A stretch of 64,000 nucleotides of DNA from Candidatus Iainarchaeum sp. (GCA_030688545.1 JAUYHT010000002.1:135891-199890); one strand, 5' to 3'. Positions 1 to 64,000 are shown, counted from the stretch's first letter. Notes: generated by a model not told the origin, from the letters alone. A program made the numbers and translations.

Positions 1-1209
1 CTCCCTATCAAAGGAGGTGAAATGATGCGCATGCGCGGTGAGGATTCCCGTCATAACTTCCTGGAAACCCATTCCAACGAGGGCCAACCGGATATCGGCA
101 TTCAATTGGGTTTGGGGAAGAATGCCCCCGCGGGTGGACAATGCCACTTCCATGGGGGAAAGGTTATCGAAACCATAGGCGCGGGCCACATCATCTACTA
201 AATCCAAGGGGTGCAACACATCCACGCGGAAGGAAGGAACTTCCACTACCACCTGCTTAGGATTCATTTTAGGCACGCCATACAACATGCGCCCCAACAA
301 TTGGGACACTTGCTCAGAAGTGAAAGACGTTCCTAATGTCCTATTGACCACATCGATTTCCAATGGAACGAGGCGCGTGGCCAGCTCCGGGGTCACGCGA
401 GGCTGTTGTTCATTGAAAAAATGAATCTGAACCTCATGGATGTCGCCTTTCATGTCCGTGAATAGGTGCGCCAAAATATCGAGTATAACGCTTACGGTGG
501 GCCAATAGTGGCCAGACACTTCCACGAACAAATCGCGATCTTCCGGAGTAACCTGCCCCGCGTGCTGGGAATTGATAATGGGGGGCATGGAAAGGATTTT
601 TCCCTTGGCATCCCTGAACACTGGATATACGGGAAAATCCTTCAAGAGGTGCGCATATTTTTTCCCGGTAGGATGATTGACAAGGATGTCAGATCCGCGT
701 TGCGATTTCTCTTCCCCCAAGGGAGCGAAAAGAATATCGTGAGGGGGCAATCCCACGAAAGAAATGGGCCAGGCTATCTTTCTTAATGGATAAATTCCAA
801 TAGCCGCCTTCTTGCGCTCGCGGGCAAAGGTGGCATGAATCTTCTCCTGCACCCAAATCAATTCTTCCAACCGTTCGGGGGTCAAAGGGAGGTTCCGCAC
901 GACCATGGCAGCGGTAAATGGACGCACGGGGTGCACCGATTTTTCTACTAATACGCGGTAATCAGATGGTTTCTTTTCGATTGGTGGAAGCCCTTTTGTG
1001 TACCCCAAATAAGCATTCAGCACGCGCGCGATGCCAGCCGTGGATATCATGTCGGGGCGGTCCGCCGTGATGTCCATCTTCATCCATTTTGGATTGTTTT
1101 CAGTGAGTTCGAATCCCAAACGGGACAAGGCTTCCTCTAATTGGTCAAGGGTAATGGGCTTCCGCATGTACGCGTTGATTTGATCCAGGGAAGAATCAAC
1201 ATTAACCAT
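1..1209 (-). CDS. pheT: Phenylalanyl-tRNA synthetase beta subunit (archaeal type). The N-terminal part lies in the window; the gene runs off the 5' edge.
   Basis: The reverse-strand translation starting at ATG 1207-1209 reads MVNVDSSLDQINAYMRKPITLDQLEEALSRLGFELTEN...PKWMKMDITADRPDMISTAGIARVLNAYLGY..., the archaeal PheT N-terminal and B3/B4-type region. The start overlaps the pheS stop in ATGGTTAATG. It is absent from the ORF track because its stop is outside the window. Confidence 0.8.
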   Translation of the reverse strand, partial: MVNVDSSLDQINAYMRKPITLDQLEEALSRLGFELTENNPKWMKMDITADRPDMISTAGIARVLNAYLGYTKGLPPIEKKPSDYRVLVEKSVHPVRPFTAAMVVRNLPLTPERLEELIWVQEKIHATFARERKKAAIGIYPLRKIAWPISFVGLPPHDILFAPLGEEKSQRGSDILVNHPTGKKYAHLLKDFPVYPVFRDAKGKILSMPPIINSQHAGQVTPEDRDLFVEVSGHYWPTVSVILDILAHLFTDMKGDIHEVQIHFFNEQQPRVTPELATRLVPLEIDVVNRTLGTSFTSEQVSQLLGRMLYGVPKMNPKQVVVEVPSFRVDVLHPLDLVDDVARAYGFDNLSPMEVALSTRGGILPQTQLNADIRLALVGMGFQEVMTGILTAHAHHFTSFDRE

Positions 1210-2776
1210 CCATTTTACCTCCCGGGATGGTGTGACGAGTGATAGGATAGTGGCGGATGTAATCCAGATCCACCTCCGGGCCCAATATTTCCTTGAGAGT
1301 AGCCTTTTCATGGATGAATAACGCGGCGCGTTCCAGACCAAACCCCCACGAGATAACAGGAACATGGATCCCCAAAGGCGCCAATGTCTCGGGACGGAAT
1401 ATTCCCGAATTGATTAACTCCACCCATATCTTGAGACGGGGGTGAAAGGCTAAGGCCTCCATGCTGGGTTCAGTATAGGGATTGTAGGTGGGGCGAAATT
1501 TTATTCGGGTGAGGCCCAACTTGGCATAGAATTCCTTGATAACCCCCATGAGATGACGCAAGGTCAAATTCTCCCCCATGACGAGACCATCAACCTGATA
1601 GAATTCCGCCAAATGAGTGGGGTCAATGGCCTCGTTCCTGAAAACGCGTCCGATGGAAAACGTTTTGGAAGGAATGGGAAGGTTTGTTGCCAGCGTACGA
1701 AAGGTGGTCGCGCTCCCATGCGTGCGCAGGAGCAGCTGCATGGCGATGCGGGGGTCCCATTCATAGCCGAAGCCGGTGGAACCCGTTTTCCCTCCGTGTT
1801 CATGCATAGCCTTCACCCGCTTCACGAGTTGAGCGTCGGGCAACACCGCTCTCCCGGAGGGAAGGTAGAATGTATCCTGTATCTCCCGCGCGGGATGATC
1901 CTGGGGGATGAACATGACATCCATATTCCAGAAAGCGCTCTCCACAAGCGGGCTTTCTTGTTCCTGGAAACCCAATTCCACCATGATTTTTTGCACGTCA
2001 TAAATGACTGAGCGGAGGGGGTGAATGCGGCCTACTTGTTTTTCATCCACCCCGGCCTTGACATCATATGGTTTGAATGACCCTTTTTTCCAATCGCCAC
2101 TCATTAGGATGGAGGGGGTGAGGGGACCTATTTGTTTGGATGACGAAATTCTTTTTTGGGCCAGCGCCTTTTTCCCATCGGGGGTAAGCCGCGCCAACTC
2201 ATTGGTGGTGGTTTTAGGGAGGATGAGACCGCGGGCCTGAAGCTCTGCAACAATGGGAGAATCACGCGGAGGAAATTCGTCCCGCGCGAGGGCTTGGAGC
2301 ATCATCCACACGGGTGAATTGGCGATGGATTTCTTTCCCAAATGGGTTAATGCCACCATGGTCTGTTCCCCATCCCCTTTCACCTCAATCCACTGAGAAC
2401 GTTTGGCCAGGCCGAAGGCCGCGGTAAACTCTTGAGTGGTCCCATCGAATGTATTTCGCAGGTCATCCAAGGAAAGGGGTTTGGGATCAAGAATAGTGCC
2501 TAATCGCTGTTCCGGAAGGCTATTTTTTTCCAAAGCCGCTAAACCAGTGGGAGAAAGTATCCAATGGATGACCTTTTCCCTCGTCACACGCGCTAATCCT
2601 TGGGATTCGAGCTCTCCGAGCACACGGCGAATGGCATCCGCGGACATCCCCGTACTCTCAACGAGATGATGGATGTGTACATCCCGATCCAACTCCAACG
2701 CGCTGAGCACCCGGTGCAGGGAAAGGTCCATAGGAATGGAAATAGCCCCAAGGCGTTTAAAACTCCCCTCCTCCAC
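1202..2776 (-). CDS. pheS: Phenylalanyl-tRNA synthetase alpha subunit (archaeal/eukaryal type, with N-terminal winged-helix domains).
   Basis: The 524-aa protein has a class II catalytic core at its C-terminus (FRPTYNPYTEPSMEALAFHP...ISWGFGLERAALF) and N-terminal DNA-binding-like repeats typical of archaeal PheS. Confidence 0.9.
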   Translation of the reverse strand: MEEGSFKRLGAISIPMDLSLHRVLSALELDRDVHIHHLVESTGMSADAIRRVLGELESQGLARVTREKVIHWILSPTGLAALEKNSLPEQRLGTILDPKPLSLDDLRNTFDGTTQEFTAAFGLAKRSQWIEVKGDGEQTMVALTHLGKKSIANSPVWMMLQALARDEFPPRDSPIVAELQARGLILPKTTTNELARLTPDGKKALAQKRISSSKQIGPLTPSILMSGDWKKGSFKPYDVKAGVDEKQVGRIHPLRSVIYDVQKIMVELGFQEQESPLVESAFWNMDVMFIPQDHPAREIQDTFYLPSGRAVLPDAQLVKRVKAMHEHGGKTGSTGFGYEWDPRIAMQLLLRTHGSATTFRTLATNLPIPSKTFSIGRVFRNEAIDPTHLAEFYQVDGLVMGENLTLRHLMGVIKEFYAKLGLTRIKFRPTYNPYTEPSMEALAFHPRLKIWVELINSGIFRPETLAPLGIHVPVISWGFGLERAALFIHEKATLKEILGPEVDLDYIRHYPITRHTIPGGKMDG

Positions 2777-2807
2777 CCCGTTTGAGGGAGACTCGTGCGC
2801 CCCAAAG

Positions 2808-2820
2808 TTAACTATAATCA
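2808..2820 (-). promoter_or_regulatory. TATA-like element (TGATTATAGTTAA on the minus strand) about 32-44 nt upstream of the pheS ATG.
   Basis: An AT-rich TATA-like octamer sits at the expected distance for an archaeal promoter with a short leader. This is a positional guess only. Confidence 0.25.
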
Positions 2821-2913
2821 GGACCTTTATTCATGCGGGGAACGATTATTTTTAGCCGCATAAAATCTCCTCCAATGGTACTATTTGGGAAGGGGACCAG
2901 ATGAATAATCCTA

Positions 2914-3657
2914 TCACCCCAACGCGAGCAACACTACCATGATCCCCACTCCCAGAAGGAAAAATCCCAATTGGACCAGGGAAACATTCCATTTCACTTC
3001 TTTATGCAATTCAGGAATCAAATCGCTCCCCGCGATATAGAGAAAGTTTCCTGCGGCAAAGGGCACCAGCCAAACGGATAATCCTTCCGCGATTGCTCCT
3101 AATCCAAAAACCAGAAAGACCCCAAACAAGGACGTGAGAGCGGTGAAGAGATTTATCTTCAATGCCTCATTAACCTTGAATCCCCCGTGGAGAAGAATGC
3201 CGAAATCCCCGATCTCCTGGGGAATCTCATGCAGGGCCACCGCGATGGTCGTGGCGATGCCAGCGGGAATACTAATCAAATACGCCGCGGCAATGATTAT
3301 GCCATCAAGGAAATTGTGGAAAGCATCCCCCACTAAATTGACCCACACAAACGGATGCTTATGATCTTCATGGGGGTAGTGGCAATGGCGCCAATGAATC
3401 ACTTTTTCGATGATGAACATGACCACGATCCCCGCAAGGACGGTCAATGACACCTCAATCCCAAACCCTAATTCTTCCACACTCTCCGGGAGCAGGTGAA
3501 TAAATACATCCCCAAATAAGGCGCCGGCCGCAAATGCCACGAGAAAAACCAGATGGCTCCGCAGCCGCTTTTGATTCAGGGACAACGTAAAAATTCCAAT
3601 GAGGGAAATCAAACTCACCGCAATAACAGAAAGAAAAGCATATTCCAATGCCGCCAT
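2914..3657 (-). CDS. ZIP family metal (Zn/Fe) transporter.
   Basis: It carries the HEIPQEIGDFGILL signature of the ZIP/ZupT family and multiple transmembrane helices. Confidence 0.85.
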   Translation of the reverse strand: MAALEYAFLSVIAVSLISLIGIFTLSLNQKRLRSHLVFLVAFAAGALFGDVFIHLLPESVEELGFGIEVSLTVLAGIVVMFIIEKVIHWRHCHYPHEDHKHPFVWVNLVGDAFHNFLDGIIIAAAYLISIPAGIATTIAVALHEIPQEIGDFGILLHGGFKVNEALKINLFTALTSLFGVFLVFGLGAIAEGLSVWLVPFAAGNFLYIAGSDLIPELHKEVKWNVSLVQLGFFLLGVGIMVVLLALG

Positions 3658-3797
3658 AAATGCGCCTCCAACCCAGCGATAATCCGTAATACACCTTTAT
3701 AATAGGAATGAGCCCCCGATGATATAGCAGGCTGCATTGGCGTTTTCTTCCAGGACACCCCTAAGCGGCTTGCTAGGGAAGAATGGTGTTGGCCAGA

Positions 3798-3871
3798 TTT
3801 TTTGATCAACCTTTTTTCCCAAAAAAAAGGACGGAAGAGGTTTTTGATCAACCTTTTTCCCAAAAAGGTTG
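3798..3871. repeat. Two tandem AT-rich palindromic elements: TTTTTGATCAAC followed by a CTTTTT-CCC-AAAAAGG hairpin.
   Basis: Copy 1 is at 3798-3830. Copy 2 is at 3841-3871 and contains the perfect palindrome CAACCTTTTT-CCC-AAAAAGGTTG. The same family recurs at 16110-16270 and 34187-34210. Confidence 0.5.
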
Positions 3872-3950
3872 CGGGGTTGGCAGAGTGGTCGGCCAGTTTC
3901 GACTGGCCACTGCGAAAAAGGGCACCCATTTTAACAAACGGGTGCCCAGT
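3871..3950 (+). other. tRNA-Ser 5'-end duplicate (20 nt identical to the downstream tRNA) followed by two stable hairpins. Candidate pseudo-tRNA, split-tRNA 5' half, or other small RNA.
   Basis: GCGGGGTTGGCAGAGTGGTC at 3871-3890 is identical to 3973-3992. It is followed by the hairpin GGCCAGT-TTCG-ACTGGCC, then CTGC (which can pair with GCAG to give a D-stem), and then the hairpin GGGCACCC-(12 nt)-GGGTGCCC. There is no T-arm and no 3' acceptor strand. Confidence 0.4.
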
Positions 3951-3972
3951 CCATCCAAAGAAAATAAAGGAA

Positions 3973-4056
3973 GCGGGGTTGGCAGAGTGGTCTATAGCGG
4001 CAGCCTGCTAAGCTGTTCCGGGAAACCGGGCGAGGGTTCGAATCCCTCACCCCGCG
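3973..4056 (+). tRNA. tRNA-Ser (anticodon GCU), class II with a long variable arm.
   Basis: Acceptor stem GCGGGGT/ACCCCGC, discriminator G. Anticodon stem GCAGC/GCUGU with loop CUGCUAA. Variable-arm hairpin CCGG-GAAA-CCGG. T-arm GAGGG-TTCGAAT-CCCTC. The D-arm pairing is poor (GCA versus GCG) and there is one extra nucleotide in the D region, which could mean an unusual structure or a mis-parse. Confidence 0.65.
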
Positions 4057-4154
4057 TCACTATTTTATTTGAGTCGAGTTCTTTAGTGAATGAGTTTTCC
4101 TCACTCCTCCACCATCGAGTTTCTTCGTTACCCTTTTTTTGAAAGAATAATTGG

Positions 4155-4748
4155 CTAATCGACAACCAGAGGAAAGAGCTCCCTTTCTTTTTGAGAAATT
4201 CGTTGAGCAAGATCCTCAAACAATTCTTCCACCAAGGGATGCTGATTAATCTTTCCTCTTTTGGATTCTTTAACCATTTCAAATGTTATCCCGCGCTTCT
4301 TCCAGGTGCGGCCATCATCAAGGAAATTGTTAATCGTTGGGAGAATTTTATCCAAAGCATGGACGAAACGGGATTCCTTATCCAGTTTGGATTCATAGGC
4401 CGCGATCGTCGCATGCAAATCCCCAAACTCGGGGAATTCCGATTGTAATCGAATCGCGGCCAGGCGCTCATTCTCTTTCTTCATTGATTTATCTTTGGCG
4501 AACGTGTCGATGTCACCCGCATACACTTCGACGAGATCATGGACTAAGGCATACCGAATAACCTTATCGAGATCTAAATCCAAATGGTGGGATTGAACTA
4601 AGTACCATGCCACGAGAGTCAATTGGTACTGGTGCTCACAATCGTTCTCCAATTGGTCCTCACCTTTAACATATATGGCCCGCTTCACTTGCCGGAGCTG
4701 ATGGGTCATGCTCACAAAGCGCAGGAGGGGATCCAAATGGGGCATCAC
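4155..4748 (-). CDS. HD-domain phosphohydrolase (YfbR-like 5'-deoxynucleotidase family).
   Basis: It carries the H...HDLVEVYAGD metal-binding motif of the HD superfamily. Confidence 0.7.
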   Translation of the reverse strand: MMPHLDPLLRFVSMTHQLRQVKRAIYVKGEDQLENDCEHQYQLTLVAWYLVQSHHLDLDLDKVIRYALVHDLVEVYAGDIDTFAKDKSMKKENERLAAIRLQSEFPEFGDLHATIAAYESKLDKESRFVHALDKILPTINNFLDDGRTWKKRGITFEMVKESKRGKINQHPLVEELFEDLAQRISQKERELFPLVVD

Positions 4749-4788
4749 CCGGATAGGATAACGGGAATAATAACCATTTGCCCACTTC

Positions 4789-5412
4789 TTACACTACTAT
4801 GAGGGCTTCTCCATCCCGGAGGGCTTTGAACAGGATCTTTTTCTCAATCAGGTAGGAGATGGCCTTGTCCGCCAATTCCGTCTCTGGATGGGGAGATTTG
4901 TAATGAGGGACGATAGTATAGTCCAGTAGTCCCAATCCCTTCCAGATTATTTTGGATGGCTTGCCATACGGCTTTTGGGATAGGTCGTCCATGATATGAA
5001 TGCCTTTCAATGAAGGGCCTAAAACACAGATGCCAGCGCTGAATCCGCTGTAAACCACATCCGCTTTTTCCCGGTGCATTTTTTTTACTAATACATCAAA
5101 CCCGCTTTTGTGCATGGCTTGGCGAAGCACGAAAGCGTTGCCTCCTCGCACCCAAAAAACGCCAAATTCCGAACATTTTTTTTCGAGTTTTTTGGGTTTA
5201 GAAAAATAATCACGCAAATCCAGAATTTCCACTTTTAACCCTAATTCAGTGAGTGGAAGGATATCTGATTGAATGCTTTTCTTCCGGCGCGCGAGGTCGG
5301 ATGAAAAATCCAAGGCGTTTGGAATATAGGCCGTTTTCCTGTTTTTGGGAAATAATCGTTTGAATGCGGCGGTTTCCTTCCCAATCTTGTAGGAGGATAG
5401 GTAGAAGCGCAT
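4789..5412 (-). CDS. Peptidase S51 (dipeptidase E / cyanophycinase-like; class I glutamine amidotransferase-like fold).
   Basis: The 207-aa protein has a YSGFSAGICVLGP nucleophile region typical of PepE-family proteins. Confidence 0.65.
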   Translation of the reverse strand: MRFYLSSYKIGKETAAFKRLFPKNRKTAYIPNALDFSSDLARRKKSIQSDILPLTELGLKVEILDLRDYFSKPKKLEKKCSEFGVFWVRGGNAFVLRQAMHKSGFDVLVKKMHREKADVVYSGFSAGICVLGPSLKGIHIMDDLSQKPYGKPSKIIWKGLGLLDYTIVPHYKSPHPETELADKAISYLIEKKILFKALRDGEALIVV

Positions 5413-5472
5413 GCATTTAGGGTTGGGTGGGAGAATTTATAGGTTCCTCCCGGATTCAGGAAGGGATGGCAA

Positions 5473-5928
5473 TCAGGGTAACACGAAGGATTGGAAGGCT
5501 TCCCCCAATCGCTGAGCAATTTCTTCGGGGGATTTCCCTTCGATTTCGGACCGGGGCATGGTGAACACGCATTTTTTTCTATCCATGAGGAAGATGCTGG
5601 GAGAAGACGGAGGGGATGGTGTCACATACTCCCGGAAGCGTTGGGTCGCCTCATTGTCCACCCCGGCGAAAACGGTGGCTCGAACGGAGGGAAATTTTTG
5701 GTTTTGAGTGGCTAAAACGATTCCCGGGCGCGCGCTCCCCGCGGCACACCCGCATACCGAATTAACGACAACTAACTTGGTGCCGGGAGTTGCGAGGAAG
5801 GAATCCACTTCCTCCTTGGAATGCAACAGGGTGAAACCCGCATCGGCGAGCTCCTGCTGCATGGGCGCGGTCATCTCGGCGGGGTAACGGCTCTGGGCGA
5901 GGGGGATCATAAGAAGAATGGGTGACAA
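5473..5928 (-). CDS. Bacilliredoxin-like thiol-disulfide oxidoreductase (BrxA/BrxB, DUF1094).
   Basis: It carries the NSVCGCAAGSARP CGC redox motif characteristic of the YphP/YqiW family. Confidence 0.6.
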   Translation of the reverse strand: MSPILLMIPLAQSRYPAEMTAPMQQELADAGFTLLHSKEEVDSFLATPGTKLVVVNSVCGCAAGSARPGIVLATQNQKFPSVRATVFAGVDNEATQRFREYVTPSPPSSPSIFLMDRKKCVFTMPRSEIEGKSPEEIAQRLGEAFQSFVLP

Positions 5929-5959
5929 AACCTATATTAAATGCCCTGGAAAAAAAAAG

Positions 5960-6451
5960 TCACCGAGAAAGGGAACTTTTGAGGGCAGAAATGGATTCGC
6001 GCACCTCCTTTAGGTTGGAGGCCTTTTTCATGTATTTCTTGGCATATCGCATGATTGGCATGATAGATTCTATTTTCCGTCCAAACTTCTTTTCCATCCA
6101 CACATACCGGGGAAACAACCACACGTGAAAATGGCTGCTACTCGTATCTTCCTCAAGGATCATGTGGACGAATTCCACCCCCAATGTTTTTCGCATTGCC
6201 TTGCGTGTACGGGAAACGAACTCGATAAAATCCATACGCTCGTTTTTCGTCATGTCATCAATCCCATAAAAGTGACGTTTGGATACAATGATCACAAATC
6301 CAGGAATGGGATATTCGAAATCCTGCTCCGCCCGGAAATGAACAGAGGAGACTATGGTTCCCCCGATAGGAGTTGCGGAACCTTTTTGGATGGCACATGC
6401 GATGCAAGAGATGGAGTGGGTTTTCCCTTGTAAATCTACAATTCTTGCCAC
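5960..6451 (-). CDS. HIT (histidine triad) family hydrolase.
   Basis: It carries the HFHVWLFPR histidine-triad motif. Confidence 0.8.
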   Translation of the reverse strand: MARIVDLQGKTHSISCIACAIQKGSATPIGGTIVSSVHFRAEQDFEYPIPGFVIIVSKRHFYGIDDMTKNERMDFIEFVSRTRKAMRKTLGVEFVHMILEEDTSSSHFHVWLFPRYVWMEKKFGRKIESIMPIMRYAKKYMKKASNLKEVRESISALKSSLSR

Positions 6452-6457
6452 CCCAAA

Positions 6458-6652
6458 TCACTCCCGCAAAAGACTTGGGCAGCACCGGCTCAACACTTTC
6501 TTCTTTTCCTCGGAGTTGAAATGGGGCCAATTCAATATTTCCTCGAGCGTGCGGCCGCACCCCGTGCAATTGGATTCCTCATCCAGGGTACACACATTGG
6601 TGCATGGGGAAGGTATGTCCTGTTCCATAAAATTCGCCCCTACAGACTCCAC
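6458..6652 (-). CDS. DUF1289-like small Cys-rich (putative Fe-S/Zn) protein.
   Basis: The pattern PCTNVCTLDEESNCTGCGRTLEEILNWPHFNSEEKKKVL matches the DUF1289 family. Confidence 0.5.
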   Translation of the reverse strand: MESVGANFMEQDIPSPCTNVCTLDEESNCTGCGRTLEEILNWPHFNSEEKKKVLSRCCPSLLRE

Positions 6653-7179
6653 TTTATTTCAGTGTCATGGTGCAGGAGGAGGTAGACGAAGAATATCCAC
6701 GTGAGGAGTAATGGAACTAATAGAATAGAGAAAGTCGGCCCAACCAAGGTTAGTTGATTGTCTAACATGATATCTCCGGGAACGAAAAGAGTGGTGGCAG
6801 TAGCCGCGTGCGCGGGGGTGGGAATGTTGGCCCAATTCAGGAATTGGACAATGGGAAAAACGGGAGAAAACGTGGTCACGATGACGATTAATGATAACAC
6901 GAGAATAGACCATGAAAAAGGACTCCGCTTCACATACACGTTTCCCAAGCCCGGGATGACAATGTTGGAGAAGAGAGCGACGAGGAAAGAGATGCGGGGT
7001 TTCTTGTTTATGTCTTTTTCTTTTGAAATTGGACGGGGATGAACTACTTTTTCTCCCCGCTGGAGGGGCATGATCTTGGAGCGAATCCCTTTATCCATGG
7101 CGTGGATATCGAAACTTTCCGGATCAAATGTTTGGATGGGGGTCTTGCGCCTGGAGACGGAGTTCTTGGGAGGGGGCAT
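6640..7179 (-). CDS. Hypothetical integral membrane protein.
   Basis: The 179-aa protein has several hydrophobic helices. No family was recognised. Confidence 0.4.
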   Translation of the reverse strand: MPPPKNSVSRRKTPIQTFDPESFDIHAMDKGIRSKIMPLQRGEKVVHPRPISKEKDINKKPRISFLVALFSNIVIPGLGNVYVKRSPFSWSILVLSLIVIVTTFSPVFPIVQFLNWANIPTPAHAATATTLFVPGDIMLDNQLTLVGPTFSILLVPLLLTWIFFVYLLLHHDTEIKWSL

Positions 7180-7350
7180 GGTACAGAAGGGAATTCCGGG
7201 CTATTTAAAACTGGGCATGAAGGGAAAATAAAGCTAGAAAAAAATAGAGTATTGTGACGGTTCGAAAAATGTGAAACGCATAACGCGTCGGGAAAACAAC
7301 TCCTCGTCCCGCAAAGCGTCGCTCAAACTCCTAAAATTAGGTTACGAGTT

Positions 7351-7515
7351 CTACTGCATGTTTGCTTTCTGCTCCATATAGCAATCGCGGCAGAACACCG
7401 GTCTTCCCTGCCGAGGCTGGAAAGGCACTTGCGTCTCTTTTCCGCATTTGCTACAGGTGGCATCAAACATCTGGCGGGGACCTCGATCGAAGCCACCGCG
7501 TTCTTGGAACGCCAT
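7351..7515 (-). CDS. Small zinc-ribbon protein (54 aa, CxxC...CxxC).
   Basis: MAFQERGGFDRGPRQMFDATCSKCGKETQVPFQPRQGRPVFCRDCYMEQKANMQ. It is below the ORF-track length cutoff. The two Cys pairs form a zinc-ribbon. Confidence 0.5.
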   Translation of the reverse strand: MAFQERGGFDRGPRQMFDATCSKCGKETQVPFQPRQGRPVFCRDCYMEQKANMQ

Positions 7516-7685
7516 CCGTTGTTTTCTCCTTTTTCTCTATATACCGGAATCCCTCATTAATGGGAACCCGATACATCAAATGCCCTCCAAGGCATTATAA
7601 ACCCGAGTATGGGAGGCCGCCATAAAGCCCAAGCCCATTTTAATGGCCCTGCAGCCTTAAATAGAGCCCTTGATGTATATTTGCC

Positions 7686-7901
7686 ATGAAACCCGCCCTT
7701 TTCCTATTGGGAGTCCTGGCCCTCATTCTGCTACTTCCATCAACGTCGGCGAGTGACATCCAATACCCCATTGTTGGGGAATGTGCCGAAGACCAATATC
7801 CCATTGTGGGAGAATGCCCGGATGAAACACCACCCAAATTGGGACCCTCGTATTACCTCCAGCCCGAGTTTTATCTCCCATCAAAATTGAGAGAAACATG
7901 A
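7686..7901 (+). CDS. Small secreted protein/peptide with tandem QYPIVGEC motifs.
   Basis: It has a signal peptide (MKPALFLLGVLALILLLPSTSAS) followed by two DxQYPIVGEC(A/P)(E/D) repeats. Confidence 0.35.
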   Translation: MKPALFLLGVLALILLLPSTSASDIQYPIVGECAEDQYPIVGECPDETPPKLGPSYYLQPEFYLPSKLRET

Positions 7902-8065
7902 CATTCTATGTTTTAGGGAATTGAACCCCATTTTGCAGGGTGGACAAAAATCAAGAAAGCCTGGGGGATTCAGAACCAACCTTTTAGGAAAAGGTTGGCG
8001 AAAAGGCGTCTGGGGTACTGCAGTGGCAGTACCCCTAAGAGCGGGATCGAGGAACAAGACCTCGA

Positions 8066-8149
8066 TGCACGGGAGAGGATTCGAACCTCTGAAGGCACTA
8101 AGCCACCAGATCTTGAGTCTGGCCCCTTTGACCGCTTGGGTACCCGTGC
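8066..8149 (-). tRNA. tRNA-Leu (anticodon CAA).
   Basis: The reverse complement GCACGGGTACCCAAGCGGTCAAAGGGGCCAGACTCAAGATCTGGTGGCTTAGTGCCTTCAGAGGTTCGAATCCTCTCCCGTGC+A has perfect acceptor, anticodon and T stems, anticodon loop CUCAAGA, a long variable arm and discriminator A. Confidence 0.85.
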
Positions 8150-8384
8150 AACTGTATTTTCATGATGGGTCCATGGGGGTTACATACCCTTGGTACCCTT
8201 CACCATTCAAGATCGGGGAAGGGTTAAAAAGAATGGTCAGGGGAGGCCCAGGGCATTCCGAGCCAGGAGGAGGGCAAGGGCAAATACGAGGATGGTTCCT
8301 AGGGCGAGGTGGATGGTTTGTTGGGGGGTTATCCAGGGACGCATCCAGGGCATGCGAATGGGAAACGAAAGGGGATTATAATCC

Positions 8385-9131
8385 TCACGGGGAATGGGCA
8401 TCCAACCAATCCAGGAGATCATCCGCTAACGAGGGGTGGCGGATCAGCATATCCGTGCCATGACCAGATTCCTGGAGCAGGAGGAGTTGTTTGTCGTCGA
8501 GGGGGAGAGATGGGAAAATAGTCTGCGCGGATTGGGAGGAATAGGGGTCGTCCTTGCTGGCGACAATTAAAACGGGGACTTGTATTCGGGATATGTTTTC
8601 CTGAACATCAATGCCCTTGTAGCTCATTCCGGGAGAGAGGAGGATGATTCCCTGGAACGAGGCATCCCTGGAGGCCGCATTCAACGCGGCGTTGGCCCCA
8701 ATGCTGGCGCCTATGAGAAAAGCGTTTTCAGTTGGAATTAATTGTTTGGATTCCAAAATGTCCTTTTCAATTTTCTGGAACTCCGAATCAGGAAATTGGA
8801 TATAGGAAAGAGCTTCCTTGTTTCCGTCCTGGATGCGCGAATCGCCGTGGCCGCGCACGTCGAGTGAAATAATGGAATAACCCCGCGCAAAGGCTTTCTC
8901 AGCAAACCCATCAAAGGAGTGGTGGTCTTTCCCGAATTGATGGATGAGTATGAGGGTGGGCTTTTCGAGTGCGGGATGACGCCAGCGCGTCCCCACGATC
9001 TCGACCCCATCCTGGGTTTTGTATGAAATACGTTCGCCTGACATTAAAATTCCTCCCGGCACGGGAGAAGGGGCCGTGCACCCACTTAGAATGAATAGTA
9101 TAATCATCAATCCAATGAAATGGAAACGCAT
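8385..9131 (-). CDS. Alpha/beta-hydrolase lipoprotein (dienelactone-hydrolase / S9-like).
   Basis: It has a lipoprotein-type signal (LSGC) and a GASIGANAAL nucleophile elbow. Confidence 0.65.
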   Translation of the reverse strand: MRFHFIGLMIILFILSGCTAPSPVPGGILMSGERISYKTQDGVEIVGTRWRHPALEKPTLILIHQFGKDHHSFDGFAEKAFARGYSIISLDVRGHGDSRIQDGNKEALSYIQFPDSEFQKIEKDILESKQLIPTENAFLIGASIGANAALNAASRDASFQGIILLSPGMSYKGIDVQENISRIQVPVLIVASKDDPYSSQSAQTIFPSLPLDDKQLLLLQESGHGTDMLIRHPSLADDLLDWLDAHSP

Positions 9132-9139
9132 AACAAGCC

Positions 9140-9490
9140 TTAGTGCAGTAGGGGGATGGGTTGAGGCATGCGGGCATTATATGCCAGCAACCCCCCGCGG
9201 AAATTGTAAACCTGTTGATAGCCCCGCTCGCGCAGGAATAGGGTGGCCCGCAGGCTTCGTGCCCCCGAGCGACAGATGAGAATCATCTTCTGAGACTTTG
9301 GAAACGCGTCGAACGTGGAGGGAGTAATAGTGGACATGGATATGAGTTGGGCCTGGGGAAGGTGGCCAGAGTCCCATTCCTCTTTTTCGCGCACGTCAAT
9401 CCAAACCCATTCCTTGTCAGGGACGTAGGAGAGGGCTTCGGCCGCGTCCATCTCAAAGGGGAGTGCCATAGGAAGTATTCCGTATAACAT
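9140..9490 (-). CDS. Rhodanese-domain sulfurtransferase.
   Basis: It has an active-site CRSGARS loop and a single rhodanese fold. Confidence 0.75.
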   Translation of the reverse strand: MLYGILPMALPFEMDAAEALSYVPDKEWVWIDVREKEEWDSGHLPQAQLISMSTITPSTFDAFPKSQKMILICRSGARSLRATLFLRERGYQQVYNFRGGLLAYNARMPQPIPLLH

Positions 9491-9501
9491 GGTTTTAATG
9501 G

Positions 9502-10209
9502 TTGACCTGGGTGGAGAAGTATATGGCTCCTCTTACGACCGATGCCGTGCTGGGAATGAATGTCCAAAGGAAGGCGCAATGGAAAACAATTTTTCGTATC
9601 CTGAGGAAAAATTATCCTAATCTCAAAATAGGATTGACCCAATGGAAGAATCCATTCGAGCTTACCATATCCACCATCCTCTCCGCGCAATGCACGGATG
9701 CTCGAGTCAATTTGGTTACTAAATCGCTGTTTAAAAAATACAGGAAGCCCACTGATTATCTCAAGGTGGCCCCCGAAGAATTAGAGTTGGATATCCGATC
9801 CACGGGATTCTACAAAAACAAGACTAAAAACATCCGGGGGTTATGCACGCGTCTCATTTCCCATTATGGAGGGAATATACCCGAGCGCATGGAGGAATTG
9901 ATCACCCTTCCCGGAGTGGGAAGGAAAACGGCCAACATCGTGCTATTTGCGGGGTTCAATAAGAAAGAGGGGATTGCCGTGGACACGCATGTGTTCAGGG
10001 TATCCAAACGATTGGGTCTCGCGGAAGGAAAAACCCCGGAGAAAGTGGAGCGTCAGCTCATGGAGATTGTTGATAAAAAGGATTGGGGAAATCTCACCAA
10101 CTATCTAATTGGACATGGGAGAAAAATCTGCGTGGCGCAGAAACCGCGGTGTAGTATTTGCCCATTGACAAAAATATGCCCCCGGGTGGGAGTAACCAAA
10201 TGGGCCTAG
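9502..10209 (+). CDS. nth: Endonuclease III (DNA glycosylase/AP lyase).
   Basis: It has a helix-hairpin-helix (LPGVGRKTANIVL), the catalytic Lys/Asp region, and a C-terminal 4Fe-4S loop (CxxxxxxCxxCPLxxxC). Confidence 0.9.
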   Translation: MTWVEKYMAPLTTDAVLGMNVQRKAQWKTIFRILRKNYPNLKIGLTQWKNPFELTISTILSAQCTDARVNLVTKSLFKKYRKPTDYLKVAPEELELDIRSTGFYKNKTKNIRGLCTRLISHYGGNIPERMEELITLPGVGRKTANIVLFAGFNKKEGIAVDTHVFRVSKRLGLAEGKTPEKVERQLMEIVDKKDWGNLTNYLIGHGRKICVAQKPRCSICPLTKICPRVGVTKWA

Positions 10210-10241
10210 CATAAAAGAGGTTTGGGACGCAAGAATAATGT

Positions 10242-10748
10242 ATGGAAGGATGGACCCTCATCCCGGATGCGGGGGCAATGGAAGAGAGGCTCGAGGGGTT
10301 GGGAGCCACCATTGTCCAAGAATATGCGCGGGAGGACCGGTATCATTTTCTTCCGGGGCACACGAGCCTCGAAAAGGGATATATTCGAATCCGGGGACCT
10401 GAAAATGAAGGAGGTTTATTCCTCATCCAGAAAATGGTTCGCATGAAAGGAAAATGGGTGGAAGCCTACCGGAGCCACCACCCCCATTTTGGGGCCGCCA
10501 AACGAAAAACCATGGGTCACTGGCAAGCATGCCTATTGGTACGGAGGGGAAAGGCGTTTCTCCTGGGAGAAGCGCATATTCGGGTGGAACACATTGAGGG
10601 GTATGGGGATGTGGTCGCCATTAAAGCAGATAATGACCCCGCCTTCCAGGACATCATTTCCCGCCTCGCCCTCCTTGAAATGGCCGATACACGAGACAAG
10701 GACATCGCCCTGGATTTCCTGATCCAAAAAAACGCCAAGCCTCTTTAA
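10242..10748 (+). CDS. Hypothetical protein, possibly CYTH-like (CyaB/thiamine-triphosphatase fold).
   Basis: The 168-aa soluble protein has alternating basic and acidic β-strand motifs (IRIR...EAHIRVEHIEGYG). The assignment is weak. Confidence 0.3.
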   Translation: MEGWTLIPDAGAMEERLEGLGATIVQEYAREDRYHFLPGHTSLEKGYIRIRGPENEGGLFLIQKMVRMKGKWVEAYRSHHPHFGAAKRKTMGHWQACLLVRRGKAFLLGEAHIRVEHIEGYGDVVAIKADNDPAFQDIISRLALLEMADTRDKDIALDFLIQKNAKPL

Positions 10749-10770
10749 CTCCTAAATCAGACCATCCTCC

Positions 10771-12486
10771 ATGAGTAACAAGGAGATCGCCAACCTTCTC
10801 AATGAGATGGCCGACCTCATGGAAATTTTGGGGATTGAATGGAAACCCCAAGCCTACCGAAAGGCCGCGCGCGTTATCGAGGCGGATCCTGAGCCGGTTG
10901 AATTCTTGTTCAAGGAAAAGGGGGAGAAAGCCCTCCTTGAATTAGAAGGCGTGGGGAAAGGGATCGCCCACAAGATTGGCCAATTTCTCTCTAAAGGAAA
11001 AGTGGACGAATACGAGGACCTCAAGCATCGCATCCCACGGGGGCTGGTGGAACTATTGAATGTCCCCGGGTTGGGTCCCAAGAAAGCGGCGCGATTGTAT
11101 CACGAACTGAAAATTACCTCTCTCGCCCAACTGGAACAGGCCGCGCGCTCTGGGAAGATACGGAAACTCCCCGGGTTCAAGGAGAAGAGTGAGGAAGATA
11201 TCCTCATGGGATTGGAATTGATAAAAAAGGGGACTGAACGAAAATTGCTGGGGATTATTCTTCCCCACGCACGCGCCCTTGAGGAAACCATTTCCAAAAT
11301 GGATGGAGTTGTGGCGGTCGTTATCGCGGGAAGCCTGCGGCGACGCCGGGAAACCGTGAAGGACATCGACTTACTTGTTTTCACCAAAAAGGAGCAAGAG
11401 GTAGCCAAAGCATTGGAAGGATTAGAGGCGTTGGACACCATTGAACGCCAAGGAACCAGCTTGGTGAGCGGACGGCTCAAGATAGGATTGAACGTGGACA
11501 TGCGGATCCTCCCCCCGCACCTGATGGGATCGGGAATGGTGCACTTCACGGGAAGCAAGGCGCATGGGATCGCCCTCCGAAATCGTGCCATCAAGATGGG
11601 AATGAAGTTTTCAGAATACGGATTGATGAAGGGGAAAAAAATAGTAGCAAGCCAAAAAGAAGAAGAGGTGTATCGCGCGCTCCAATTGGAGTATATCCCC
11701 CCCGAGATGAGAGAGAACGAGGGAGAAATAGACATGGCGGCGCAAGGAAAATTGCCCACTCTCATAGGATATGGGGATCTCAAGGGGGATTTGCATACGC
11801 ACACAAACTGGAGTGATGGGGTCCATTCCACGGAACAGATGGTGCAACGGGCGATCGCCATAGGCCACGAATACTATGCCATCACCGACCACTCCTACTC
11901 GGATACGGTGGCCAATGGGCTGGACGAAAAAAGATTGAAACACCACATCAAAGAAATCCATGCTCTGCAAACAAAATACCCCCAAATCCACCTCCTCACG
12001 GGAAGCGAAGTGCATATCGATAATGCCGGAAAACTGGACTACTCCCAAAAAATGCTCAAGGAATTGGACATCGTTATAGCTTCCGTGCACTCGAGCTTCA
12101 AGATGGACCCCAAACAGATGACGAAACGATTAATGAATGCCCTAACGAATGAATATGTCACCTTCATCGCCCATCCCACAGGAAGGCTGATCAACCAGCG
12201 CAACCCCTATTCCTTCGACCTTGATAGAGTGCTGGAGGCGGCCAAGGAAAATGGAAAGGCGATGGAGATTAATTCCTTCCCCTCGCGATTGGATTTCGAC
12301 TACACCCATATCAGGGAATGCGTTAAGCGCGGGGTGAAATTGGTGATCAATTCGGACGCGCACTCCGTCCTCCACCTGGATAATCTTGAATATGGAATCG
12401 CTCAAGCCCGAAGAGGCTGGGCGGAGAAGAAAGACGTGCTGAATGCGCTGACTTGTAAGAAGTTTGAGAAGGCGATTGGGAGATGA
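10771..12486 (+). CDS. polX: Family X DNA polymerase with a C-terminal PHP domain (PolX).
   Basis: It has N-terminal helix-hairpin-helix motifs, a pol-beta nucleotidyltransferase core (GSLRRRRETVKDIDLLV), and a PHP histidinol-phosphatase motif (DLHTHTNWSDG...ITDHS). Confidence 0.9.
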   Translation: MSNKEIANLLNEMADLMEILGIEWKPQAYRKAARVIEADPEPVEFLFKEKGEKALLELEGVGKGIAHKIGQFLSKGKVDEYEDLKHRIPRGLVELLNVPGLGPKKAARLYHELKITSLAQLEQAARSGKIRKLPGFKEKSEEDILMGLELIKKGTERKLLGIILPHARALEETISKMDGVVAVVIAGSLRRRRETVKDIDLLVFTKKEQEVAKALEGLEALDTIERQGTSLVSGRLKIGLNVDMRILPPHLMGSGMVHFTGSKAHGIALRNRAIKMGMKFSEYGLMKGKKIVASQKEEEVYRALQLEYIPPEMRENEGEIDMAAQGKLPTLIGYGDLKGDLHTHTNWSDGVHSTEQMVQRAIAIGHEYYAITDHSYSDTVANGLDEKRLKHHIKEIHALQTKYPQIHLLTGSEVHIDNAGKLDYSQKMLKELDIVIASVHSSFKMDPKQMTKRLMNALTNEYVTFIAHPTGRLINQRNPYSFDLDRVLEAAKENGKAMEINSFPSRLDFDYTHIRECVKRGVKLVINSDAHSVLHLDNLEYGIAQARRGWAEKKDVLNALTCKKFEKAIGR

Positions 12487-12508
12487 ATTTTCTGGAAAAA
12501 AAATATTT

Positions 12509-13240
12509 TTAGCTCGTAAGACAAATTCGCTCGCAAACACCTGAGGTTGAGTAGTTAATAGGACATTGCTCAGAGGAGGTATAAGGAAAGGCCACAGGTG
12601 AACAGCCGTTAACCCCAACGTAGAAATCGTTGACACCATCATCTCCAAATTGTCCACCATGATTTGTCGGAATGACCATAAGTGCGTTTATTCCTGTGAT
12701 GTAGCACTGTACCCCCAAACCAACTGCAGGCCCTGTTGGACAGGGAGGAGGGACATCATTCGGAGGCAATTTATCTCGCCCTTGTTCATCTTGGCATTTT
12801 GTATTGTACCAATCTGGTGTTGGGGCTGGATTTTGAGTCCAAGCTGTCTGATATCCAGTCACCCAAGTACACTTTGTCGAATACGTACCCGCTCCACCCC
12901 CGCCTTGTCCCGAAAAATCCGTCGAGTCCAAGCCGTCCAACGTGTCGGCATTGATCCCCGAATATTGGTTCGGAAGCGATTCGCTCGCGGCATTCATGGC
13001 TTCGACGAAATGCGTGCCGTCCCCTTTGGGATCGAAAGATAAGGCGAACTGTTCCCACATGATCTGTAGAACTTCGTGGGATACGAGGGGGGTTCCGGTA
13101 TGACTGGCATAAGTAACTCCTACTCCCAGTCCAATGGCAAAAATAAGCGCTACCATGAGAAACGGCTTCTTGGACATGAAACCCTTTACACCCGAATCGG
13201 GTTTTCTGTTGGATTTCAATCCCCATTTACCCATCATCAT
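12509..13240 (-). CDS. Secreted Cys-rich hypothetical protein.
   Basis: It has a signal/TM segment (KKPFLMVALIFAIGLGVGVTYASH) and a C-terminal region with about 12 Cys. No family was recognised. It sits immediately downstream of the signal peptidase I gene. Confidence 0.45.
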   Translation of the reverse strand: MMMGKWGLKSNRKPDSGVKGFMSKKPFLMVALIFAIGLGVGVTYASHTGTPLVSHEVLQIMWEQFALSFDPKGDGTHFVEAMNAASESLPNQYSGINADTLDGLDSTDFSGQGGGGAGTYSTKCTWVTGYQTAWTQNPAPTPDWYNTKCQDEQGRDKLPPNDVPPPCPTGPAVGLGVQCYITGINALMVIPTNHGGQFGDDGVNDFYVGVNGCSPVAFPYTSSEQCPINYSTSGVCERICLTS

Positions 13241-13263
13241 CGCCCAGGGAATTCATTCCACCC

Positions 13264-13902
13264 TTAAATATCTTTCTCCTTTCCCGCCTGCGCCTTGGGA
13301 AACACCCTTCCTTTTGCCCAAGAGAGGGGGATAATCCCGTATTCCTTTGAATCTCTGCTCTCGTTGGGATTGTCCCCTCGGACTAAAATATACCCAGGAG
13401 GAATGTTATATCCTTGGTATTTGAGCTGGACCTGCAATGCATGAAATTGGTTCCTTTCCTTTCGATAGATCCGATCGCCTATTCGGAGAGTGTCATCCGA
13501 GAATTCCACCATCTCTCCAGGGACCCCCATTACCCTTTTTACCAACTGGATGCGATTCCCAAAAGCGTTCACATACACTAATCCAACCACCTGATCAGGG
13601 AGGATGAGATGATTCTCATAGTATCCATCCCAGAGCCATGCTTTATCCCCATCTTGAAAAGCGGGAAACATGGAATCTCCGACAATATTGATTTCGATAC
13701 AATCCGGATTCGTCTCTTGACATGCGTTTTCCGCGCTGGCGACATAGGAGAATAGGGTGATTAGCACCAGGATAAGGATGAGGATTGAGATGAGGAATGC
13801 GGCGTAGAAGATGGGCTTGGCCCAGCGGCGGAGATGATGCATTTTCTTCCCGTGAACATCCACGTCGAAGAACTCCCGCTCGTGCTTAGGACGGATGGGC
13901 AT
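13264..13902 (-). CDS. lepB: Signal peptidase I (S26 family, bacterial Ser/Lys type).
   Basis: It carries GDSMFP (box B serine), VKRVMGVPGE (box D lysine) and GDNPNESRDSKEYG (box E), plus an N-terminal TM anchor. Confidence 0.8.
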   Translation of the reverse strand: MPIRPKHEREFFDVDVHGKKMHHLRRWAKPIFYAAFLISILILILVLITLFSYVASAENACQETNPDCIEINIVGDSMFPAFQDGDKAWLWDGYYENHLILPDQVVGLVYVNAFGNRIQLVKRVMGVPGEMVEFSDDTLRIGDRIYRKERNQFHALQVQLKYQGYNIPPGYILVRGDNPNESRDSKEYGIIPLSWAKGRVFPKAQAGKEKDI

Positions 13903-14017
13903 GCTGGGTAAAAGACGGGAGAAAATATATGCTTTGCGAGAGGTATTTGGGAGGGCGTCTGGTATAAAAACTGGATTTCTCCCAATAGGTTATTACATCA
14001 GATGGGAGGAAGGGACG

Positions 14018-14347
14018 ATGGTGAAAGAGTTGGACACAAATCATTTCGAGACGGAGGTCGTTCAGAGCCCGATCCCGGTATTAGTGGATTTTTGGGCCGC
14101 GTGGTGCGGTCCCTGCAAGATGCTTTCCCCTATGCTCGAGGAAATGGAAAAGGATTTCAAGGGACGATTGATTTTTGCCAAACTTAACGTGGACGAAAAC
14201 CAAGCCCTGGCGCAGGAATATGGAATCATGTCCATCCCCTGCCTCGTGATGATCCAAAAGGGAAAAGAAGTGGGACGCATTGTTGGATTAATGCCCAAGG
14301 CCGAAATGAAACGGTTAATCGAAGACGAATTGAAGAAAGCTAAGTGA
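14018..14347 (+). CDS. trxA: Thioredoxin.
   Basis: It has a WCGPC active site. GGAGGAAGGG sits upstream of ATG 14018. The ORF-track start at 13895 is probably too far upstream. Confidence 0.9.
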   Translation: MVKELDTNHFETEVVQSPIPVLVDFWAAWCGPCKMLSPMLEEMEKDFKGRLIFAKLNVDENQALAQEYGIMSIPCLVMIQKGKEVGRIVGLMPKAEMKRLIEDELKKAK

Positions 14348-14348
14348 T

Positions 14349-15020
14349 TTACGCCTCGAGATAGAAACCCTTTTTGGTCCGGCGGAGCTTCACAACCAAT
14401 TTTTTCTTGGAAATAACCCTGGGGGATATGACCCACACCTTATGGGGGCCTTGCCGCGCTTCGTAGGCACGCCATGCTCCTACCACATACCGTTCGTTCA
14501 ATGCGTCGGGGGAGAAAAAAAAAGTTTGGTCGGCCGAGAATAGATGTACCGCTTCCCGCAAGTCAAATTTTTTCTTTCCTCGAGCGATTTTCACCCTGGA
14601 TTCTTGAGCGTGTTTGGCAGCCCACGCACGAATACGGGAGGAAATTCCTTTTTTGGATCGGGAGAATGTGGCATGAATACGCGCGGCCACACGGCGTTTC
14701 TTTTTCTTGAGCGAGTGGCGGGCTCGCGATGGGGCGTGGCGGAGGCGGTGGGCGAATAGGGAGGGGAAAGAGAGGATGCCCTCGCACATGGCCTTTAATA
14801 CGCGTCCCACGGAAGGGATGCGGCGCTCCTGCTGGTAGATGGAGAACAAGGTGGACCCGAAATAAAGAGCAAGGAGCGCGAGAAAAAACCGCACGAGAAA
14901 ACCTACATCCCCGAAAGGGGACCAGACACCCAGAAAACCGAATGGCATGGGAAAGGAAACGAGGGGGAGAATTAAAGGCTGCCCTCGAAATGCGTCTAGT
15001 ATGCTATTTCTATGGTTCAA
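14349..15020 (-). CDS. Hypothetical membrane protein with a basic C-terminal region.
   Basis: The 223-aa protein has an N-terminal hydrophobic segment. No family was recognised. The coding call is moderate. Confidence 0.3.
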   Translation of the reverse strand: MNHRNSILDAFRGQPLILPLVSFPMPFGFLGVWSPFGDVGFLVRFFLALLALYFGSTLFSIYQQERRIPSVGRVLKAMCEGILSFPSLFAHRLRHAPSRARHSLKKKKRRVAARIHATFSRSKKGISSRIRAWAAKHAQESRVKIARGKKKFDLREAVHLFSADQTFFFSPDALNERYVVGAWRAYEARQGPHKVWVISPRVISKKKLVVKLRRTKKGFYLEA

Positions 15021-15259
15021 GGAAATTTATATGGTTCTACTTACAGAGGTTTAAGATTGGTTAAGCGGAAGGTGGAATATATGAGCCCAAAAAAGACTAC
15101 CATCCAAAAAACTGAAAATATCCAATTGAAACGGTTGGAGAAACTCGATTTCGATCTAATCCACCAATTCAAGGATTCACTCAATGATTTGAAGGAAGGG
15201 CGATTTAGGCGCCTCGCATGAGGATTATTTTGAGCCAAGCGGTTCAATAGAAATGATAA

Positions 15260-16006
15260 TTACCCATGTGCGCCGAACCAGGCGCCGATGAGATATCCCA
15301 CGAGGGCGGCGAGGCCGCCGATGAGGGCCAATTCTAATCCCGACCGCCACCAGGGGACTTTGGTGAATTTTCCTTTCCACGCCCCCGCGAGGAATAGAAC
15401 TAGCAGGGAGAAAAGCAATGATATTGGAACCGCCATTGACACCGGGAAAAAGAAAAAAGGGAATAGGGGGAAGATGGCCCCCACGTGCGCGGCGATCCCC
15501 ACCAGGATGCCCGAACGCAAGGGGGATTGGCGCTCAGGAAAAATCTTCAATTCCTCCTGCATCATCGTATCGAGCCAGCGGGCGCGGTTGGCGGTGATTT
15601 TTGTCACGATGTATTCCAGGTGTTTTCCAGTGAATCCTTTGGCGCGGTAGATGCTGCGGACTTCTGCTTTCTCCTCATCGGGAAAATGGTCTATTTCTTG
15701 CATCTCGCGACGGCGTTCCTTGTCATAGTATTCCTGCGCGGCCTTGGAGGAGGTGTAGGCCACGGCCCCCATGGAGATGCCTTCAGCGAACATGGCGGCC
15801 AGCCCCGCAATGATGACGAGGCGCGCATCCTGCGTGGCGGTGGCGACACCGAGGATTAAACCTAATGTATTCACTAACCCATCCTGACCCCCCAGGATGG
15901 CATCGCGCAACCATTCCCCTTTCACGGAATCGTTATTCTCGATGGGGTGATGCGGTCGGCGACGAGGGAAACGTGAATGGCTCTTTTTCTTCCGGGAAAC
16001 CCGCAT
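15260..16006 (-). CDS. VIT1/CCC1 family iron/manganese transporter.
   Basis: It carries the ILGGQDGLVNTLGLILGVA signature and C-terminal TM helices. Confidence 0.8.
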   Translation of the reverse strand: MRVSRKKKSHSRFPRRRPHHPIENNDSVKGEWLRDAILGGQDGLVNTLGLILGVATATQDARLVIIAGLAAMFAEGISMGAVAYTSSKAAQEYYDKERRREMQEIDHFPDEEKAEVRSIYRAKGFTGKHLEYIVTKITANRARWLDTMMQEELKIFPERQSPLRSGILVGIAAHVGAIFPLFPFFFFPVSMAVPISLLFSLLVLFLAGAWKGKFTKVPWWRSGLELALIGGLAALVGYLIGAWFGAHG

Positions 16007-16109
16007 AGATTTTCCAATGCGCGCGACTATTTAATGAATGCCTCCCCGACCTAAAGGAGGGGCATCCTTCATCGAAAAACGCCAAATGCCCTAAGGGCGT
16101 TGTATCGGC

Positions 16110-16270
16110 TTTTTGATCAACTTTTTTTCCAAAAAAAAAGGCCCGTTTTTTGATCGAACTTATTATTAAAAAGTTCGTTTGATGAAACTTTTTTTCTCAA
16201 GAGTAGGGTTTTTGATCAAACTTTTTCTCAAAAAGTTTGATGATGAAGCTTTTTCTAAAAAAGTTTGAGG
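16110..16270. repeat. Cluster of four to five AT-rich palindromic hairpin elements (GATCAA/GATGAA followed by CTTTTT-N3-AAAAAG) in the scpA-VIT intergenic region.
   Basis: Examples are CAACTTTTTTT-CC-AAAAAAAAAG at 16118-16141, CGAACTT-ATTATTAAA-AAGTTCG at 16153-16177, and TCAAACTTTTT-CTC-AAAAAGTTTGA at 16216-16240, followed by a further degenerate copy. T5-T9 tracts are present on both strands, so these may act as bidirectional oligo-T terminators. Confidence 0.5.
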
Positions 16271-16277
16271 GGAAGAA

Positions 16278-17183
16278 TCACGCGGGCGCGTCTTGGGTTT
16301 CGAAGGAAGGGGTTCCATTCTCCCCATCTCCCGGAGTGGCCACCGCCACCATGATTTCTCCGAATAGATCATCCTGCCACGCGTTCACACGCTTTTCATG
16401 AAGGAGAAAGAGGAGCGAGAGGAAGAAATCGATTACCTCATGGGAAGAGCGCCCGTGCACGATGGAGTGGAAACGCGCGAACCCTGATTCGTCCGCGTGG
16501 CGGGGGATGAGGTCCATGAATTCCTCCATCTTGCCCTCAAGATTCATTTTGGGGATGGGGAGTGAAAATGCCTGATGGGATTTGCCCTCGCGTTCCTTCT
16601 GCGCTTTGGCCTTCGTCTTTTCGAGAATGGATTCAATGCTCTCCACGAGCATATCTAACGTGACTTTTCCTTCACGAGAAAAGCGTGGGGGAAGGAGTTC
16701 GGGCATCATGCCCCCCAATAATTCTTCCTCGGTGAGGAGTGCGCGAAGCTCAATTCCTTCTTCCTCCAGGGATGAAAGACGCAAGGCGCGTGCCTTGAAC
16801 TTGAGGAGGATGGCGGATGCCAGGATGGCATTGGCGGGGAGACGCAAGTCTGTGGATTGGAGGGAACGGATTTTCTCCAAATATTTGTGGGCCAACTCCT
16901 TCACGTCGATATTCCATGGATCCATCCGCTCGCGTTTCACTAGTGAAATTAGAATGGTCTTCCACGCGGGCTGGTCGATGAGATCCACCATGTCTTCCGT
17001 TTTATTTATTTGGGCGGAAGGATTTTCCATCAACTCGACGCCCTCGAAATCGGCATCTGGATCGTCAACCTTCTTTTTTTCAGTCACCCGTTTTCGATGG
17101 GACCGCGCAGTCATCCTTCGGGGGAGGGGGATTATCCATATAATCCTGTCTTTTGGGGGAGGGAAATTTTCTTCAATGGTCAT
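16278..17183 (-). CDS. scpA: Segregation and condensation protein A (kleisin).
   Basis: It carries the ScpA/Rec8-like motifs DPWNIDVKELAHKYLEKI...RLPANAILASAILLKFKA. The true start may be an internal Met (MENPSAQ...). Confidence 0.7.
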   Translation of the reverse strand: MTIEENFPPPKDRIIWIIPLPRRMTARSHRKRVTEKKKVDDPDADFEGVELMENPSAQINKTEDMVDLIDQPAWKTILISLVKRERMDPWNIDVKELAHKYLEKIRSLQSTDLRLPANAILASAILLKFKARALRLSSLEEEGIELRALLTEEELLGGMMPELLPPRFSREGKVTLDMLVESIESILEKTKAKAQKEREGKSHQAFSLPIPKMNLEGKMEEFMDLIPRHADESGFARFHSIVHGRSSHEVIDFFLSLLFLLHEKRVNAWQDDLFGEIMVAVATPGDGENGTPSFETQDAPA

Positions 17184-17282
17184 TATATGGGGAAAAAAAA
17201 TGCTATGGAAAACAATGGTTCTTGGGGGAAATCGTTTCAGGAAGGCCTAAACGGGCCCCACGGCTTTTTATTCCCCGAGAGA

Positions 17283-18011
17283 ATGGCTCGGAGTATGAAG
17301 CGCATGGCCTCCGGGGTGCCGGGATTTGACGAGCTGGTGGAAGGGGGTTTTCCGGAAGGGGCATCGGTGCTCATCAGCGGTGGACCAGGGGCGGGAAAAA
17401 CCATTTTCGCGATGCAATACATCTATGAGGGGGCCCGCTCGTACAACGAACCCGGGTTGTATGTCACCCTCGAAACGGGTTTGAAGGACATCACCTGGAA
17501 CATGCAGAGCTTCCGGTGGGATATCAAATCCCTTCAAGACAAAAACATGATGAAGATTTACCGGCTTAATTTTTCCCCTACTAATTCCACGGAGGAGGTG
17601 GAGGACCAAATCTCAAAAGAATTGTCGATTATCACCAAGATGGTTGACTCCATCGACGCCAAACGCCTGGTGATTGATTCCACCACCGCCTTCGGGGTTT
17701 GGGTCAAAGACCATGGGGCTCTGCGCCACCTCCTCTTCGAATTCGTGAATGGCCTAAAGGATATTGGATGCACCACCCTCCTCACGAGCGAAGTAGCAGG
17801 AGAAGATCGGAACAAGTTTTCCGCTTTTGGGGTGGAAGAGTTTGTGGTTGATGGAGTGGTGGCCCTGTATTTCATCCCTCCTAACCGGAGCATTTTCGTG
17901 CGTAAACTCAGGGGAACGGACCATTCTAAAGCCGTTCATGCCTTCGACATTGAAGAAAACGGCATCGTCGTCAGGCCTAAGGATGAAATTCCCTGGGGCG
18001 GGTTGCGTTAA
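17283..18011 (+). CDS. KaiC-like RecA-superfamily ATPase (single KaiC/RadA-like domain).
   Basis: It has a Walker A motif (GGPGAGKT), a GVPGFDELVEGGFPEGASVLISG N-terminus and a KaiC-type Walker B region. The start was chosen at an internal Met. The ORF-track start at 17010 would overlap scpA. Confidence 0.8.
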   Translation: MARSMKRMASGVPGFDELVEGGFPEGASVLISGGPGAGKTIFAMQYIYEGARSYNEPGLYVTLETGLKDITWNMQSFRWDIKSLQDKNMMKIYRLNFSPTNSTEEVEDQISKELSIITKMVDSIDAKRLVIDSTTAFGVWVKDHGALRHLLFEFVNGLKDIGCTTLLTSEVAGEDRNKFSAFGVEEFVVDGVVALYFIPPNRSIFVRKLRGTDHSKAVHAFDIEENGIVVRPKDEIPWGGLR

Positions 18012-18082
18012 CACCCATCCAAAAGAAAGAATTTTATTCTCAAGAGGAGTTGGATGGGGCAGGGTTGTACTGGAGGAGTTGG

Positions 18083-18475
18083 ATGAATCGGGTTAAGGTT
18101 TGTGGGATTATAGGGTTGGGAATCGTCATCGGTTTGATTTTTATGGGAAGTCTTGTGGTCGCGCGCCAACCGGAAGGCGCCCCCCAACGGGTGTGGGTGA
18201 CGAACAAACACGACGGCCAGAGTTTTGCTATGTTTTTGCTGGCCACGGGAAGGGTATCCAGGTGCCACGATACGGATGGGGGGATCAACCCTATGATATT
18301 CGGCACACTCTATGCCACTAATTGGGAAGGAAGCGGGACGCGGCACCTCACGGAATACTGGACGTCCTCTCGAAGAATAAGGGAGTTCGCGTGCGGGAAA
18401 GATATATTTATCAATGGCATTCGGGGAGACCCCCACCTGGCCTATGCCTTCGATTTCTACCGTTTTCCCCACTAA
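18083..18475 (+). CDS. Secreted hypothetical protein, paralogue A (conserved C-terminal REFACG...GDP..AYAFD motif).
   Basis: It has a signal/TM segment (VCGIIGLGIVIGLIFMGSLVVA) and a C-terminus RIREFACGKDIFINGIRGDPHLAYAFDFY shared with the next gene. Confidence 0.5.
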   Translation: MNRVKVCGIIGLGIVIGLIFMGSLVVARQPEGAPQRVWVTNKHDGQSFAMFLLATGRVSRCHDTDGGINPMIFGTLYATNWEGSGTRHLTEYWTSSRRIREFACGKDIFINGIRGDPHLAYAFDFYRFPH

Positions 18476-18540
18476 ACCAGGGCCAGAACCCATAAAAACT
18501 CCAACATCCATCGAGGGACATTACCTCAGGAGGTTTCAGG

Positions 18541-18963
18541 ATGAAACGAAATATGATGATAGGAATAATTCTCCTTGCCCTGCTCGCATTTGGCGGGTTG
18601 GCCCTGGCGCGGGATCCCCAGACCATCCCACCCGGGTCGTGGGTGGAGAACCTGGACGATGGTTCAGGGTATTTTGCCGATGTGTTGATGGCAGCCAATG
18701 TTGATAATTGTGTCGATTCGGATGAGGGGATGAAGCCCCTTGAGATGGGAAGCATTGATGTCACCATGCCTGGGGCGAACCGAGCGCGACACTTAGGGGA
18801 ATATAATACTCCCACCGGGAAAATTCGCGAATTCGCCTGCGGAAGTGATATCCTGATTGATGGCCAACCGGGAGATCCCGGGAAAGCGTATGCATTTGAT
18901 TACACGCCCAGCCCCCCCATCCAGAAAGGGAATCAGACCGCATTCAATATCCAGACAATATAG
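18541..18963 (+). CDS. Secreted hypothetical protein, paralogue B.
   Basis: It has a signal peptide (MMIGIILLALLAFGGLALA) and a C-terminus KIREFACGSDILIDGQPGDPGKAYAFDYT. Confidence 0.55.
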   Translation: MKRNMMIGIILLALLAFGGLALARDPQTIPPGSWVENLDDGSGYFADVLMAANVDNCVDSDEGMKPLEMGSIDVTMPGANRARHLGEYNTPTGKIREFACGSDILIDGQPGDPGKAYAFDYTPSPPIQKGNQTAFNIQTI

Positions 18964-19098
18964 TGAAGAATGGGGGGCGCGGCCCCTCTCTTTATTTTCT
19001 TTTTTAACTTTGCCCTATGAGAAGAAACATTTCAGCATGGTCATTTTTATCATAATGACCCCTCGATCCAAACGCTGGTAATTCCACGATATTATAAT

Positions 19099-19734
19099 TC
19101 ACTTCACCATGTTCTCGATAAAGGGTTTCACCTGCGCCACCACATCCCGGTGAACGGATTCAATGGTTTGGTTGGCATTGATGAAGACAATATTTTCCTT
19201 GGGAAGCTTTTGGGGGAGCTGGGCGAATTCGTTCTTGACCCGTTCCAAGAAAGCGCGCTTCTCGAATTTGGCCAACGGCTTCCCGGCCTTCTCCATGCGG
19301 GAAACGCTCTCCTCCACGGGAATGTTGAATATCAGCACCAGATCGGGGATGGGAAAACCCTCATTCTCCTTGATGGCATGGGAAGAGAGAACCCCCTGCG
19401 CGGTTTGGTAGGCGATGGTGGCGTATTTGTACCGGTCGCAAATGATGAGAGCTCCTTGCTCCAGCATGGGGGCGATGATATGGTCGACATGATCCTCCCT
19501 ATCTAAGACAAATAGTTCGAGCATGCGCTCCTTTTGGGTCGACGAGTCATCCGCTGTCTTGAACAGGCGCTCGTGGATCTCTTTCCCAAATTTGGAACCA
19601 GTGTATTCCTTGGTTAATACAATGGTGAATACGGGCTTGTAATGGTTGAACACCCATTCAGCCAGCTTTCCCGCCTGCACCGTTTTTCCACTCCCATCAA
19701 TTCCATCCAGGACGATAAACAATCCCTTTCCCAT
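19099..19734 (-). CDS. tmk: Thymidylate kinase.
   Basis: It carries the GLFIVLDGIDGSGKT P-loop and a dTMP-kinase LID region. The start was taken at the internal MGKG Met (19734) rather than 19776, which would overlap adk by 37 nt. Confidence 0.85.
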   Translation of the reverse strand: MGKGLFIVLDGIDGSGKTVQAGKLAEWVFNHYKPVFTIVLTKEYTGSKFGKEIHERLFKTADDSSTQKERMLELFVLDREDHVDHIIAPMLEQGALIICDRYKYATIAYQTAQGVLSSHAIKENEGFPIPDLVLIFNIPVEESVSRMEKAGKPLAKFEKRAFLERVKNEFAQLPQKLPKENIVFINANQTIESVHRDVVAQVKPFIENMVK

Positions 19735-19739
19735 GCCAA

Positions 19740-20408
19740 CTACCTTCCTTTTTTCTTTTTTGGGCGAGTTCTCCAATTATCCAAGAGCCGCACAACCCGT
19801 TTAAATACGGTGGTAGGAGACCCTTTCCCATTGACTTCAAACACGGGATACCGCTCCGCGGCCCAATCGAGTAAGGGAAGGGTTTGCGTCCTATAAACGC
19901 GAAAGCGCTCACGGATGACAGCAGGTTTATCATCGTCGCGCCGAATAAGCTTCCCGCCATCCGCATCGCACACTCCTACTTTTTTAGATGGATTCTGTTT
20001 TCCATACACGCGACCGCACATGGCGCATTGACGTCTGTTCGCCAGGCGTGCTACTACTTCATTCGTGGAAACTTCAAGAAAAATAAAGGCATCGAAATCC
20101 ATTCCCAGAGGATTTAAACGGGTTCGGGCTCCCTTTCCCTGGGCGAGGTTCCGGGGAAACCCGTCGAAAAGGACGTTTTTTCCTTCCAATCGGGATAGGT
20201 TTTCCTGGAGAACATGATACGTGATGGCATCGGAGGCGAGATGACCTTTCGATAACAAGGTATCGATGCGCGCCGCGAATTTTCCTTTTCGCGCGGCATG
20301 ATCACGCAAAGCTTGACCCGTGGAAAAGTGAACCCATCCTTTCTTGGTGAGCAACTGCGCAATCGTTCCTTTTCCCGAGCCGGGGGGGCCCATTAAGACG
20401 AGGTTCAT
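19740..20408 (-). CDS. adk: Adenylate kinase (long, bacterial type with a Zn-binding LID).
   Basis: It has an MNLVLMGPPGSGKGT P-loop and a LID with CAMCGRVY...CDADGG Cys pairs. Confidence 0.9.
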   Translation of the reverse strand: MNLVLMGPPGSGKGTIAQLLTKKGWVHFSTGQALRDHAARKGKFAARIDTLLSKGHLASDAITYHVLQENLSRLEGKNVLFDGFPRNLAQGKGARTRLNPLGMDFDAFIFLEVSTNEVVARLANRRQCAMCGRVYGKQNPSKKVGVCDADGGKLIRRDDDKPAVIRERFRVYRTQTLPLLDWAAERYPVFEVNGKGSPTTVFKRVVRLLDNWRTRPKKKKGR

Positions 20409-21496
20409 GCCACTGCCCTCACCCGGTTTTTTTTAGGGGGTTGACGAATGGGCTTATTGGTTTTGGTGATACGTTTTCGAATGAATGACACCGAATGAAT
20501 TTTTCGACGAGCGGATTTTGTTTGACCCACCTTGATTCCCACGCACACCTGTTGCACACTGGGAGAGAAATCGCTGACCTTCCGGAAGAAGGATATGCGC
20601 CAGGAACGAGTGGAATTGGAAAGAGATTCTGTAATGGCCGTGCGCAAAGAAATCTCTCCTCCATCCTTGGGCATGAACGCATACAAATGAATTAACCCCC
20701 CCTTGGGGGAAACCCATTCCACGGCCCGCGCGAGATAGGTGATGGCCGTCTCAGGGGCGGGCATGATCACGTGATCAAATTCAGGGATTGGGGAAATCTT
20801 GGAAATATCGCCCTGAAGAGGAACGATAATATTTTCCACTTTATTGCGCCTGATATTTTCATTCAGGAAAGGAATTGCTTGAGGATTCCATTCGATGGCC
20901 ATAACACGAATGGGATGGGCATGTTTGGCAATGGTTATAGCAAAAGGCCCTACGCCCGCGAAGAACACGCATACCTGTTGGCCTTTTTTTATGTCAGCGG
21001 CCACCCGTTGGCGCTCGGTGCCCAAGCGGGGATTGAAAAAGGCTTCCCCCACTTCCACTGCGAACACGCACCCCCATTCCTTATGAAGCGTGCGCGTCCC
21101 TTTTTGGCCGGCGAGCCAACGCACGTTTTCCAAACGGAATTTCCCCCCATGCTGACCCACTTTTTCATAGACGCGCGTCAGTCTTGGGTTGGCATCTAGC
21201 AGGGCATGGGCGATTTTTTTCTTTTTCTTCTGGAGGGGTTGGGGAATCTCGATCAGGGCTAAATCCCCGACCATATCAAAGGCATAGACGGCGTGACGCT
21301 TCTCGGCCGGGGTAAGGAGGGCATCCAAACGCTTCCGGAAGGGGGTTACTGGTTCCATCCCCAAAAATTGGGAATAGAACTTAAAAGAACCAAGGGTGAA
21401 AGGATGCGTGATGGCCTTCCCAAATGACTTCATCCAGGAATTCTTTATCCGGCCCATCGTGGACTCAAGTGTGCCGGGATATAACCCGGTGAACAC
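20405..21496 (-). CDS. trm5: tRNA (guanine37-N1)-methyltransferase Trm5 / Met-10+-like class I SAM-dependent methyltransferase (could be Taw2).
   Basis: It has the Met-10+ fold motifs VFAVEVGEAFFNP, VCVFFAGVGPFAI and NII...D. Its stop overlaps the adk start by 4 nt. Confidence 0.7.
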   Translation of the reverse strand: MFTGLYPGTLESTMGRIKNSWMKSFGKAITHPFTLGSFKFYSQFLGMEPVTPFRKRLDALLTPAEKRHAVYAFDMVGDLALIEIPQPLQKKKKKIAHALLDANPRLTRVYEKVGQHGGKFRLENVRWLAGQKGTRTLHKEWGCVFAVEVGEAFFNPRLGTERQRVAADIKKGQQVCVFFAGVGPFAITIAKHAHPIRVMAIEWNPQAIPFLNENIRRNKVENIIVPLQGDISKISPIPEFDHVIMPAPETAITYLARAVEWVSPKGGLIHLYAFMPKDGGEISLRTAITESLSNSTRSWRISFFRKVSDFSPSVQQVCVGIKVGQTKSARRKIHSVSFIRKRITKTNKPIRQPPKKNRVRAVA

Positions 21497-22265
21497 CCTC
21501 GTGTACGGGTTGATCCTCCTGGGGGTCGCCTTCTATGTCATCTATCCCTATCTCACCAAGCGAGGAGTGGTGTTTAATTGGGATTTCATGCGGATGCTGA
21601 TTCCCTATATCCTTTTTGGGATTTCTTTGCGCGTGCTGGAGGACCAGGATATTATCCAGCGGTCGGTGAATCCCCTTGACGCGGGGTTCTATGTATTTAC
21701 TCCCGGCATTTGGATACTTACCTTTGTATTGGTTGTACTGGGAATGGGTTTGGGGAAATTACTGTCTACCCCCCTCCACCGGAACGCCACAACCATTACT
21801 TTCGCCTTTGGCTTACTGGTGGCATTGCCGGTGTTCCTATTCAATCTGATGCGGGGAATGGAATGGGGAGCTTTCTTAGGCATCCTCGCGCTCGTCGCCA
21901 TCGTGAGCGGGATCCTATTCTACATGGCCAAACGGCTAAAATGGGAATTTTTGGATGATAACCTCGCCAAGCTCGCCGTGAGCGGGCAGATTTTGGACGC
22001 CGGAGCCACATTCGTGGCATTAGAATTCTTCCAGTGCGCGGAACAGCACGTGCTCCCCCGCCTCCTGTTTGGGGCATTCGGAAATATTTCCTTCTTCTTC
22101 ATCAAGATACCCCTCATCCTTTTCATCGTGTACTTCCTCCATAAAGAATTCACCAAGGACAACGACCCCAACATGCGGGGATACGTCCTCATCTTCCTCG
22201 CCATCTTAGGTTTAGCCACGGGGGGAAGGAATCTCCTGACCATCCTCGCAGGGACGTGTAGCTGA
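21396..22265 (+). CDS. Archaeal integral membrane protein (DUF63-like).
   Basis: It has about 7 TM helices. Its size and hydrophobic pattern resemble archaeal DUF63. The family assignment is tentative. Confidence 0.4.
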   Translation: MKGCVMAFPNDFIQEFFIRPIVDSSVPGYNPVNTLVYGLILLGVAFYVIYPYLTKRGVVFNWDFMRMLIPYILFGISLRVLEDQDIIQRSVNPLDAGFYVFTPGIWILTFVLVVLGMGLGKLLSTPLHRNATTITFAFGLLVALPVFLFNLMRGMEWGAFLGILALVAIVSGILFYMAKRLKWEFLDDNLAKLAVSGQILDAGATFVALEFFQCAEQHVLPRLLFGAFGNISFFFIKIPLILFIVYFLHKEFTKDNDPNMRGYVLIFLAILGLATGGRNLLTILAGTCS

Positions 22266-22319
22266 CACCCCATTTTTTAGCCCATAGGCCTTAAATGCCC
22301 CTCCCGACTTTCCTGGTTC

Positions 22320-23081
22320 ATGTTCTCCCTCATTGGATTGGGATTAAATCCACGGCAACTGACGCTGGAAGCCCTGCATGCCATCCAAGCGAGCGATTCG
22401 GCGTGGGTGGAGGGATATACATCCATGTATGCGGAAGGGAACCTGGAGGGGTTGGAAGGAATCGTGCATCGTAAATTATCCCCCATTGGGAGGAGTGACA
22501 TAGAGGAAGGGATGAAAGGGTTTCTCTCGCGCGCCCAGCAAAACCACATCGCCCTCCTGGTTTATGGGAATCCCCTCACGGCCACGACGCACATAAGTCT
22601 TATCCAGGAATGCGTCAGACAGCGCATTCCCTATCAAGTCATTCCGGGGGTGTCGGTGTTCGATTATCGCGGGGTATGTGGATTGGACGAATACAAATTC
22701 GGGCGCACAACAACTTTCGTTTTCCCCGAGGAGGGGCATGAGCCTTTATCCCCATTTGACATCATCGTGAAAAACAAGTCCATGGGATTGCACACCCATT
22801 GCTTATTCGATCTGCACCCTGAGAAACAGCGAATGATGCGCGTGGACGAAGCCATTTCTTTCATCCTGAAAGCGGGAGAGGCCCGCCGGGTCGTTGTGCA
22901 CGAATGGGTGGGGGTAGGGTTAGGGGGGATGGGTTCACCAAATCCTGAGATTCGTGCCGCTAGGTTGGGGGAACTGCAGAAACAGAATTGGGAGAAATTC
23001 CCCCAATCCCTCATCGTGTGCGGGGACATGAATGCGCATGAAAGAGACGCGCTGCGCGCCCTCGGGGGGTGGGGAGGATGA
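22320..23081 (+). CDS. dph5: Diphthine synthase (EF-2 diphthamide biosynthesis methyltransferase).
   Basis: It belongs to the tetrapyrrole-methylase superfamily, with the start MFSLIGLGLNPRQLTLEALHAI and LVYGNPLTATTH. The family occurs only in archaea and eukaryotes. Confidence 0.85.
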   Translation: MFSLIGLGLNPRQLTLEALHAIQASDSAWVEGYTSMYAEGNLEGLEGIVHRKLSPIGRSDIEEGMKGFLSRAQQNHIALLVYGNPLTATTHISLIQECVRQRIPYQVIPGVSVFDYRGVCGLDEYKFGRTTTFVFPEEGHEPLSPFDIIVKNKSMGLHTHCLFDLHPEKQRMMRVDEAISFILKAGEARRVVVHEWVGVGLGGMGSPNPEIRAARLGELQKQNWEKFPQSLIVCGDMNAHERDALRALGGWGG

Positions 23082-23410
23082 ATGAAAATGAGCAGGAAAA
23101 ATGGCGGCTCGAGAATGAGAAACTGAGGGGGGATTTGGAGATACGAGTGGAGAAATATAAGAACACCACTCAATCGGCATTGCAAAAAGTGAGCCTCATC
23201 CCCAAAAAGGATACGAAAGAATATACCATTGCCATGGATTTTCTGACCATGGCCAACCACTACTTCAACGACGGCCTCCATTTCCAGACGCAGGGGGATC
23301 TGCTCCTGGCCCTGGCCTCTTTCTCATACGCTCACGCCTGGCTGGACGCGGGGGTGCGGGCGGGCATCATGGATGGGAAGGACGACGACAAGCTGTTCAC
23401 CCTCCCCTAA
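23069..23410 (+). CDS. Small helical hypothetical protein (DUF357-like).
   Basis: The 113-aa protein has FSYAHAWLDAGVRAG, recalled as resembling the archaeal DUF357 family. It overlaps the dph5 stop. Confidence 0.35.
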   Translation: MGRMNENEQEKWRLENEKLRGDLEIRVEKYKNTTQSALQKVSLIPKKDTKEYTIAMDFLTMANHYFNDGLHFQTQGDLLLALASFSYAHAWLDAGVRAGIMDGKDDDKLFTLP

Positions 23411-23446
23411 GCAAGCCTAAAAAAGGAGAACGGGGGGAATGGAAGG

Positions 23447-23914
23447 ATGAAGCTCTACCAGAAACAACTCCCGGGATGGGAAATCGTATCGGCTTTGAAG
23501 GATGGGAAATGGATTCCTTTGGCGTTGGGAATTGTGCTTTTGGTGCTGATCGGGGCGCTCCTTCTGGATGGGGCCACCCAACCCATCGCGCTATCATTCT
23601 CCAAGAATCCAGTATCGTTATCCCAAAACGAATCAACGGTGTTGGAGGTGACCATTTCTAATCCCACGGGCCAACCGACGTATGGGTTGGTTATCCGTCC
23701 CACGGTCATCGACCAGGAGCAGGTGAGCATCTCCCCCGAACAACAAACCATTTCCTCATTAGGAGCGCAGGAAAAAAGAAAATTGCAGTTCCTCGTGCTC
23801 CCCCTCAACCCCACGTCCCATCCCTTCCTGCCCGGGAGCTACCGCATTGAGGTAAGTGTGGGAATGAATGAGCAATCTTATTCGCAGGCCATATTCTTGA
23901 ATGTGGAGAAATGA
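23447..23914 (+). CDS. Hypothetical membrane-anchored/secreted protein.
   Basis: It has an N-terminal TM segment (WIPLALGIVLLVLIGALLL) and a β-rich ectodomain. No family was recognised. Confidence 0.4.
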   Translation: MKLYQKQLPGWEIVSALKDGKWIPLALGIVLLVLIGALLLDGATQPIALSFSKNPVSLSQNESTVLEVTISNPTGQPTYGLVIRPTVIDQEQVSISPEQQTISSLGAQEKRKLQFLVLPLNPTSHPFLPGSYRIEVSVGMNEQSYSQAIFLNVEK

Positions 23915-23959
23915 CACATCTGATACTCAAATAGGATGCATCTCCACCCAACTTTTTTG

Positions 23960-25123
23960 TTAGGTCTGAGCGGCCGACGCGGCATGGGCGCGGAGGAAGG
24001 CTTTCACTCGCTCCATGAAGATCGCCTCATCCTCAGCCCGAATGATGCCTCCGGCCGCGGGAACATGACCCCCGCCATTGGCCTCAGGCAAACCCCGGGT
24101 CGCGGTTTCCAAGAGCACATTGATGGGAACCTTGAAGTCCTGCCGCCGACCAGAGATAAGAATCTTATCCTTAAATTCCTCGAGGAGAAGGATGGTTTGG
24201 TTGGGCATCTTCTGAGACAATTTATTGATGAGGATGCTCTTGATGTTGTGCCTGGGTTTGACCTTGCCAATATGGAGCTCGAGCTCGGGGAAATATTCCA
24301 TCTCATTGGGAAGGCGCTCCAACCAGAAGTTCATCTCTTCCTCCATGATGGCCACCAAAGACATGAAACCGGAATCCAGCATGACCTTGGGAGAATTGGC
24401 TTCGATAAGGAGATCAAGCACCTCGGGTAATTGTCGGGAAGACAGGGCGCCCGTGGCATAAATCATCCCCGAAAGTCGGCCAAAGGCATTCTCAAAAGGA
24501 ACATCCATGACTGGGTAATTTCCTCTCATCAAAGAGGCGTCAACGAAATCTTTCCAGCGAGGATACGCAGCATCGGAAACAATGCCAATGCACGCGATCC
24601 AATCCGAATCCGTCACATCCATGAAGTGGGAAAACAACGTGTACGCGAACATCGCGGTGGGAAAAGAACTACTTTCGGTCTCCCAGATGATGTCGGGTTT
24701 GGCGATGATCACTCCCTGCATTTGGAGAGGGGTTACGACGCGGTGGTGGTCGATGATCAATGTCTCGCAAGCCTCCCCCAAGCGGAGAAGGAATGGGACC
24801 CCCATCTGGTCTACGCTCTTGTCGAGGGTAATGAGCTTAGTCACTCCCAGTTTTTTCAATTGCTCAGGCAGATCATCCGCCACATACCCGCGAGAAAAAG
24901 GAAAAGGATGAATGTACTCGGGGCGTTTGCCCCGCCACTTCTTAAGCGCCCGCACCGTCACCGCGGCGGCGGAAATGCCATCCCCATCGGGGTCATAAAT
25001 AATCGCTACCCGGTCTTCGACTGAAATCTCTTGAAGGAATGAAAGGGCCGCGTCCAGGTTGGATTGATCCTTGATAGGTAGTTTTGCAATCCATTCAGGT
25101 GAAGAAAGAGGCATCAAAACCAT
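23960..25123 (-). CDS. DHH/DHHA1 phosphoesterase (archaeal RecJ-like / NrnA-like nuclease).
   Basis: It carries DHH motifs (DPDGDGISAAAV, IIDHH) and the DHHA1 motif GGGHVPAAGG. Confidence 0.8.
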   Translation of the reverse strand: MVLMPLSSPEWIAKLPIKDQSNLDAALSFLQEISVEDRVAIIYDPDGDGISAAAVTVRALKKWRGKRPEYIHPFPFSRGYVADDLPEQLKKLGVTKLITLDKSVDQMGVPFLLRLGEACETLIIDHHRVVTPLQMQGVIIAKPDIIWETESSSFPTAMFAYTLFSHFMDVTDSDWIACIGIVSDAAYPRWKDFVDASLMRGNYPVMDVPFENAFGRLSGMIYATGALSSRQLPEVLDLLIEANSPKVMLDSGFMSLVAIMEEEMNFWLERLPNEMEYFPELELHIGKVKPRHNIKSILINKLSQKMPNQTILLLEEFKDKILISGRRQDFKVPINVLLETATRGLPEANGGGHVPAAGGIIRAEDEAIFMERVKAFLRAHAASAAQT

Positions 25124-25166
25124 TCAAACATAAAATCCTTTTAAGGACACTTATTTTAGTTGAGGA

Positions 25167-26222
25167 ATGCGCCCCCTCCCTCCCGAATGGTTTACCCAAA
25201 ATCGGGTGGACACTGTACTTATCCGCACCAGCGAGGCGATCCAAGACCCCCTGCTCACCGGGTTTACAAATCTCTATCCCACAGATTTCACTTTCTTTTT
25301 CATCCAATCCCCCCAACGAAAACATTTTATCTGCGGCCACATGGAGAAAGGGGCCGTCAAAAAGAATTACCGGGGACCCCTCACGGTGATACAGAAAAAG
25401 TCTGATTGGGTCCGCGCGCTTAAACCATTCATGAGAGGGAAGAGAGTAGGAATCAACCTGCCCTATTTAACGGCGGCCCAGCTGGCCAATCTCAAAAAGG
25501 AATTTCCGCGCACGCGATTCACGGATGTGAGTGGGGCGCTGGAGGAGACGCGGAAAATAAAGGAAAAGGATGAACAGAAAAAGCTGATGGAGGGCGCGCG
25601 CATCACTCAAGAGGTGTTGCATGGCATGCATCATGTGGTAAAAACCGGGATGAAAGAAATAGAACTCGCTGCCGAAATTGACCACCAATTCCACAAGAAT
25701 GGGTGCACCAATTCCTTTTCCACCATCGTGGCGTTCGGGAAGAATTCAAGGAACATCCACCATTATAATTCGAGCGCCAAATTGAGAAAAGGAGATGTAA
25801 TCCTGATGGACGCGGGAGCGCGATATCAGGGGTATTGCGCGGACCTCTCGCGCACATTCGTTTTTGGGAACGCCACTTCCGAGCAAGAAAAATGGTATGC
25901 ATTATGCCATCGCGCGCTCCAGGAAGGAATGCGAGCCATTTTCCCTGGCGAAAAAGGGAAAAAAGCGTTCGCGATCGCGGAAAAAACATTGGGGAAAAAA
26001 ATCCCGCATGCCTTGGGCCATGGTATCGGATTGGAGACCCATGATGTGCCCAGTGGGATTGGTCCCTCTGCAGAATGGGCATTCGAAAAGGATATGTGCT
26101 TGGCGGTGGAACCAGGATATTATGGAAAAACATTCGGGATCCGCATCGAGGAGAATGGGATGGTCACGCGCGAGGGATTCAAACCCTGGAGCAAGGCCCC
26201 TAAGCGGCTGGTGGTATGGTGA
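25167..26222 (+). CDS. pepP: Xaa-Pro aminopeptidase / M24B metallopeptidase.
   Basis: It has the M24 metal ligands (DAGARYQGYCADLSRTF, HGIGLETHD, E...E) and an N-terminal creatinase-like domain. Confidence 0.85.
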   Translation: MRPLPPEWFTQNRVDTVLIRTSEAIQDPLLTGFTNLYPTDFTFFFIQSPQRKHFICGHMEKGAVKKNYRGPLTVIQKKSDWVRALKPFMRGKRVGINLPYLTAAQLANLKKEFPRTRFTDVSGALEETRKIKEKDEQKKLMEGARITQEVLHGMHHVVKTGMKEIELAAEIDHQFHKNGCTNSFSTIVAFGKNSRNIHHYNSSAKLRKGDVILMDAGARYQGYCADLSRTFVFGNATSEQEKWYALCHRALQEGMRAIFPGEKGKKAFAIAEKTLGKKIPHALGHGIGLETHDVPSGIGPSAEWAFEKDMCLAVEPGYYGKTFGIRIEENGMVTREGFKPWSKAPKRLVVW

Positions 26223-26280
26223 AAAGGGGATATTTGAAAAAAAAAGAATCTTCTTGAGCGTATTGCCCCTCCTGGCTTGA

Positions 26281-27102
26281 GTGGAATATACGCTTAAAAC
26301 ACAGGGCGCCGTAATGAGAAGGATGAACCTGGAAGCGGCCAAGAGACGGTTGGATAATGCACTCGCGCGGAAAGACCTCGTCATGCTCGTGGGAGAATGC
26401 AAGGTAAAATACCAGGGGCGGGCGGCCAGCAACCTGGCTTATGGGAGTAGGTTGTTGCTCATCAAGGGGGATGGGAGTTTTGCCATTCACCAAAACAGGT
26501 TGTTGCGTCCCACCAACTATTTGATGTCCTCTCATTGGTCAACTTCCCTGGAAGAAGGAAGATTAATCGTATCGGCCACGAAACGGAATCCCAAGGAGAC
26601 CCTCATCGTCTCCCTGAAAGATGTGGAGATGCTCCAAGTGCACACCATGGAGGACCGGGATGACGATTTCAAGCTTGTGGGGACAGAGAAAGAGCTGAAT
26701 GACCAGCTCATGGGGAGCTTGGATGTCCTGGAAAAAGGATTGCGCCCGCTCAAGCAGGAGAGCGTACTAAGGAAGGGGTTGGTGGATATCATGGCGGAGG
26801 ATACGAATGGAAATCTCTGCGTCATTGAACTGAAACGACGGCAGGCGGACTACAATTCCGTGATGCAATTACAACGATATGTGCACGAGGTGCGCAAGCA
26901 GAAGAATGCCAAGGTCCGTGGTCTCCTCGTGGCCCCCACCATCGGACGGCAAGCCCTGGAACTCCTGAAAGGGTATGGATTGGAATACTTCTCATACACA
27001 TTTGATGTTACTCAACCCCGGGTAACCATTGATGGTATCGACACCAAACAACGCACCATATTCCAGGCGCTCGGGAATAATGGGGCTACTAAAAAAATAT
27101 AA
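26281..27102 (+). CDS. nucS: Endonuclease NucS (EndoMS, mismatch-specific endonuclease).
   Basis: The 273-aa protein has an N-terminal dimerisation/ssDNA domain and a C-terminal RecB-like nuclease with DIMAED...CVIELKRRQADYNSVMQLQRY. Confidence 0.85.
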   Translation: MEYTLKTQGAVMRRMNLEAAKRRLDNALARKDLVMLVGECKVKYQGRAASNLAYGSRLLLIKGDGSFAIHQNRLLRPTNYLMSSHWSTSLEEGRLIVSATKRNPKETLIVSLKDVEMLQVHTMEDRDDDFKLVGTEKELNDQLMGSLDVLEKGLRPLKQESVLRKGLVDIMAEDTNGNLCVIELKRRQADYNSVMQLQRYVHEVRKQKNAKVRGLLVAPTIGRQALELLKGYGLEYFSYTFDVTQPRVTIDGIDTKQRTIFQALGNNGATKKI

Positions 27103-27173
27103 TCGACCGACGAGGAGAAAAATAGGATAACAAGGGAAATATTGATTTGGTTTAACACTTCCATTAAATTATT

Positions 27174-27449
27174 CGGCCGCCGGGGATTCAAAGAATCCCC
27201 TCGTCCATCGGGGCGGCCGATCGAAAGCGGCCCTGGTTGAAAAGTGGACATAGGAATGAAACAAATTGTTACGGCCGCTGGGAGGTCAACGACCTCCCAC
27301 GTCCCTCGGTGCGGCCGGACGAAAACGGCCCTCAAAATCGTGCAGCCGGAGGAAAGCGGAAATTGTCGTCGTTCGGATTAAGTGTCGTTCCGGCCGCCGG
27401 GAGGGTGTAACCCTCCCTCGTCCATCGGGGCGGCCGGACGAAAACGGCC
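27174..27449. repeat. Three tandem copies of a 59-nt GC-rich double-hairpin repeat (at 27174-27232, 27272-27330 and 27391-27449), separated by unique 39-60-nt spacers.
   Basis: Each unit has the form CGGCCGC(C/T)GGG-[hairpin A]-(C/A)CGTCC(A/C)TCGG(G/T)GCGGCCG-[loop]-CGGCC. Hairpin A differs between copies but stays paired: GGGGATTC/GAATCCCC, GGGAGGTC/GACCTCCC and GGGAGGGT/ACCCTCCC. A second 3' hairpin is GCCG-(ATCGAAAG or GACGAAAA)-CGGC. The array lies between the convergent nucS and a membrane-protein gene. Confidence 0.65.
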
Positions 27450-27946
27450 TAGTGCTGCTGCAAAATCCCCCCCATGTAGATTAGGGGGAGGCCGCTCACC
27501 AGGGCAAGGGCTATGGATCCATTGTTCGCCAAGGTGGCAGGGGAGAATGTCAAGACGAGGAAGAGGAGCAGGTGCAATCCCCCCACGCCATACCAGAAAT
27601 GCTTAGTCGTCCATACCAATCCGGTGGCCAGGAATCCGATGGCCGTGACCAATGCCCAGTAGGCCCATGGATCAGGGATGAGCGCGGGAACCAATTGGGA
27701 GGCAAACAGCCAATGATACACCATCCCGAGGATGACCACGACCAGCCAGACATGCACCACTTTGTTCTTGGACCAATGGGGAACCCATTTGATCATTCCT
27801 CCAATGCCAATGAGGGAGAGCAATGTCCACAATGGCAAGGGGGTTGGGAAGGATGGATTATTCAAATAGAATTGATAAATCCCATATCCGAAGAGGGTGA
27901 TGAGACCCCACAATAGGATGGATTTGGAAAACCCGCTCATGGCCAT
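27449..27946 (-). CDS. Hypothetical polytopic membrane protein.
   Basis: The 165-aa protein has about 5 TM helices. Its stop is adjacent to repeat copy 3. Confidence 0.45.
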   Translation of the reverse strand: MAMSGFSKSILLWGLITLFGYGIYQFYLNNPSFPTPLPLWTLLSLIGIGGMIKWVPHWSKNKVVHVWLVVVILGMVYHWLFASQLVPALIPDPWAYWALVTAIGFLATGLVWTTKHFWYGVGGLHLLLFLVLTFSPATLANNGSIALALVSGLPLIYMGGILQQH

Positions 27947-28020
27947 ACGCTTTCTCCTCCAGTGTTGGATGTTAAAAGAGAAGGCTCAAAGGTTTAAAAG
28001 CCTGAAGCGGGTGGGAAGTA

Positions 28021-30453
28021 ATGGTTGATATGGCAAGGAAAATGGGAATCATTGGCCTACTCCTTTTACTGGCTACCAGTGGGTTCGCCCTGGCCGCCGA
28101 TCCCCCGAGTGGGTTGGATGCCACGCTCGCGTCGATGGTGACGAATGGATATGATGCCATTTATTCCAATCGGGGATGGTCCTCCTTGTATGACTTGCCC
28201 CAGACACGATTTTCGTTAGACGAAGCGGATTTTTATGATAATGCCGCCGACTTTGGAGAAACCGGGATGTATGGCCTTGCGCTGCGTCAATTGGCCAACC
28301 CGGAGTATGACCCATTCGGTATTTCGGAGGATGTAGAAACGCAAACTAAGAAATTGGGAGCCAATATCCTACCGTGGATTTGGGTTCCCGATACGGAAGA
28401 TTTTGGGACGGCGGATGGGGCGTTAATGCCCAATGGGGGATTGGCCTATGTTCGGCCGGAGGTGCATGGCATTGTTGTCACGGACAACCAGTGCCGGGAT
28501 GCCACGCTTCCCTATAATGAATATAGCATTCCTATTGACACGGTTAACAAGATCCCATTCTCCAACCTGCAAGGGATTGCGGGAACAGGGATCGCCTTAC
28601 TTAATGCCGCCCAGAAGGATGAGACGAATCGAGATTCCTATTTGCGCATTGCCGAGCGCATGGGAACCCTCATTCTGGACAGCATGATTACTCCCGAAGG
28701 GGAAACATTTGGATTTCACCCCAATGAGATAATGGACAAATATGATAAAAGTATTCCCATCGGGATGGTGCCGTACCAATTCGCCCTAAAAACCACGGGG
28801 GAAGACACCCTTTCCTGTGGGGATGGGGGGACCATCAAACTCAATGAGAACCGGAAGACCTATCTGGCTTTGGCGGGGGTGTTCCTACAACACTTGCATG
28901 CCCAAACCGGGGAAGAAAAATTCGAGCGCGGCGCGAACTATATCTCGGAAGCCATCCTCTCCCAATTACAGTGCGACGGGAGCTTTGTGGATTACACCCG
29001 TTGGGAGGGGCCGGGGATCTATTCATACGTATGCAAACCCACTGATGGGAGCGCGGAATACGAAGCCTATCCTTCCAATGTGGCCGTGAGCCAGACGCAG
29101 GGATGGATAATTGATTCGGCGCTCATCCTCAACCTCTTGCGTCTGAAAGATGACACCATTTATGTGTCGGATAAAGAATACAAGCGGTCGGTGCACTATT
29201 TCTTGGAGCTTGAGGAAACCGAAACGGGATCGGGATTCACTCGAAATGGAGACCCCATCAAGTACGCGAGCTATTCATTGGACATCCAAAACAGAGCGTA
29301 TGGCCAGGTGCTCTTGGCCAATGTTTTCCTCCGCGCCTCCTGCCAGGAAAACGATTCTGGTATTGAATCCCGGCTCCAGACGAAAGCCTATCAATTAATC
29401 AACGGGGCCAACACCGTTGTTCCCGCGGAATTGGATTACAAGATCGGCAGTGCCTTCATAGGAGACCCGGGGTTGCATGCGTATGCGCTCTCGGCCGCTG
29501 CGGACTCATGGAAAATAATCACGCGGGGATGTGAGGATTGCCGTGATAACGATGGCGACGGATACATTGATGGGGGGTGCGCCGGGGATATTGTGAAATA
29601 CGATTGCAACGACAACGATGCCTCCATCCACCCAGGGGCAGAGGAGGTATGCGATATGGTGGACAACGATTGCGATGGCGTGGTTGATAATGGATTCGAT
29701 TTTGATGGGGATGGTTATAGTGTGTGCAGCGAACCGGCGGACTGCAATGATGACGAATCGGATATTTATCCCGGGGCACCCGAAATAATCGACCAGAAGG
29801 ATAATGATTGTAATCTCATCCCAGATGATACGGGGGTGCAGATCCATGTCACTAATGATTTGAACGCGGGAATAGGGAACGTGGATATTCTCCTCGTGGA
29901 TTATGGGAACGCCTGCATCAATGCGTTCAGCGATTTGGTGGGGAGTTTCGACCTGATTCGAAATAAGTGCACCATCGTCAAAACCTGCACCACGGATGAA
30001 AATGGGAGCTGCCTCATGTCCCTTACTAATAGTGGAAAATTCCAAGCATTGGGGGTGGTGGGGGATAAGGGATTGGAATCCGGACCCATCGAGTTCTCCC
30101 CGGGAGGACGGAATGAGGTTTCTCTCCAGGCCAAAGGGTTTGACGATAGCGCCGTGGATCAGAATGATAGTCGGTTGGCCAACAACCCCTCTCTGCTGGA
30201 ATCAAACCCCTATTTGGGATTGGGACTTCTCGTGGTGGTATTGATCATCCTCGGGCTGGGAGGACTCTATATGCACAAGACCGGGAGACTGGGTGCAAAA
30301 GGAAAAGGGAATAGTAGCCCATCGGCCTTGGCCACCCCAAAGAAAGGGTTTTCATTTCCCAAGATTACATTGCCAAAAATCCCCAAAGTAAAAATTTCAG
30401 TTGAGCCGGAAAAGAAAGGAAAAGTGTTGGGAAAATCGGATGGGAAGAAGTGA
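28021..30453 (+). CDS. Large cell-surface protein with MopE-like DNDCD metal/Ca-binding repeats and a C-terminal TM anchor.
   Basis: It has a signal peptide (IIGLLLLLATSGFALA), a unique N-terminal domain of about 480 aa, then CxDxDGDGY...DCNDNDASIHPGAxExCDxVDNDCDG repeats (putative metal-binding motif family). The C-terminus is LGLGLLVVVLIILGLGGLYMHK plus a basic tail. Confidence 0.6.
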   Translation: MVDMARKMGIIGLLLLLATSGFALAADPPSGLDATLASMVTNGYDAIYSNRGWSSLYDLPQTRFSLDEADFYDNAADFGETGMYGLALRQLANPEYDPFGISEDVETQTKKLGANILPWIWVPDTEDFGTADGALMPNGGLAYVRPEVHGIVVTDNQCRDATLPYNEYSIPIDTVNKIPFSNLQGIAGTGIALLNAAQKDETNRDSYLRIAERMGTLILDSMITPEGETFGFHPNEIMDKYDKSIPIGMVPYQFALKTTGEDTLSCGDGGTIKLNENRKTYLALAGVFLQHLHAQTGEEKFERGANYISEAILSQLQCDGSFVDYTRWEGPGIYSYVCKPTDGSAEYEAYPSNVAVSQTQGWIIDSALILNLLRLKDDTIYVSDKEYKRSVHYFLELEETETGSGFTRNGDPIKYASYSLDIQNRAYGQVLLANVFLRASCQENDSGIESRLQTKAYQLINGANTVVPAELDYKIGSAFIGDPGLHAYALSAAADSWKIITRGCEDCRDNDGDGYIDGGCAGDIVKYDCNDNDASIHPGAEEVCDMVDNDCDGVVDNGFDFDGDGYSVCSEPADCNDDESDIYPGAPEIIDQKDNDCNLIPDDTGVQIHVTNDLNAGIGNVDILLVDYGNACINAFSDLVGSFDLIRNKCTIVKTCTTDENGSCLMSLTNSGKFQALGVVGDKGLESGPIEFSPGGRNEVSLQAKGFDDSAVDQNDSRLANNPSLLESNPYLGLGLLVVVLIILGLGGLYMHKTGRLGAKGKGNSSPSALATPKKGFSFPKITLPKIPKVKISVEPEKKGKVLGKSDGKK

Positions 30454-30506
30454 GGAAATATTTTTTATTCGTTAAGGGACAATTTTTTTCTTTTGCAGGA
30501 AATAAT

Positions 30507-31787
30507 TTATTTCTTTCCGCCGAATTCGGCCTTTTTACCTAATTCTTCCTCGATGCGGAGGAGGCGGTTGTATTTGCTGGTGCGCTCGCCCCGCATGAGG
30601 CCGCCGCACTTGATGTAATTGGATTCCCATCCCACCGCGAGGTCAGCGATGAACGTATCTTCAGTATCTCCCGCGCGATCCGAGATGATGGTGGTCCACT
30701 TCGCGGTTTGGGCGAGCATAAATGATTCCAGGGACTCGGAAAGCGTACCCACTTGATTGGGTTTCAAATCTAACCCATTGCAGGCCTTGAGATCCAGAAC
30801 GCGTTTGATTCGGGTGGGGTTGGAAACTAACAAGTCGTCCCCAACTATGGCATGCTTGTGGCCGAAACGCGTCATGGCCCCCTGGAAACCGGGAATGTCA
30901 TCCTCGGCAAAAGGGTCAATGAGCAAGGAAATGGGATAGGATTCAAGAAGGTTAGAATAGAAATTGACGAGCTGACGGTGCGTCATGGTCTTCCCAGTCA
31001 GGTGATACATCCCTTTTTTCCTGAAATGAGACGCAGCCACATTGATGCCTAAACGGATTTGCTTATCGTATCCCAACTCTTTCACGGACGCGAGGATGAG
31101 GTTGAAGGCAACCTCAATATCGGCGGTTGCGAGCGCCATGCCCCCCGAATCCCCTGCATTGAGGGAATGGGAATCGAATTGTTTGGAAGCGGAATCGCGC
31201 ACGGTATGATAGATCTCTGACCCCATCTGGATGGCATGGGCCATGCTCCGGGCCTTCAGGGGTTCGAGGAGAATCTCCTGAAAGGGCAAAACATTTCCCT
31301 TGGCATGGCTCCCTCCCGTGAATAGGGTGAATAATGGCATGGGCAAGGAAAAGGGTTTGGTACTCCCATCCTTTAGGGTGCGCAGATGCTCATAGAGTGG
31401 TTTTTCCTGGAGCAAAGCCCCCAACCGGGCGACGGCGAGGGAGGCGGCGATGGTGGCATTCCCCCCCAATTTGGTCTTTTGAGGGGTTCCATCGGCGTCA
31501 AGAATGAGCTTATCTACCTCATTTTGAGCGCAGGCATTCGCATCCTTGAGCTCGCGGGCTAATACGGTGTGGATTGATTTCAAGGGGGACTGGACCCCCA
31601 TTCCGAGAAAGGGTTTTTCGCCATCCCTCAAATCGTGGGCCTCAAACCGACCTTTACTGACTCCAGATGGGGCCATGGCCGTGCCGATCATCCCATTGGA
31701 ATGGGCCTCAACCTCCACTGTGGGAAACCCCCGGGCATCCAATACCCAGCGCCCCTTCAGTTTTTCGACAGCAAACGGACTTTTCAT
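30507..31787 (-). CDS. eno: Enolase (phosphopyruvate hydratase).
   Basis: The 426-aa protein has the enolase signature regions (SHRSGETED-like GDDLLVSNP, IKxxACNGLDLKPNQVGT). Confidence 0.95.
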   Translation of the reverse strand: MKSPFAVEKLKGRWVLDARGFPTVEVEAHSNGMIGTAMAPSGVSKGRFEAHDLRDGEKPFLGMGVQSPLKSIHTVLARELKDANACAQNEVDKLILDADGTPQKTKLGGNATIAASLAVARLGALLQEKPLYEHLRTLKDGSTKPFSLPMPLFTLFTGGSHAKGNVLPFQEILLEPLKARSMAHAIQMGSEIYHTVRDSASKQFDSHSLNAGDSGGMALATADIEVAFNLILASVKELGYDKQIRLGINVAASHFRKKGMYHLTGKTMTHRQLVNFYSNLLESYPISLLIDPFAEDDIPGFQGAMTRFGHKHAIVGDDLLVSNPTRIKRVLDLKACNGLDLKPNQVGTLSESLESFMLAQTAKWTTIISDRAGDTEDTFIADLAVGWESNYIKCGGLMRGERTSKYNRLLRIEEELGKKAEFGGKK

Positions 31788-31985
31788 GCTTGATTCACAC
31801 GGGGAAAAATACTGCTGTTGTTATGCGTGTAACCCTTTAAGAGCTCATGGGTGGGAGTGAATCGGCCTATGTTTGAGGAATAATTGGAATTTTCATGCAT
31901 TGATTTGTTTTTTAAAGAGGGGGAAAATTGATTAGAAATCTATTAATTATGTAGCAGTAAGGTGGGCTTATTTATGAAAACAGGA

Positions 31986-32705
31986 TCAGGACACCCCAGA
32001 TCGTTCACGCTGGCGTTCCAAAACCACCTTCTTGATGAGGGGAAAACCCTTCCCGCCCAACAATTCCTCGGCGATGGTGGTGGTGACGAAGGTATCGAGA
32101 AAATTGTAATTGGGAGGAGATTCTTTCCCCTCGAGGAGACGCTGAATGCTATTCCAATCCCGCGACACATACCATAACCCTTCAATTTTTTCAGCGATGG
32201 GTTTGTCTCGGGAGGAAAGGGCATCGGTCATGAATGCCATGTCCACTTTTGAGAAGCGCCGGGTGTAAAACCCATCAAACCAATAATCATGCCCGATCAG
32301 GAGGGCTTTTTCAGGGGTGGCTCCCTTTTTCTCCAGAATGGCTTGCATCTGGACCTGACGAAAATACTCATCTTTGCAGTATGGGTCTTCCCCGCAGCGT
32401 TGATCATAAAGGATTTTATCCTCAGGGGACTTGGACGCGATATAAGCCTCATCCACGGCAAACACCATGGAGGGGTCAAAATAGGAAAAGAGGCTGAAAT
32501 CTTTCATTTTAGTGTCGAAAACCTCTTTCTGGAGGGTCGAAATGAGAAAAATCCTCAATTCTGGATGGGATTTTCCGAATGTTTTCATGCCATCTAATAA
32601 TGCCTTCGTCCCCTCTATCTTTAGGTTTGGATTGATCTTCCCGGGGATGAGGATATCCTCCAGGCAGAAAATAAGTATATCCTTAACCAAGGTGGCCATT
32701 CCCAT
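31986..32705 (-). CDS. Hypothetical protein.
   Basis: The 239-aa soluble protein has plausible codon structure. No family was recognised. Confidence 0.35.
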   Translation of the reverse strand: MGMATLVKDILIFCLEDILIPGKINPNLKIEGTKALLDGMKTFGKSHPELRIFLISTLQKEVFDTKMKDFSLFSYFDPSMVFAVDEAYIASKSPEDKILYDQRCGEDPYCKDEYFRQVQMQAILEKKGATPEKALLIGHDYWFDGFYTRRFSKVDMAFMTDALSSRDKPIAEKIEGLWYVSRDWNSIQRLLEGKESPPNYNFLDTFVTTTIAEELLGGKGFPLIKKVVLERQRERSGVS

Positions 32706-32781
32706 AAGGGGGGATGAACCCTTAAAAGGACTCCCGCATGACCCCTTTAAAACATTTTTTCACGTAAAATAGTTAAATATT

Positions 32782-33054
32782 ATGAGGGCACTATCTATGG
32801 CAACCCGGGCGATCCAAAAAATGAGTGCGTGCGTGGTATGCGGAAAAAAGGCCACAGTCGAGAATACCTTCAAACTAGCCAGTTGCGGGACGCACGCGGA
32901 GCTGGGCACGCAAGCGCCTCCGTGTCCGGACTGCGAAACCAAAATGGTGGTGAAGATGGGCACCTCCCGCGCGTTCTGGAGCTGTCCCAAATATCCTCTT
33001 TGCTTCGGCACCCGAAACCTGCTCAATCCATTCGAGGAAGTGGATCAGCTGTAG
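32782..33054 (+). CDS. Small double zinc-ribbon protein carrying a topoisomerase-I-type C4 zinc finger.
   Basis: It has CVVCGKK...CGTH, then CPDCETKMVVKMGTSRAFWSCPKYPLCFGT, which matches the zf-C4 topoisomerase motif CPxC...W.C..YP.C..T. Confidence 0.5.
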   Translation: MRALSMATRAIQKMSACVVCGKKATVENTFKLASCGTHAELGTQAPPCPDCETKMVVKMGTSRAFWSCPKYPLCFGTRNLLNPFEEVDQL

Positions 33055-33161
33055 CTCGCCCTTAAAAAAGTAAAAATGGTCACACGGGAAAACTTATCTA
33101 ATTGGATTTGACCTATTTTTTCCTGCTAATCGCTCCCATTTTTTATTACCAATTAAAAATA

Positions 33162-33809
33162 TCATTCCTCTATTTTCTCTTTCGACTCCACTTCTTCTTC
33201 CACTCGAACATCTCGGGAACGCAAGGGGTTGGGAATTTTCCCCAAAGCTTGGCGCAACCGCTCACGGTTGCTGACGCGACTGGGAACCTCTCCCTTCCAA
33301 CGGGGAATATCCCCTATATGCGCCAAACGGTGTTCCAAGAGGGTATGCCAATGGTAAAATTTAGTAATATTGGACACATCCACGAAGAATGAACTCGTCT
33401 CCATCGCCTGCCCCGGAAACTTTTCCCTGAACAGCTTGATGAAGACCTGGTATTCCCCATAATCAGGGTGCAGGGATTCTAGAAGGAAATGATGATTATT
33501 CAATCCCTCTCCTTCCGCGGCGAAGACCACATTCCCCTGCTCATTCCCCCATTGAATAATTTTTTTAAGAATGGCCGGGTGGGCGGCCTTGACGAATGTG
33601 AACGCATGAAAATCCAGGCCGAACCTTTCCAGATTAGGGAGGATGAGAAACCGATCCACGAACTTCTCCTCCCACAACCTAGTGCGGATGCGGGTGATCG
33701 TGGGTTGGGAGGTCTTCAACCGCGACGCGAGCTCCCTATCCGACAAACGGGCATTACGCGAAAGCTCGAGCAAAACCCTCTTTTCCTTGGATGAAAGGCC
33801 ATTCTTCAT
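33162..33809 (-). CDS. Lrp/AsnC-family transcriptional regulator.
   Basis: It has an N-terminal helix-turn-helix (KRVLLELSRNARLSDRELASRLKTSQPTITRIRTRL) and a C-terminal ligand-binding domain. Confidence 0.75.
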   Translation of the reverse strand: MKNGLSSKEKRVLLELSRNARLSDRELASRLKTSQPTITRIRTRLWEEKFVDRFLILPNLERFGLDFHAFTFVKAAHPAILKKIIQWGNEQGNVVFAAEGEGLNNHHFLLESLHPDYGEYQVFIKLFREKFPGQAMETSSFFVDVSNITKFYHWHTLLEHRLAHIGDIPRWKGEVPSRVSNRERLRQALGKIPNPLRSRDVRVEEEVESKEKIEE

Positions 33810-34455
33810 ATAAGAAACATGGTTTCTCTCCTTTTAACGCTTCTCGCCCTCATGACAGAAAAACAAGGAATGGCCTCCATTCTCCAAATAATGGGATAGT
33901 ACATCCTTCAATATGACCATTTTCATACCAAATATGAATTTTTGATACAGAATAACGGAATTATGGTTTTGGCAGGATTAAATATCAGGAGAGATGTAGA
34001 ATGACACGAGGTGGTTGATGAAAAACGTCGGAAAAAAGATTTCCTAAACCTTGGTTTGGGAGGATAGGCTCACTCGGCTTGAACGAGAACCGACTCCCAA
34101 CCACCTTTTTTCCTTTTTTCCCCAATGCCCCTCCAATCCTCTCCATAAATTCTCCTCCGGGGCCGGGCTCGCGCCCGGCTCCACCCAAACTTTTTTTGGA
34201 AAAAAATTGCCCAATATGCAACTCCTTTTTAGAGAATGGTTTTCCATTACTGACCTCTTTTTTGTAAAAATGGCCAAAATATACATTGTTTTGTTTTGGA
34301 TAAAAAATGAGTTAGATGAAATACCAAACAGGTAGAGGGTGTCACGGCCCAAATCCCTTCCCCCACTCCGAAAGCGGCGCCGCCCCGCCACCGGCATTTT
34401 AACCCTATCCACGCCATTTCTATATCATCCATCCTTTCCCCCTTTATTCCATCGC

Positions 34456-37050
34456 ATGATCACCACCCTCACCCAAAAAGCGTCCGAGAAGGAGGTCTAT
34501 GCCTCGCTCCATCCCCTATTGGGGGGATATTTCCGTCACCACTTCAAGGGATTCACCGAGCCCCAATTGTATGCCATCGTGAATATCCACCAGCGCCAAA
34601 ACATTCTCGTCTCGGCCCCCACCGGAACCGGAAAAACCCTTTCAGCATTCGCCGCGGTGCTGAGCGAACTCATGCAGTACGCGGATGCGGGAAACCTGGA
34701 GGACAAAGTATACTGCGTCTATGTCTCCCCCCTCCGAGCGCTTTCCAATGACATCGAAAAAAACCTGAATCAACCCCTCGAAGAACTCCAGAAAGCCGCC
34801 CAAAAAATGGGAAAAACATACGACATCCGGGTGGGGGTACGCACAGGGGATACGCCGGCCAGCGAGCGCAGCAAGATGCTCCGGAAGCCCCCCCATATCC
34901 TCATAACAACTCCCGAAAGCCTGGCCATCATGCTCGTGGCCCCCAAATTCTCCCAATCCTTCACCTCCACCCAATGGATTATTGTGGATGAGATTCATGC
35001 CCTGGCCTCCGGAAAAAGAGGGACTCAATTGGCCCTCAACCTTGAGATATTGCAACGGTTCTCCCCCTCCGTGACGCGAGTGGGGTTATCGGCCACGGTG
35101 GCGCCCATCGATGAGATGGCCCAATTCCTTGTGGGGAATTGGCACGCCGGCACCCCCCGGGATTGCAAAGTGGTTGATATTGCGCACTTCAAAAAGATGG
35201 ACATGAAAGTCCTATCCCCATTGCCTGACCTGATCAACACTTCCCAGAAAAAAATGGATGCGGCCGTTTACAAAACCCTGGATGATCTCATCTCGGCGCA
35301 TCGCACCACCCTTATCTTCACCAACACCCGCGCGGCCACGGAAAGGGTCGTGCACCATCTCAAGGACCGCTTCCCCCACAAATACGAAGGGTTGATCGGG
35401 GCGCACCATTCGTCATTATCACGCGAACACCGATTGCAGGTGGAAGACCGACTGAAAAAAGGGGAATTGAAGGTGTGCGTGAGCTCCACTTCCCTTGAAT
35501 TGGGAATCGACATCGGATATATTGATTTAGTCATCCTCCTGGGCAGCCCCAAAGGGGTGGCGCGTGCCTTACAACGCATTGGACGCGCCGGACACAAGCT
35601 CCACGACCAAGTGAAGGGACGCATTGTGGTGTTGGATAGGGATGATTTGGTGGAATGCGGGGTGCTCCTCAAGAACGCCCTCGAGAAAAAGATTGACCGA
35701 ATCCACATCCCCCAACGCCCATTGGATGTTTTGGCGCAACACCTTATTGGATTAGTTGTCAATGAACCCCGGGGCATCGATGAAGTGTATGAGGAGGTGC
35801 GACGGGCCTACCCCTATACTAATCTTTCCCGGACGGAATTCCAGAGCATCCTGGACTACCTCTCCGGGGTGTATGCGGGGTTAGAGGTGCGGCATGTCTA
35901 CGCCAAGATTTGGATGGACGAGAAAACAGGATTGATGGGCAAGCGGGGAAAGATGGCCCGTATTCTCTATATGACGAATGTGGGGACGATTCCGGATGAA
36001 GCCAAGATAACCGTGAAGGTAGGCGAAACCCGTATTGGGACATTCGACGAGGCCTTTCTGGAACGCTTGCAAAAGGGAGATCGATTTGTATTGGGGGGAA
36101 ATACGTTCGAGTTCCAATTCGCTCGAGGAATGACTGTTCAAGCCAAGGGGGCCATTGGAAAGCTCCCCACCGTCCCCGCATGGATATCCGAGATGCTTCC
36201 CCTCTCCTATGATTTGGCCACCGACATCCAGGCCTTCCGCCGGCTCATGGAAGAGAAACTGGCCGCCAAGCGGTCAAAAAAAGAGGTAATGGCATTCATC
36301 GATTCGTATTTGTACGTGGATAAGAATGCGGCGGCCGCCATTTATGAATACATGCGCGAGCAGTACCGATTCTCCCACATTCCTCACTCGGGAAAAATAG
36401 TGGTGGAACAAGTGAAGGAAGAAGGGATGACCAACCTCGTATTCCATACTCTCTACGGCCGCCGCGTGAACGATGCCCTATCCCGAAGCTATGCGTATGC
36501 GCTTGGAAAGCTGATCCACCAGGATGTGGATATTTTATTGGGAGATAATGGGTTTGTGTTACGCCACAACGGGCGGGCGAGCGTGGAGAAGCTCATTGAT
36601 GTCGTCCATTCATGGGAATTGGAAAAGATCATGCACGTGGCCCTGCGCAACTCCGAAGTATTGCGGCGACGATTCCGCCATTGCGCGACACGCGCCTTCA
36701 TGATACTGCGTACTTATATGGGGCGAACCAAATCCGTTGGAAGGCAACAGATGAGCTCCCGCCTATTGCTATCCGCCATCCAGCGCATGGACGAGAACTT
36801 CCCCATTCTCCAAGAGGCCCGGCGGGAAGTCCTTGAGGATCTTATGGATGTCCATCACGCCCAAAAGGTGTTGCAGGACATCGAACAACACATGATCAAG
36901 GTCCAGATTGTTCATCTTCCTACTTTCTCCCCATTCGCCTTCAACCTGGTGGCCCAAGGACACTATGACATCGTCAAGATGGAGGACCGGCTCAGCTTTA
37001 TCAAGCGCATGCACGAGAAGGTATTGGCTCATGTCGCCCAAACTGCCTGA
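34456..37050 (+). CDS. lhr: Lhr-like ATP-dependent DNA helicase (SF2, large helicase-related).
   Basis: It has a Q motif, Walker A (APTGTGKT), DEIH, helicase C motifs (HHSSLSREHR...GRAGH), and a long Lhr-type C-terminal domain. The start was set at MITTL (34456). Confidence 0.85.
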   Translation: MITTLTQKASEKEVYASLHPLLGGYFRHHFKGFTEPQLYAIVNIHQRQNILVSAPTGTGKTLSAFAAVLSELMQYADAGNLEDKVYCVYVSPLRALSNDIEKNLNQPLEELQKAAQKMGKTYDIRVGVRTGDTPASERSKMLRKPPHILITTPESLAIMLVAPKFSQSFTSTQWIIVDEIHALASGKRGTQLALNLEILQRFSPSVTRVGLSATVAPIDEMAQFLVGNWHAGTPRDCKVVDIAHFKKMDMKVLSPLPDLINTSQKKMDAAVYKTLDDLISAHRTTLIFTNTRAATERVVHHLKDRFPHKYEGLIGAHHSSLSREHRLQVEDRLKKGELKVCVSSTSLELGIDIGYIDLVILLGSPKGVARALQRIGRAGHKLHDQVKGRIVVLDRDDLVECGVLLKNALEKKIDRIHIPQRPLDVLAQHLIGLVVNEPRGIDEVYEEVRRAYPYTNLSRTEFQSILDYLSGVYAGLEVRHVYAKIWMDEKTGLMGKRGKMARILYMTNVGTIPDEAKITVKVGETRIGTFDEAFLERLQKGDRFVLGGNTFEFQFARGMTVQAKGAIGKLPTVPAWISEMLPLSYDLATDIQAFRRLMEEKLAAKRSKKEVMAFIDSYLYVDKNAAAAIYEYMREQYRFSHIPHSGKIVVEQVKEEGMTNLVFHTLYGRRVNDALSRSYAYALGKLIHQDVDILLGDNGFVLRHNGRASVEKLIDVVHSWELEKIMHVALRNSEVLRRRFRHCATRAFMILRTYMGRTKSVGRQQMSSRLLLSAIQRMDENFPILQEARREVLEDLMDVHHAQKVLQDIEQHMIKVQIVHLPTFSPFAFNLVAQGHYDIVKMEDRLSFIKRMHEKVLAHVAQTA

Positions 37051-37786
37051 GAAAAAGCATTTCCTCCCCGTGGAGATCATTCCCGGATTCCATGCTTTAG
37101 ATTTAGGGTTGTATATTCCTTCCGAGGATTGCCTAATCATTTCGGATTTACAATTAGGTCTCGAAGAACAATACAACCAACAAGGAATATTCATCCCCCG
37201 CTTCAATTACAAGGAAGTGAAACAGCACTTGTTGGGCATATTCGAGAAGAAGGAAAACTTCTCCAGAATCATCCTGAATGGGGACATCAAGCACGGATTC
37301 GGAAAGGCATCCAACCAGGAGTGGCGGGAAGTCATCGACCTACTTGAAACCATTTCCCCCCACGCGGGAAAAATAACTCTTATCAAGGGCAACCATGACA
37401 TCGCCCTTGACCCTATTGCCCGATTTGCCAAGCTCCACATCCTGAAAGAAGGATTGTTTCTCCCGCATGCCAACGCTTATGTGTGCCACGGCCACGAAAT
37501 CCCTAAAGAAGCGGCCTTTCAGAAAGCCCAAACCATCATCATCGGACATGATCACCCTGCCATCCAATTGCAGGATGGGGCCACCCGGCAAAAATACAAA
37601 TGCTTTCTCTCCGGAACCTGGGAAGGGAAACAGTTGATCGTCCTCCCGGGATTCAACTTCGCCCACATGGGGAGCGACCCCCGAGAAGGCGCCCTATCCC
37701 CCTTCCTACAACAGCGATTGGACCACTTCCGTGCGTGGCTGGTGGAAGACCACGTGTACGAATTCGGGATGCTGGGGGATATTTGA
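37031..37786 (+). CDS. Lhr-associated metallophosphoesterase (MPE / PdeM-like DNA-repair phosphoesterase).
   Basis: It has calcineurin-like motifs (GDIKHGFG, GNHD, CHGHE). Its start overlaps the lhr stop by 20 nt, matching the bacterial lhr-MPE operon arrangement. Confidence 0.75.
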   Translation: MSPKLPEKKHFLPVEIIPGFHALDLGLYIPSEDCLIISDLQLGLEEQYNQQGIFIPRFNYKEVKQHLLGIFEKKENFSRIILNGDIKHGFGKASNQEWREVIDLLETISPHAGKITLIKGNHDIALDPIARFAKLHILKEGLFLPHANAYVCHGHEIPKEAAFQKAQTIIIGHDHPAIQLQDGATRQKYKCFLSGTWEGKQLIVLPGFNFAHMGSDPREGALSPFLQQRLDHFRAWLVEDHVYEFGMLGDI

Positions 37787-37893
37787 GCCAATTGGCCCTA
37801 TTTTTTCCGCGAGCCTCCCACCTATTTTGAAAATTTATTATTCTATTTTGGTTTCATTTCCATAATAAAATTCCTATCTAACACTGAAAAAAA

Positions 37894-38256
37894 TCAACGT
37901 CCTGGTCTCTTACGGGAACCGGGACCCTGATGGGGCTTAGGACCCTGAAGGGGCTTGCGACCTTGGGAGGGCTTGGGTGGCTTTCTATTAATGGAATAAT
38001 AACGCATGAGTCTTGAGTCGCTTATAACTCTCTTTCTTCGTAAAATCGCTAAATCTCGGGACGTTAAATTCATTTCTATTTCTCTAATAGTAGGAACTTT
38101 TCTATCCACTGTATATTTATCGACAATCTTATACGCATCAAAAATCAGAATCCTTAAACCTGTTGTAAGTTTCAAAGCCAATTTTAATTTTCTCCCCTCT
38201 AATGTACCAGAAAACCACTCTTCACTGAACATTTTATCAGGCCCTTTATCCGCCAT
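37894..38256 (-). CDS. Hypothetical small basic protein with a C-terminal Pro/Gly/Lys repeat tail.
   Basis: The 120-aa protein ends in KPPKPSQGRKPLQGPKPHQGPGSRKRPGR, encoded by 3 x 18-nt tandem repeats at 37923-37976. It was chosen over the overlapping plus-strand ORF. Confidence 0.35.
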   Translation of the reverse strand: MADKGPDKMFSEEWFSGTLEGRKLKLALKLTTGLRILIFDAYKIVDKYTVDRKVPTIREIEMNLTSRDLAILRRKRVISDSRLMRYYSINRKPPKPSQGRKPLQGPKPHQGPGSRKRPGR

Positions 38257-38320
38257 GCACCATCACCTGGTTCCTTCACCAGGTAGACCTATAATAAGCT
38301 TTCGGATGGGTGGAAAAGGA

Positions 38321-38506
38321 TCAAGAATCCACGAGCATGTTAGGAATCCCATTATGGATAGGGTATACGGTGGCGCAGGTTTGGCACGTGAGGGTGTGCT
38401 TGGTTTCATCGTAATCCAATTTGGAATGATCCTTGGGACAGACAAGAACTTCGCGGAGAAGGGGGGATAGGGATTTGTTTTCGGGGCTGGGAGGAAGGGG
38501 TTCCAT
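38321..38506 (-). CDS. trm112: Trm112 family protein (methyltransferase activator).
   Basis: REVLVCPKDHSKLDYDE...LTCQTCATVYPIHNGIPNMLVD matches the Trm112/DUF343 consensus. Confidence 0.75.
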   Translation of the reverse strand: MEPLPPSPENKSLSPLLREVLVCPKDHSKLDYDETKHTLTCQTCATVYPIHNGIPNMLVDS

Positions 38507-38534
38507 GCACCCATTGCCCCATTAGGGGTTTTTA

Positions 38535-39728
38535 ATGGCGTTTGGACACGATTCCCGGATGCCCCCTCACTACCTTCGCATAGGCGAAAAAGACATCATC
38601 CTCTTGGGGACGGCGCACATCTCCCGGGCGAGCGTGGACCAGGTGCAGCAGCTCATCCTGGATGAAACTCCGGATGTCGTGGGGGTGGAATTGGATGATC
38701 TCCGGTTGCGCCAATTGGTTTCCGGACAGAAATGGGAGAATACCAATATTCTTCACCTGGTGCAACGGGGGGAATCCGGGTTAGTACTTCTCAATTTGTT
38801 CCTCGCCAACCTCCAGAAACAATTAGGGGAACAGGTGGGGGTGAAGCCCGGGGAAGAGATGCTCGTGGCGGTGCGGATTGCGCAAGAGAAGAAAATTCCC
38901 ATTTTGCTCATGGATAGAAGCGTGCAGATCACCATGAAACGCGCCCTCAAAGTATTGTCCCTCTGGGAAAAGATGAAACTGGGCGGCAGTCTGGCCATGG
39001 GGTTGTTCATGGGCGGGGAAGGATTGGATGCCCAGAAGATTGAGGAACTGAAAGAGGATGATCTGCTGAACAAACTCATGCACCAATTGAGTAAGGAATA
39101 TCCCAAACTGAAACGCACGCTCGTGGACGAAAGGGATATGCATATCGCCCATGCCCTCATCCATGCTCCCGGAAAGAAAATCGTTGGAATTGTAGGGGCC
39201 GGACACGTGGAAGGAATACTCCTCCACCTTCGGGCGCATCAAGAGAAGAAAGAATGGCCCATTCCCATTGAGGAGTTGAACCGGGTTCCCGAGGACCGGC
39301 CCAACCTATTACTCACGTGGGGCATCCCTATCCTTTTTTTGGGCATCCTCATGTATCTCCTCCTTCAGGAAGGATTCACATCATCCTTCCAATTCATCGC
39401 CTTCTGGGTCATCGGCCATGGAATATTAGCTGGATTAGGGGCGCTCATCGCCGGGGGGCACTGGCAAACCGTTTTGGGAGTAGTGGCCACCGCGTGGTTG
39501 GCGGCCCTGCATCCCTTAATCGCCGCGGGCTGGATTGCCGCCGCCCTGGAGACCAAACGCCACAGTCCCACCGTAAAGGACTTCACCCAACTGAATACCC
39601 TCAACTCGATCGGGGATTTCCAGAAGAACCGGGTAACCAAAATCCTGCTAATCACCGTCCTCACCAACATCGGCAGCATGCTCGCCACGTTCGCGGTTAT
39701 TCCGTATTTGATCGGGGTCCTTGGGTAA
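38535..39728 (+). CDS. TraB/PrgY/GumN family protein.
   Basis: It has an N-terminal DIILLGTAHISRASVDQV...VGVELD motif and C-terminal TM helices. Confidence 0.75.
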   Translation: MAFGHDSRMPPHYLRIGEKDIILLGTAHISRASVDQVQQLILDETPDVVGVELDDLRLRQLVSGQKWENTNILHLVQRGESGLVLLNLFLANLQKQLGEQVGVKPGEEMLVAVRIAQEKKIPILLMDRSVQITMKRALKVLSLWEKMKLGGSLAMGLFMGGEGLDAQKIEELKEDDLLNKLMHQLSKEYPKLKRTLVDERDMHIAHALIHAPGKKIVGIVGAGHVEGILLHLRAHQEKKEWPIPIEELNRVPEDRPNLLLTWGIPILFLGILMYLLLQEGFTSSFQFIAFWVIGHGILAGLGALIAGGHWQTVLGVVATAWLAALHPLIAAGWIAAALETKRHSPTVKDFTQLNTLNSIGDFQKNRVTKILLITVLTNIGSMLATFAVIPYLIGVLG

Positions 39729-40056
39729 GGAAAAACAAAAGATATATATTCTATTATTGGTTCCCGTCGGGATGAAGGTATGGGATTTTGTCCGCCCCAC
39801 TTTTTTGAAGGTAATTTTAGCGATTGTATTGTTTTTCGTTTTTTCCCTCCTGTGGGGGGAGATCAACGTCATGTTCGATGCTACAACATTCGGGTTTCCA
39901 TTCACTGTCTCTGCCGCGAATGGTTTTTGTGGACCGATTGAATTCGATCCCACCTGCGGACAACCCGTTTACAATTTTAGTGGTATCATTTTGAATGCCG
40001 TTTTTTGGTATCTGGTAAGTGCGGGGATCCTTTCATTATGGAATAAAGAGAAATAG
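39721..40056 (+). CDS. Small hypothetical membrane protein.
   Basis: The 111-aa protein has 3 hydrophobic helices. Support is weak. Confidence 0.3.
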   Translation: MGKEKQKIYILLLVPVGMKVWDFVRPTFLKVILAIVLFFVFSLLWGEINVMFDATTFGFPFTVSAANGFCGPIEFDPTCGQPVYNFSGIILNAVFWYLVSAGILSLWNKEK

Positions 40057-40262
40057 GGTAAGTGCGCATTGGTGACGGGGTTCTGTTGCAATTACCTGAG
40101 TGGAGCTAACCATGATCCCATCATTGATCAGGAGTGTTCGGGTAAAAGCGGTATTGCGAATGCTTCATATATTCAAAGGACGCCGATCGAAACCGGCCCC
40201 ATTATATACTATTTCATACCTATTAGATACGAATTCATATCATTTCCTGATGAGAGAATCCT

Positions 40263-40580
40263 ATGCAAACTACCTCCCAAAATCAGTATACTCCTTCCCC
40301 TACGCTGGACACCATCCGCATGGTGGAAGAGACGATCCGCCAAGCCCCCACCAGTGTCATCAAATTAGCCGATTTGAAACGGTTGCTCCCTCGCCAGGTT
40401 AATCATAATACGCTTAAGGTGATTCTGGAATATCTCGAGGAAAGCGGAAAAATATACGTAGGGATAAAAGGCATTGCCTGGATCGAAAACAACAACCCGA
40501 GATTCAGGGAAATGCTGGAAAAGAGTTGGGTATATGAAGGTCCAGGTCATCTTGAGCCCTACCGCAAAAGAGACCTATGA
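40263..40580 (+). CDS. Winged-helix-like small protein (possible antitoxin).
   Basis: The 105-aa protein has a helical/winged-helix-like composition. It overlaps the downstream RelE/ParE-like gene. Confidence 0.3.
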   Translation: MQTTSQNQYTPSPTLDTIRMVEETIRQAPTSVIKLADLKRLLPRQVNHNTLKVILEYLEESGKIYVGIKGIAWIENNNPRFREMLEKSWVYEGPGHLEPYRKRDL

Positions 40581-40884
40581 TTTTCTGGTGCGTAAAGCTC
40601 CCTTCGATAAAAAATCCAAAACCATCCTTCGGGGACTTGAAGCCAAACTCGAATTGATCCGAAATAATCCTAATTATGGAAGGCCAATCGCCAAAAAACG
40701 CATTCCTAAACGCTACCTCGATGCCTATGGCATCACCAATTTATTCTGGATTCCTTTGCCAGTCTATTGGCGAATGCTTTATTCGACGGCGAGAGACCCT
40801 GATGTGATAATCCTTATCGTCACGGTGATCGAAATCATTGATCATCCTACTTATGATAGGCATTTTGATTACGGGAAAAAATAA
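40534..40884 (+). CDS. RelE/ParE-family toxin-like protein.
   Basis: The pattern LIRNNPNYGRPIAKKRIPKRYLDAYGITNLFWIPLPVYWRMLYSTARDPDVIILIVTVIEIIDHPTY resembles the RelE/ParE consensus (NP..G..L..., GI.NLF...LP..WR.LY, ...VIIL.I..H). Confidence 0.45.
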   Translation: MKVQVILSPTAKETYDFLVRKAPFDKKSKTILRGLEAKLELIRNNPNYGRPIAKKRIPKRYLDAYGITNLFWIPLPVYWRMLYSTARDPDVIILIVTVIEIIDHPTYDRHFDYGKK

Positions 40885-40901
40885 TCCCCGTTAAACACCC
40901 A

Positions 40902-41348
40902 TCACCTAATTTCCGTTCCCGACTTTACCGGACGCTCACTCACGAGCAGGGAAAAATGCCCCTCATCATCTAACGCACCCAATAGCATCCCCTGGCTCAA
41001 AACCCCTCCCAATTTCTTGGGCTCGAGATTGGCGACGATGGCAATTATCTTCCCCCGCAAATCATCTTTAGTATACCATTTCTTGATTCCCGCCACCAGG
41101 GTACGCGTCTCTTCTCCCAGGAGAATGGTTAATTGATATAGGTTATCTTTTCCCGGAATATCATCTACTTCCACGATTTGGGCGGTGCGCAATTGCACGG
41201 TAGACTTGAATTGATCCACAGACAAGGGAGGGAATTTTTGGGGTAAGTTATCGGGGGAATTAGTGGGGGGCATCATGAAATAATGGAGGGTCAAATGGGA
41301 TTTTAAATCTTCCAAAAGGATGGCGGGTTTTTTCCCTGATGAAACCAA
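40902..41348 (-). CDS. tRNA-binding protein (CsaA/Trbp111, OB-fold Myf domain).
   Basis: LRTAQIVEVDDIPGKDNLYQLTILLGEETRTLVAGIKKWYTKDDLRGKIIAIVANLEPKKLGGVLSQGMLL is the typical EMAP/MetRS C-terminal domain. Confidence 0.75.
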   Translation of the reverse strand: MVSSGKKPAILLEDLKSHLTLHYFMMPPTNSPDNLPQKFPPLSVDQFKSTVQLRTAQIVEVDDIPGKDNLYQLTILLGEETRTLVAGIKKWYTKDDLRGKIIAIVANLEPKKLGGVLSQGMLLGALDDEGHFSLLVSERPVKSGTEIR

Positions 41349-41423
41349 TTGGTGCCATGTCTGAACAAAAAAAATGGCACCATGTCTTCAGGGAAAGATA
41401 CATTGTTTTATCCGGGCCATCGG

Positions 41424-42068
41424 TTACCTTTCCTTCCCGGATTTCAAATAAGGCAACACGTTCCCTTCTTTTTCGGCCGAGGCGATAAGCCGTTTGGCAT
41501 AGGTCATACGTTGGAGTGTGCCAATGAATGAGATGATGGCAATAACCCAGAGAGTAATTTCAAGGATATCCATTCCCTGGAAGGACGGATAGAAAATCGT
41601 GAGGAGGGTACCCAAAAACAACAGAACGAATTTATCAGCATGTTCACCAACCGCTGGCCAGTCGCGATTATCCGTAACGATAACCAATCCCACGCGGGGT
41701 TTGGCATAGCTGCTCCATAAACCGAAACCCAGTGCGGCGATGGCCGCGATAGGATATACAAAAGCCAAGCCAAGGAAGAGGATGATTTCAATGAGCTTAT
41801 CCACCATGGTCTCGAAATAATTCCCCCAGAGACTCTGCTTTCCCTGCGCCCGCGCCACGGCACCATCGATTCCATCCCAGATGGTGGCAAGAATGAGGAG
41901 GATGAGGGCGAGAGAAAAGTTTTGGTTGGCGTAACCCCAAGCGGCAGCCAGGGCAAAAGGGATGCCTAACCAGGTAATCCAAAATGGATTAATTCGTAGG
42001 ACGATGAAGGGCTGGGCGAGCGCCCTGAAAAAGGGTTTGGTTATTCCACGGAGGAGCGCACCCAGCAT
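41424..42068 (-). CDS. CDP-alcohol phosphatidyltransferase family enzyme (archaeal lipid head-group synthase).
   Basis: It carries the DGx2ARx8Gx3Dx3D motif (DGIDGAVARAQGKQSLWGNYFETMVDKL) and 5-6 TM helices. Confidence 0.8.
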   Translation of the reverse strand: MLGALLRGITKPFFRALAQPFIVLRINPFWITWLGIPFALAAAWGYANQNFSLALILLILATIWDGIDGAVARAQGKQSLWGNYFETMVDKLIEIILFLGLAFVYPIAAIAALGFGLWSSYAKPRVGLVIVTDNRDWPAVGEHADKFVLLFLGTLLTIFYPSFQGMDILEITLWVIAIISFIGTLQRMTYAKRLIASAEKEGNVLPYLKSGKER

Positions 42069-42446
42069 ACGAAGGAATGGAAGGTGATGTATTTGAACGA
42101 GGGGGGTGTGAGGATGAAAAAATATATATTATGTAGTAATATGGCTATATCTTTCACCCTTTTTTGAAACCTATTTACAAAAAAAGTAAAGGGCCAATTG
42201 ACGAAAAATTAATTCACTTCTAACCGTGAAAGCATTACTTTTTCTCTCCATTTGGTGAAATAAGGGTATTCCAGGCACCCTTTTTCATTCAAGAACCAGA
42301 AAGCCGGCCGTAAGGCATATAAAGGAGAAAGTATAGAAAGCGAAACCAGAGGGCACGGGAGGGTTCGGTTTTGCCCACCAGAACCTTAATGAATGCCCGA
42401 AACCAGAAAAGAGCGCCCGAAAAGGGCGGAATGGGGTGATAGAAAC

Positions 42447-42818
42447 ATGAGTCTCGTAAGCCTAACGTTCGGCGATGGCCGAAATAAAATGAGCGTGGCC
42501 TCGCCCATTCGGGTGATCCACCGCCCGGAGGACCGCATCCAGGTCAAGGAGGGAGCAGAACCCAGGCTCCACGTTCAGAAAGTATCGACCTTTTTGGGAT
42601 TCGATGGGGTATATATCATCGGCAAGGTTACCTCGGGTTGCATCTCCACGGATATGATTGGCATGGCCAATGGCCGCCCCTTTACCATTAGTGAGATTGA
42701 GAGCAAATACCCCAATTGCCAGGTCGCTAAGGAAGGAATGACGGTCGGAATTTCCGCGCACGGGGTAAACAAGCACGACATCATGGAAGGGGCGGAACTT
42801 CAATTCGATTCGGCTTAA
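42447..42818 (+). CDS. Hypothetical β-barrel protein (EF-Tu domain-2-like).
   Basis: GVYIIGKVTSGCISTDMIGMANGRPFTISEIESKYPNCQVAKEGMTVGISAHGV resembles the translation-factor domain II barrel. The start is at the internal Met 42447. Confidence 0.4.
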   Translation: MSLVSLTFGDGRNKMSVASPIRVIHRPEDRIQVKEGAEPRLHVQKVSTFLGFDGVYIIGKVTSGCISTDMIGMANGRPFTISEIESKYPNCQVAKEGMTVGISAHGVNKHDIMEGAELQFDSA

Positions 42819-42875
42819 CCCCCTCTTCGTCGCCCGCCACCCTTAAATCATCCCATCTCCCAACCTTGACTTATC

Positions 42876-43451
42876 ATGCGTCGGGTCCATTCGACTATCC
42901 CCGCTTTCGTCCGGGAAACCCTTCCCGTCCTCTTTTTCGCCGCCACCATCGAGATCTTAGCTGGGATGTGGCTGCAGGCCAATATTACCCTCATTGCCTC
43001 CTTCCTGGGAGCATTCATTTTGTTGCCGGCGCTCAACAACATCCGGGGAAGCATCGCCGCGTCGACGGCCTCCCAATTAGCCAGCCACACGCACTTGGGG
43101 CTTATTGACTTGCGGCGGAAGAACATTGATTCCAATCCCGATGTGAAAACCATATTCGAGAGCCGACGCATCCTCACATTAGTCTTATGCATCGCCACAG
43201 GGGTGGGGGCCTTCCTCCTAATCCCGCAGGCCACTTTTCCCCATCTTCTCCAATTAGTGGGAATATCCGTGGTAACTGGATTAGTGACGGGGGAAATCCT
43301 CCACGTGCTGCTCATCCAATTGCTGCTTCTCTCCCATCGACGGGGGTGGGATCCTGACAACACCCTCATCCCTCCGATTATGGCTTTGGGGGATTTGTTC
43401 ACCATCATTTTCATCATTTTCTTCCTCCAAATTTTAGGGGGCTTGGCTTGA
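42876..43451 (+). CDS. MgtE-family divalent cation transporter, membrane domain only (copy 1).
   Basis: It has 5 TM helices and a terminal GWDPDNTLIPPIMALGDLFTIIF motif, which matches the MgtE TM-domain signature DPDN...P..T..D. Confidence 0.75.
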   Translation: MRRVHSTIPAFVRETLPVLFFAATIEILAGMWLQANITLIASFLGAFILLPALNNIRGSIAASTASQLASHTHLGLIDLRRKNIDSNPDVKTIFESRRILTLVLCIATGVGAFLLIPQATFPHLLQLVGISVVTGLVTGEILHVLLIQLLLLSHRRGWDPDNTLIPPIMALGDLFTIIFIIFFLQILGGLA

Positions 43452-43479
43452 TGAATTCCATTCGCCGAGGGTTTCTCGC

Positions 43480-44037
43480 ATGAACCACGCGACGCTATCC
43501 ATATTGCGGCAGAGCGGCACCGTCCTGTTAATCTTACTTTTCTTCTCCCTCATGGCCGGGGAGGCTATCGAATCCAGCGTCCTCCTTTTCCAGGCATTCC
43601 CGGTGCTCCTCATCATCCTCCCCGCGTTCATCAATGCGTGCGGAAGCATCTCCGACAATGTATCCAATCATGTGACTACTGCATTGGGATTGGGCGGATG
43701 GAAATCCTCCCGCGTGACCCGGGTTTGGTTCACGAGCGGGGTGGGGGGGTTGCTGACCACCTTCCTCCTTTTCGGCGTATTAGTGGGGGTGCTCCACACC
43801 CTCTCCCCTTTCGTGGGATGGAGATCCCCTTCTTTGCCGGCATTCATGCTCGTCGTCATCCTTCCGGGAATACTCACCGTCCTCATTGGAAGCCTCGCGG
43901 CCCTGGCCATCGCCTATGCCGCCACCAAGTATGGGTGGGACCCCGATAATGTGGAAACCCCCATCCTGAACACCCTTTCCGATTGGGTCGGGGTCTACCT
44001 TTTTATTTGGACAAGCGGGTTATTACTGCAAGGATAA
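43480..44037 (+). CDS. MgtE-family divalent cation transporter, membrane domain only (copy 2).
   Basis: It is a paralogue of the preceding gene and carries GWDPDNVETPILNTLSDWVGVYLF. Confidence 0.75.
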   Translation: MNHATLSILRQSGTVLLILLFFSLMAGEAIESSVLLFQAFPVLLIILPAFINACGSISDNVSNHVTTALGLGGWKSSRVTRVWFTSGVGGLLTTFLLFGVLVGVLHTLSPFVGWRSPSLPAFMLVVILPGILTVLIGSLAALAIAYAATKYGWDPDNVETPILNTLSDWVGVYLFIWTSGLLLQG

Positions 44038-44045
44038 AAAAAGGA

Positions 44046-44627
44046 ATGTTAATGCGTATGGTCGAGAACGAATTCAAATCGGTCCTGGATTACATCCATG
44101 AGATGTACAACCGTTCCTCCGTCGCCATCAACCTGGCTTTTTCAGCGATCATCCTGAATGATAAGGAATTGGCGGAGGATGTCATTGCCATTGAACACCA
44201 GATGAATGAATTGAAAGTGGAACTGGAAAAACGGGTTATTTCCTCCCGCGTCCCCGCGGAGGAAGTGGAAAGTATGGCCGGCGTCCTCGAAGTGGCCCAC
44301 GCGACGGAACAGATTACCAATAATGCCCGCACCATCGCGGCCTTTACGGCCTCGGATAGAAAACATCATCCCATTCTCACCAAAGCCCTTTCGCACCCCA
44401 ACAAACAGGTGTATAAGGTGGCCATCAAGAAAGGAAGCACGGTGGACGGGAAACTGCTGGGGGAAGCGCACATCGAGGATTTGAGCGGGGTGAGCCTCGT
44501 AGCGGTCAAGCAGAAAAAACAATGGCTCCGCTCCCACCTGGTGGAAGGAACGTTGAGTGCGGGGGATTTACTCTTGGTCAGCGGCACGGAGGAGCAGTTC
44601 AAAAAGCTCGAAAAAATGGTGCACTGA
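44046..44627 (+). CDS. PhoU-like plus TrkA-C (RCK_C) domain regulatory protein associated with the split MgtE genes.
   Basis: It has an N-terminal PhoU-like helical repeat and a C-terminal KVAIKKGSTVDGKLLGEAHIEDLSGVSLVAVKQKK...GDLLLVSGTEEQ RCK_C fold. Confidence 0.55.
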   Translation: MLMRMVENEFKSVLDYIHEMYNRSSVAINLAFSAIILNDKELAEDVIAIEHQMNELKVELEKRVISSRVPAEEVESMAGVLEVAHATEQITNNARTIAAFTASDRKHHPILTKALSHPNKQVYKVAIKKGSTVDGKLLGEAHIEDLSGVSLVAVKQKKQWLRSHLVEGTLSAGDLLLVSGTEEQFKKLEKMVH

Positions 44628-44649
44628 CCGCACACAGGGGGAAAAGCAT

Positions 44650-44994
44650 ATGTTGGAACAAGGACCCATGTCCGTGGAAAAATGGAAAGAAACCATGCAT
44701 GCGGGTATACGTCGGTGGAAAGGGGTCACGCAGGAACGGAAGGGGTTGGGGGACATCTTCCATGTGAATGGGAAGGTATTCGCCGAGACGCATGACACCA
44801 TGCGCCTCATCCAGATGCGCGTGCGCTTACCTAAGACGCATCAAGGACGGGCAATCCAATTAGGGATGGCCGAACCCTCTCGAAATCCCATAGCTGCCAA
44901 GGAGGGATGGGTGGAGATCGAAGTGGATTCCGATACCGCCCTCCAGAACGCCCTCACCCTGGCCCGGCAAGGGTACATGGGGGTGGCGCGATAA
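44650..44994 (+). CDS. Hypothetical protein (possibly MmcQ/YjbR-like).
   Basis: The 114-aa protein has KVFAETHDTMRLIQMRVRLP...KEGWVEIEVD. The family assignment is tentative. Confidence 0.3.
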   Translation: MLEQGPMSVEKWKETMHAGIRRWKGVTQERKGLGDIFHVNGKVFAETHDTMRLIQMRVRLPKTHQGRAIQLGMAEPSRNPIAAKEGWVEIEVDSDTALQNALTLARQGYMGVAR

Positions 44995-45090
44995 GCTAAC
45001 GGTGAAATAAATAATTAGGTTTCAAAACCAAAAATAATATTTCCGAGAAAGAAGAAAACAGTTCCAATGGCTGTCCAACTTTCATTGGCC

Positions 45091-45606
45091 TCAATCCGGT
45101 AGCTCGTATTCCACATAGGGTTGTTCGGACGAATAGATGGATTCCAGCCACGTCGAGGTGAGGGGCCCGATGCCCCGGAAGGTTTGGAAGCATTCCCTCA
45201 GGTCGGGAGCTAATACGGGTGATTTTTTGATTTCCTCCTTCGCGTGAGCGATCCAGTTCAAGACCGTTTCATGGTTGTCCCTCAGTTCCGCGCATTTCCT
45301 GGCATTGATGAGGACAGAATGAATCTTCCATGGGTTTTTTATCATTCCGGGAGCGCGGAGGAAGGGTTCGAGGTCATTCTCATCCATTTTGGATAATCTA
45401 TCGATATTGAAATGAAAGAATGCCTTCTCAATCTGCGGCCATTTCGCCTCCACCACTTTGTAGTTGAACCGCACCACGAACACGATGAATGACACCTGAT
45501 TCAGGAAGTTATCATCGGTCTTCGCTTTGTAGGCGCGCTTTTTCATACGATCATTCCGCCAAAGACCCCTTTTAACTCGAACGAGGGCGCGCCGCCGCGA
45601 TCCCAA
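45091..45606 (-). CDS. tag: DNA-3-methyladenine glycosylase I (Tag-like).
   Basis: NFLNQVSFIVFVVRFNYKVVEAKWPQIEKAFFHFNIDRLSKMDENDLEPFLRAPGMIKNPWKIHSVLINARKCAEL matches the Tag family pattern (LFE.L.LE..QAGLSW..IL.KR..FR.AF..FD...VA...E..VE.LL.D.GIIRNR.KI.A.I.NA). The true start is probably the internal MKKR Met. Confidence 0.6.
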   Translation of the reverse strand: MGSRRRALVRVKRGLWRNDRMKKRAYKAKTDDNFLNQVSFIVFVVRFNYKVVEAKWPQIEKAFFHFNIDRLSKMDENDLEPFLRAPGMIKNPWKIHSVLINARKCAELRDNHETVLNWIAHAKEEIKKSPVLAPDLRECFQTFRGIGPLTSTWLESIYSSEQPYVEYELPD

Positions 45607-45638
45607 AGGATTTTATATCCGCCCCCCCTTTCCCCAGA

Positions 45639-45926
45639 ATGGCATCTAATCCACCCCCCCGACGCCCAGATTTGGAAAGGTTGAAAGAAGGGTGGAATGC
45701 GTTTGTGAAAGCAAACGGTGGAAAAGAGACGAGGAAATTGTTGATCAAATGGTACCAACATTGTGGGTTTTCCAAAGCTGAAGCTGAGGTGGCAGTCAGA
45801 CTTCATAAAATCGAAATCGCCCGGGCCGAGATGGCTGAACGCATGAGGAAAGAACATGAACGCATCAATCCCCCAAAACCCTCTAAGCCCCCCAAACCCC
45901 CCAGGCGTCGCCCGGGTTCCCGTTGA
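45639..45926 (+). CDS. Hypothetical small protein with a Pro/Lys-rich tail.
   Basis: The 95-aa protein has weak support. Confidence 0.25.
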   Translation: MASNPPPRRPDLERLKEGWNAFVKANGGKETRKLLIKWYQHCGFSKAEAEVAVRLHKIEIARAEMAERMRKEHERINPPKPSKPPKPPRRRPGSR

Positions 45927-45966
45927 ACCTTTTTTCAGGGAAGGCTTTTAATCGGCTTCCCGCCCC

Positions 45967-47073
45967 ATGCAGGACATGACCACACCCTTCTTGGATCCCT
46001 GGGGGGATAATCTCATCGCGGATTATTCCAGGGTGGCCACGCATTTCGGTTTGGAACCATTCGACGCCAAACTATTCCCCCAGCCCAACCGACTCATGCG
46101 CCGGGGCATCGTTTTCGCCGGGCGGGATCTGAAACGCATCGCCGATGCCATCAAGGGAAAAAAACCCTTCTATGTGCTAACGGGCATCATGCCCACGGCG
46201 GAACGCCTGCATTTTGGGAACAAGAGCGTGGTGGAGAATGTGGCCTACTTCCAAAAACAGGGAGGACAAACTTACGTCCTCGTGGCGGATCTGGAGAGCG
46301 CGGCCGCCCGCGGGGTAAAAATAAGCGAGGCAAGGGAACGCGCCTTAGAATTCCACATCCCCGCCTACCTGGCATTGGGATTGGACATCAAAAAAACCCA
46401 TTTTTATTTCCAGAGCGAAAACCGAACCGTTTCTAAATTAGCCTTTGAGGCCGGGCAGCGCATCACCCTCAATGAATTCAAAGGAGTATATGGGAACGCC
46501 GAACCCGGACGCATCATGTCGGCCGTAACCCAGATCGGGGACATGATTTATCCTCAGGAAAGAGAAGGCCACCCCCTCCCCGGTATTATTCCGGTGGGGA
46601 TTGACCAGGAACCCCATATCCGGTTGTGTCGGGATTATTTGCACAAGATAGAATCCCAAAAAAGGTTTACTCCCATCTCCTCCATCTACCACCAATTCCT
46701 CCCCTCTCTCGATGGAAAAATAAAGATGTCCAAGTCCAACCCCAAAGGAAACATATCCATCCCGGAAGATCCTTCCATCGCTGAAAAAGCCATCCGCTCC
46801 GCGGTCACGGGTGGAAGAAAAACCATTCTGGAACACCGCCAACTGGGGGCCGAAATAGAGAAAGATATGGTTTATGAATTATTGAAACACCACCTGGTGG
46901 AGAACGATAACGAGCTGAAGAAAATCCATGATGATTATGCAAGTGGAAAAATGCTATCCGGGGAATTGAAACAGATAGCCGTAGAGAAGATGACTGCGTT
47001 CCTCCAAACATTCGAGGCAAATATAAACAAATGCAGAAAAAAGATGGATCGGGTCAATTTCGTGTCGGAATAA
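45967..47073 (+). CDS. trpS: Tryptophanyl-tRNA synthetase (archaeal class I; a TyrRS paralogue is not fully excluded).
   Basis: It has a HIGH-like motif (PTAERLHFGN) and KMSKS (KMSKSNP). The 368-aa size fits archaeal TrpRS. Confidence 0.65.
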   Translation: MQDMTTPFLDPWGDNLIADYSRVATHFGLEPFDAKLFPQPNRLMRRGIVFAGRDLKRIADAIKGKKPFYVLTGIMPTAERLHFGNKSVVENVAYFQKQGGQTYVLVADLESAAARGVKISEARERALEFHIPAYLALGLDIKKTHFYFQSENRTVSKLAFEAGQRITLNEFKGVYGNAEPGRIMSAVTQIGDMIYPQEREGHPLPGIIPVGIDQEPHIRLCRDYLHKIESQKRFTPISSIYHQFLPSLDGKIKMSKSNPKGNISIPEDPSIAEKAIRSAVTGGRKTILEHRQLGAEIEKDMVYELLKHHLVENDNELKKIHDDYASGKMLSGELKQIAVEKMTAFLQTFEANINKCRKKMDRVNFVSE

Positions 47074-47461
47074 TTTCTTTACCTTCAACAATACGGATGG
47101 GGATGCGAGTGGATTGACTCATATCTTTTACCAGCTGATGGATGGATAATTCCCCTTCCGGGTTATGCACCACTATTTCCCCCACCTGCTTCATCTCTGC
47201 TATTTGAGCTATTTTTTCAATGGTGGGACCCCATTCCAGAATATCGTGGCATAACTTCTTCTTCCCTTTCACCTGCTCTTTGATAGAATCCACGACCACG
47301 CGCCCTTTCATGATGTCACTGGTCTTGAATCCAAACCCCCCGCGGGAGGAAGAGGAATCGAGAACCAATAACACATACACCACACTCCCCTTCGCCACCG
47401 CCTTATCCACGAAATGGGGGGAATGATCCTTCACTGATAGCACGGGCATAAGAATCTTCAT
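47054..47461 (-). CDS. Adenine-nucleotide alpha-hydrolase (USP-like) superfamily protein.
   Basis: MKILMPVLSVKDHSPHFVDKAVAKGSVVYVLLVLD has the β-α pattern of USP/ETFP-like proteins. The start was set at the internal Met. Confidence 0.35.
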   Translation of the reverse strand: MKILMPVLSVKDHSPHFVDKAVAKGSVVYVLLVLDSSSSRGGFGFKTSDIMKGRVVVDSIKEQVKGKKKLCHDILEWGPTIEKIAQIAEMKQVGEIVVHNPEGELSIHQLVKDMSQSTRIPIRIVEGKEIIPTRN

Positions 47462-47462
47462 G

Positions 47463-48251
47463 TCAACCCACCCACTGATATAAATCTTTTTTTGGCTCGA
47501 TGACCAACCCATCCTCTTTGGCGAATTCCATGGCGATCCGCACCAAGACACGTGGACCCTTTACCCCATCCGCCAGGGAGGATAAATCCATTTTTTTATT
47601 GGCCCGCATAACGGCCATCACGTTTCTCAGATGCTTCTCCAGGAGAGAGGACTCGATGATATAATAGAAACCGTCGAACGAACGAATACCTTTGATTTCC
47701 CCTGATTTGATGCGGGATGCCAAATCATAGGAAGCCATTTTGGCCGCGCCCTCGGAACGCAACACTACAAACCCATCGGTGGGAAGGGAATACTCCTCCG
47801 CCTCCCGCTCAGGAATAGGGGGCTGAACCTTAATGGAAGGGGATGCCACTTCTTCTCCTGGCCGGGGTTCGGCATACAGGGCTTTGGAAAATTTCTCAGA
47901 TGACTTGCGGGTTATGATCTTCCCTTCCCGCCGCAACTCATCAAAAGCTACCTTCTCCTCCTCCGTGAGGAATTTTTGGAAACGCCCCTCGATGAGATCG
48001 GGGGCTTTATGCGTGCGCAGGAGCTTCAACACCTTGTGGTGAATGGGCTTCATCTCCCATCCGGGGGGTGGGGGGATGAAGGTTAGGGTGAGTTGGTCTC
48101 CATTACGGGATATTTCCCATTCCCCTTCTCGGGGGAGGGATAGAATGTCGCTCTGGGATTCATCCAGGGCACGCCGCAAAGAGGAGGCTTGGATACGGAG
48201 GGGGGGCATACCCATCACGTACTGGGAATGAGATAAAAGGGTAGCGCTCAA
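47463..48251 (-). CDS. Hypothetical protein (possible winged-helix domains), co-oriented with the KaiC-like ATPase.
   Basis: The 262-aa protein matched no recognised family. It lies in an apparent operon with 48285-49112. Confidence 0.35.
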   Translation of the reverse strand: MSATLLSHSQYVMGMPPLRIQASSLRRALDESQSDILSLPREGEWEISRNGDQLTLTFIPPPPGWEMKPIHHKVLKLLRTHKAPDLIEGRFQKFLTEEEKVAFDELRREGKIITRKSSEKFSKALYAEPRPGEEVASPSIKVQPPIPEREAEEYSLPTDGFVVLRSEGAAKMASYDLASRIKSGEIKGIRSFDGFYYIIESSLLEKHLRNVMAVMRANKKMDLSSLADGVKGPRVLVRIAMEFAKEDGLVIEPKKDLYQWVG

Positions 48252-48284
48252 TTACCCATTCCCCATTCAAAAGAAACCCGCCCT

Positions 48285-49112
48285 CTATTGAGGCACTTTG
48301 ATAGTCAATCCCTGCTTGGTGAAAAGCATCTCCGCGACCCCATTATAGTGGTCGGTTCCCCGCATCTTCAAAATCTCGATCGTGTGCCTCCGTTTGAAGG
48401 ATCCTAAATCATCCTCGCTCCGAGAATACGAGAAGGAAACGATTCCATCCGTCAGGAAACCTATTTCCCCCGCCCGCGCATCCACGACTCCCGTGAGCTG
48501 CTCCGCGATGATGAGGGAGGTGCACCCCCACTTCACGAGCATCTCGAAAAACAGGAGCAGGGCTTCTCTCTGCTTGTAATCATCCCGGAACAACAACCCA
48601 TACGCGGTAATGGAATCGATGACCAGACGTTTCGCCCCAATCTCCGCGATGGTATCACGTACCGTCCCCCCGCCTTCCTCCAAGAGTTTGTTTACTTGGT
48701 GGGCCTTGTAGTAGAGGTGACGCACCATGTTCTGTTTTTCAAGCGCATAAAAGTCCCATCCGAAACTATTGCAATGGCGGTAGATGGATTCCTTGCTCTC
48801 GGCGAAACTCAAATAGACCCCGGGTTCATCCCAGAGAGTGATGCCATTGTAAAGAAACTGCATTGAAAAAGTGGTTTTCCCAGTACCCGCATACCCCGCG
48901 AGCAACGTATTGGTGCGCTCCTCAAAACCCCCTTCGATCAATTCATCAAAGCCAGGTATGCCGGTTGGAACCCGATTGGGACGAGTGCTCTTATCGCCCG
49001 ACTTGGATACGGGAGCCACCTCCCTTACCCCTTGAGGACGGGAAGCGATGAATGCGGGCTCCCTCAATTCGAACGAGGGCGCGGCATCGGGGGGGGCACG
49101 CACATCTACCAT
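48285..49112 (-). CDS. KaiC-like RecA-superfamily ATPase (second paralogue).
   Basis: It has GIPGFDELIEGGFEERTNTLLAGYAGTGKTTFSMQF (Walker A) and a Walker B/KaiC core. It is paralogous to 17283-18011. Confidence 0.8.
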   Translation of the reverse strand: MVDVRAPPDAAPSFELREPAFIASRPQGVREVAPVSKSGDKSTRPNRVPTGIPGFDELIEGGFEERTNTLLAGYAGTGKTTFSMQFLYNGITLWDEPGVYLSFAESKESIYRHCNSFGWDFYALEKQNMVRHLYYKAHQVNKLLEEGGGTVRDTIAEIGAKRLVIDSITAYGLLFRDDYKQREALLLFFEMLVKWGCTSLIIAEQLTGVVDARAGEIGFLTDGIVSFSYSRSEDDLGSFKRRHTIEILKMRGTDHYNGVAEMLFTKQGLTIKVPQ

Positions 49113-49194
49113 CCCGAGGGCACGGAATTCTCCTATTTAAACCGCACGAATTCATCGGCGATGGGGTGGGAACAGCGTTATAATCCTGTTTCCC

Positions 49195-51114
49195 GTGGTT
49201 CCTCCCACCATGCTCTCCTCCACCCTTCCTTTCCGGTTTGACACCCCCCGCGAAGGGCAGGAACAACTCATCCGCGACGCCCACACGGCCTTCCGAGAAA
49301 GGAAAATATTCCTGGCGCACGCCGAAACCGGGTTGGGAAAAACGGATGCCAGCCTTAGCGCCGCGCTGGAAGTCGCCTTAACCAGCGACCCCCGAAAAAC
49401 CATTCTCTTCCTCACGCCTAAAAATTCCCAGCATGCCATTGCCGTGGAGGCCTTACGGGGGATCAAGGAAAAATATTCCCTCGATTTACGCGTCATTGAC
49501 CTCGTGGGAAAGAAACACGTGTGTGTGGAAGAGAGTGTGATGCACAAAGAAGGGAGGGCGTTCTACGAGGCCTGCGCTAAAAAGAAGGAGATGGAGGGTT
49601 GCGGGTTCTTTGCGAATGCCCGAGGGTACAACCCCCTACAGCGGGAGAAAGCAGGGCTGTACCGGAAGGCCTTCCAGGAACAAGTCCAAGGGGTGCACGC
49701 GGCCATGGCTATCAAGGAAGCGGCCGCCACCTTTTCGGTGAATGGAAACGCGTGCGGATTATGCCCGTATGAGATGTCCATGGACCTGGCCAAACGCGCG
49801 GATGTGATCATCGCGGACTATTACCATGTGTTCTCCCCCGGAGTCGCCGAGTTAGTTCTCCCCAAGCTGGGGAAGAAACCTGACAACTGCATCCTCATCG
49901 TGGATGAAGCGCACAACCTTCCCGAGCGGGTGAGGAATTTACTCTCCGCCACCCTCACCACGCGCCAGGTGCAAAAAGCCAAGGAGGAAGCCCTCTTCCT
50001 GGGGAAGGATGATCTCGCGTCCCGGCTGCAAGCCATCGACGACGCGCTTATGGCCCGCGGGAATGGTATTGAGGCCCCTGAAGCATTAGTGAACGACCAA
50101 TTTTTTTCATCTATTTTTCCTGGGGAAGACCTGAATATGTTTTCTCTGGAATGCGAAGCGGGAGGCGCGGATTATTTGGAAAAATCGGGACGCGAAAACG
50201 CCGCCCTCATCCAAGTGGGGGAATTCATGGAACGCTGGGCCGCCCCATCTGAAGGAAACGCGCGCATCCTCAAGCGGCGGGGAAGCACTGATGTGTCGCT
50301 CGCGGTGAAAGCCCTGGATCCCAAACCCCTCACCCAACCGGTGCTCGAGAAGATGCACGCCTGCATGCTCATGTCAGGCACCCTGCACCCACTGGACATG
50401 TATGCGGATCTTTTGGGCATTTCACCACAACGATTAGCCACCGGATTCTACCCCTCCCCCTTTCCCAAGGAAAATCGCCTTTCCCTGATCGCCCCCATCG
50501 GCACCACCAAATACACGGCCCGCTCCGAGGAGGCGTTCGAGCACATGGCCGCGCGCCTTGGAAGCATCGTGAATGCCATCCCGGGGAACACAGTAGTATT
50601 TTTCCCATCATTCAAACTGCTCGAGAACATGGGAAACAAGCTCCGCGATTATACCCCACGCGTATTATTATTCCAGCATGAAAACATGAAGGTGCACCAG
50701 ACGAATGAATTGGTGAAAAAATTCCGCCAGTATGCCCATGGGTTTGGCGGGGTGCTCCTCGCGTGTGCCAATGGAAGTTTAGCCGAAGGAATGGATTTTC
50801 CTGGAAATGAATTATTGGGCGTCGTTATCGTAGGAATCCCCCTCGCGGAGATGAATATGGAGACACGGGCGCTCGTGGACTACTATGAAAAAAAGTTCCA
50901 CCGGGGTTGGCACTATGGTTACATCTTCCCCGCCATGGGAAAAGCGGTGCAGGCCGCCGGAAGGGTCATCCGCTCCCCCACGGACAAAGGGGTTATCGTC
51001 TACCTCGACACGCGCTACCTCCAGGAAAACTACAAAACCTGCCTGCCCCCCACCCAAACCTATGAGGTGACAAAATACCCGGAAGAACGGGTGAAGGGAT
51101 TCTGGAAGGATTAA
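49195..51114 (+). CDS. xpd: XPD/Rad3-family 5'-3' DNA helicase (SF2, FeS-containing).
   Basis: It has Walker A (HAETGLGKTDASL), DEAH (IVDEAHNL), a 4-Cys FeS domain (C...C...C...C between motifs Ia and II), and C-terminal helicase motifs (GRVIRSPTDKGVIVYLD). Confidence 0.9.
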   Translation: MVPPTMLSSTLPFRFDTPREGQEQLIRDAHTAFRERKIFLAHAETGLGKTDASLSAALEVALTSDPRKTILFLTPKNSQHAIAVEALRGIKEKYSLDLRVIDLVGKKHVCVEESVMHKEGRAFYEACAKKKEMEGCGFFANARGYNPLQREKAGLYRKAFQEQVQGVHAAMAIKEAAATFSVNGNACGLCPYEMSMDLAKRADVIIADYYHVFSPGVAELVLPKLGKKPDNCILIVDEAHNLPERVRNLLSATLTTRQVQKAKEEALFLGKDDLASRLQAIDDALMARGNGIEAPEALVNDQFFSSIFPGEDLNMFSLECEAGGADYLEKSGRENAALIQVGEFMERWAAPSEGNARILKRRGSTDVSLAVKALDPKPLTQPVLEKMHACMLMSGTLHPLDMYADLLGISPQRLATGFYPSPFPKENRLSLIAPIGTTKYTARSEEAFEHMAARLGSIVNAIPGNTVVFFPSFKLLENMGNKLRDYTPRVLLFQHENMKVHQTNELVKKFRQYAHGFGGVLLACANGSLAEGMDFPGNELLGVVIVGIPLAEMNMETRALVDYYEKKFHRGWHYGYIFPAMGKAVQAAGRVIRSPTDKGVIVYLDTRYLQENYKTCLPPTQTYEVTKYPEERVKGFWKD

Positions 51115-51138
51115 ATATCTCCTCTCCCTCTCGCGGAT

Positions 51139-51912
51139 ATGCCACGCGCCACTAGGAAACCCTATGCCGGAACGAAAATAGGTTTTGATCGAGGCCCTGG
51201 TCGATCTGTCACTAAACCCAAGGCCCCCACCCTTGTCCCTGCACTCGGCCGCACACGTCTCTGGATCCGCCGCTGGATGCACCCTTTCAAATCCCAACGT
51301 CAAAGGGCGCGTGCCATTTTGGCCACGCAGAAGAATGACCGCCTGAAAGCTAATCCCTATGGAAAAACCGCCATCGCCCGGGCCGAAGGGAAGGTAACTC
51401 GTATCAAAGAAAAGAGAGATACGCGAGCGAGTCAATGGTCCATCGCCCACGCACGGAAAAAAACATCCATCTTACTCAAACCCTTCTGGGTCGCGCGGGT
51501 GGCCTTTCTGACCCGCCGCCACCGGCGCTTAAGCAAGCTGGCGGAGGCCATGACGGGGTATGCTCGTAATGTGAAGAAACGCTATGATTTGAAAACCAAA
51601 ATAGCCATGCGCCGGAATACGACGCGCCGGGATAAGGCATTCCACTATTTGGAAACGTTCAAAGAGAAGATCCGATTGGACCTGCTCGGAAAAACAAGAA
51701 CAGTGATAGCCAACATGGGAACCACTACCAAACAGAAAAAACGAATAACCCAAAATACTCGCGCCGGCACCCAATTGCTCCTGACCTTCAATCAAACGGC
51801 CTCCTTGATCGAATACGAGACCATCCTCCTTGCCATGGAACACGCCATTCAAAAAGACGATTTGACGCTCGCTGAAGGACTTTCTACCCTGCTCCTGGAT
51901 ATCCAGGATTGA
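51139..51912 (+). CDS. Highly basic hypothetical protein. The coding status is uncertain.
   Basis: The 257-aa ORF is Arg/Lys/Thr-rich with no recognisable family. It fills the gap between xpd and the surface-protein cluster. Confidence 0.3.
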   Translation: MPRATRKPYAGTKIGFDRGPGRSVTKPKAPTLVPALGRTRLWIRRWMHPFKSQRQRARAILATQKNDRLKANPYGKTAIARAEGKVTRIKEKRDTRASQWSIAHARKKTSILLKPFWVARVAFLTRRHRRLSKLAEAMTGYARNVKKRYDLKTKIAMRRNTTRRDKAFHYLETFKEKIRLDLLGKTRTVIANMGTTTKQKKRITQNTRAGTQLLLTFNQTASLIEYETILLAMEHAIQKDDLTLAEGLSTLLLDIQD

Positions 51913-51940
51913 TCCAGGCCCAAAGTATATAAACCCAAAA

Positions 51941-53596
51941 ATGCCTCCTGGGAGGATGCAACCCACCCATTGGGTCATCATCGGAATATTTCTCCTCGCG
52001 GGAGCGCTGGTGGCTATTCTCCCGGGAACAGAAGCTCAGGTCCAAACCACTTCCTCCTATTTCGCCCCTATCCCGCCGGAGGTGGAGGGAAAATTCCTTG
52101 TCACCCGCCCGGGAACGCCAATTTATGATGTCCTATTGGCTATGACCCAACCCACCTACAAGGGAGCGGGATTCTTAGGCTACACCTCTTCCGGAAAACT
52201 GTTTGCGGTTGTGCATAATGGCGAAAAGTTGATTGGCTTGGACGTGTTAACCCCCATTATTCGGCCCACTGCCTATGTTTACGAATATGCTCCCGAATCC
52301 AATACGTTCTGGGAACTCGATTGTTCACTTGGAGGAACACATGGACGAATCATACTCGTCACGGAACAAACGAAGCATGCATTTACAGGCCCAGCCACCA
52401 TCACCCCCGGCATGACATTAGACACCCTCATCCAACAGAAATGCACCGATTCGGCTGGCGCCCTGGACCGGGAAGCCGAATATTCTTTCAATGAGGACCT
52501 GTATTATATCGGTGAACAATATTTCAAGGATGCCCTACCCATCGGGAATCGTATTTTCTCAGATCTTATCGCGCAAGGAAAACTTTCCACTACTCATCTC
52601 ACGTCCGAATCCCTGATCGTAACCAATGCGATCATCACGGATGTCATCAAAGATGTCCCCAAAACCCTCAATTGCCCGACCCCGAAGATAATGGCGGGTG
52701 GTCAGGGCGGAATTTGGACCATTACGGCTACTTCCAATGCAGAACATACGCCAGCCAATGCTTTTTGTATTCAAGCCGATGGAAATCCCGCGTATTTGTT
52801 GGAAGTGTGGCGGTATGCCCCTTTTGAAACCAACCAGCCGCAAGTTGATTATTTCAAAGTGGGTATGCGATTGTACACCCGCACCGGAGGCCAATGGAGC
52901 AATATTTGGAGTGATGCTATTTTCACAGAACGTTATTCAATTATCGGGGGAAACCCTGTACTCGCATCCCTAGACCCCAATGTCATTCAAACGGTGCCGG
53001 TAAACCAGCCAGTCCTGGTCCAGCCTGGAAATCGTTTCGTCCGATTCGTAAATCAAGAGAGGGGGGACGTGAATATTTCATATTCCATTAATCCGACGAC
53101 CGGTATTTCCATTACAAAAATAGACGCATCCGAACGATTGTCGCAAACTACGTCCAATACGGTTTTCCGTTTCAAATTCGAATCTCAAAGTGAAGCCCTA
53201 ATCAGGGAAATATTGGACCTTCCGACCTATGATATCTATGGGGACCCGGAAAATAAGATGGCGGTGTACCTCCAAAAAACCAGCACCACCCGCGAATCCG
53301 AAAAAGACAAGATGATTTCTGCGACGGTTGATGGCGTTCCTCATTTCGTGACCAATAAAGACATTACTATAGGAAAATACACGCTCATCATTCAAGTAAC
53401 CGGAGCGAAAGAAACCAAGATCACTGAAATAGGGATTGGGGAAAATGATTTATCCCCATTGACAGGGGCCCTAACCAGCGATATCCATATCCTCTCCCTG
53501 CTTGAGCCACTGACCCCAGACCCTTGTGGGAAGTGTGACAGTCTATTAGCCTGCTTTGCGTGCGTGAATGCCAAAGTGGTGGAAGAATACGAGTGA
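51941..53596 (+). CDS. Secreted/surface hypothetical protein (N-terminal anchor, Cys-rich C-terminal tail).
   Basis: It has an N-terminal TM/signal (WVIIGIFLLAGALVAIL), a β-rich ectodomain of about 500 aa, and ends PDPCGKCDSLLACFACVN. Confidence 0.5.
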   Translation: MPPGRMQPTHWVIIGIFLLAGALVAILPGTEAQVQTTSSYFAPIPPEVEGKFLVTRPGTPIYDVLLAMTQPTYKGAGFLGYTSSGKLFAVVHNGEKLIGLDVLTPIIRPTAYVYEYAPESNTFWELDCSLGGTHGRIILVTEQTKHAFTGPATITPGMTLDTLIQQKCTDSAGALDREAEYSFNEDLYYIGEQYFKDALPIGNRIFSDLIAQGKLSTTHLTSESLIVTNAIITDVIKDVPKTLNCPTPKIMAGGQGGIWTITATSNAEHTPANAFCIQADGNPAYLLEVWRYAPFETNQPQVDYFKVGMRLYTRTGGQWSNIWSDAIFTERYSIIGGNPVLASLDPNVIQTVPVNQPVLVQPGNRFVRFVNQERGDVNISYSINPTTGISITKIDASERLSQTTSNTVFRFKFESQSEALIREILDLPTYDIYGDPENKMAVYLQKTSTTRESEKDKMISATVDGVPHFVTNKDITIGKYTLIIQVTGAKETKITEIGIGENDLSPLTGALTSDIHILSLLEPLTPDPCGKCDSLLACFACVNAKVVEEYE

Positions 53597-53689
53597 CCCT
53601 AAAATATCCTGAATAGGCGAGGGCCCTAAAAAAAAATTATTTGGATACCCTAACACGATTTTTTTCAAATTTTATTTGTGGACGTAAAT

Positions 53690-55384
53690 TTACCGCTTTC
53701 TCTTCTTCCGAACAATCTTTGGCCCTTTTTCTTCCTCTTCTGTGGGCAGTAGGGTTGTGCTGTCGTCGGCTTCCTTTTTTTCTTCAATCTCTTTCATGTC
53801 CGGTCCGCCTTCTTCCAGGGGACGGATGTGGTGCTGCTGGATGGTTTTGTCCACTTTCTCGTCGCGCACCCGGATACCAGAAGAAGGGGATCGGTATAGC
53901 TTTGCCCTAACAAAATCCCGCACGCGAGAGGAGAAGATGAGCACGAGGAGGATAAGCAGCAATATACCCAAGAATATGGGACCCGGGGTCAAAACGAAAA
54001 GTCCTGAAAAGGGATCCCGCTCTTCCCCTTGGAATTCAATGGGAACCCGGTCCACTTCCACGCCATCGTTAAACACCTGAAGGTCGAACGACCCGGATTC
54101 CCCTTCGGGGCGGATGACGTCAATGGTGACATTCACTCCGGATTGGAAGGGAATAGAGGTCCGGGTTGGAGATATGCGAACGTCCCATCCTTGCGGAATA
54201 GAGGTGGGAATAATGAACACATTCCCCCAGGGTGAATCCGTGGCATTGGATATGAGTATCGTTTGGGTCACGCGTTCTGTTTCTCCCGGAATGATTTTGG
54301 TTGGAATAGTTTGCACCGTGAAATGCACTTGCGCATCGAAATCCGGGGACACGATGAATAAGGATTCACTTCTCAGGCCTGGGGAATCGGATCCAAAAAT
54401 AGTGATAGGAATGCTCAAACTGGATTTGGGAGGAACCCGGATGGAGGGAGACGAGACTTTAATGCGGGGAGAGGAAGTGGTAATCAGCACATCCAATTCA
54501 TTCCATTCGGTGTTCTCAATGGTGATATAGGATGCCACGGTTCCCTGTTCTTCCACTTCATACAGGAGAGTGGGTAAGGCCACCAAGGCATGGGACACTT
54601 TATCCACGCGCACCAAAACAGTGCCCAGGAAAGTCGTATCTTGCGTTACCAGGTTCCGCGCGCGAAGGGAAAGGGAGTAGGTGTCGAAAGGGGTTCGGGT
54701 ATCCGTGGAAACCTCAATCACGGACTGCACCCTTTCCCCGGGTTGCACGAAGCGATGCACTCCCCCCTGAATGCGGGCTTTAAAATGGACAGGTTGCTCG
54801 GTGAATTCAATACGATAATCCGTGGCCGACCCCTGGTTCACGAATGAAACACTAAACAGCTCGGTATCGTTCCGATTTAACTCGATGTCCTGTTCCGAAA
54901 ACACGATTTGGGTGATGAAAGGGGCTAATGTGGAGTCAGGGGTGGTGCGGAATTCAGTAAAACCGGAAGGCATTACCTTAACCGCATACGTTTGGGGAAA
55001 CGCATACCGTGCGCCCCCGATAAACGCCTCCACGAATAAGGTAATGGTGTGGTCCCCCGGAGGGGCGTTGGGGGCTGCTTTGATAGTCAGATGCCGGGTG
55101 AATGAAAAAGGACTCGTGATGGGGTGCAACTGACCATCCAATTGGAGAAAGGGGTGGGCTTGCGGGGTGAAAGAAAGAGTTACGGCTTCATCCCCCTGAA
55201 TAACTATGCTCACGTCAATGGGTAACGAGGTGCCGGGCTTCAACTGGAAAGCATGGGAAGACGAGGACACATCCACGAATGCAGTGGCCTGGACTTGGGG
55301 GGCCATCATGAGGAGGAGGATTCCCACTCCCACTAATGCCACGCGGAGGGGGTGATATTTTATCCATTTGAAAAAAGATTTCAT
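53690..55384 (-). CDS. Cell-surface protein with repeated β-sandwich-like segments and a C-terminal TM anchor plus an acidic/basic tail.
   Basis: It has a signal peptide (MKSFFKWIKYHPLRVALVGVGILLLMMAPQVQA) and a C-terminus TPGPIFLGILLLILLVLIFSSRVRD...KKRKR, reminiscent of a PGF-CTERM-like anchor. The start was set at the internal Met. Confidence 0.55.
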   Translation of the reverse strand: MKSFFKWIKYHPLRVALVGVGILLLMMAPQVQATAFVDVSSSSHAFQLKPGTSLPIDVSIVIQGDEAVTLSFTPQAHPFLQLDGQLHPITSPFSFTRHLTIKAAPNAPPGDHTITLFVEAFIGGARYAFPQTYAVKVMPSGFTEFRTTPDSTLAPFITQIVFSEQDIELNRNDTELFSVSFVNQGSATDYRIEFTEQPVHFKARIQGGVHRFVQPGERVQSVIEVSTDTRTPFDTYSLSLRARNLVTQDTTFLGTVLVRVDKVSHALVALPTLLYEVEEQGTVASYITIENTEWNELDVLITTSSPRIKVSSPSIRVPPKSSLSIPITIFGSDSPGLRSESLFIVSPDFDAQVHFTVQTIPTKIIPGETERVTQTILISNATDSPWGNVFIIPTSIPQGWDVRISPTRTSIPFQSGVNVTIDVIRPEGESGSFDLQVFNDGVEVDRVPIEFQGEERDPFSGLFVLTPGPIFLGILLLILLVLIFSSRVRDFVRAKLYRSPSSGIRVRDEKVDKTIQQHHIRPLEEGGPDMKEIEEKKEADDSTTLLPTEEEEKGPKIVRKKRKR

Positions 55385-55415
55385 TCTTTCTCCAACCCAG
55401 AAGGAAGAAACTATT

Positions 55416-57254
55416 TTAGTCCGAAATGAGGAATGCATCCGGTTCCCCCCGCCCCTTCCGCACCCACACGGGTTGCGGCCCTTGGGTACGTTTCCCTAGC
55501 CAATAGATTCCCAATAATATCAGGATGAGCCCGCCCAACCAAATCCCCCGCTCTCCTACGAAGGCCACGAGGCCACTCAGGAAGCCCGTAAATCCAGCAT
55601 CGGTATGGATGCGCAATGGCACCCGTTGGGTCCCGGCCTGGGAATGGAGGGCTAACTGACGCTCAACCACTCCGGTAACTGGGGAATCGGCCTCGCGGAA
55701 CAAGGTTACCTCCATGGTTTTAGTTTCCAGGGGCTGAATGATGGTGGCGGCACCACGGGGAACCAAGAAGATTCCTTCACGCGCATCCCCGGGAAGGGTG
55801 AAGCGCACCTCGGAAACGGCCGTGGAATTAGGGTTATGGACGGAAATGCTGATGGTGCGGGTTTCCCCCTGTTGAAGGGAAACATCAATGGGATAACTCA
55901 CGACCTGCAAGGGTTCCAACGGGGGTCCTCGGGCGGGTTCCACCATGAAGCTCAGGGGGATGGTGGCCGTCACGGATCCTTGGGCCTGAATAAAAGTGGT
56001 AACTTGACGCACGGGGGTGTCGATTTGGGCTTCTACTCCCACCAAAACGAGGAGGCTATTTCCTTTAGTGAGGATGAACTGTTGCGGGACAAACGTAACA
56101 GTGATACCAGGAATGGCATCGGCGACCATCATGGAGACGGACTGGTCTATATCCCCATCATTAACCACGAGAAGTTGGAGGAAGGCCTGTTCCCCTTTCC
56201 GAATATGGGTAAAGCCTTCTATTTGTTCCATTGTCAATCGCGAGAGGGGCAATACATCCACTTCCAATACCACCGTCTGGGAATACGTGGAAGTCATTCC
56301 CGTGATTTCCACGCGCTGGCGACCGGGTTCCACGTGTTTACCCGGGGTTAGGGCCAACTGGAGCGTCGCTTTCTGCCTCGGTCCTATTTGGACTTTCACG
56401 TTATCTGCGGCCACCACCGAAATAGGGATGAGCGTGACATCCTGGGGAACATCGGTGAGATTCTCCACCGTAATAGGTACGAAGGTGGTCTCCAATTTTG
56501 GAAGCTGTGGAACTCTAGTTGGAAGGGAAATGGAAATGGTTTTGATGACGGGCGCGGGGCAATCGCTCACGTTCACCATGAAGGGACGCTGGACCCAGAT
56601 GTCATTCGTTTGAACGAATAAACGCCCCTCATAATCTCCTTCCTGGGAGGGCGCCACGTTCAATACAATGGATACGAATTCCCTTTCTCCTCCCGTGAGA
56701 CGGATCTCCGGAGGGTTCACTTGAGGCATGAGCAAAGGGTGCGAGGCGGAGATATTGGCATCGACGATGCGCCCGGTGCGGTTCTGGATCTCCGCGGAAA
56801 TCGTTCCCACATAGTCATTGGCGCACACGCTTTTCTCGAACGGATTCACGATCAGGAAAGGATTGCTTCCCACGTAAACGGTAAAAGGGATGCGGGTGAT
56901 CTGACCTTCCGCGTCCAGGATTATTTCGGCATCATACGTGCCAGAGCGGGCATCCTCGGTGGCAATAAGCTCAACCCCAAAACGGAATTGCTCGTAGGGA
57001 GATACATTCACTCGGGTGAAGGCGGGTTTCAACTGGATGAATGGCGAAGACGTGTCCACCCGGATACGCACGTCATGAGAACGAAAATCCACATTGTCGA
57101 TAACCAAAGGAACGCTCATACGGTCTCCGGAGAGCAAAGAGAAATTAGAGGGACTCTCGATGAATCCACGGAAAGGAAAGGCGTGGGCGGTTCCCGCTAT
57201 TAGAATGAAGGCGAAAAGCCCAAGGATGATCCATCTAAAAAAATTGTTTGTCAT
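55416..57254 (-). CDS. Cell-surface protein (paralogous architecture: signal peptide, β-rich repeats, C-terminal TM anchor).
   Basis: It has the signal MTNNFFRWIILGLFAFILIAGTAHA and a C-terminus GIWLGGLILILLGIYWLGKRTQ. The composition is Thr/Val/Pro-rich and β-strand-like. Confidence 0.55.
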   Translation of the reverse strand: MTNNFFRWIILGLFAFILIAGTAHAFPFRGFIESPSNFSLLSGDRMSVPLVIDNVDFRSHDVRIRVDTSSPFIQLKPAFTRVNVSPYEQFRFGVELIATEDARSGTYDAEIILDAEGQITRIPFTVYVGSNPFLIVNPFEKSVCANDYVGTISAEIQNRTGRIVDANISASHPLLMPQVNPPEIRLTGGEREFVSIVLNVAPSQEGDYEGRLFVQTNDIWVQRPFMVNVSDCPAPVIKTISISLPTRVPQLPKLETTFVPITVENLTDVPQDVTLIPISVVAADNVKVQIGPRQKATLQLALTPGKHVEPGRQRVEITGMTSTYSQTVVLEVDVLPLSRLTMEQIEGFTHIRKGEQAFLQLLVVNDGDIDQSVSMMVADAIPGITVTFVPQQFILTKGNSLLVLVGVEAQIDTPVRQVTTFIQAQGSVTATIPLSFMVEPARGPPLEPLQVVSYPIDVSLQQGETRTISISVHNPNSTAVSEVRFTLPGDAREGIFLVPRGAATIIQPLETKTMEVTLFREADSPVTGVVERQLALHSQAGTQRVPLRIHTDAGFTGFLSGLVAFVGERGIWLGGLILILLGIYWLGKRTQGPQPVWVRKGRGEPDAFLISD

Positions 57255-57258
57255 GGGT

Positions 57259-57798
57259 TCACATCCGGTTCCGCAAGCGGAATATCAATGAAATGCCTAA
57301 TACGATGACGATGAGTATGAGGAGGGCATCCACTATTTGCGCCCCGTCACCTAACGAAAGAGCAGCCAAACCGGCAAAGGGGGAAATAGGGGTATCCTCT
57401 TTGGACGCCTGAATGATGATTTCGCGTGAATCGTCCCCGGCTATTACCCGAATACGGCCGAAGTACGTATCGCCTTCCCGCAAGCCCTCATTGGGGAATA
57501 AGGAGAACTGGATGACCTTCAATTCCCTCGGGGCCACGTGGATGGAGGTAGGGTCACCTGCGAAGGCGAGTGAAAAAGGGCCATCGGCGATGAAACTAGG
57601 TTGGATGGATTCCGTCCCGGTATTGGTTACGGCAATGGGATAAGGAAAAGGCTCATTTCCCGTGAAAACAACCGTCGAGGGGGCATTGACCTCGAATCCC
57701 CGCACAAAAGTAAGGGCGAGAAAGAAGGCTAAGACGATGAGGACCAATTTCAGCTCATTAGGGATGAGGGCTTTTCTCTTGGGCATGGGAGTATTCAC
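57259..57798 (-). CDS. Small surface protein with a C-terminal TM anchor (first gene of the three-gene minus-strand surface operon).
   Basis: It has signal/TM (LKLVLIVLAFFLALTFVRG), a single β-sandwich-like domain, and a C-terminus IVDALLILIVIVLGISLIFRLRNRM. Confidence 0.45.
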   Translation of the reverse strand: MNTPMPKRKALIPNELKLVLIVLAFFLALTFVRGFEVNAPSTVVFTGNEPFPYPIAVTNTGTESIQPSFIADGPFSLAFAGDPTSIHVAPRELKVIQFSLFPNEGLREGDTYFGRIRVIAGDDSREIIIQASKEDTPISPFAGLAALSLGDGAQIVDALLILIVIVLGISLIFRLRNRM

Positions 57799-57879
57799 TT
57801 ATTCATGTGAATAACTTAAATAGGTATTCTGTTCCTTATAAATGGGGTAGATTCCTTAAAAAAGCCTATTTTTCCCCTT

Positions 57880-58335
57880 TTGCCTATGCTCGACCTCTTT
57901 ATTGCCTCCAATGACATCCTTGCCCAAATCATTCATTTCGATGAAGACGTCTCGCATTCCCACCAAGCGGCCGGGCTGGAAAAAACCTATCCTATCGTGA
58001 AGACGATTGTCTGTTATACGGGGGGAAAAGACCCTTTGATCTTGGCTATCCTCGAAGCCACCCAAAAGGTTGATTTCCAAAAAATAAAAGCCCTTCTCGG
58101 GGTCTCCGAGGTTCGGCTCGCGACCCCGGAAGAGGTGCTTAACGCGACAGGGTATGAAGTAGGTGGGGTGCCGCCCATCAGCATCTATGGCAGCCCCACT
58201 CTAATAGACCCGGGAGTATTGACGCATCCCTGGGTCGCCTGCGGGGGAGGGGACACCCACTCCCTGCTCAAGATCCAGAGCGCGGACATCCTGAAATGGG
58301 CATTCGAACCCCGCGTCGAACCTATTGCGAAATGA
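57880..58335 (+). CDS. YbaK/ProX-family aminoacyl-tRNA deacylase (Cys-tRNA(Pro)/Ala-tRNA(Pro) editing).
   Basis: It has GYEVGGVPPI and ACGGG motifs of the YbaK/ProRS-INS editing domain. Confidence 0.75.
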   Translation: MPMLDLFIASNDILAQIIHFDEDVSHSHQAAGLEKTYPIVKTIVCYTGGKDPLILAILEATQKVDFQKIKALLGVSEVRLATPEEVLNATGYEVGGVPPISIYGSPTLIDPGVLTHPWVACGGGDTHSLLKIQSADILKWAFEPRVEPIAK

Positions 58336-58475
58336 CTTGTCTTCCGCAGAAAAATGTAGAATATCCCCGTATTTTATTGAACATTTTTATTGTACTTATT
58401 TTTCTATTAATTTTCACCAACAGATTGAATGAAACGAATTCTTGCCTGCTGGGATGTAGAAAAGCAATCCGTTTC

Positions 58476-58862
58476 TCAACGTCCATAATATCCATAATAC
58501 TGAAATGACGGGGTCGTGGTGTGAATGGGAACGGGGGCATATCCTGCCACATAGTGACCCGGATAGGACGCGCCGTACGCATAGGAAGTTCCATACGGGG
58601 CATAAGAAGGATACATATTGTACGAGGGATACGCATAGATCCGCCCGCCCCCGAGAGTGGGATAGCCCAGATGATTGTACATCGGGTACACCCAGTTACC
58701 ATAGGCGGCGGGCCGGGAGTAGGCGCTCACCAGAACCTGGTTGGAATTCCAGGTATCAGTATAATAGAATCCCCAGGCCCACGCCGAGCTGGCTAGGGTG
58801 AGGAAGACGAGGACTACTATGGCGATGCGCAGGTGCATGAGTATATTCGTACGCACTAGCAT
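58476..58862 (-). CDS. Secreted Tyr/Gly/Pro-rich low-complexity protein.
   Basis: It has a signal peptide (MHLRIAIVVLVFLTLASSAWA), then YPxY/YGxS-rich sequence (PMYNHLGYPTLGGGRIYAYPSYNMYPSYAPYGTSYAYGASYPGHY). Confidence 0.4.
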   Translation of the reverse strand: MLVRTNILMHLRIAIVVLVFLTLASSAWAWGFYYTDTWNSNQVLVSAYSRPAAYGNWVYPMYNHLGYPTLGGGRIYAYPSYNMYPSYAPYGTSYAYGASYPGHYVAGYAPVPIHTTTPSFQYYGYYGR

Positions 58863-58948
58863 TTAATTATGTAGGAAAAAGATCCATGAAAAACCGTCGA
58901 TGCGAGTAAAAAAGGATAATTCTGAATGATGGACTGACCAGGAGGGCC

Positions 58949-59010
58949 CGGCCGCCGGGGGATTCGAAGAATCCCCCTCGTCCATCGGGGCGCACGATCG
59001 AAATCGTGCG
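58949..59010. repeat. Fourth copy of the GC-rich double-hairpin repeat family.
   Basis: CGGCCGCCGGGGGATTCGAAGAATCCCCCTCGTCCATCGGGGCG plus the 3' hairpin CGCACGAT-CGAA-ATCGTGCG. Hairpin A is GGGGGATTC/GAATCCCCC. The 3' hairpin has a different sequence from copies 1-3 but the same position and pairing. It lies immediately 3' of the 59012-59206 gene. Confidence 0.55.
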
Positions 59011-59011
59011 A

Positions 59012-59206
59012 CTAAAAGTCGAATGGCTTCACCGTCTTCCGCCCGCCCTGCGAGCAGCGTCCAATGGCGCGCTTCAACATCTCCTGAACTTGTTCATTCA
59101 ACGCATCATAGGCGTCGGATGACATCATCATATCCTTTCCGCGAATAAAATCCGCGACTTTGCTCTTCACAATATAGGTTTCGGCCATATCAACCAATCC
59201 TCCCAA
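59012..59206 (-). CDS. Small histone-fold-like protein (DUF1931-like).
   Basis: ETYIVKSKVADFIRGKDMMMSSDAYDALNEQVQEMLKRAIGRCSQGGRKTVKPFDF resembles the archaeal DUF1931 histone-fold family. Confidence 0.45.
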   Translation of the reverse strand: MGGLVDMAETYIVKSKVADFIRGKDMMMSSDAYDALNEQVQEMLKRAIGRCSQGGRKTVKPFDF

Positions 59207-59436
59207 TATATCGGCCTTGAGGCCGATTTAGGAAAGTCCTCCCCTTCAAACTATATAAAAGCACCCGCCCAGATTCTCAAAAAAGGCCGTTATTCGGCGA
59301 ATTAAAGGGGTTTATTGGGATTGTCGAACTGGTATCGCCTATCTCAAAACTCAAAAAAAATGCGAGATCACCGTCGGCACGCCCATCACTCATCATGGTT
59401 CAGGAATGGGTTTCTCGTCATCCGGTGTGGATGATT

Positions 59437-62400
59437 TCAATCCCCTGATCGTCTATTAAACGCATTCTTTGGGGGGACGATTTTAGCATAGCCCACGTGT
59501 TCCCAATACTGGAGCATCTTCACCAAATACGTGGCGCCGATGAACCCCGCGAACTCGATGATGGCGAAAATGAACCCCATGGCAAGAGAGAGAAATAACC
59601 CAATGAACAAGGGCAATCCCATGAAGATGCCCGCGAGCACGGTGCGGATGACCCGCTCGCGCTGCTGCTGCGAAAAGGGTATCACCCCCTGCTGATGGAC
59701 TTGGCGATACAGATTATCCGATCCTATTCCAGCCAGGGCGCAGAATGCGATGAAGATGGCAAACGCCATGGGCCCGGCGATGGCGATAAGATTGGAGGTA
59801 AATAGCACGAGCGCACGAATCCCGCCGAAGATGGCATCCACCACCGTCCGGGGAATGTATAGGGGGGTGCCCACAAGGACAAGGTTGCCTTCCTCATCAA
59901 AACGGAACACGCCCGAGAATATTGGTCGCTCGGATGGAGGGGGGGTGGTCACGCTCCCCCCAGGTAGGCTAAATGAAAAGGTGTGCGTGCGCTCATTTCC
60001 TAACCCATCCATGGTTTCCACCACTAATTCCCCTCCCGTGGTGGGGGTGGATAAGGGAATGGTGCAGAGAATTGAGGGTTTGTCTCCCCCGCCCTCCACG
60101 CAGGAAGACGATAACGCACTCCCCCCCATCCGCACCGTTTGAAGTTGGGGAATGGAAAAATCCGTCAAAGTGAATGAGAGCGACGTCACGGGTGATTCGA
60201 TAACGCCACTCGGAAAAGGATTCACTATTTCCGGGCCAATATAATCCAGCACCACGTCTTCCAATAATTGCACGGCATTCTCGCGTCCATCCTCGCGCGC
60301 CGTAACCACTAAATCATACTTCCCTTCTTTCAGATCGGGGGAAGGGGTAAAGGGGATGGTGCATGAGTAAAGGGACCGCGTGCCCGTGCAACCTGTTTTC
60401 ACCCCGCGATGATCGGCGACGGGAAAGGATGCCAATTCAAATGGGTGTCCATCTGGTGAAAAAAATGCCACCATCACATCCAATGTTCCAGCAAAGGACG
60501 AATCAAATAGGCTCATCCGGAATGAATGGGGATTAGTTCCCCCCCATGACGAATTAGGTAAAGGATCATGAACCTGCAGACTGAGGGCGCTCACATCCAA
60601 GCGGATAGGGTTGGCACTCGAATCGATGGATTCCCCACCATCGCTATCTTGTAGGCGCATCACCACATAGTATTCCCCATCCGGGGCCACGGCGCCCGAG
60701 GAGGGGGCATACAACGTTACATCCACGCGGCAGGGTTGGGAAATGGAAAAATCTGTTCCCGCACAAATCCCTAATCCCCCGGAATTCTGCCAATGGGATA
60801 AAGGGGCGTGTTCGATCAGGGGGTATGTCAGTTCCCCCGGGTTGGGAGAAAGGAAGATGGAGACATACCCCTCCTCGGAGTCCCCATCCTGGGCGAGGAA
60901 AGAGACGTTTTCATTGTATGTGGTTGTAATATCCCCGGGTCGCACCCACTGCGCGGGCGATGCGGGATGCGTGACGGTTACCCGGGGTTGAACATTGGTT
61001 TCGTCCAGGGCATCACTTGAATACAGGTAGGCAATCCCATCCCGGTGAGCGGTGAAAAAGAATGTTTCATCCCCACTTGAAGCTGTCATCCCATCTGAGA
61101 GGCCAGTGAGAATCAGGGCTTGCGCATCCGGCCCGCTGATTGAACGGGGAGAAATGACAGTATTCTGCCCATCCAAGGAAGCGAAAATACTCATGGGATT
61201 CCGATCGGAAGGCTTGCCGGTTAACAGGTGCAAGCGCGTCCGTGAATTTGGATGAGTCACCAAACCATGGATAGCTACTTCTTCCAATCCTTCCCCATAT
61301 GCCTGGGCGACTCCATTCCAAATGGTGCGGGTGCAGTTGGATGCGCATTCCCATCCCACCGCATTATTTCCTTGGCGCGCGCCCATGAACCATACGCCCC
61401 CTCCAAAATCCAAAATGGGCTCGACAAAATTCCCGCTAGCTGGGAGAATCGCATGAGGGATTGTCCATTCATTGGCGGCGGGATCAAACTGCGCGAAATA
61501 CAACATCGTGGACCCCACCCCTCCCGGAACGGGATAATCCACCCACCCCGCGACCAATGCCCCATCCGAGGATAATGCTAGCGTGGGCGAACGCGGATTA
61601 CCATTACCTCCCCCCACTAGGATATCGGGACCATCCGATGGGGGTATCCAATTCACATGGGTGGCGGTGCAGTCCGCGAACGCGGCGCACGCATAATGAA
61701 ATATTCCCTGGAGTCGCGTGACCAGGTTGGATTGTGCATCGTCGAACATCACATGCAACGCGTCCCCCCGAACCACCAGTTTAGGTTGCGAAAAGGAATA
61801 ACGCCATCTCCCATTCTCGGTGGCGACAAGGGGATTTACGATACTAATGGCTTTGGACCAATCAGACCCCGAGGTGCAAGCACGGGAGGAAGGACATTGG
61901 CTGTAATAGATGGCTGACTTCCCATTAGTATTATCGACGAGGGAAAACACCAGATGACTATTTCCATTAGGCGTTCGGGCCAGGGCGGGATGACGAGGAG
62001 TAACCGAACCTAATTCTAGATTCGCAGGCAACGCATCTTTGGTAATAAGCGTTGACAGGGGAAAGGGCGGGGAGAAAGAAGCCCCTCCATCATCAGTACG
62101 ACGGAGCATCGCTCCTTGAGTCGTCTCATAGGCCACAAGTAAGCTCCCGCTCCCCAAATGGATTACCTTGGATTGGCGGAAATCCTGATCCGGCAAAACC
62201 ATGGTGCCCCCACTCACGAGATACTGTTCGAATCCCACCACGCGAGAAGAATTAGGAAGAGGAGCACACGTGCCGGTAGCGAGGTTACAACACGCCCCAT
62301 ACACGGGGGCCCACCCCAAGTGCGCGGGAGTCGCGGGGCCGCTGCAGGAAAGGATGGGGGATAACGATCCTCCCGAGGTGCAAAGCGAGGACGTCGTACG

Positions 62401-62592
62401 CGAGCAGGGAAGGGAATCACAGACCACTAATGTTTGGAACGCCCCCTCCTCCGGGCAAACGGCTTGGAAAGAAGTAAACCCCCCCATTGGGGAAGGAGAA
62501 TCGTTAGTAAAGCTACCGGATTGGCCAAATACCCCAGGGGTTAATAGAAGAATAACGATGAGACCAAACCCCCATTTTCCCCAGCCACGCAT
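59437..62592 (-). CDS. Giant (1051 aa) secreted surface protein with a C-terminal multi-TM anchor.
   Basis: It has a signal peptide (GFGLIVILLLTPGVFGQ), a long β-rich and Cys-containing ectodomain, and a C-terminal 100 aa with 3-4 hydrophobic helices. Confidence 0.6.
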   Translation of the reverse strand: MRGWGKWGFGLIVILLLTPGVFGQSGSFTNDSPSPMGGFTSFQAVCPEEGAFQTLVVCDSLPCSRTTSSLCTSGGSLSPILSCSGPATPAHLGWAPVYGACCNLATGTCAPLPNSSRVVGFEQYLVSGGTMVLPDQDFRQSKVIHLGSGSLLVAYETTQGAMLRRTDDGGASFSPPFPLSTLITKDALPANLELGSVTPRHPALARTPNGNSHLVFSLVDNTNGKSAIYYSQCPSSRACTSGSDWSKAISIVNPLVATENGRWRYSFSQPKLVVRGDALHVMFDDAQSNLVTRLQGIFHYACAAFADCTATHVNWIPPSDGPDILVGGGNGNPRSPTLALSSDGALVAGWVDYPVPGGVGSTMLYFAQFDPAANEWTIPHAILPASGNFVEPILDFGGGVWFMGARQGNNAVGWECASNCTRTIWNGVAQAYGEGLEEVAIHGLVTHPNSRTRLHLLTGKPSDRNPMSIFASLDGQNTVISPRSISGPDAQALILTGLSDGMTASSGDETFFFTAHRDGIAYLYSSDALDETNVQPRVTVTHPASPAQWVRPGDITTTYNENVSFLAQDGDSEEGYVSIFLSPNPGELTYPLIEHAPLSHWQNSGGLGICAGTDFSISQPCRVDVTLYAPSSGAVAPDGEYYVVMRLQDSDGGESIDSSANPIRLDVSALSLQVHDPLPNSSWGGTNPHSFRMSLFDSSFAGTLDVMVAFFSPDGHPFELASFPVADHRGVKTGCTGTRSLYSCTIPFTPSPDLKEGKYDLVVTAREDGRENAVQLLEDVVLDYIGPEIVNPFPSGVIESPVTSLSFTLTDFSIPQLQTVRMGGSALSSSCVEGGGDKPSILCTIPLSTPTTGGELVVETMDGLGNERTHTFSFSLPGGSVTTPPPSERPIFSGVFRFDEEGNLVLVGTPLYIPRTVVDAIFGGIRALVLFTSNLIAIAGPMAFAIFIAFCALAGIGSDNLYRQVHQQGVIPFSQQQRERVIRTVLAGIFMGLPLFIGLFLSLAMGFIFAIIEFAGFIGATYLVKMLQYWEHVGYAKIVPPKNAFNRRSGD

Positions 62593-62853
62593 GTCTTCAC
62601 GAGGCGCGCCCGATTAAAAAAGGCTCCGGCCCGATCCGTTGGGCCGCTTTCGATCGGTCGCTCCGAACCCGGATTATTTACGATACCCCTGGAGAAATAT
62701 TTGAATCCCCCTCACGAACTCGAGTAAAGAGATTCTTTTGGATTCCAATTCTCCTTGAGGTCTCAGGTGGGAATCTGAACTCATCCAAATACCTTTATCG
62801 GCACAGATCGATTATCCAGTGAATATTAAAAGGCACATCCGTCTTTTTTCTTC

Positions 62854-63642
62854 ATGGAGAAAAAGAAACTTTGGTGGCGGATTCGAGGACTTTCAGAATT
62901 GAATGTCCGATTTGATTCTAATATCGAACGTGTTGTCGAATCTCAATTGAAAAAATCAGGTAAAATACGAATTTTAGAAATTGGATTTGGAGAAGGTCGA
63001 TTGCTCCTGGATTTGCAAACCTTATTTCCTAAAAATTTGGAATTATTTGGAATTAATTTTACAAAAGAACACGGAATGCACCAGCGAAGCGATTTTGCCA
63101 AGAATGCCAAAATATTTGGATTAAAACCCATCAAAAAATTACCTAAACCATTTTTTTATGATGCGGGGCAAGGATTACATTTCAAAAATAGATCCATTGA
63201 TGTTGTTCTAAGCCAGGTTGCCTTTCATTATGTCTCAGATAAAGCCCGCTTGTTAGAAGAAATTTGGAGAGTGCTCACGGTTGGCGGTATCGCTTTTGTC
63301 CACATTGAAACAGTCGGAAATGATGATACGTTGCCCGATTTTATGGAAATTTCTCACGAAACGCCCCGTTTTGTAATCTACAAAAAAGGAAAAATAGTTA
63401 AATTATCTTCGATCATTAAACAATGCCGGAAAAAAGGGTTTGATATCAAATTTATTCGTCCAAAAGGGCATGAACGAAAACCAAACCTGATAATGAGAAA
63501 GAACACCATCAAGCCATTGAAGCTGAATCTCACGTTTGACCCGATTTCAACATTCAATTTGACTAAAATAAGAGGCGAAGACAAGCACAAAACAACCGGG
63601 AACGGCTGGTGGGGAACTCGAAGCGTTTACCATACAAAATGA
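62854..63642 (+). CDS. Class I SAM-dependent methyltransferase (type 11/12-like), in a low-GC islet.
   Basis: It has motif I (KIRILEIGFGEGRLLLDL) and motif II-like FDVVLSQVAFHYV. The codon usage is markedly AT-rich relative to the rest of the window. Confidence 0.7.
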   Translation: MEKKKLWWRIRGLSELNVRFDSNIERVVESQLKKSGKIRILEIGFGEGRLLLDLQTLFPKNLELFGINFTKEHGMHQRSDFAKNAKIFGLKPIKKLPKPFFYDAGQGLHFKNRSIDVVLSQVAFHYVSDKARLLEEIWRVLTVGGIAFVHIETVGNDDTLPDFMEISHETPRFVIYKKGKIVKLSSIIKQCRKKGFDIKFIRPKGHERKPNLIMRKNTIKPLKLNLTFDPISTFNLTKIRGEDKHKTTGNGWWGTRSVYHTK

Positions 63643-63914
63643 ATGGGAATGGTAACAATTGAATGACAATACGAGACTAAATGTTAAGTTGAAAAAAAAG
63701 GATCAACCCCATCGTGGGAAGCATTAGGGGGGTGAATAGGAGAAAAAAGACCATCCCCGCTTTCCAGGGGAAAAAAACCGCTCTCTGGAAAAATAGATAC
63801 TTAGGGGCCCTAATCAATAGGGTACGAAGAGGGAGGGTCTTTTGAAGGGGCACGTTGCCTTTAAAACTGGATTTACCCTATAGAAAGACTATAGACGGGG
63901 GTTGGATAATCTTA

Positions 63915-64000
63915 TGGCCGATGACGAGACAATGGAATCAGAAACACCTACTCCTGAAGAGGCACCTTCAACGGTTCTTTCGGAAGAGGAAGGGACGATG
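63915..64000 (+). CDS. 5' end of an ORF with an acidic N-terminus, running off the window.
   Basis: MADDETMESETPTPEEAPSTVLSEEEGTM... It is partial, with no stop in the window. Confidence 0.2.

Follow-up and report, generated by a model that had tools for sequence, protein, structure and literature searches.

Tandem paralogous Ig-domain proteins with predicted membrane anchors, encoded in a conserved surface-gene block of Iainarchaeota, as candidate envelope components

Three consecutive minus-strand genes in the genome of an Iainarchaeota archaeon encode proteins of 179, 612 and 564 aa which combine a predicted signal peptide with Ig-like domains and a single C-terminal transmembrane (TM) helix, and we propose, at about an even chance of being right, that these proteins are structural, membrane-anchored components of the cell envelope, i.e. 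spacers or pillars that form or hold an outer protein layer. The genes would constitute one transcription unit for three remotely paralogous type I membrane proteins specific to Iainarchaeota. The proteins would be exported by the Sec pathway, the N-terminal signal peptide would be removed by signal peptidase I, and the C-terminal TM helix would keep each of them in the cytoplasmic membrane; an S26 signal peptidase is encoded at positions 13264-13902 of the window, as we term the complete 64,000-nucleotide stretch of DNA analysed here. Owing to the C-terminal anchoring, the chain of Ig-like β-sandwich domains is therefore expected to project outward; it would comprise a single domain in the 179-aa protein and five each in the 612-aa and 564-aa proteins, and the five-domain rod might reach roughly 15-20 nm. 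In this sense, the function of the trio would resemble that of SlaB-type anchor subunits in archaeal S-layers, and the proteins would probably act in partnership with a 1051-aa multi-TM protein, a 128-aa Tyr/Gly-rich protein and a secreted 551-aa protein. To our knowledge, no member of the Iainarchaeota has been cultured, and what is known of their envelope comes from predictions alone. The strictly syntenic, lineage-specific set of surface genes described below provides concrete candidates for the study of this envelope, and its products are the likeliest determinants of the cell surface of this DPANN phylum and of any contact with partners. The layout of the trio, a chain of Ig domains on a TM anchor, is an ordinary and common archaeal envelope pattern, so that what the finding contributes is a family and not a principle.

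The window derives from a MAG of Candidatus Diapherotrites/Iainarchaeota (DPANN), a tiny groundwater archaeon. The small-genome archaeal host presumed in a preliminary description of the region is thereby confirmed, one related genome being a complete Candidatus Iainarchaeum chromosome of 1.05 Mb. All four open reading frames (ORFs) recognized at that stage were recovered at 51941-53596 (plus strand) and at 53690-55438, 55416-57254 and 57259-57798 (minus strand), with lengths of 551, 582, 612 and 179 aa, respectively; since orthologues with 30-38 % identity keep the same order on related Iainarchaeota contigs, they are real genes and not chance ORFs. The reported spacing within the minus-strand trio, 4 nt (57255-57258) and 31 nt (55385-55415), was likewise found. 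For the third gene, the inner ATG at 55384, which yields 564 aa (53690..55384), is a better start than the upstream ATG at 55438 (582 aa), since GGAG precedes it, no overlap with the upstream gene arises and an independent gene caller selected it as well; for the first gene an ATG at 57786 offers an alternative start (175 aa). Co-transcription of the trio as a tight operon, as had been suggested, looks likely from direct reading of the sequence. A single TATA-like region, represented by TTTATAAGG and CTATTTAAG and situated some 25-45 nt before the GTG/ATG starts of the 179-aa gene, would serve all three genes and lies in a divergent, promoter-like intergenic region (57799..57879, minus strand); no long T-run occurs inside the unit, poly-T being present only after the third gene. 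The convergent intergenic gap (53597..53689) carries T-runs on both strands, namely A9 on the plus strand, equivalent to T9 for the minus-strand unit, and T7 for the plus-strand gene, which probably represent archaeal-type terminator-like signals.

In hydropathy scans, each of the three minus-strand proteins displayed one hydrophobic segment at the N-terminus and one TM segment at the C-terminus, and these scans together with the alignments agree with the proposed architecture of a signal peptide, a single C-terminal TM helix and a tail. In the alignments of all four families, the N-termini show the classical Sec layout, in which an AxA-like site (AHA|F, VRG|F, VQA|T and TEA|Q) comes after a hydrophobic core. 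They lack the short charged N-terminus, the prepilin peptidase site and the hydrophobic mature N-terminus that mark type IV pilin-like or class III signal peptide proteins. The Thr/Val/Pro richness attributed to the proteins does exist, but the enrichment is modest (T 5.6-8.7 %, V 7.3-10.9 %, P 7.4-7.8 %, compared to 4.7, 6.3 and 5.3 %, respectively, in the neighbouring XPD helicase).

The 612-aa protein (55416..57254, minus strand) was analysed by means of an AlphaFold2 model (pLDDT 79.4), Foldseek searches and alignment of orthologues. The signal peptide (residues 1-25, cleavage-type site AHA|FPF) is followed in the model by five tandem Ig-like β-sandwich domains (about residues 26-130, 131-232, 233-337, 338-445 and 446-552), a short helix (557-565), a TM helix (569-590) and a 22-aa cytoplasmic tail with a conserved PVW. 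The arrangement of the domains and the length of the rod are not reliable, because the model was built on four sequences and has a pTM of 0.37. The best Foldseek matches were tandem Ig-like repeat proteins of the HYDIN/ASH ciliary type (E 2e-26), and further matches comprised macroglobulin domains and the S-layer protein SbsB (E 2e-14); the β-sandwich fold suggested earlier is thus upheld by structure prediction and Foldseek as well as by hhalign. The membrane-proximal part (55485..55598, minus strand) consists of the motif G-F-x-G-x-L-S/T-G-L-V-x-F-x-x-E and the subsequent hydrophobic helix, and residues G554, G557, L559, G561, L562, V563, F565, E568 and G574 in this region are invariant in the family alignment. 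Conservation along the rod is even (0.36-0.46 per domain), without a hypervariable tip, and the invariant residues group at inter-domain linkers (TVYVGSNPF, DCP..KTIS, VLP), a pattern which suits a rigid structural element. One member of the family has been annotated by JGI as "uncharacterized membrane protein". The mature N-terminus is also conserved (FPF/FPY after the AxA site), which, like the Ig-like fold, might be expected of surface-fibre subunits assembled by Ig donor-strand exchange in the manner of archaeal threads, cannulae or bundling pili. We consider such a function extremely improbable, as every protein has kept its C-terminal TM anchor, the N-terminal strand of the 612-aa model belongs to a complete first domain, the signal peptides are ordinary Sec-type rather than class III ones, and no assembly genes are located nearby.

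The two other proteins are variations of the same layout. The 179-aa protein (57259..57798, minus strand), defined by its ORF, a TM scan and an alignment with nine orthologues, carries a single Ig-like domain between its Sec signal peptide and a juxtamembrane segment rich in Gly and Ser; after the C-terminal TM helix it has a short basic end (RLRNRM), a feature confined to this family. In the 564-aa protein, a signal peptide precedes four Ig-like domains, to which a NEW3-like domain is added, and the protein is completed by a TM helix (hydrophobic span at about residues 458-493) and a charged tail of ~70 aa. The extra NEW3/NPCBM_assoc-like Ig domain (residues 371-428; 54101..54274, minus strand) is part of an insertion of ~90 aa found in only three of seven orthologues; Pfam model PF10633 matches three of the seven family members (best E 3.4e-7), and its score is 22.8 bits for the window protein, compared to a cut-off of 24.4, and only 12.7 bits for the 612-aa protein. 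Profile-profile alignment with hhalign connected the 179-aa family to the last domain and anchor of the 612-aa protein (probability 95 %, E 2.7e-8) and the 564-aa family, over 360 columns, collinearly to the first four domains (probability 87 %, E 3.9e-6), which indicates that the three proteins are remote paralogues; their juxtamembrane/TM modules are conserved and homologous to one another. That none of the four proteins belongs to a nameable family holds at curated thresholds, the only matches being sub-threshold ones to NEW3/NPCBM_assoc, ASH and choice-of-anchor T. The NCBIfam model of the latter (NF041740) scored 22.3 bits against a cut-off of 70 and covered just 54 residues. When profiles of the four families were searched against the complete set of PDB sequences, no E value was better than 0.03 and no S-layer protein was retrieved.

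The last gene of the unit had been regarded as reminiscent of PGF-CTERM proteins, and a small-residue motif (P/x-F/I-S/T-G-F/L) does precede the TM helix in all three families, the 179-aa protein in addition ending with the helix and its short basic tail. If the trio were archaeosortase substrates, the C-terminal helix would be cleaved off and the protein moved to a lipid, a fate which we judge very improbable. The PGP of the window 564-aa protein (TPGPIF) is absent in six of six orthologues, which have SGVFSS, SGVSSS, SGIARP, SGVGKP or VGAFSS there, and alignments of the 612-aa and 179-aa families contain no PGF. The tails after the TM helix comprise 13-25 aa in the 612-aa family and 45-75 aa in complete orthologues of the 564-aa family, and the PVW of the former speaks for a helix that is retained, since this motif is cytoplasmic and conserved. 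Moreover, an NCBIfam scan at E ≤ 0.1 assigned no CTERM sorting-signal model to any of the four proteins, and none of ten multi-TM or otherwise membrane ORFs scanned in the window is an exo- or archaeosortase. Archaeosortases were described in a subset of Euryarchaeota (PMC6098224), and the Iainarchaeota lie outside this group. The resemblance is therefore not sustained.

The fourth gene (51941..53596, plus strand; 551 aa, 546 aa in NCBI), which is convergent to the trio, had been grouped with it as a cluster for anchored proteins. This description applies to the trio, but the 551-aa protein possesses only an N-terminal signal peptide and no TM anchor in the hydropathy scan, is thus predicted to be secreted, and has no detectable relationship to the other three. 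Its Cys-rich tail (53525..53563, plus strand) was confirmed, with C529, C532, C538 and C541 in a CGKC...CFAC arrangement; two of these residues, C532 and C538, do not vary among the positional orthologues (616-643 aa, 16-23 % identity). A word-based search of 5.8 billion proteins recovered only the protein itself, and neither it nor its family has a match in Pfam or the PDB. The conserved unit also exceeds the four genes of the preliminary description, since it includes two further genes for surface or secreted proteins. The order is 1051-aa protein, 128-aa Tyr/Gly-rich protein, YbaK-like protein, 179-, 612- and 564-aa proteins, convergent gene, XPD and KaiC, and the same synteny is seen in all related Iainarchaeota contigs of sufficient length, including the complete Candidatus Iainarchaeum genome. 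Identity between relatives amounts to 26-38 % for the surface proteins vs 48-82 % for the adjacent housekeeping genes. Very few relatives were found elsewhere than in related Iainarchaeota, and on the basis of sequence searches the trio family appears to occur only in this lineage.

The 128-aa protein (58476..58862, minus strand), a predicted secreted, low-complexity protein rich in Tyr, Gly and Pro, has orthologues at the same position in six related loci. The 1051-aa surface protein (59437..62592, minus strand) couples a Cys-rich N-terminus and a large extracytoplasmic region to a multi-TM domain which is strongly conserved and lies at the C-terminus, and has only 16 relatives among 1.84 billion representatives; weak Big_13/BNR_2 matches occur in some family members. 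As the membrane domain is the most conserved part of this family, the 1051-aa gene is strictly syntenic with the trio, and the juxtamembrane/TM modules of the trio are themselves conserved, the three proteins could be extracytoplasmic accessory subunits of a complex around the multi-TM domain, e.g. a capture or uptake apparatus. This assignment appears quite unlikely to us. Between the 1051-aa gene and the trio lie a YbaK-like gene in the opposite orientation and a further, small gene, so that the former is not co-transcribed with the latter, and domain scans revealed no transporter, ATPase or secretion component in the block.

A role as adhesins, by which the small DPANN cell would attach to a host, a partner cell or a substrate while the Ig chain presents a binding surface away from the membrane, is somewhat unlikely in our estimation, although several features speak for it. 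An episymbiotic lifestyle is frequent among DPANN archaea, with surface proteins presumed to mediate the contact, adhesins are commonly built from tandem Ig-like domains and a TM anchor, the trio evolves faster than the neighbouring housekeeping genes, and the weak BNR/Asp-box-like and Ig-like signals of the 1051-aa protein could reflect glycan binding. On the other hand, the membrane-distal domain D1 of the 612-aa protein is not hypervariable (identity 0.42, within the range of the other domains), domain scans and the 612-aa model disclosed no recognisable lectin, integrin-like or enzymatic head domain in the trio, and single-copy, strictly syntenic genes beside housekeeping genes are more typical of a core envelope than of variable adhesin repertoires. 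The structural envelope role which we prefer has counter-evidence of its own: a coiled-coil stalk as in SlaB is absent from the 612-aa model, N-glycosylation sequons are few in the trio (0, 7 and 3) compared to 13-17 in the Nanobdella S-layer candidates, and a different protein (A0A2G9N319, 1039 aa), for which no link to a gene of the block was found, has been put forward as the S-layer protein of Iainarchaeota. Tandem Ig-like domains, being generic and no less typical of adhesins, also count against the envelope role.

The conserved block of ~11 kb might even be a complete module specifying a new, Iainarchaeota-specific multi-component envelope or host-contact apparatus, but we hold this to be unlikely. 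Such a module would comprise the 1051-aa propeller/Ig/multi-TM protein, the Tyr/Gly-rich protein, three Ig-rod anchors of graded length and the Cys-tailed 551-aa protein; the anchors with one, five and four to five domains would define how far the outer layer stands from the membrane, with the 551-aa protein as the outermost or secreted partner.

Among known systems, PGF-CTERM substrates of archaeosortase A share with the trio the surface location and a C-terminal hydrophobic helix preceded by small residues, and differ from it in that the trio has no conserved PGF and carries long conserved tails after the helix. The 612-aa model finds its best structural matches in ASH/HYDIN-VesB-CFA65-type domains (PF15780, PF22544), to which sequence matches are faint, but the proteins concerned are eukaryotic ciliary or bacterial secreted ones, and the likeness is limited to fold and tandem arrangement (9-15 % identity). 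COG1470/NEW3 membrane proteins (NPCBM_assoc, PF10633) possess a signal peptide, Ig-like domains of the CARDB/NEW3 class and a C-terminal TM helix like the trio, in which, however, the PF10633 signal is confined to one domain of one of the three families. COG1470 genes are often located beside ABC transporter genes, whereas no transporter gene adjoins the block described here. The likeness to solved S-layer proteins is restricted to the generic Foldseek match of the 612-aa model to SbsB. The SlaB-type anchors, and likewise MJ1_0299, MJ1_0309 and MJ1_0707 of the DPANN archaeon Nanobdella aerobiophila, which have an Ig fold and a C-terminal TM helix and were proposed to be SlaB-like, show no detectable sequence similarity to the trio, which differs from them also by its three tandem paralogues (one, five and four to five domains); in place of the coiled-coil stalk of SlaB, the 612-aa model has only a 9-residue helix (557-565) before the TM helix, and no lattice partner resembling SlaA was recognized for the trio. 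In common with the trio, these anchors have a Sec signal peptide and a single C-terminal TM helix in addition to several Ig-like or β-sandwich domains, and their genes are co-transcribed with others for the envelope, as is likely for the trio; the 4-5 Ig-like folds of the Nanobdella proteins are also found in the 612-aa and 564-aa proteins.

The three minus-strand genes encode proteins of 179, 612 and 564 aa and are located at 57259-57798, 55416-57254 and 53690-55438, respectively, with gaps of 4 nt and 31 nt between them, whereas the convergent gene for a 551-aa protein occupies 51941-53596 on the plus strand; the four ORFs and the gaps thus agree with the preliminary description. The ORF of the third gene comprises 582 aa, and the inner ATG at 55384, yielding 564 aa, is the better start, as it is preceded by GGAG, avoids an overlap with the upstream gene and was chosen by an independent gene call for this contig. 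Two TATA-like boxes are present upstream of the 179-aa gene, and T-runs occur on both strands in the convergent gap (53597-53689). A single promoter-like region, the short gaps and a single terminator-like end are consistent with a three-gene transcription unit, as which the trio is probably expressed. According to a hydropathy scan, each of the trio's proteins has one hydrophobic segment at the N-terminus and one at the C-terminus. NCBI lists the cluster proteins as hypothetical, under a MAG named 'Candidatus Diapherotrites archaeon', and the window also contains archaeal-type housekeeping genes, namely those for a KaiC-like ATPase, an XPD/Rad3 helicase, an Lhr-type helicase, a family X DNA polymerase and enolase.

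The families are very narrow, and their gene order is strict within the lineage. With each GTDB species represented by a single genome, a scan for the 612-aa family gave six loci, all from uncultured archaea and one of them on a complete 1.05-Mb Candidatus Iainarchaeum chromosome; the host is accordingly a DPANN archaeon with a small genome and belongs to the phylum Iainarchaeota. A word-based search of 5.8 billion proteins yielded four members with the 612-aa protein as query and two with the 564-aa protein, and the 551-aa protein retrieved nothing but itself. A metagenome scan returned three groundwater loci, one of which, a 6019-bp Hainich H51 contig, was already covered by the genome scan. 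In every related contig of sufficient length, the order is 1051-aa protein, a 128-aa Tyr/Gly-rich secreted protein, a YbaK-like protein (opposite strand), the 179-, 612- and 564-aa proteins, the convergent secreted protein, XPD and the KaiC-like protein. Between these loci, the surface proteins share 26-38 % identity, compared to 48-82 % for the adjoining housekeeping genes. It is possible that the trio acts in a complex with the 1051-aa protein, whose gene belongs to this conserved order.

For the 612-aa protein, an AlphaFold2 model based on an alignment of the four available sequences was confident per residue (pLDDT 79.4), with a pTM of only 0.37, so that the position of the domains relative to one another is uncertain. 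The model predicts a signal helix (residues 3-22), five consecutive beta-sandwich domains (residues about 26-130, 131-232, 233-337, 338-445 and 446-552), a short helix (557-565) and a transmembrane helix (569-590). When the model was compared with the PDB by Foldseek, tandem Ig-like repeat proteins were retrieved, at 9-15 % identity and with low global TM-scores. The matches include ASH/HYDIN-type ciliary central-pair proteins (E down to 2e-26), macroglobulin/complement MG domains and the S-layer protein SbsB (E 2e-14). The similarity of the predicted structure is one of fold and tandem arrangement and does not point to a specific family. The preliminary view of large beta-rich proteins was borne out in this respect.

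The relationship within the trio is visible with family profiles only and not by direct BLASTP, as pairwise comparisons of all four proteins gave nothing significant. Using hhalign, the 179-aa family was aligned with the fifth domain and the anchor of the 612-aa family (probability 95 %, E 2.7e-8), and the 564-aa family was collinear with the signal peptide and the first four domains of the latter over 360 columns (probability 87 %, E 3.9e-6). These matches indicate that the three proteins are old tandem paralogues, comprising one domain (179 aa), five (612 aa) and four or five (564 aa). The number varies within the 564-aa family, three of whose seven members, including the window protein, carry an additional domain of about 90 aa. 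This domain is NEW3-like and was found in the window and in the related Iainarchaeota loci L008 and L009, and is absent from L004, L005, L007 and the related sequence P0006. It also accounts for the only Pfam signal, NEW3/NPCBM_assoc, with a best E value of 3.4e-7 in an orthologue; the window protein lies just below the cut-off.

The 551-aa protein, which had been counted as the fourth member of the cluster, shares with the trio the secretion signal and the neighbourhood, and the cysteine-rich tail described for it (four cysteines within the last 25 residues) is present. However, its only hydrophobic segment is the N-terminal signal peptide, it has no anchor, and its family profile showed no relationship to the 612-aa and 1051-aa families in hhalign. 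Pfam scans of the five members revealed no family, the comparison of the profile with the PDB gave no credible match, and the AlphaFold model, computed from the single sequence, was unusable (pLDDT 35.8). The positional orthologues in L004, L007, L008 and L009 comprise 616-643 aa with 16-23 % identity and have a C-terminal C-x5-C...Y motif in common. The protein is part of the conserved neighbourhood and different in kind from the trio.

Several further genes of the region deserve mention. The 1051-aa protein (59437-62592, minus strand) is Cys-rich at its N-terminus, with 21 Cys, and contains Asp-box-like motifs and a large extracytoplasmic region, and the most conserved part of its family is a C-terminal multi-transmembrane domain (VEVTGPSAxAIFxGLCxLAGIASD ... 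LQYYxTFGFKP). A full HMMER search of 1.84 billion representatives gave 16 matches, the named ones being Diapherotrites/Iainarchaeum hypothetical proteins, and a few family members show weak Big_13, BNR_2 and YLATT matches. The 128-aa protein (58476-58862, minus strand) is basic (pI 9.2), extremely rich in Tyr, Gly and Pro, ends with YYGYYGR, is conserved at the equivalent place in six related loci and matches no family. The gene for a YbaK/ProX-like aminoacyl-tRNA editing domain (PF04073, E 2e-24; 57880-58335, plus strand) is located on the opposite strand amid the surface-protein genes, a placement conserved in every related locus. A very basic 257-aa protein is encoded between XPD and the 551-aa gene (51139-51912, plus strand; pI 11.5, Thr/Lys/Arg-rich, no credible family), the gene of which is absent at that position in L004 and L007, while L008 has a different basic protein of 228 aa. 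L008 (15293-15940, minus strand) and L009 (15336-15977, minus strand) contain an additional gene in this interval, which is missing in the window and encodes a protein of 213-215 aa with an N-terminal transmembrane segment and the C-terminus CTGGI. Elsewhere in the window (28021-30453, plus strand), an 810-aa surface protein is encoded that has a signal peptide, a C-terminal transmembrane segment and putative metal-binding MopE-type motifs (PF11617, E 5e-15).

The trio would be exported via the Sec pathway, and signal peptidase I would cleave off the signal peptides. In the cluster, this processing probably falls to a type I signal peptidase that the window encodes (13264-13902, minus strand; Peptidase_S26, E 1.4e-15). 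The C-terminal helix would remain in the membrane, by which the chains of Ig-like domains would stand on the cell surface. The proposed resemblance of the last gene product to PGF-CTERM/archaeosortase substrates had to be abandoned, as the motif, the tail length and the tail conservation do not fit, curated models give no support, and no sortase was found among the membrane proteins of the window; archaeosortases have been reported from part of the Euryarchaeota (PMC6098224). A shared juxtamembrane sorting motif could not be extended to the 1051-aa family, which has not conserved the 'FSG' of the window protein, and class III signal peptides or fibres formed by donor-strand exchange do not agree with the Sec-type N-termini and the retained anchors.

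We favour the interpretation that the trio proteins, anchored in the membrane, serve as spacers or pillars which form an outer protein layer or hold it in place. A serious rival is that they are adhesins for a host or partner. Conservation within the 612-aa family extends to the linkers between the domains (TVYVGSNPF, DCP...KTIS.LP and VLP), the cysteine pair C144 and C232, a Gly-rich juxtamembrane segment and a cytoplasmic PVW, and the per-domain identity along the rod is even (0.36-0.46). The conserved linkers and even conservation, together with single-copy, strictly syntenic genes and an anchor module conserved in all three proteins, suit a structural envelope element better than a variable adhesin. 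On the other hand, the trio contains few N-glycosylation sequons, and the published S-layer candidate of Iainarchaeota is a separate protein, A0A2G9N319 (1039 aa), both of which count against a structural role; this accession is absent from the cluster accessions of the full HMMER matches of the 1051-aa protein, and no link to the block was found.

As to the kind of protein, the preliminary interpretation was correct, whereas it erred on the sorting signal and was imprecise on the fourth gene. The block is useful as a list of candidates for the envelope of Iainarchaeota. As spacers or pillars, the trio proteins would be functionally comparable to SlaB-type anchors, although the lack of a coiled-coil stalk argues against this likeness and a structural role. 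Transmembrane helices and co-expressed accessory proteins are usual modes of anchoring in archaea according to a survey of S-layers (10.1101/2024.05.28.596244). The trio forms a family confined to its lineage, and the kind of archaeal surface protein to which it belongs is already familiar and not surprising.
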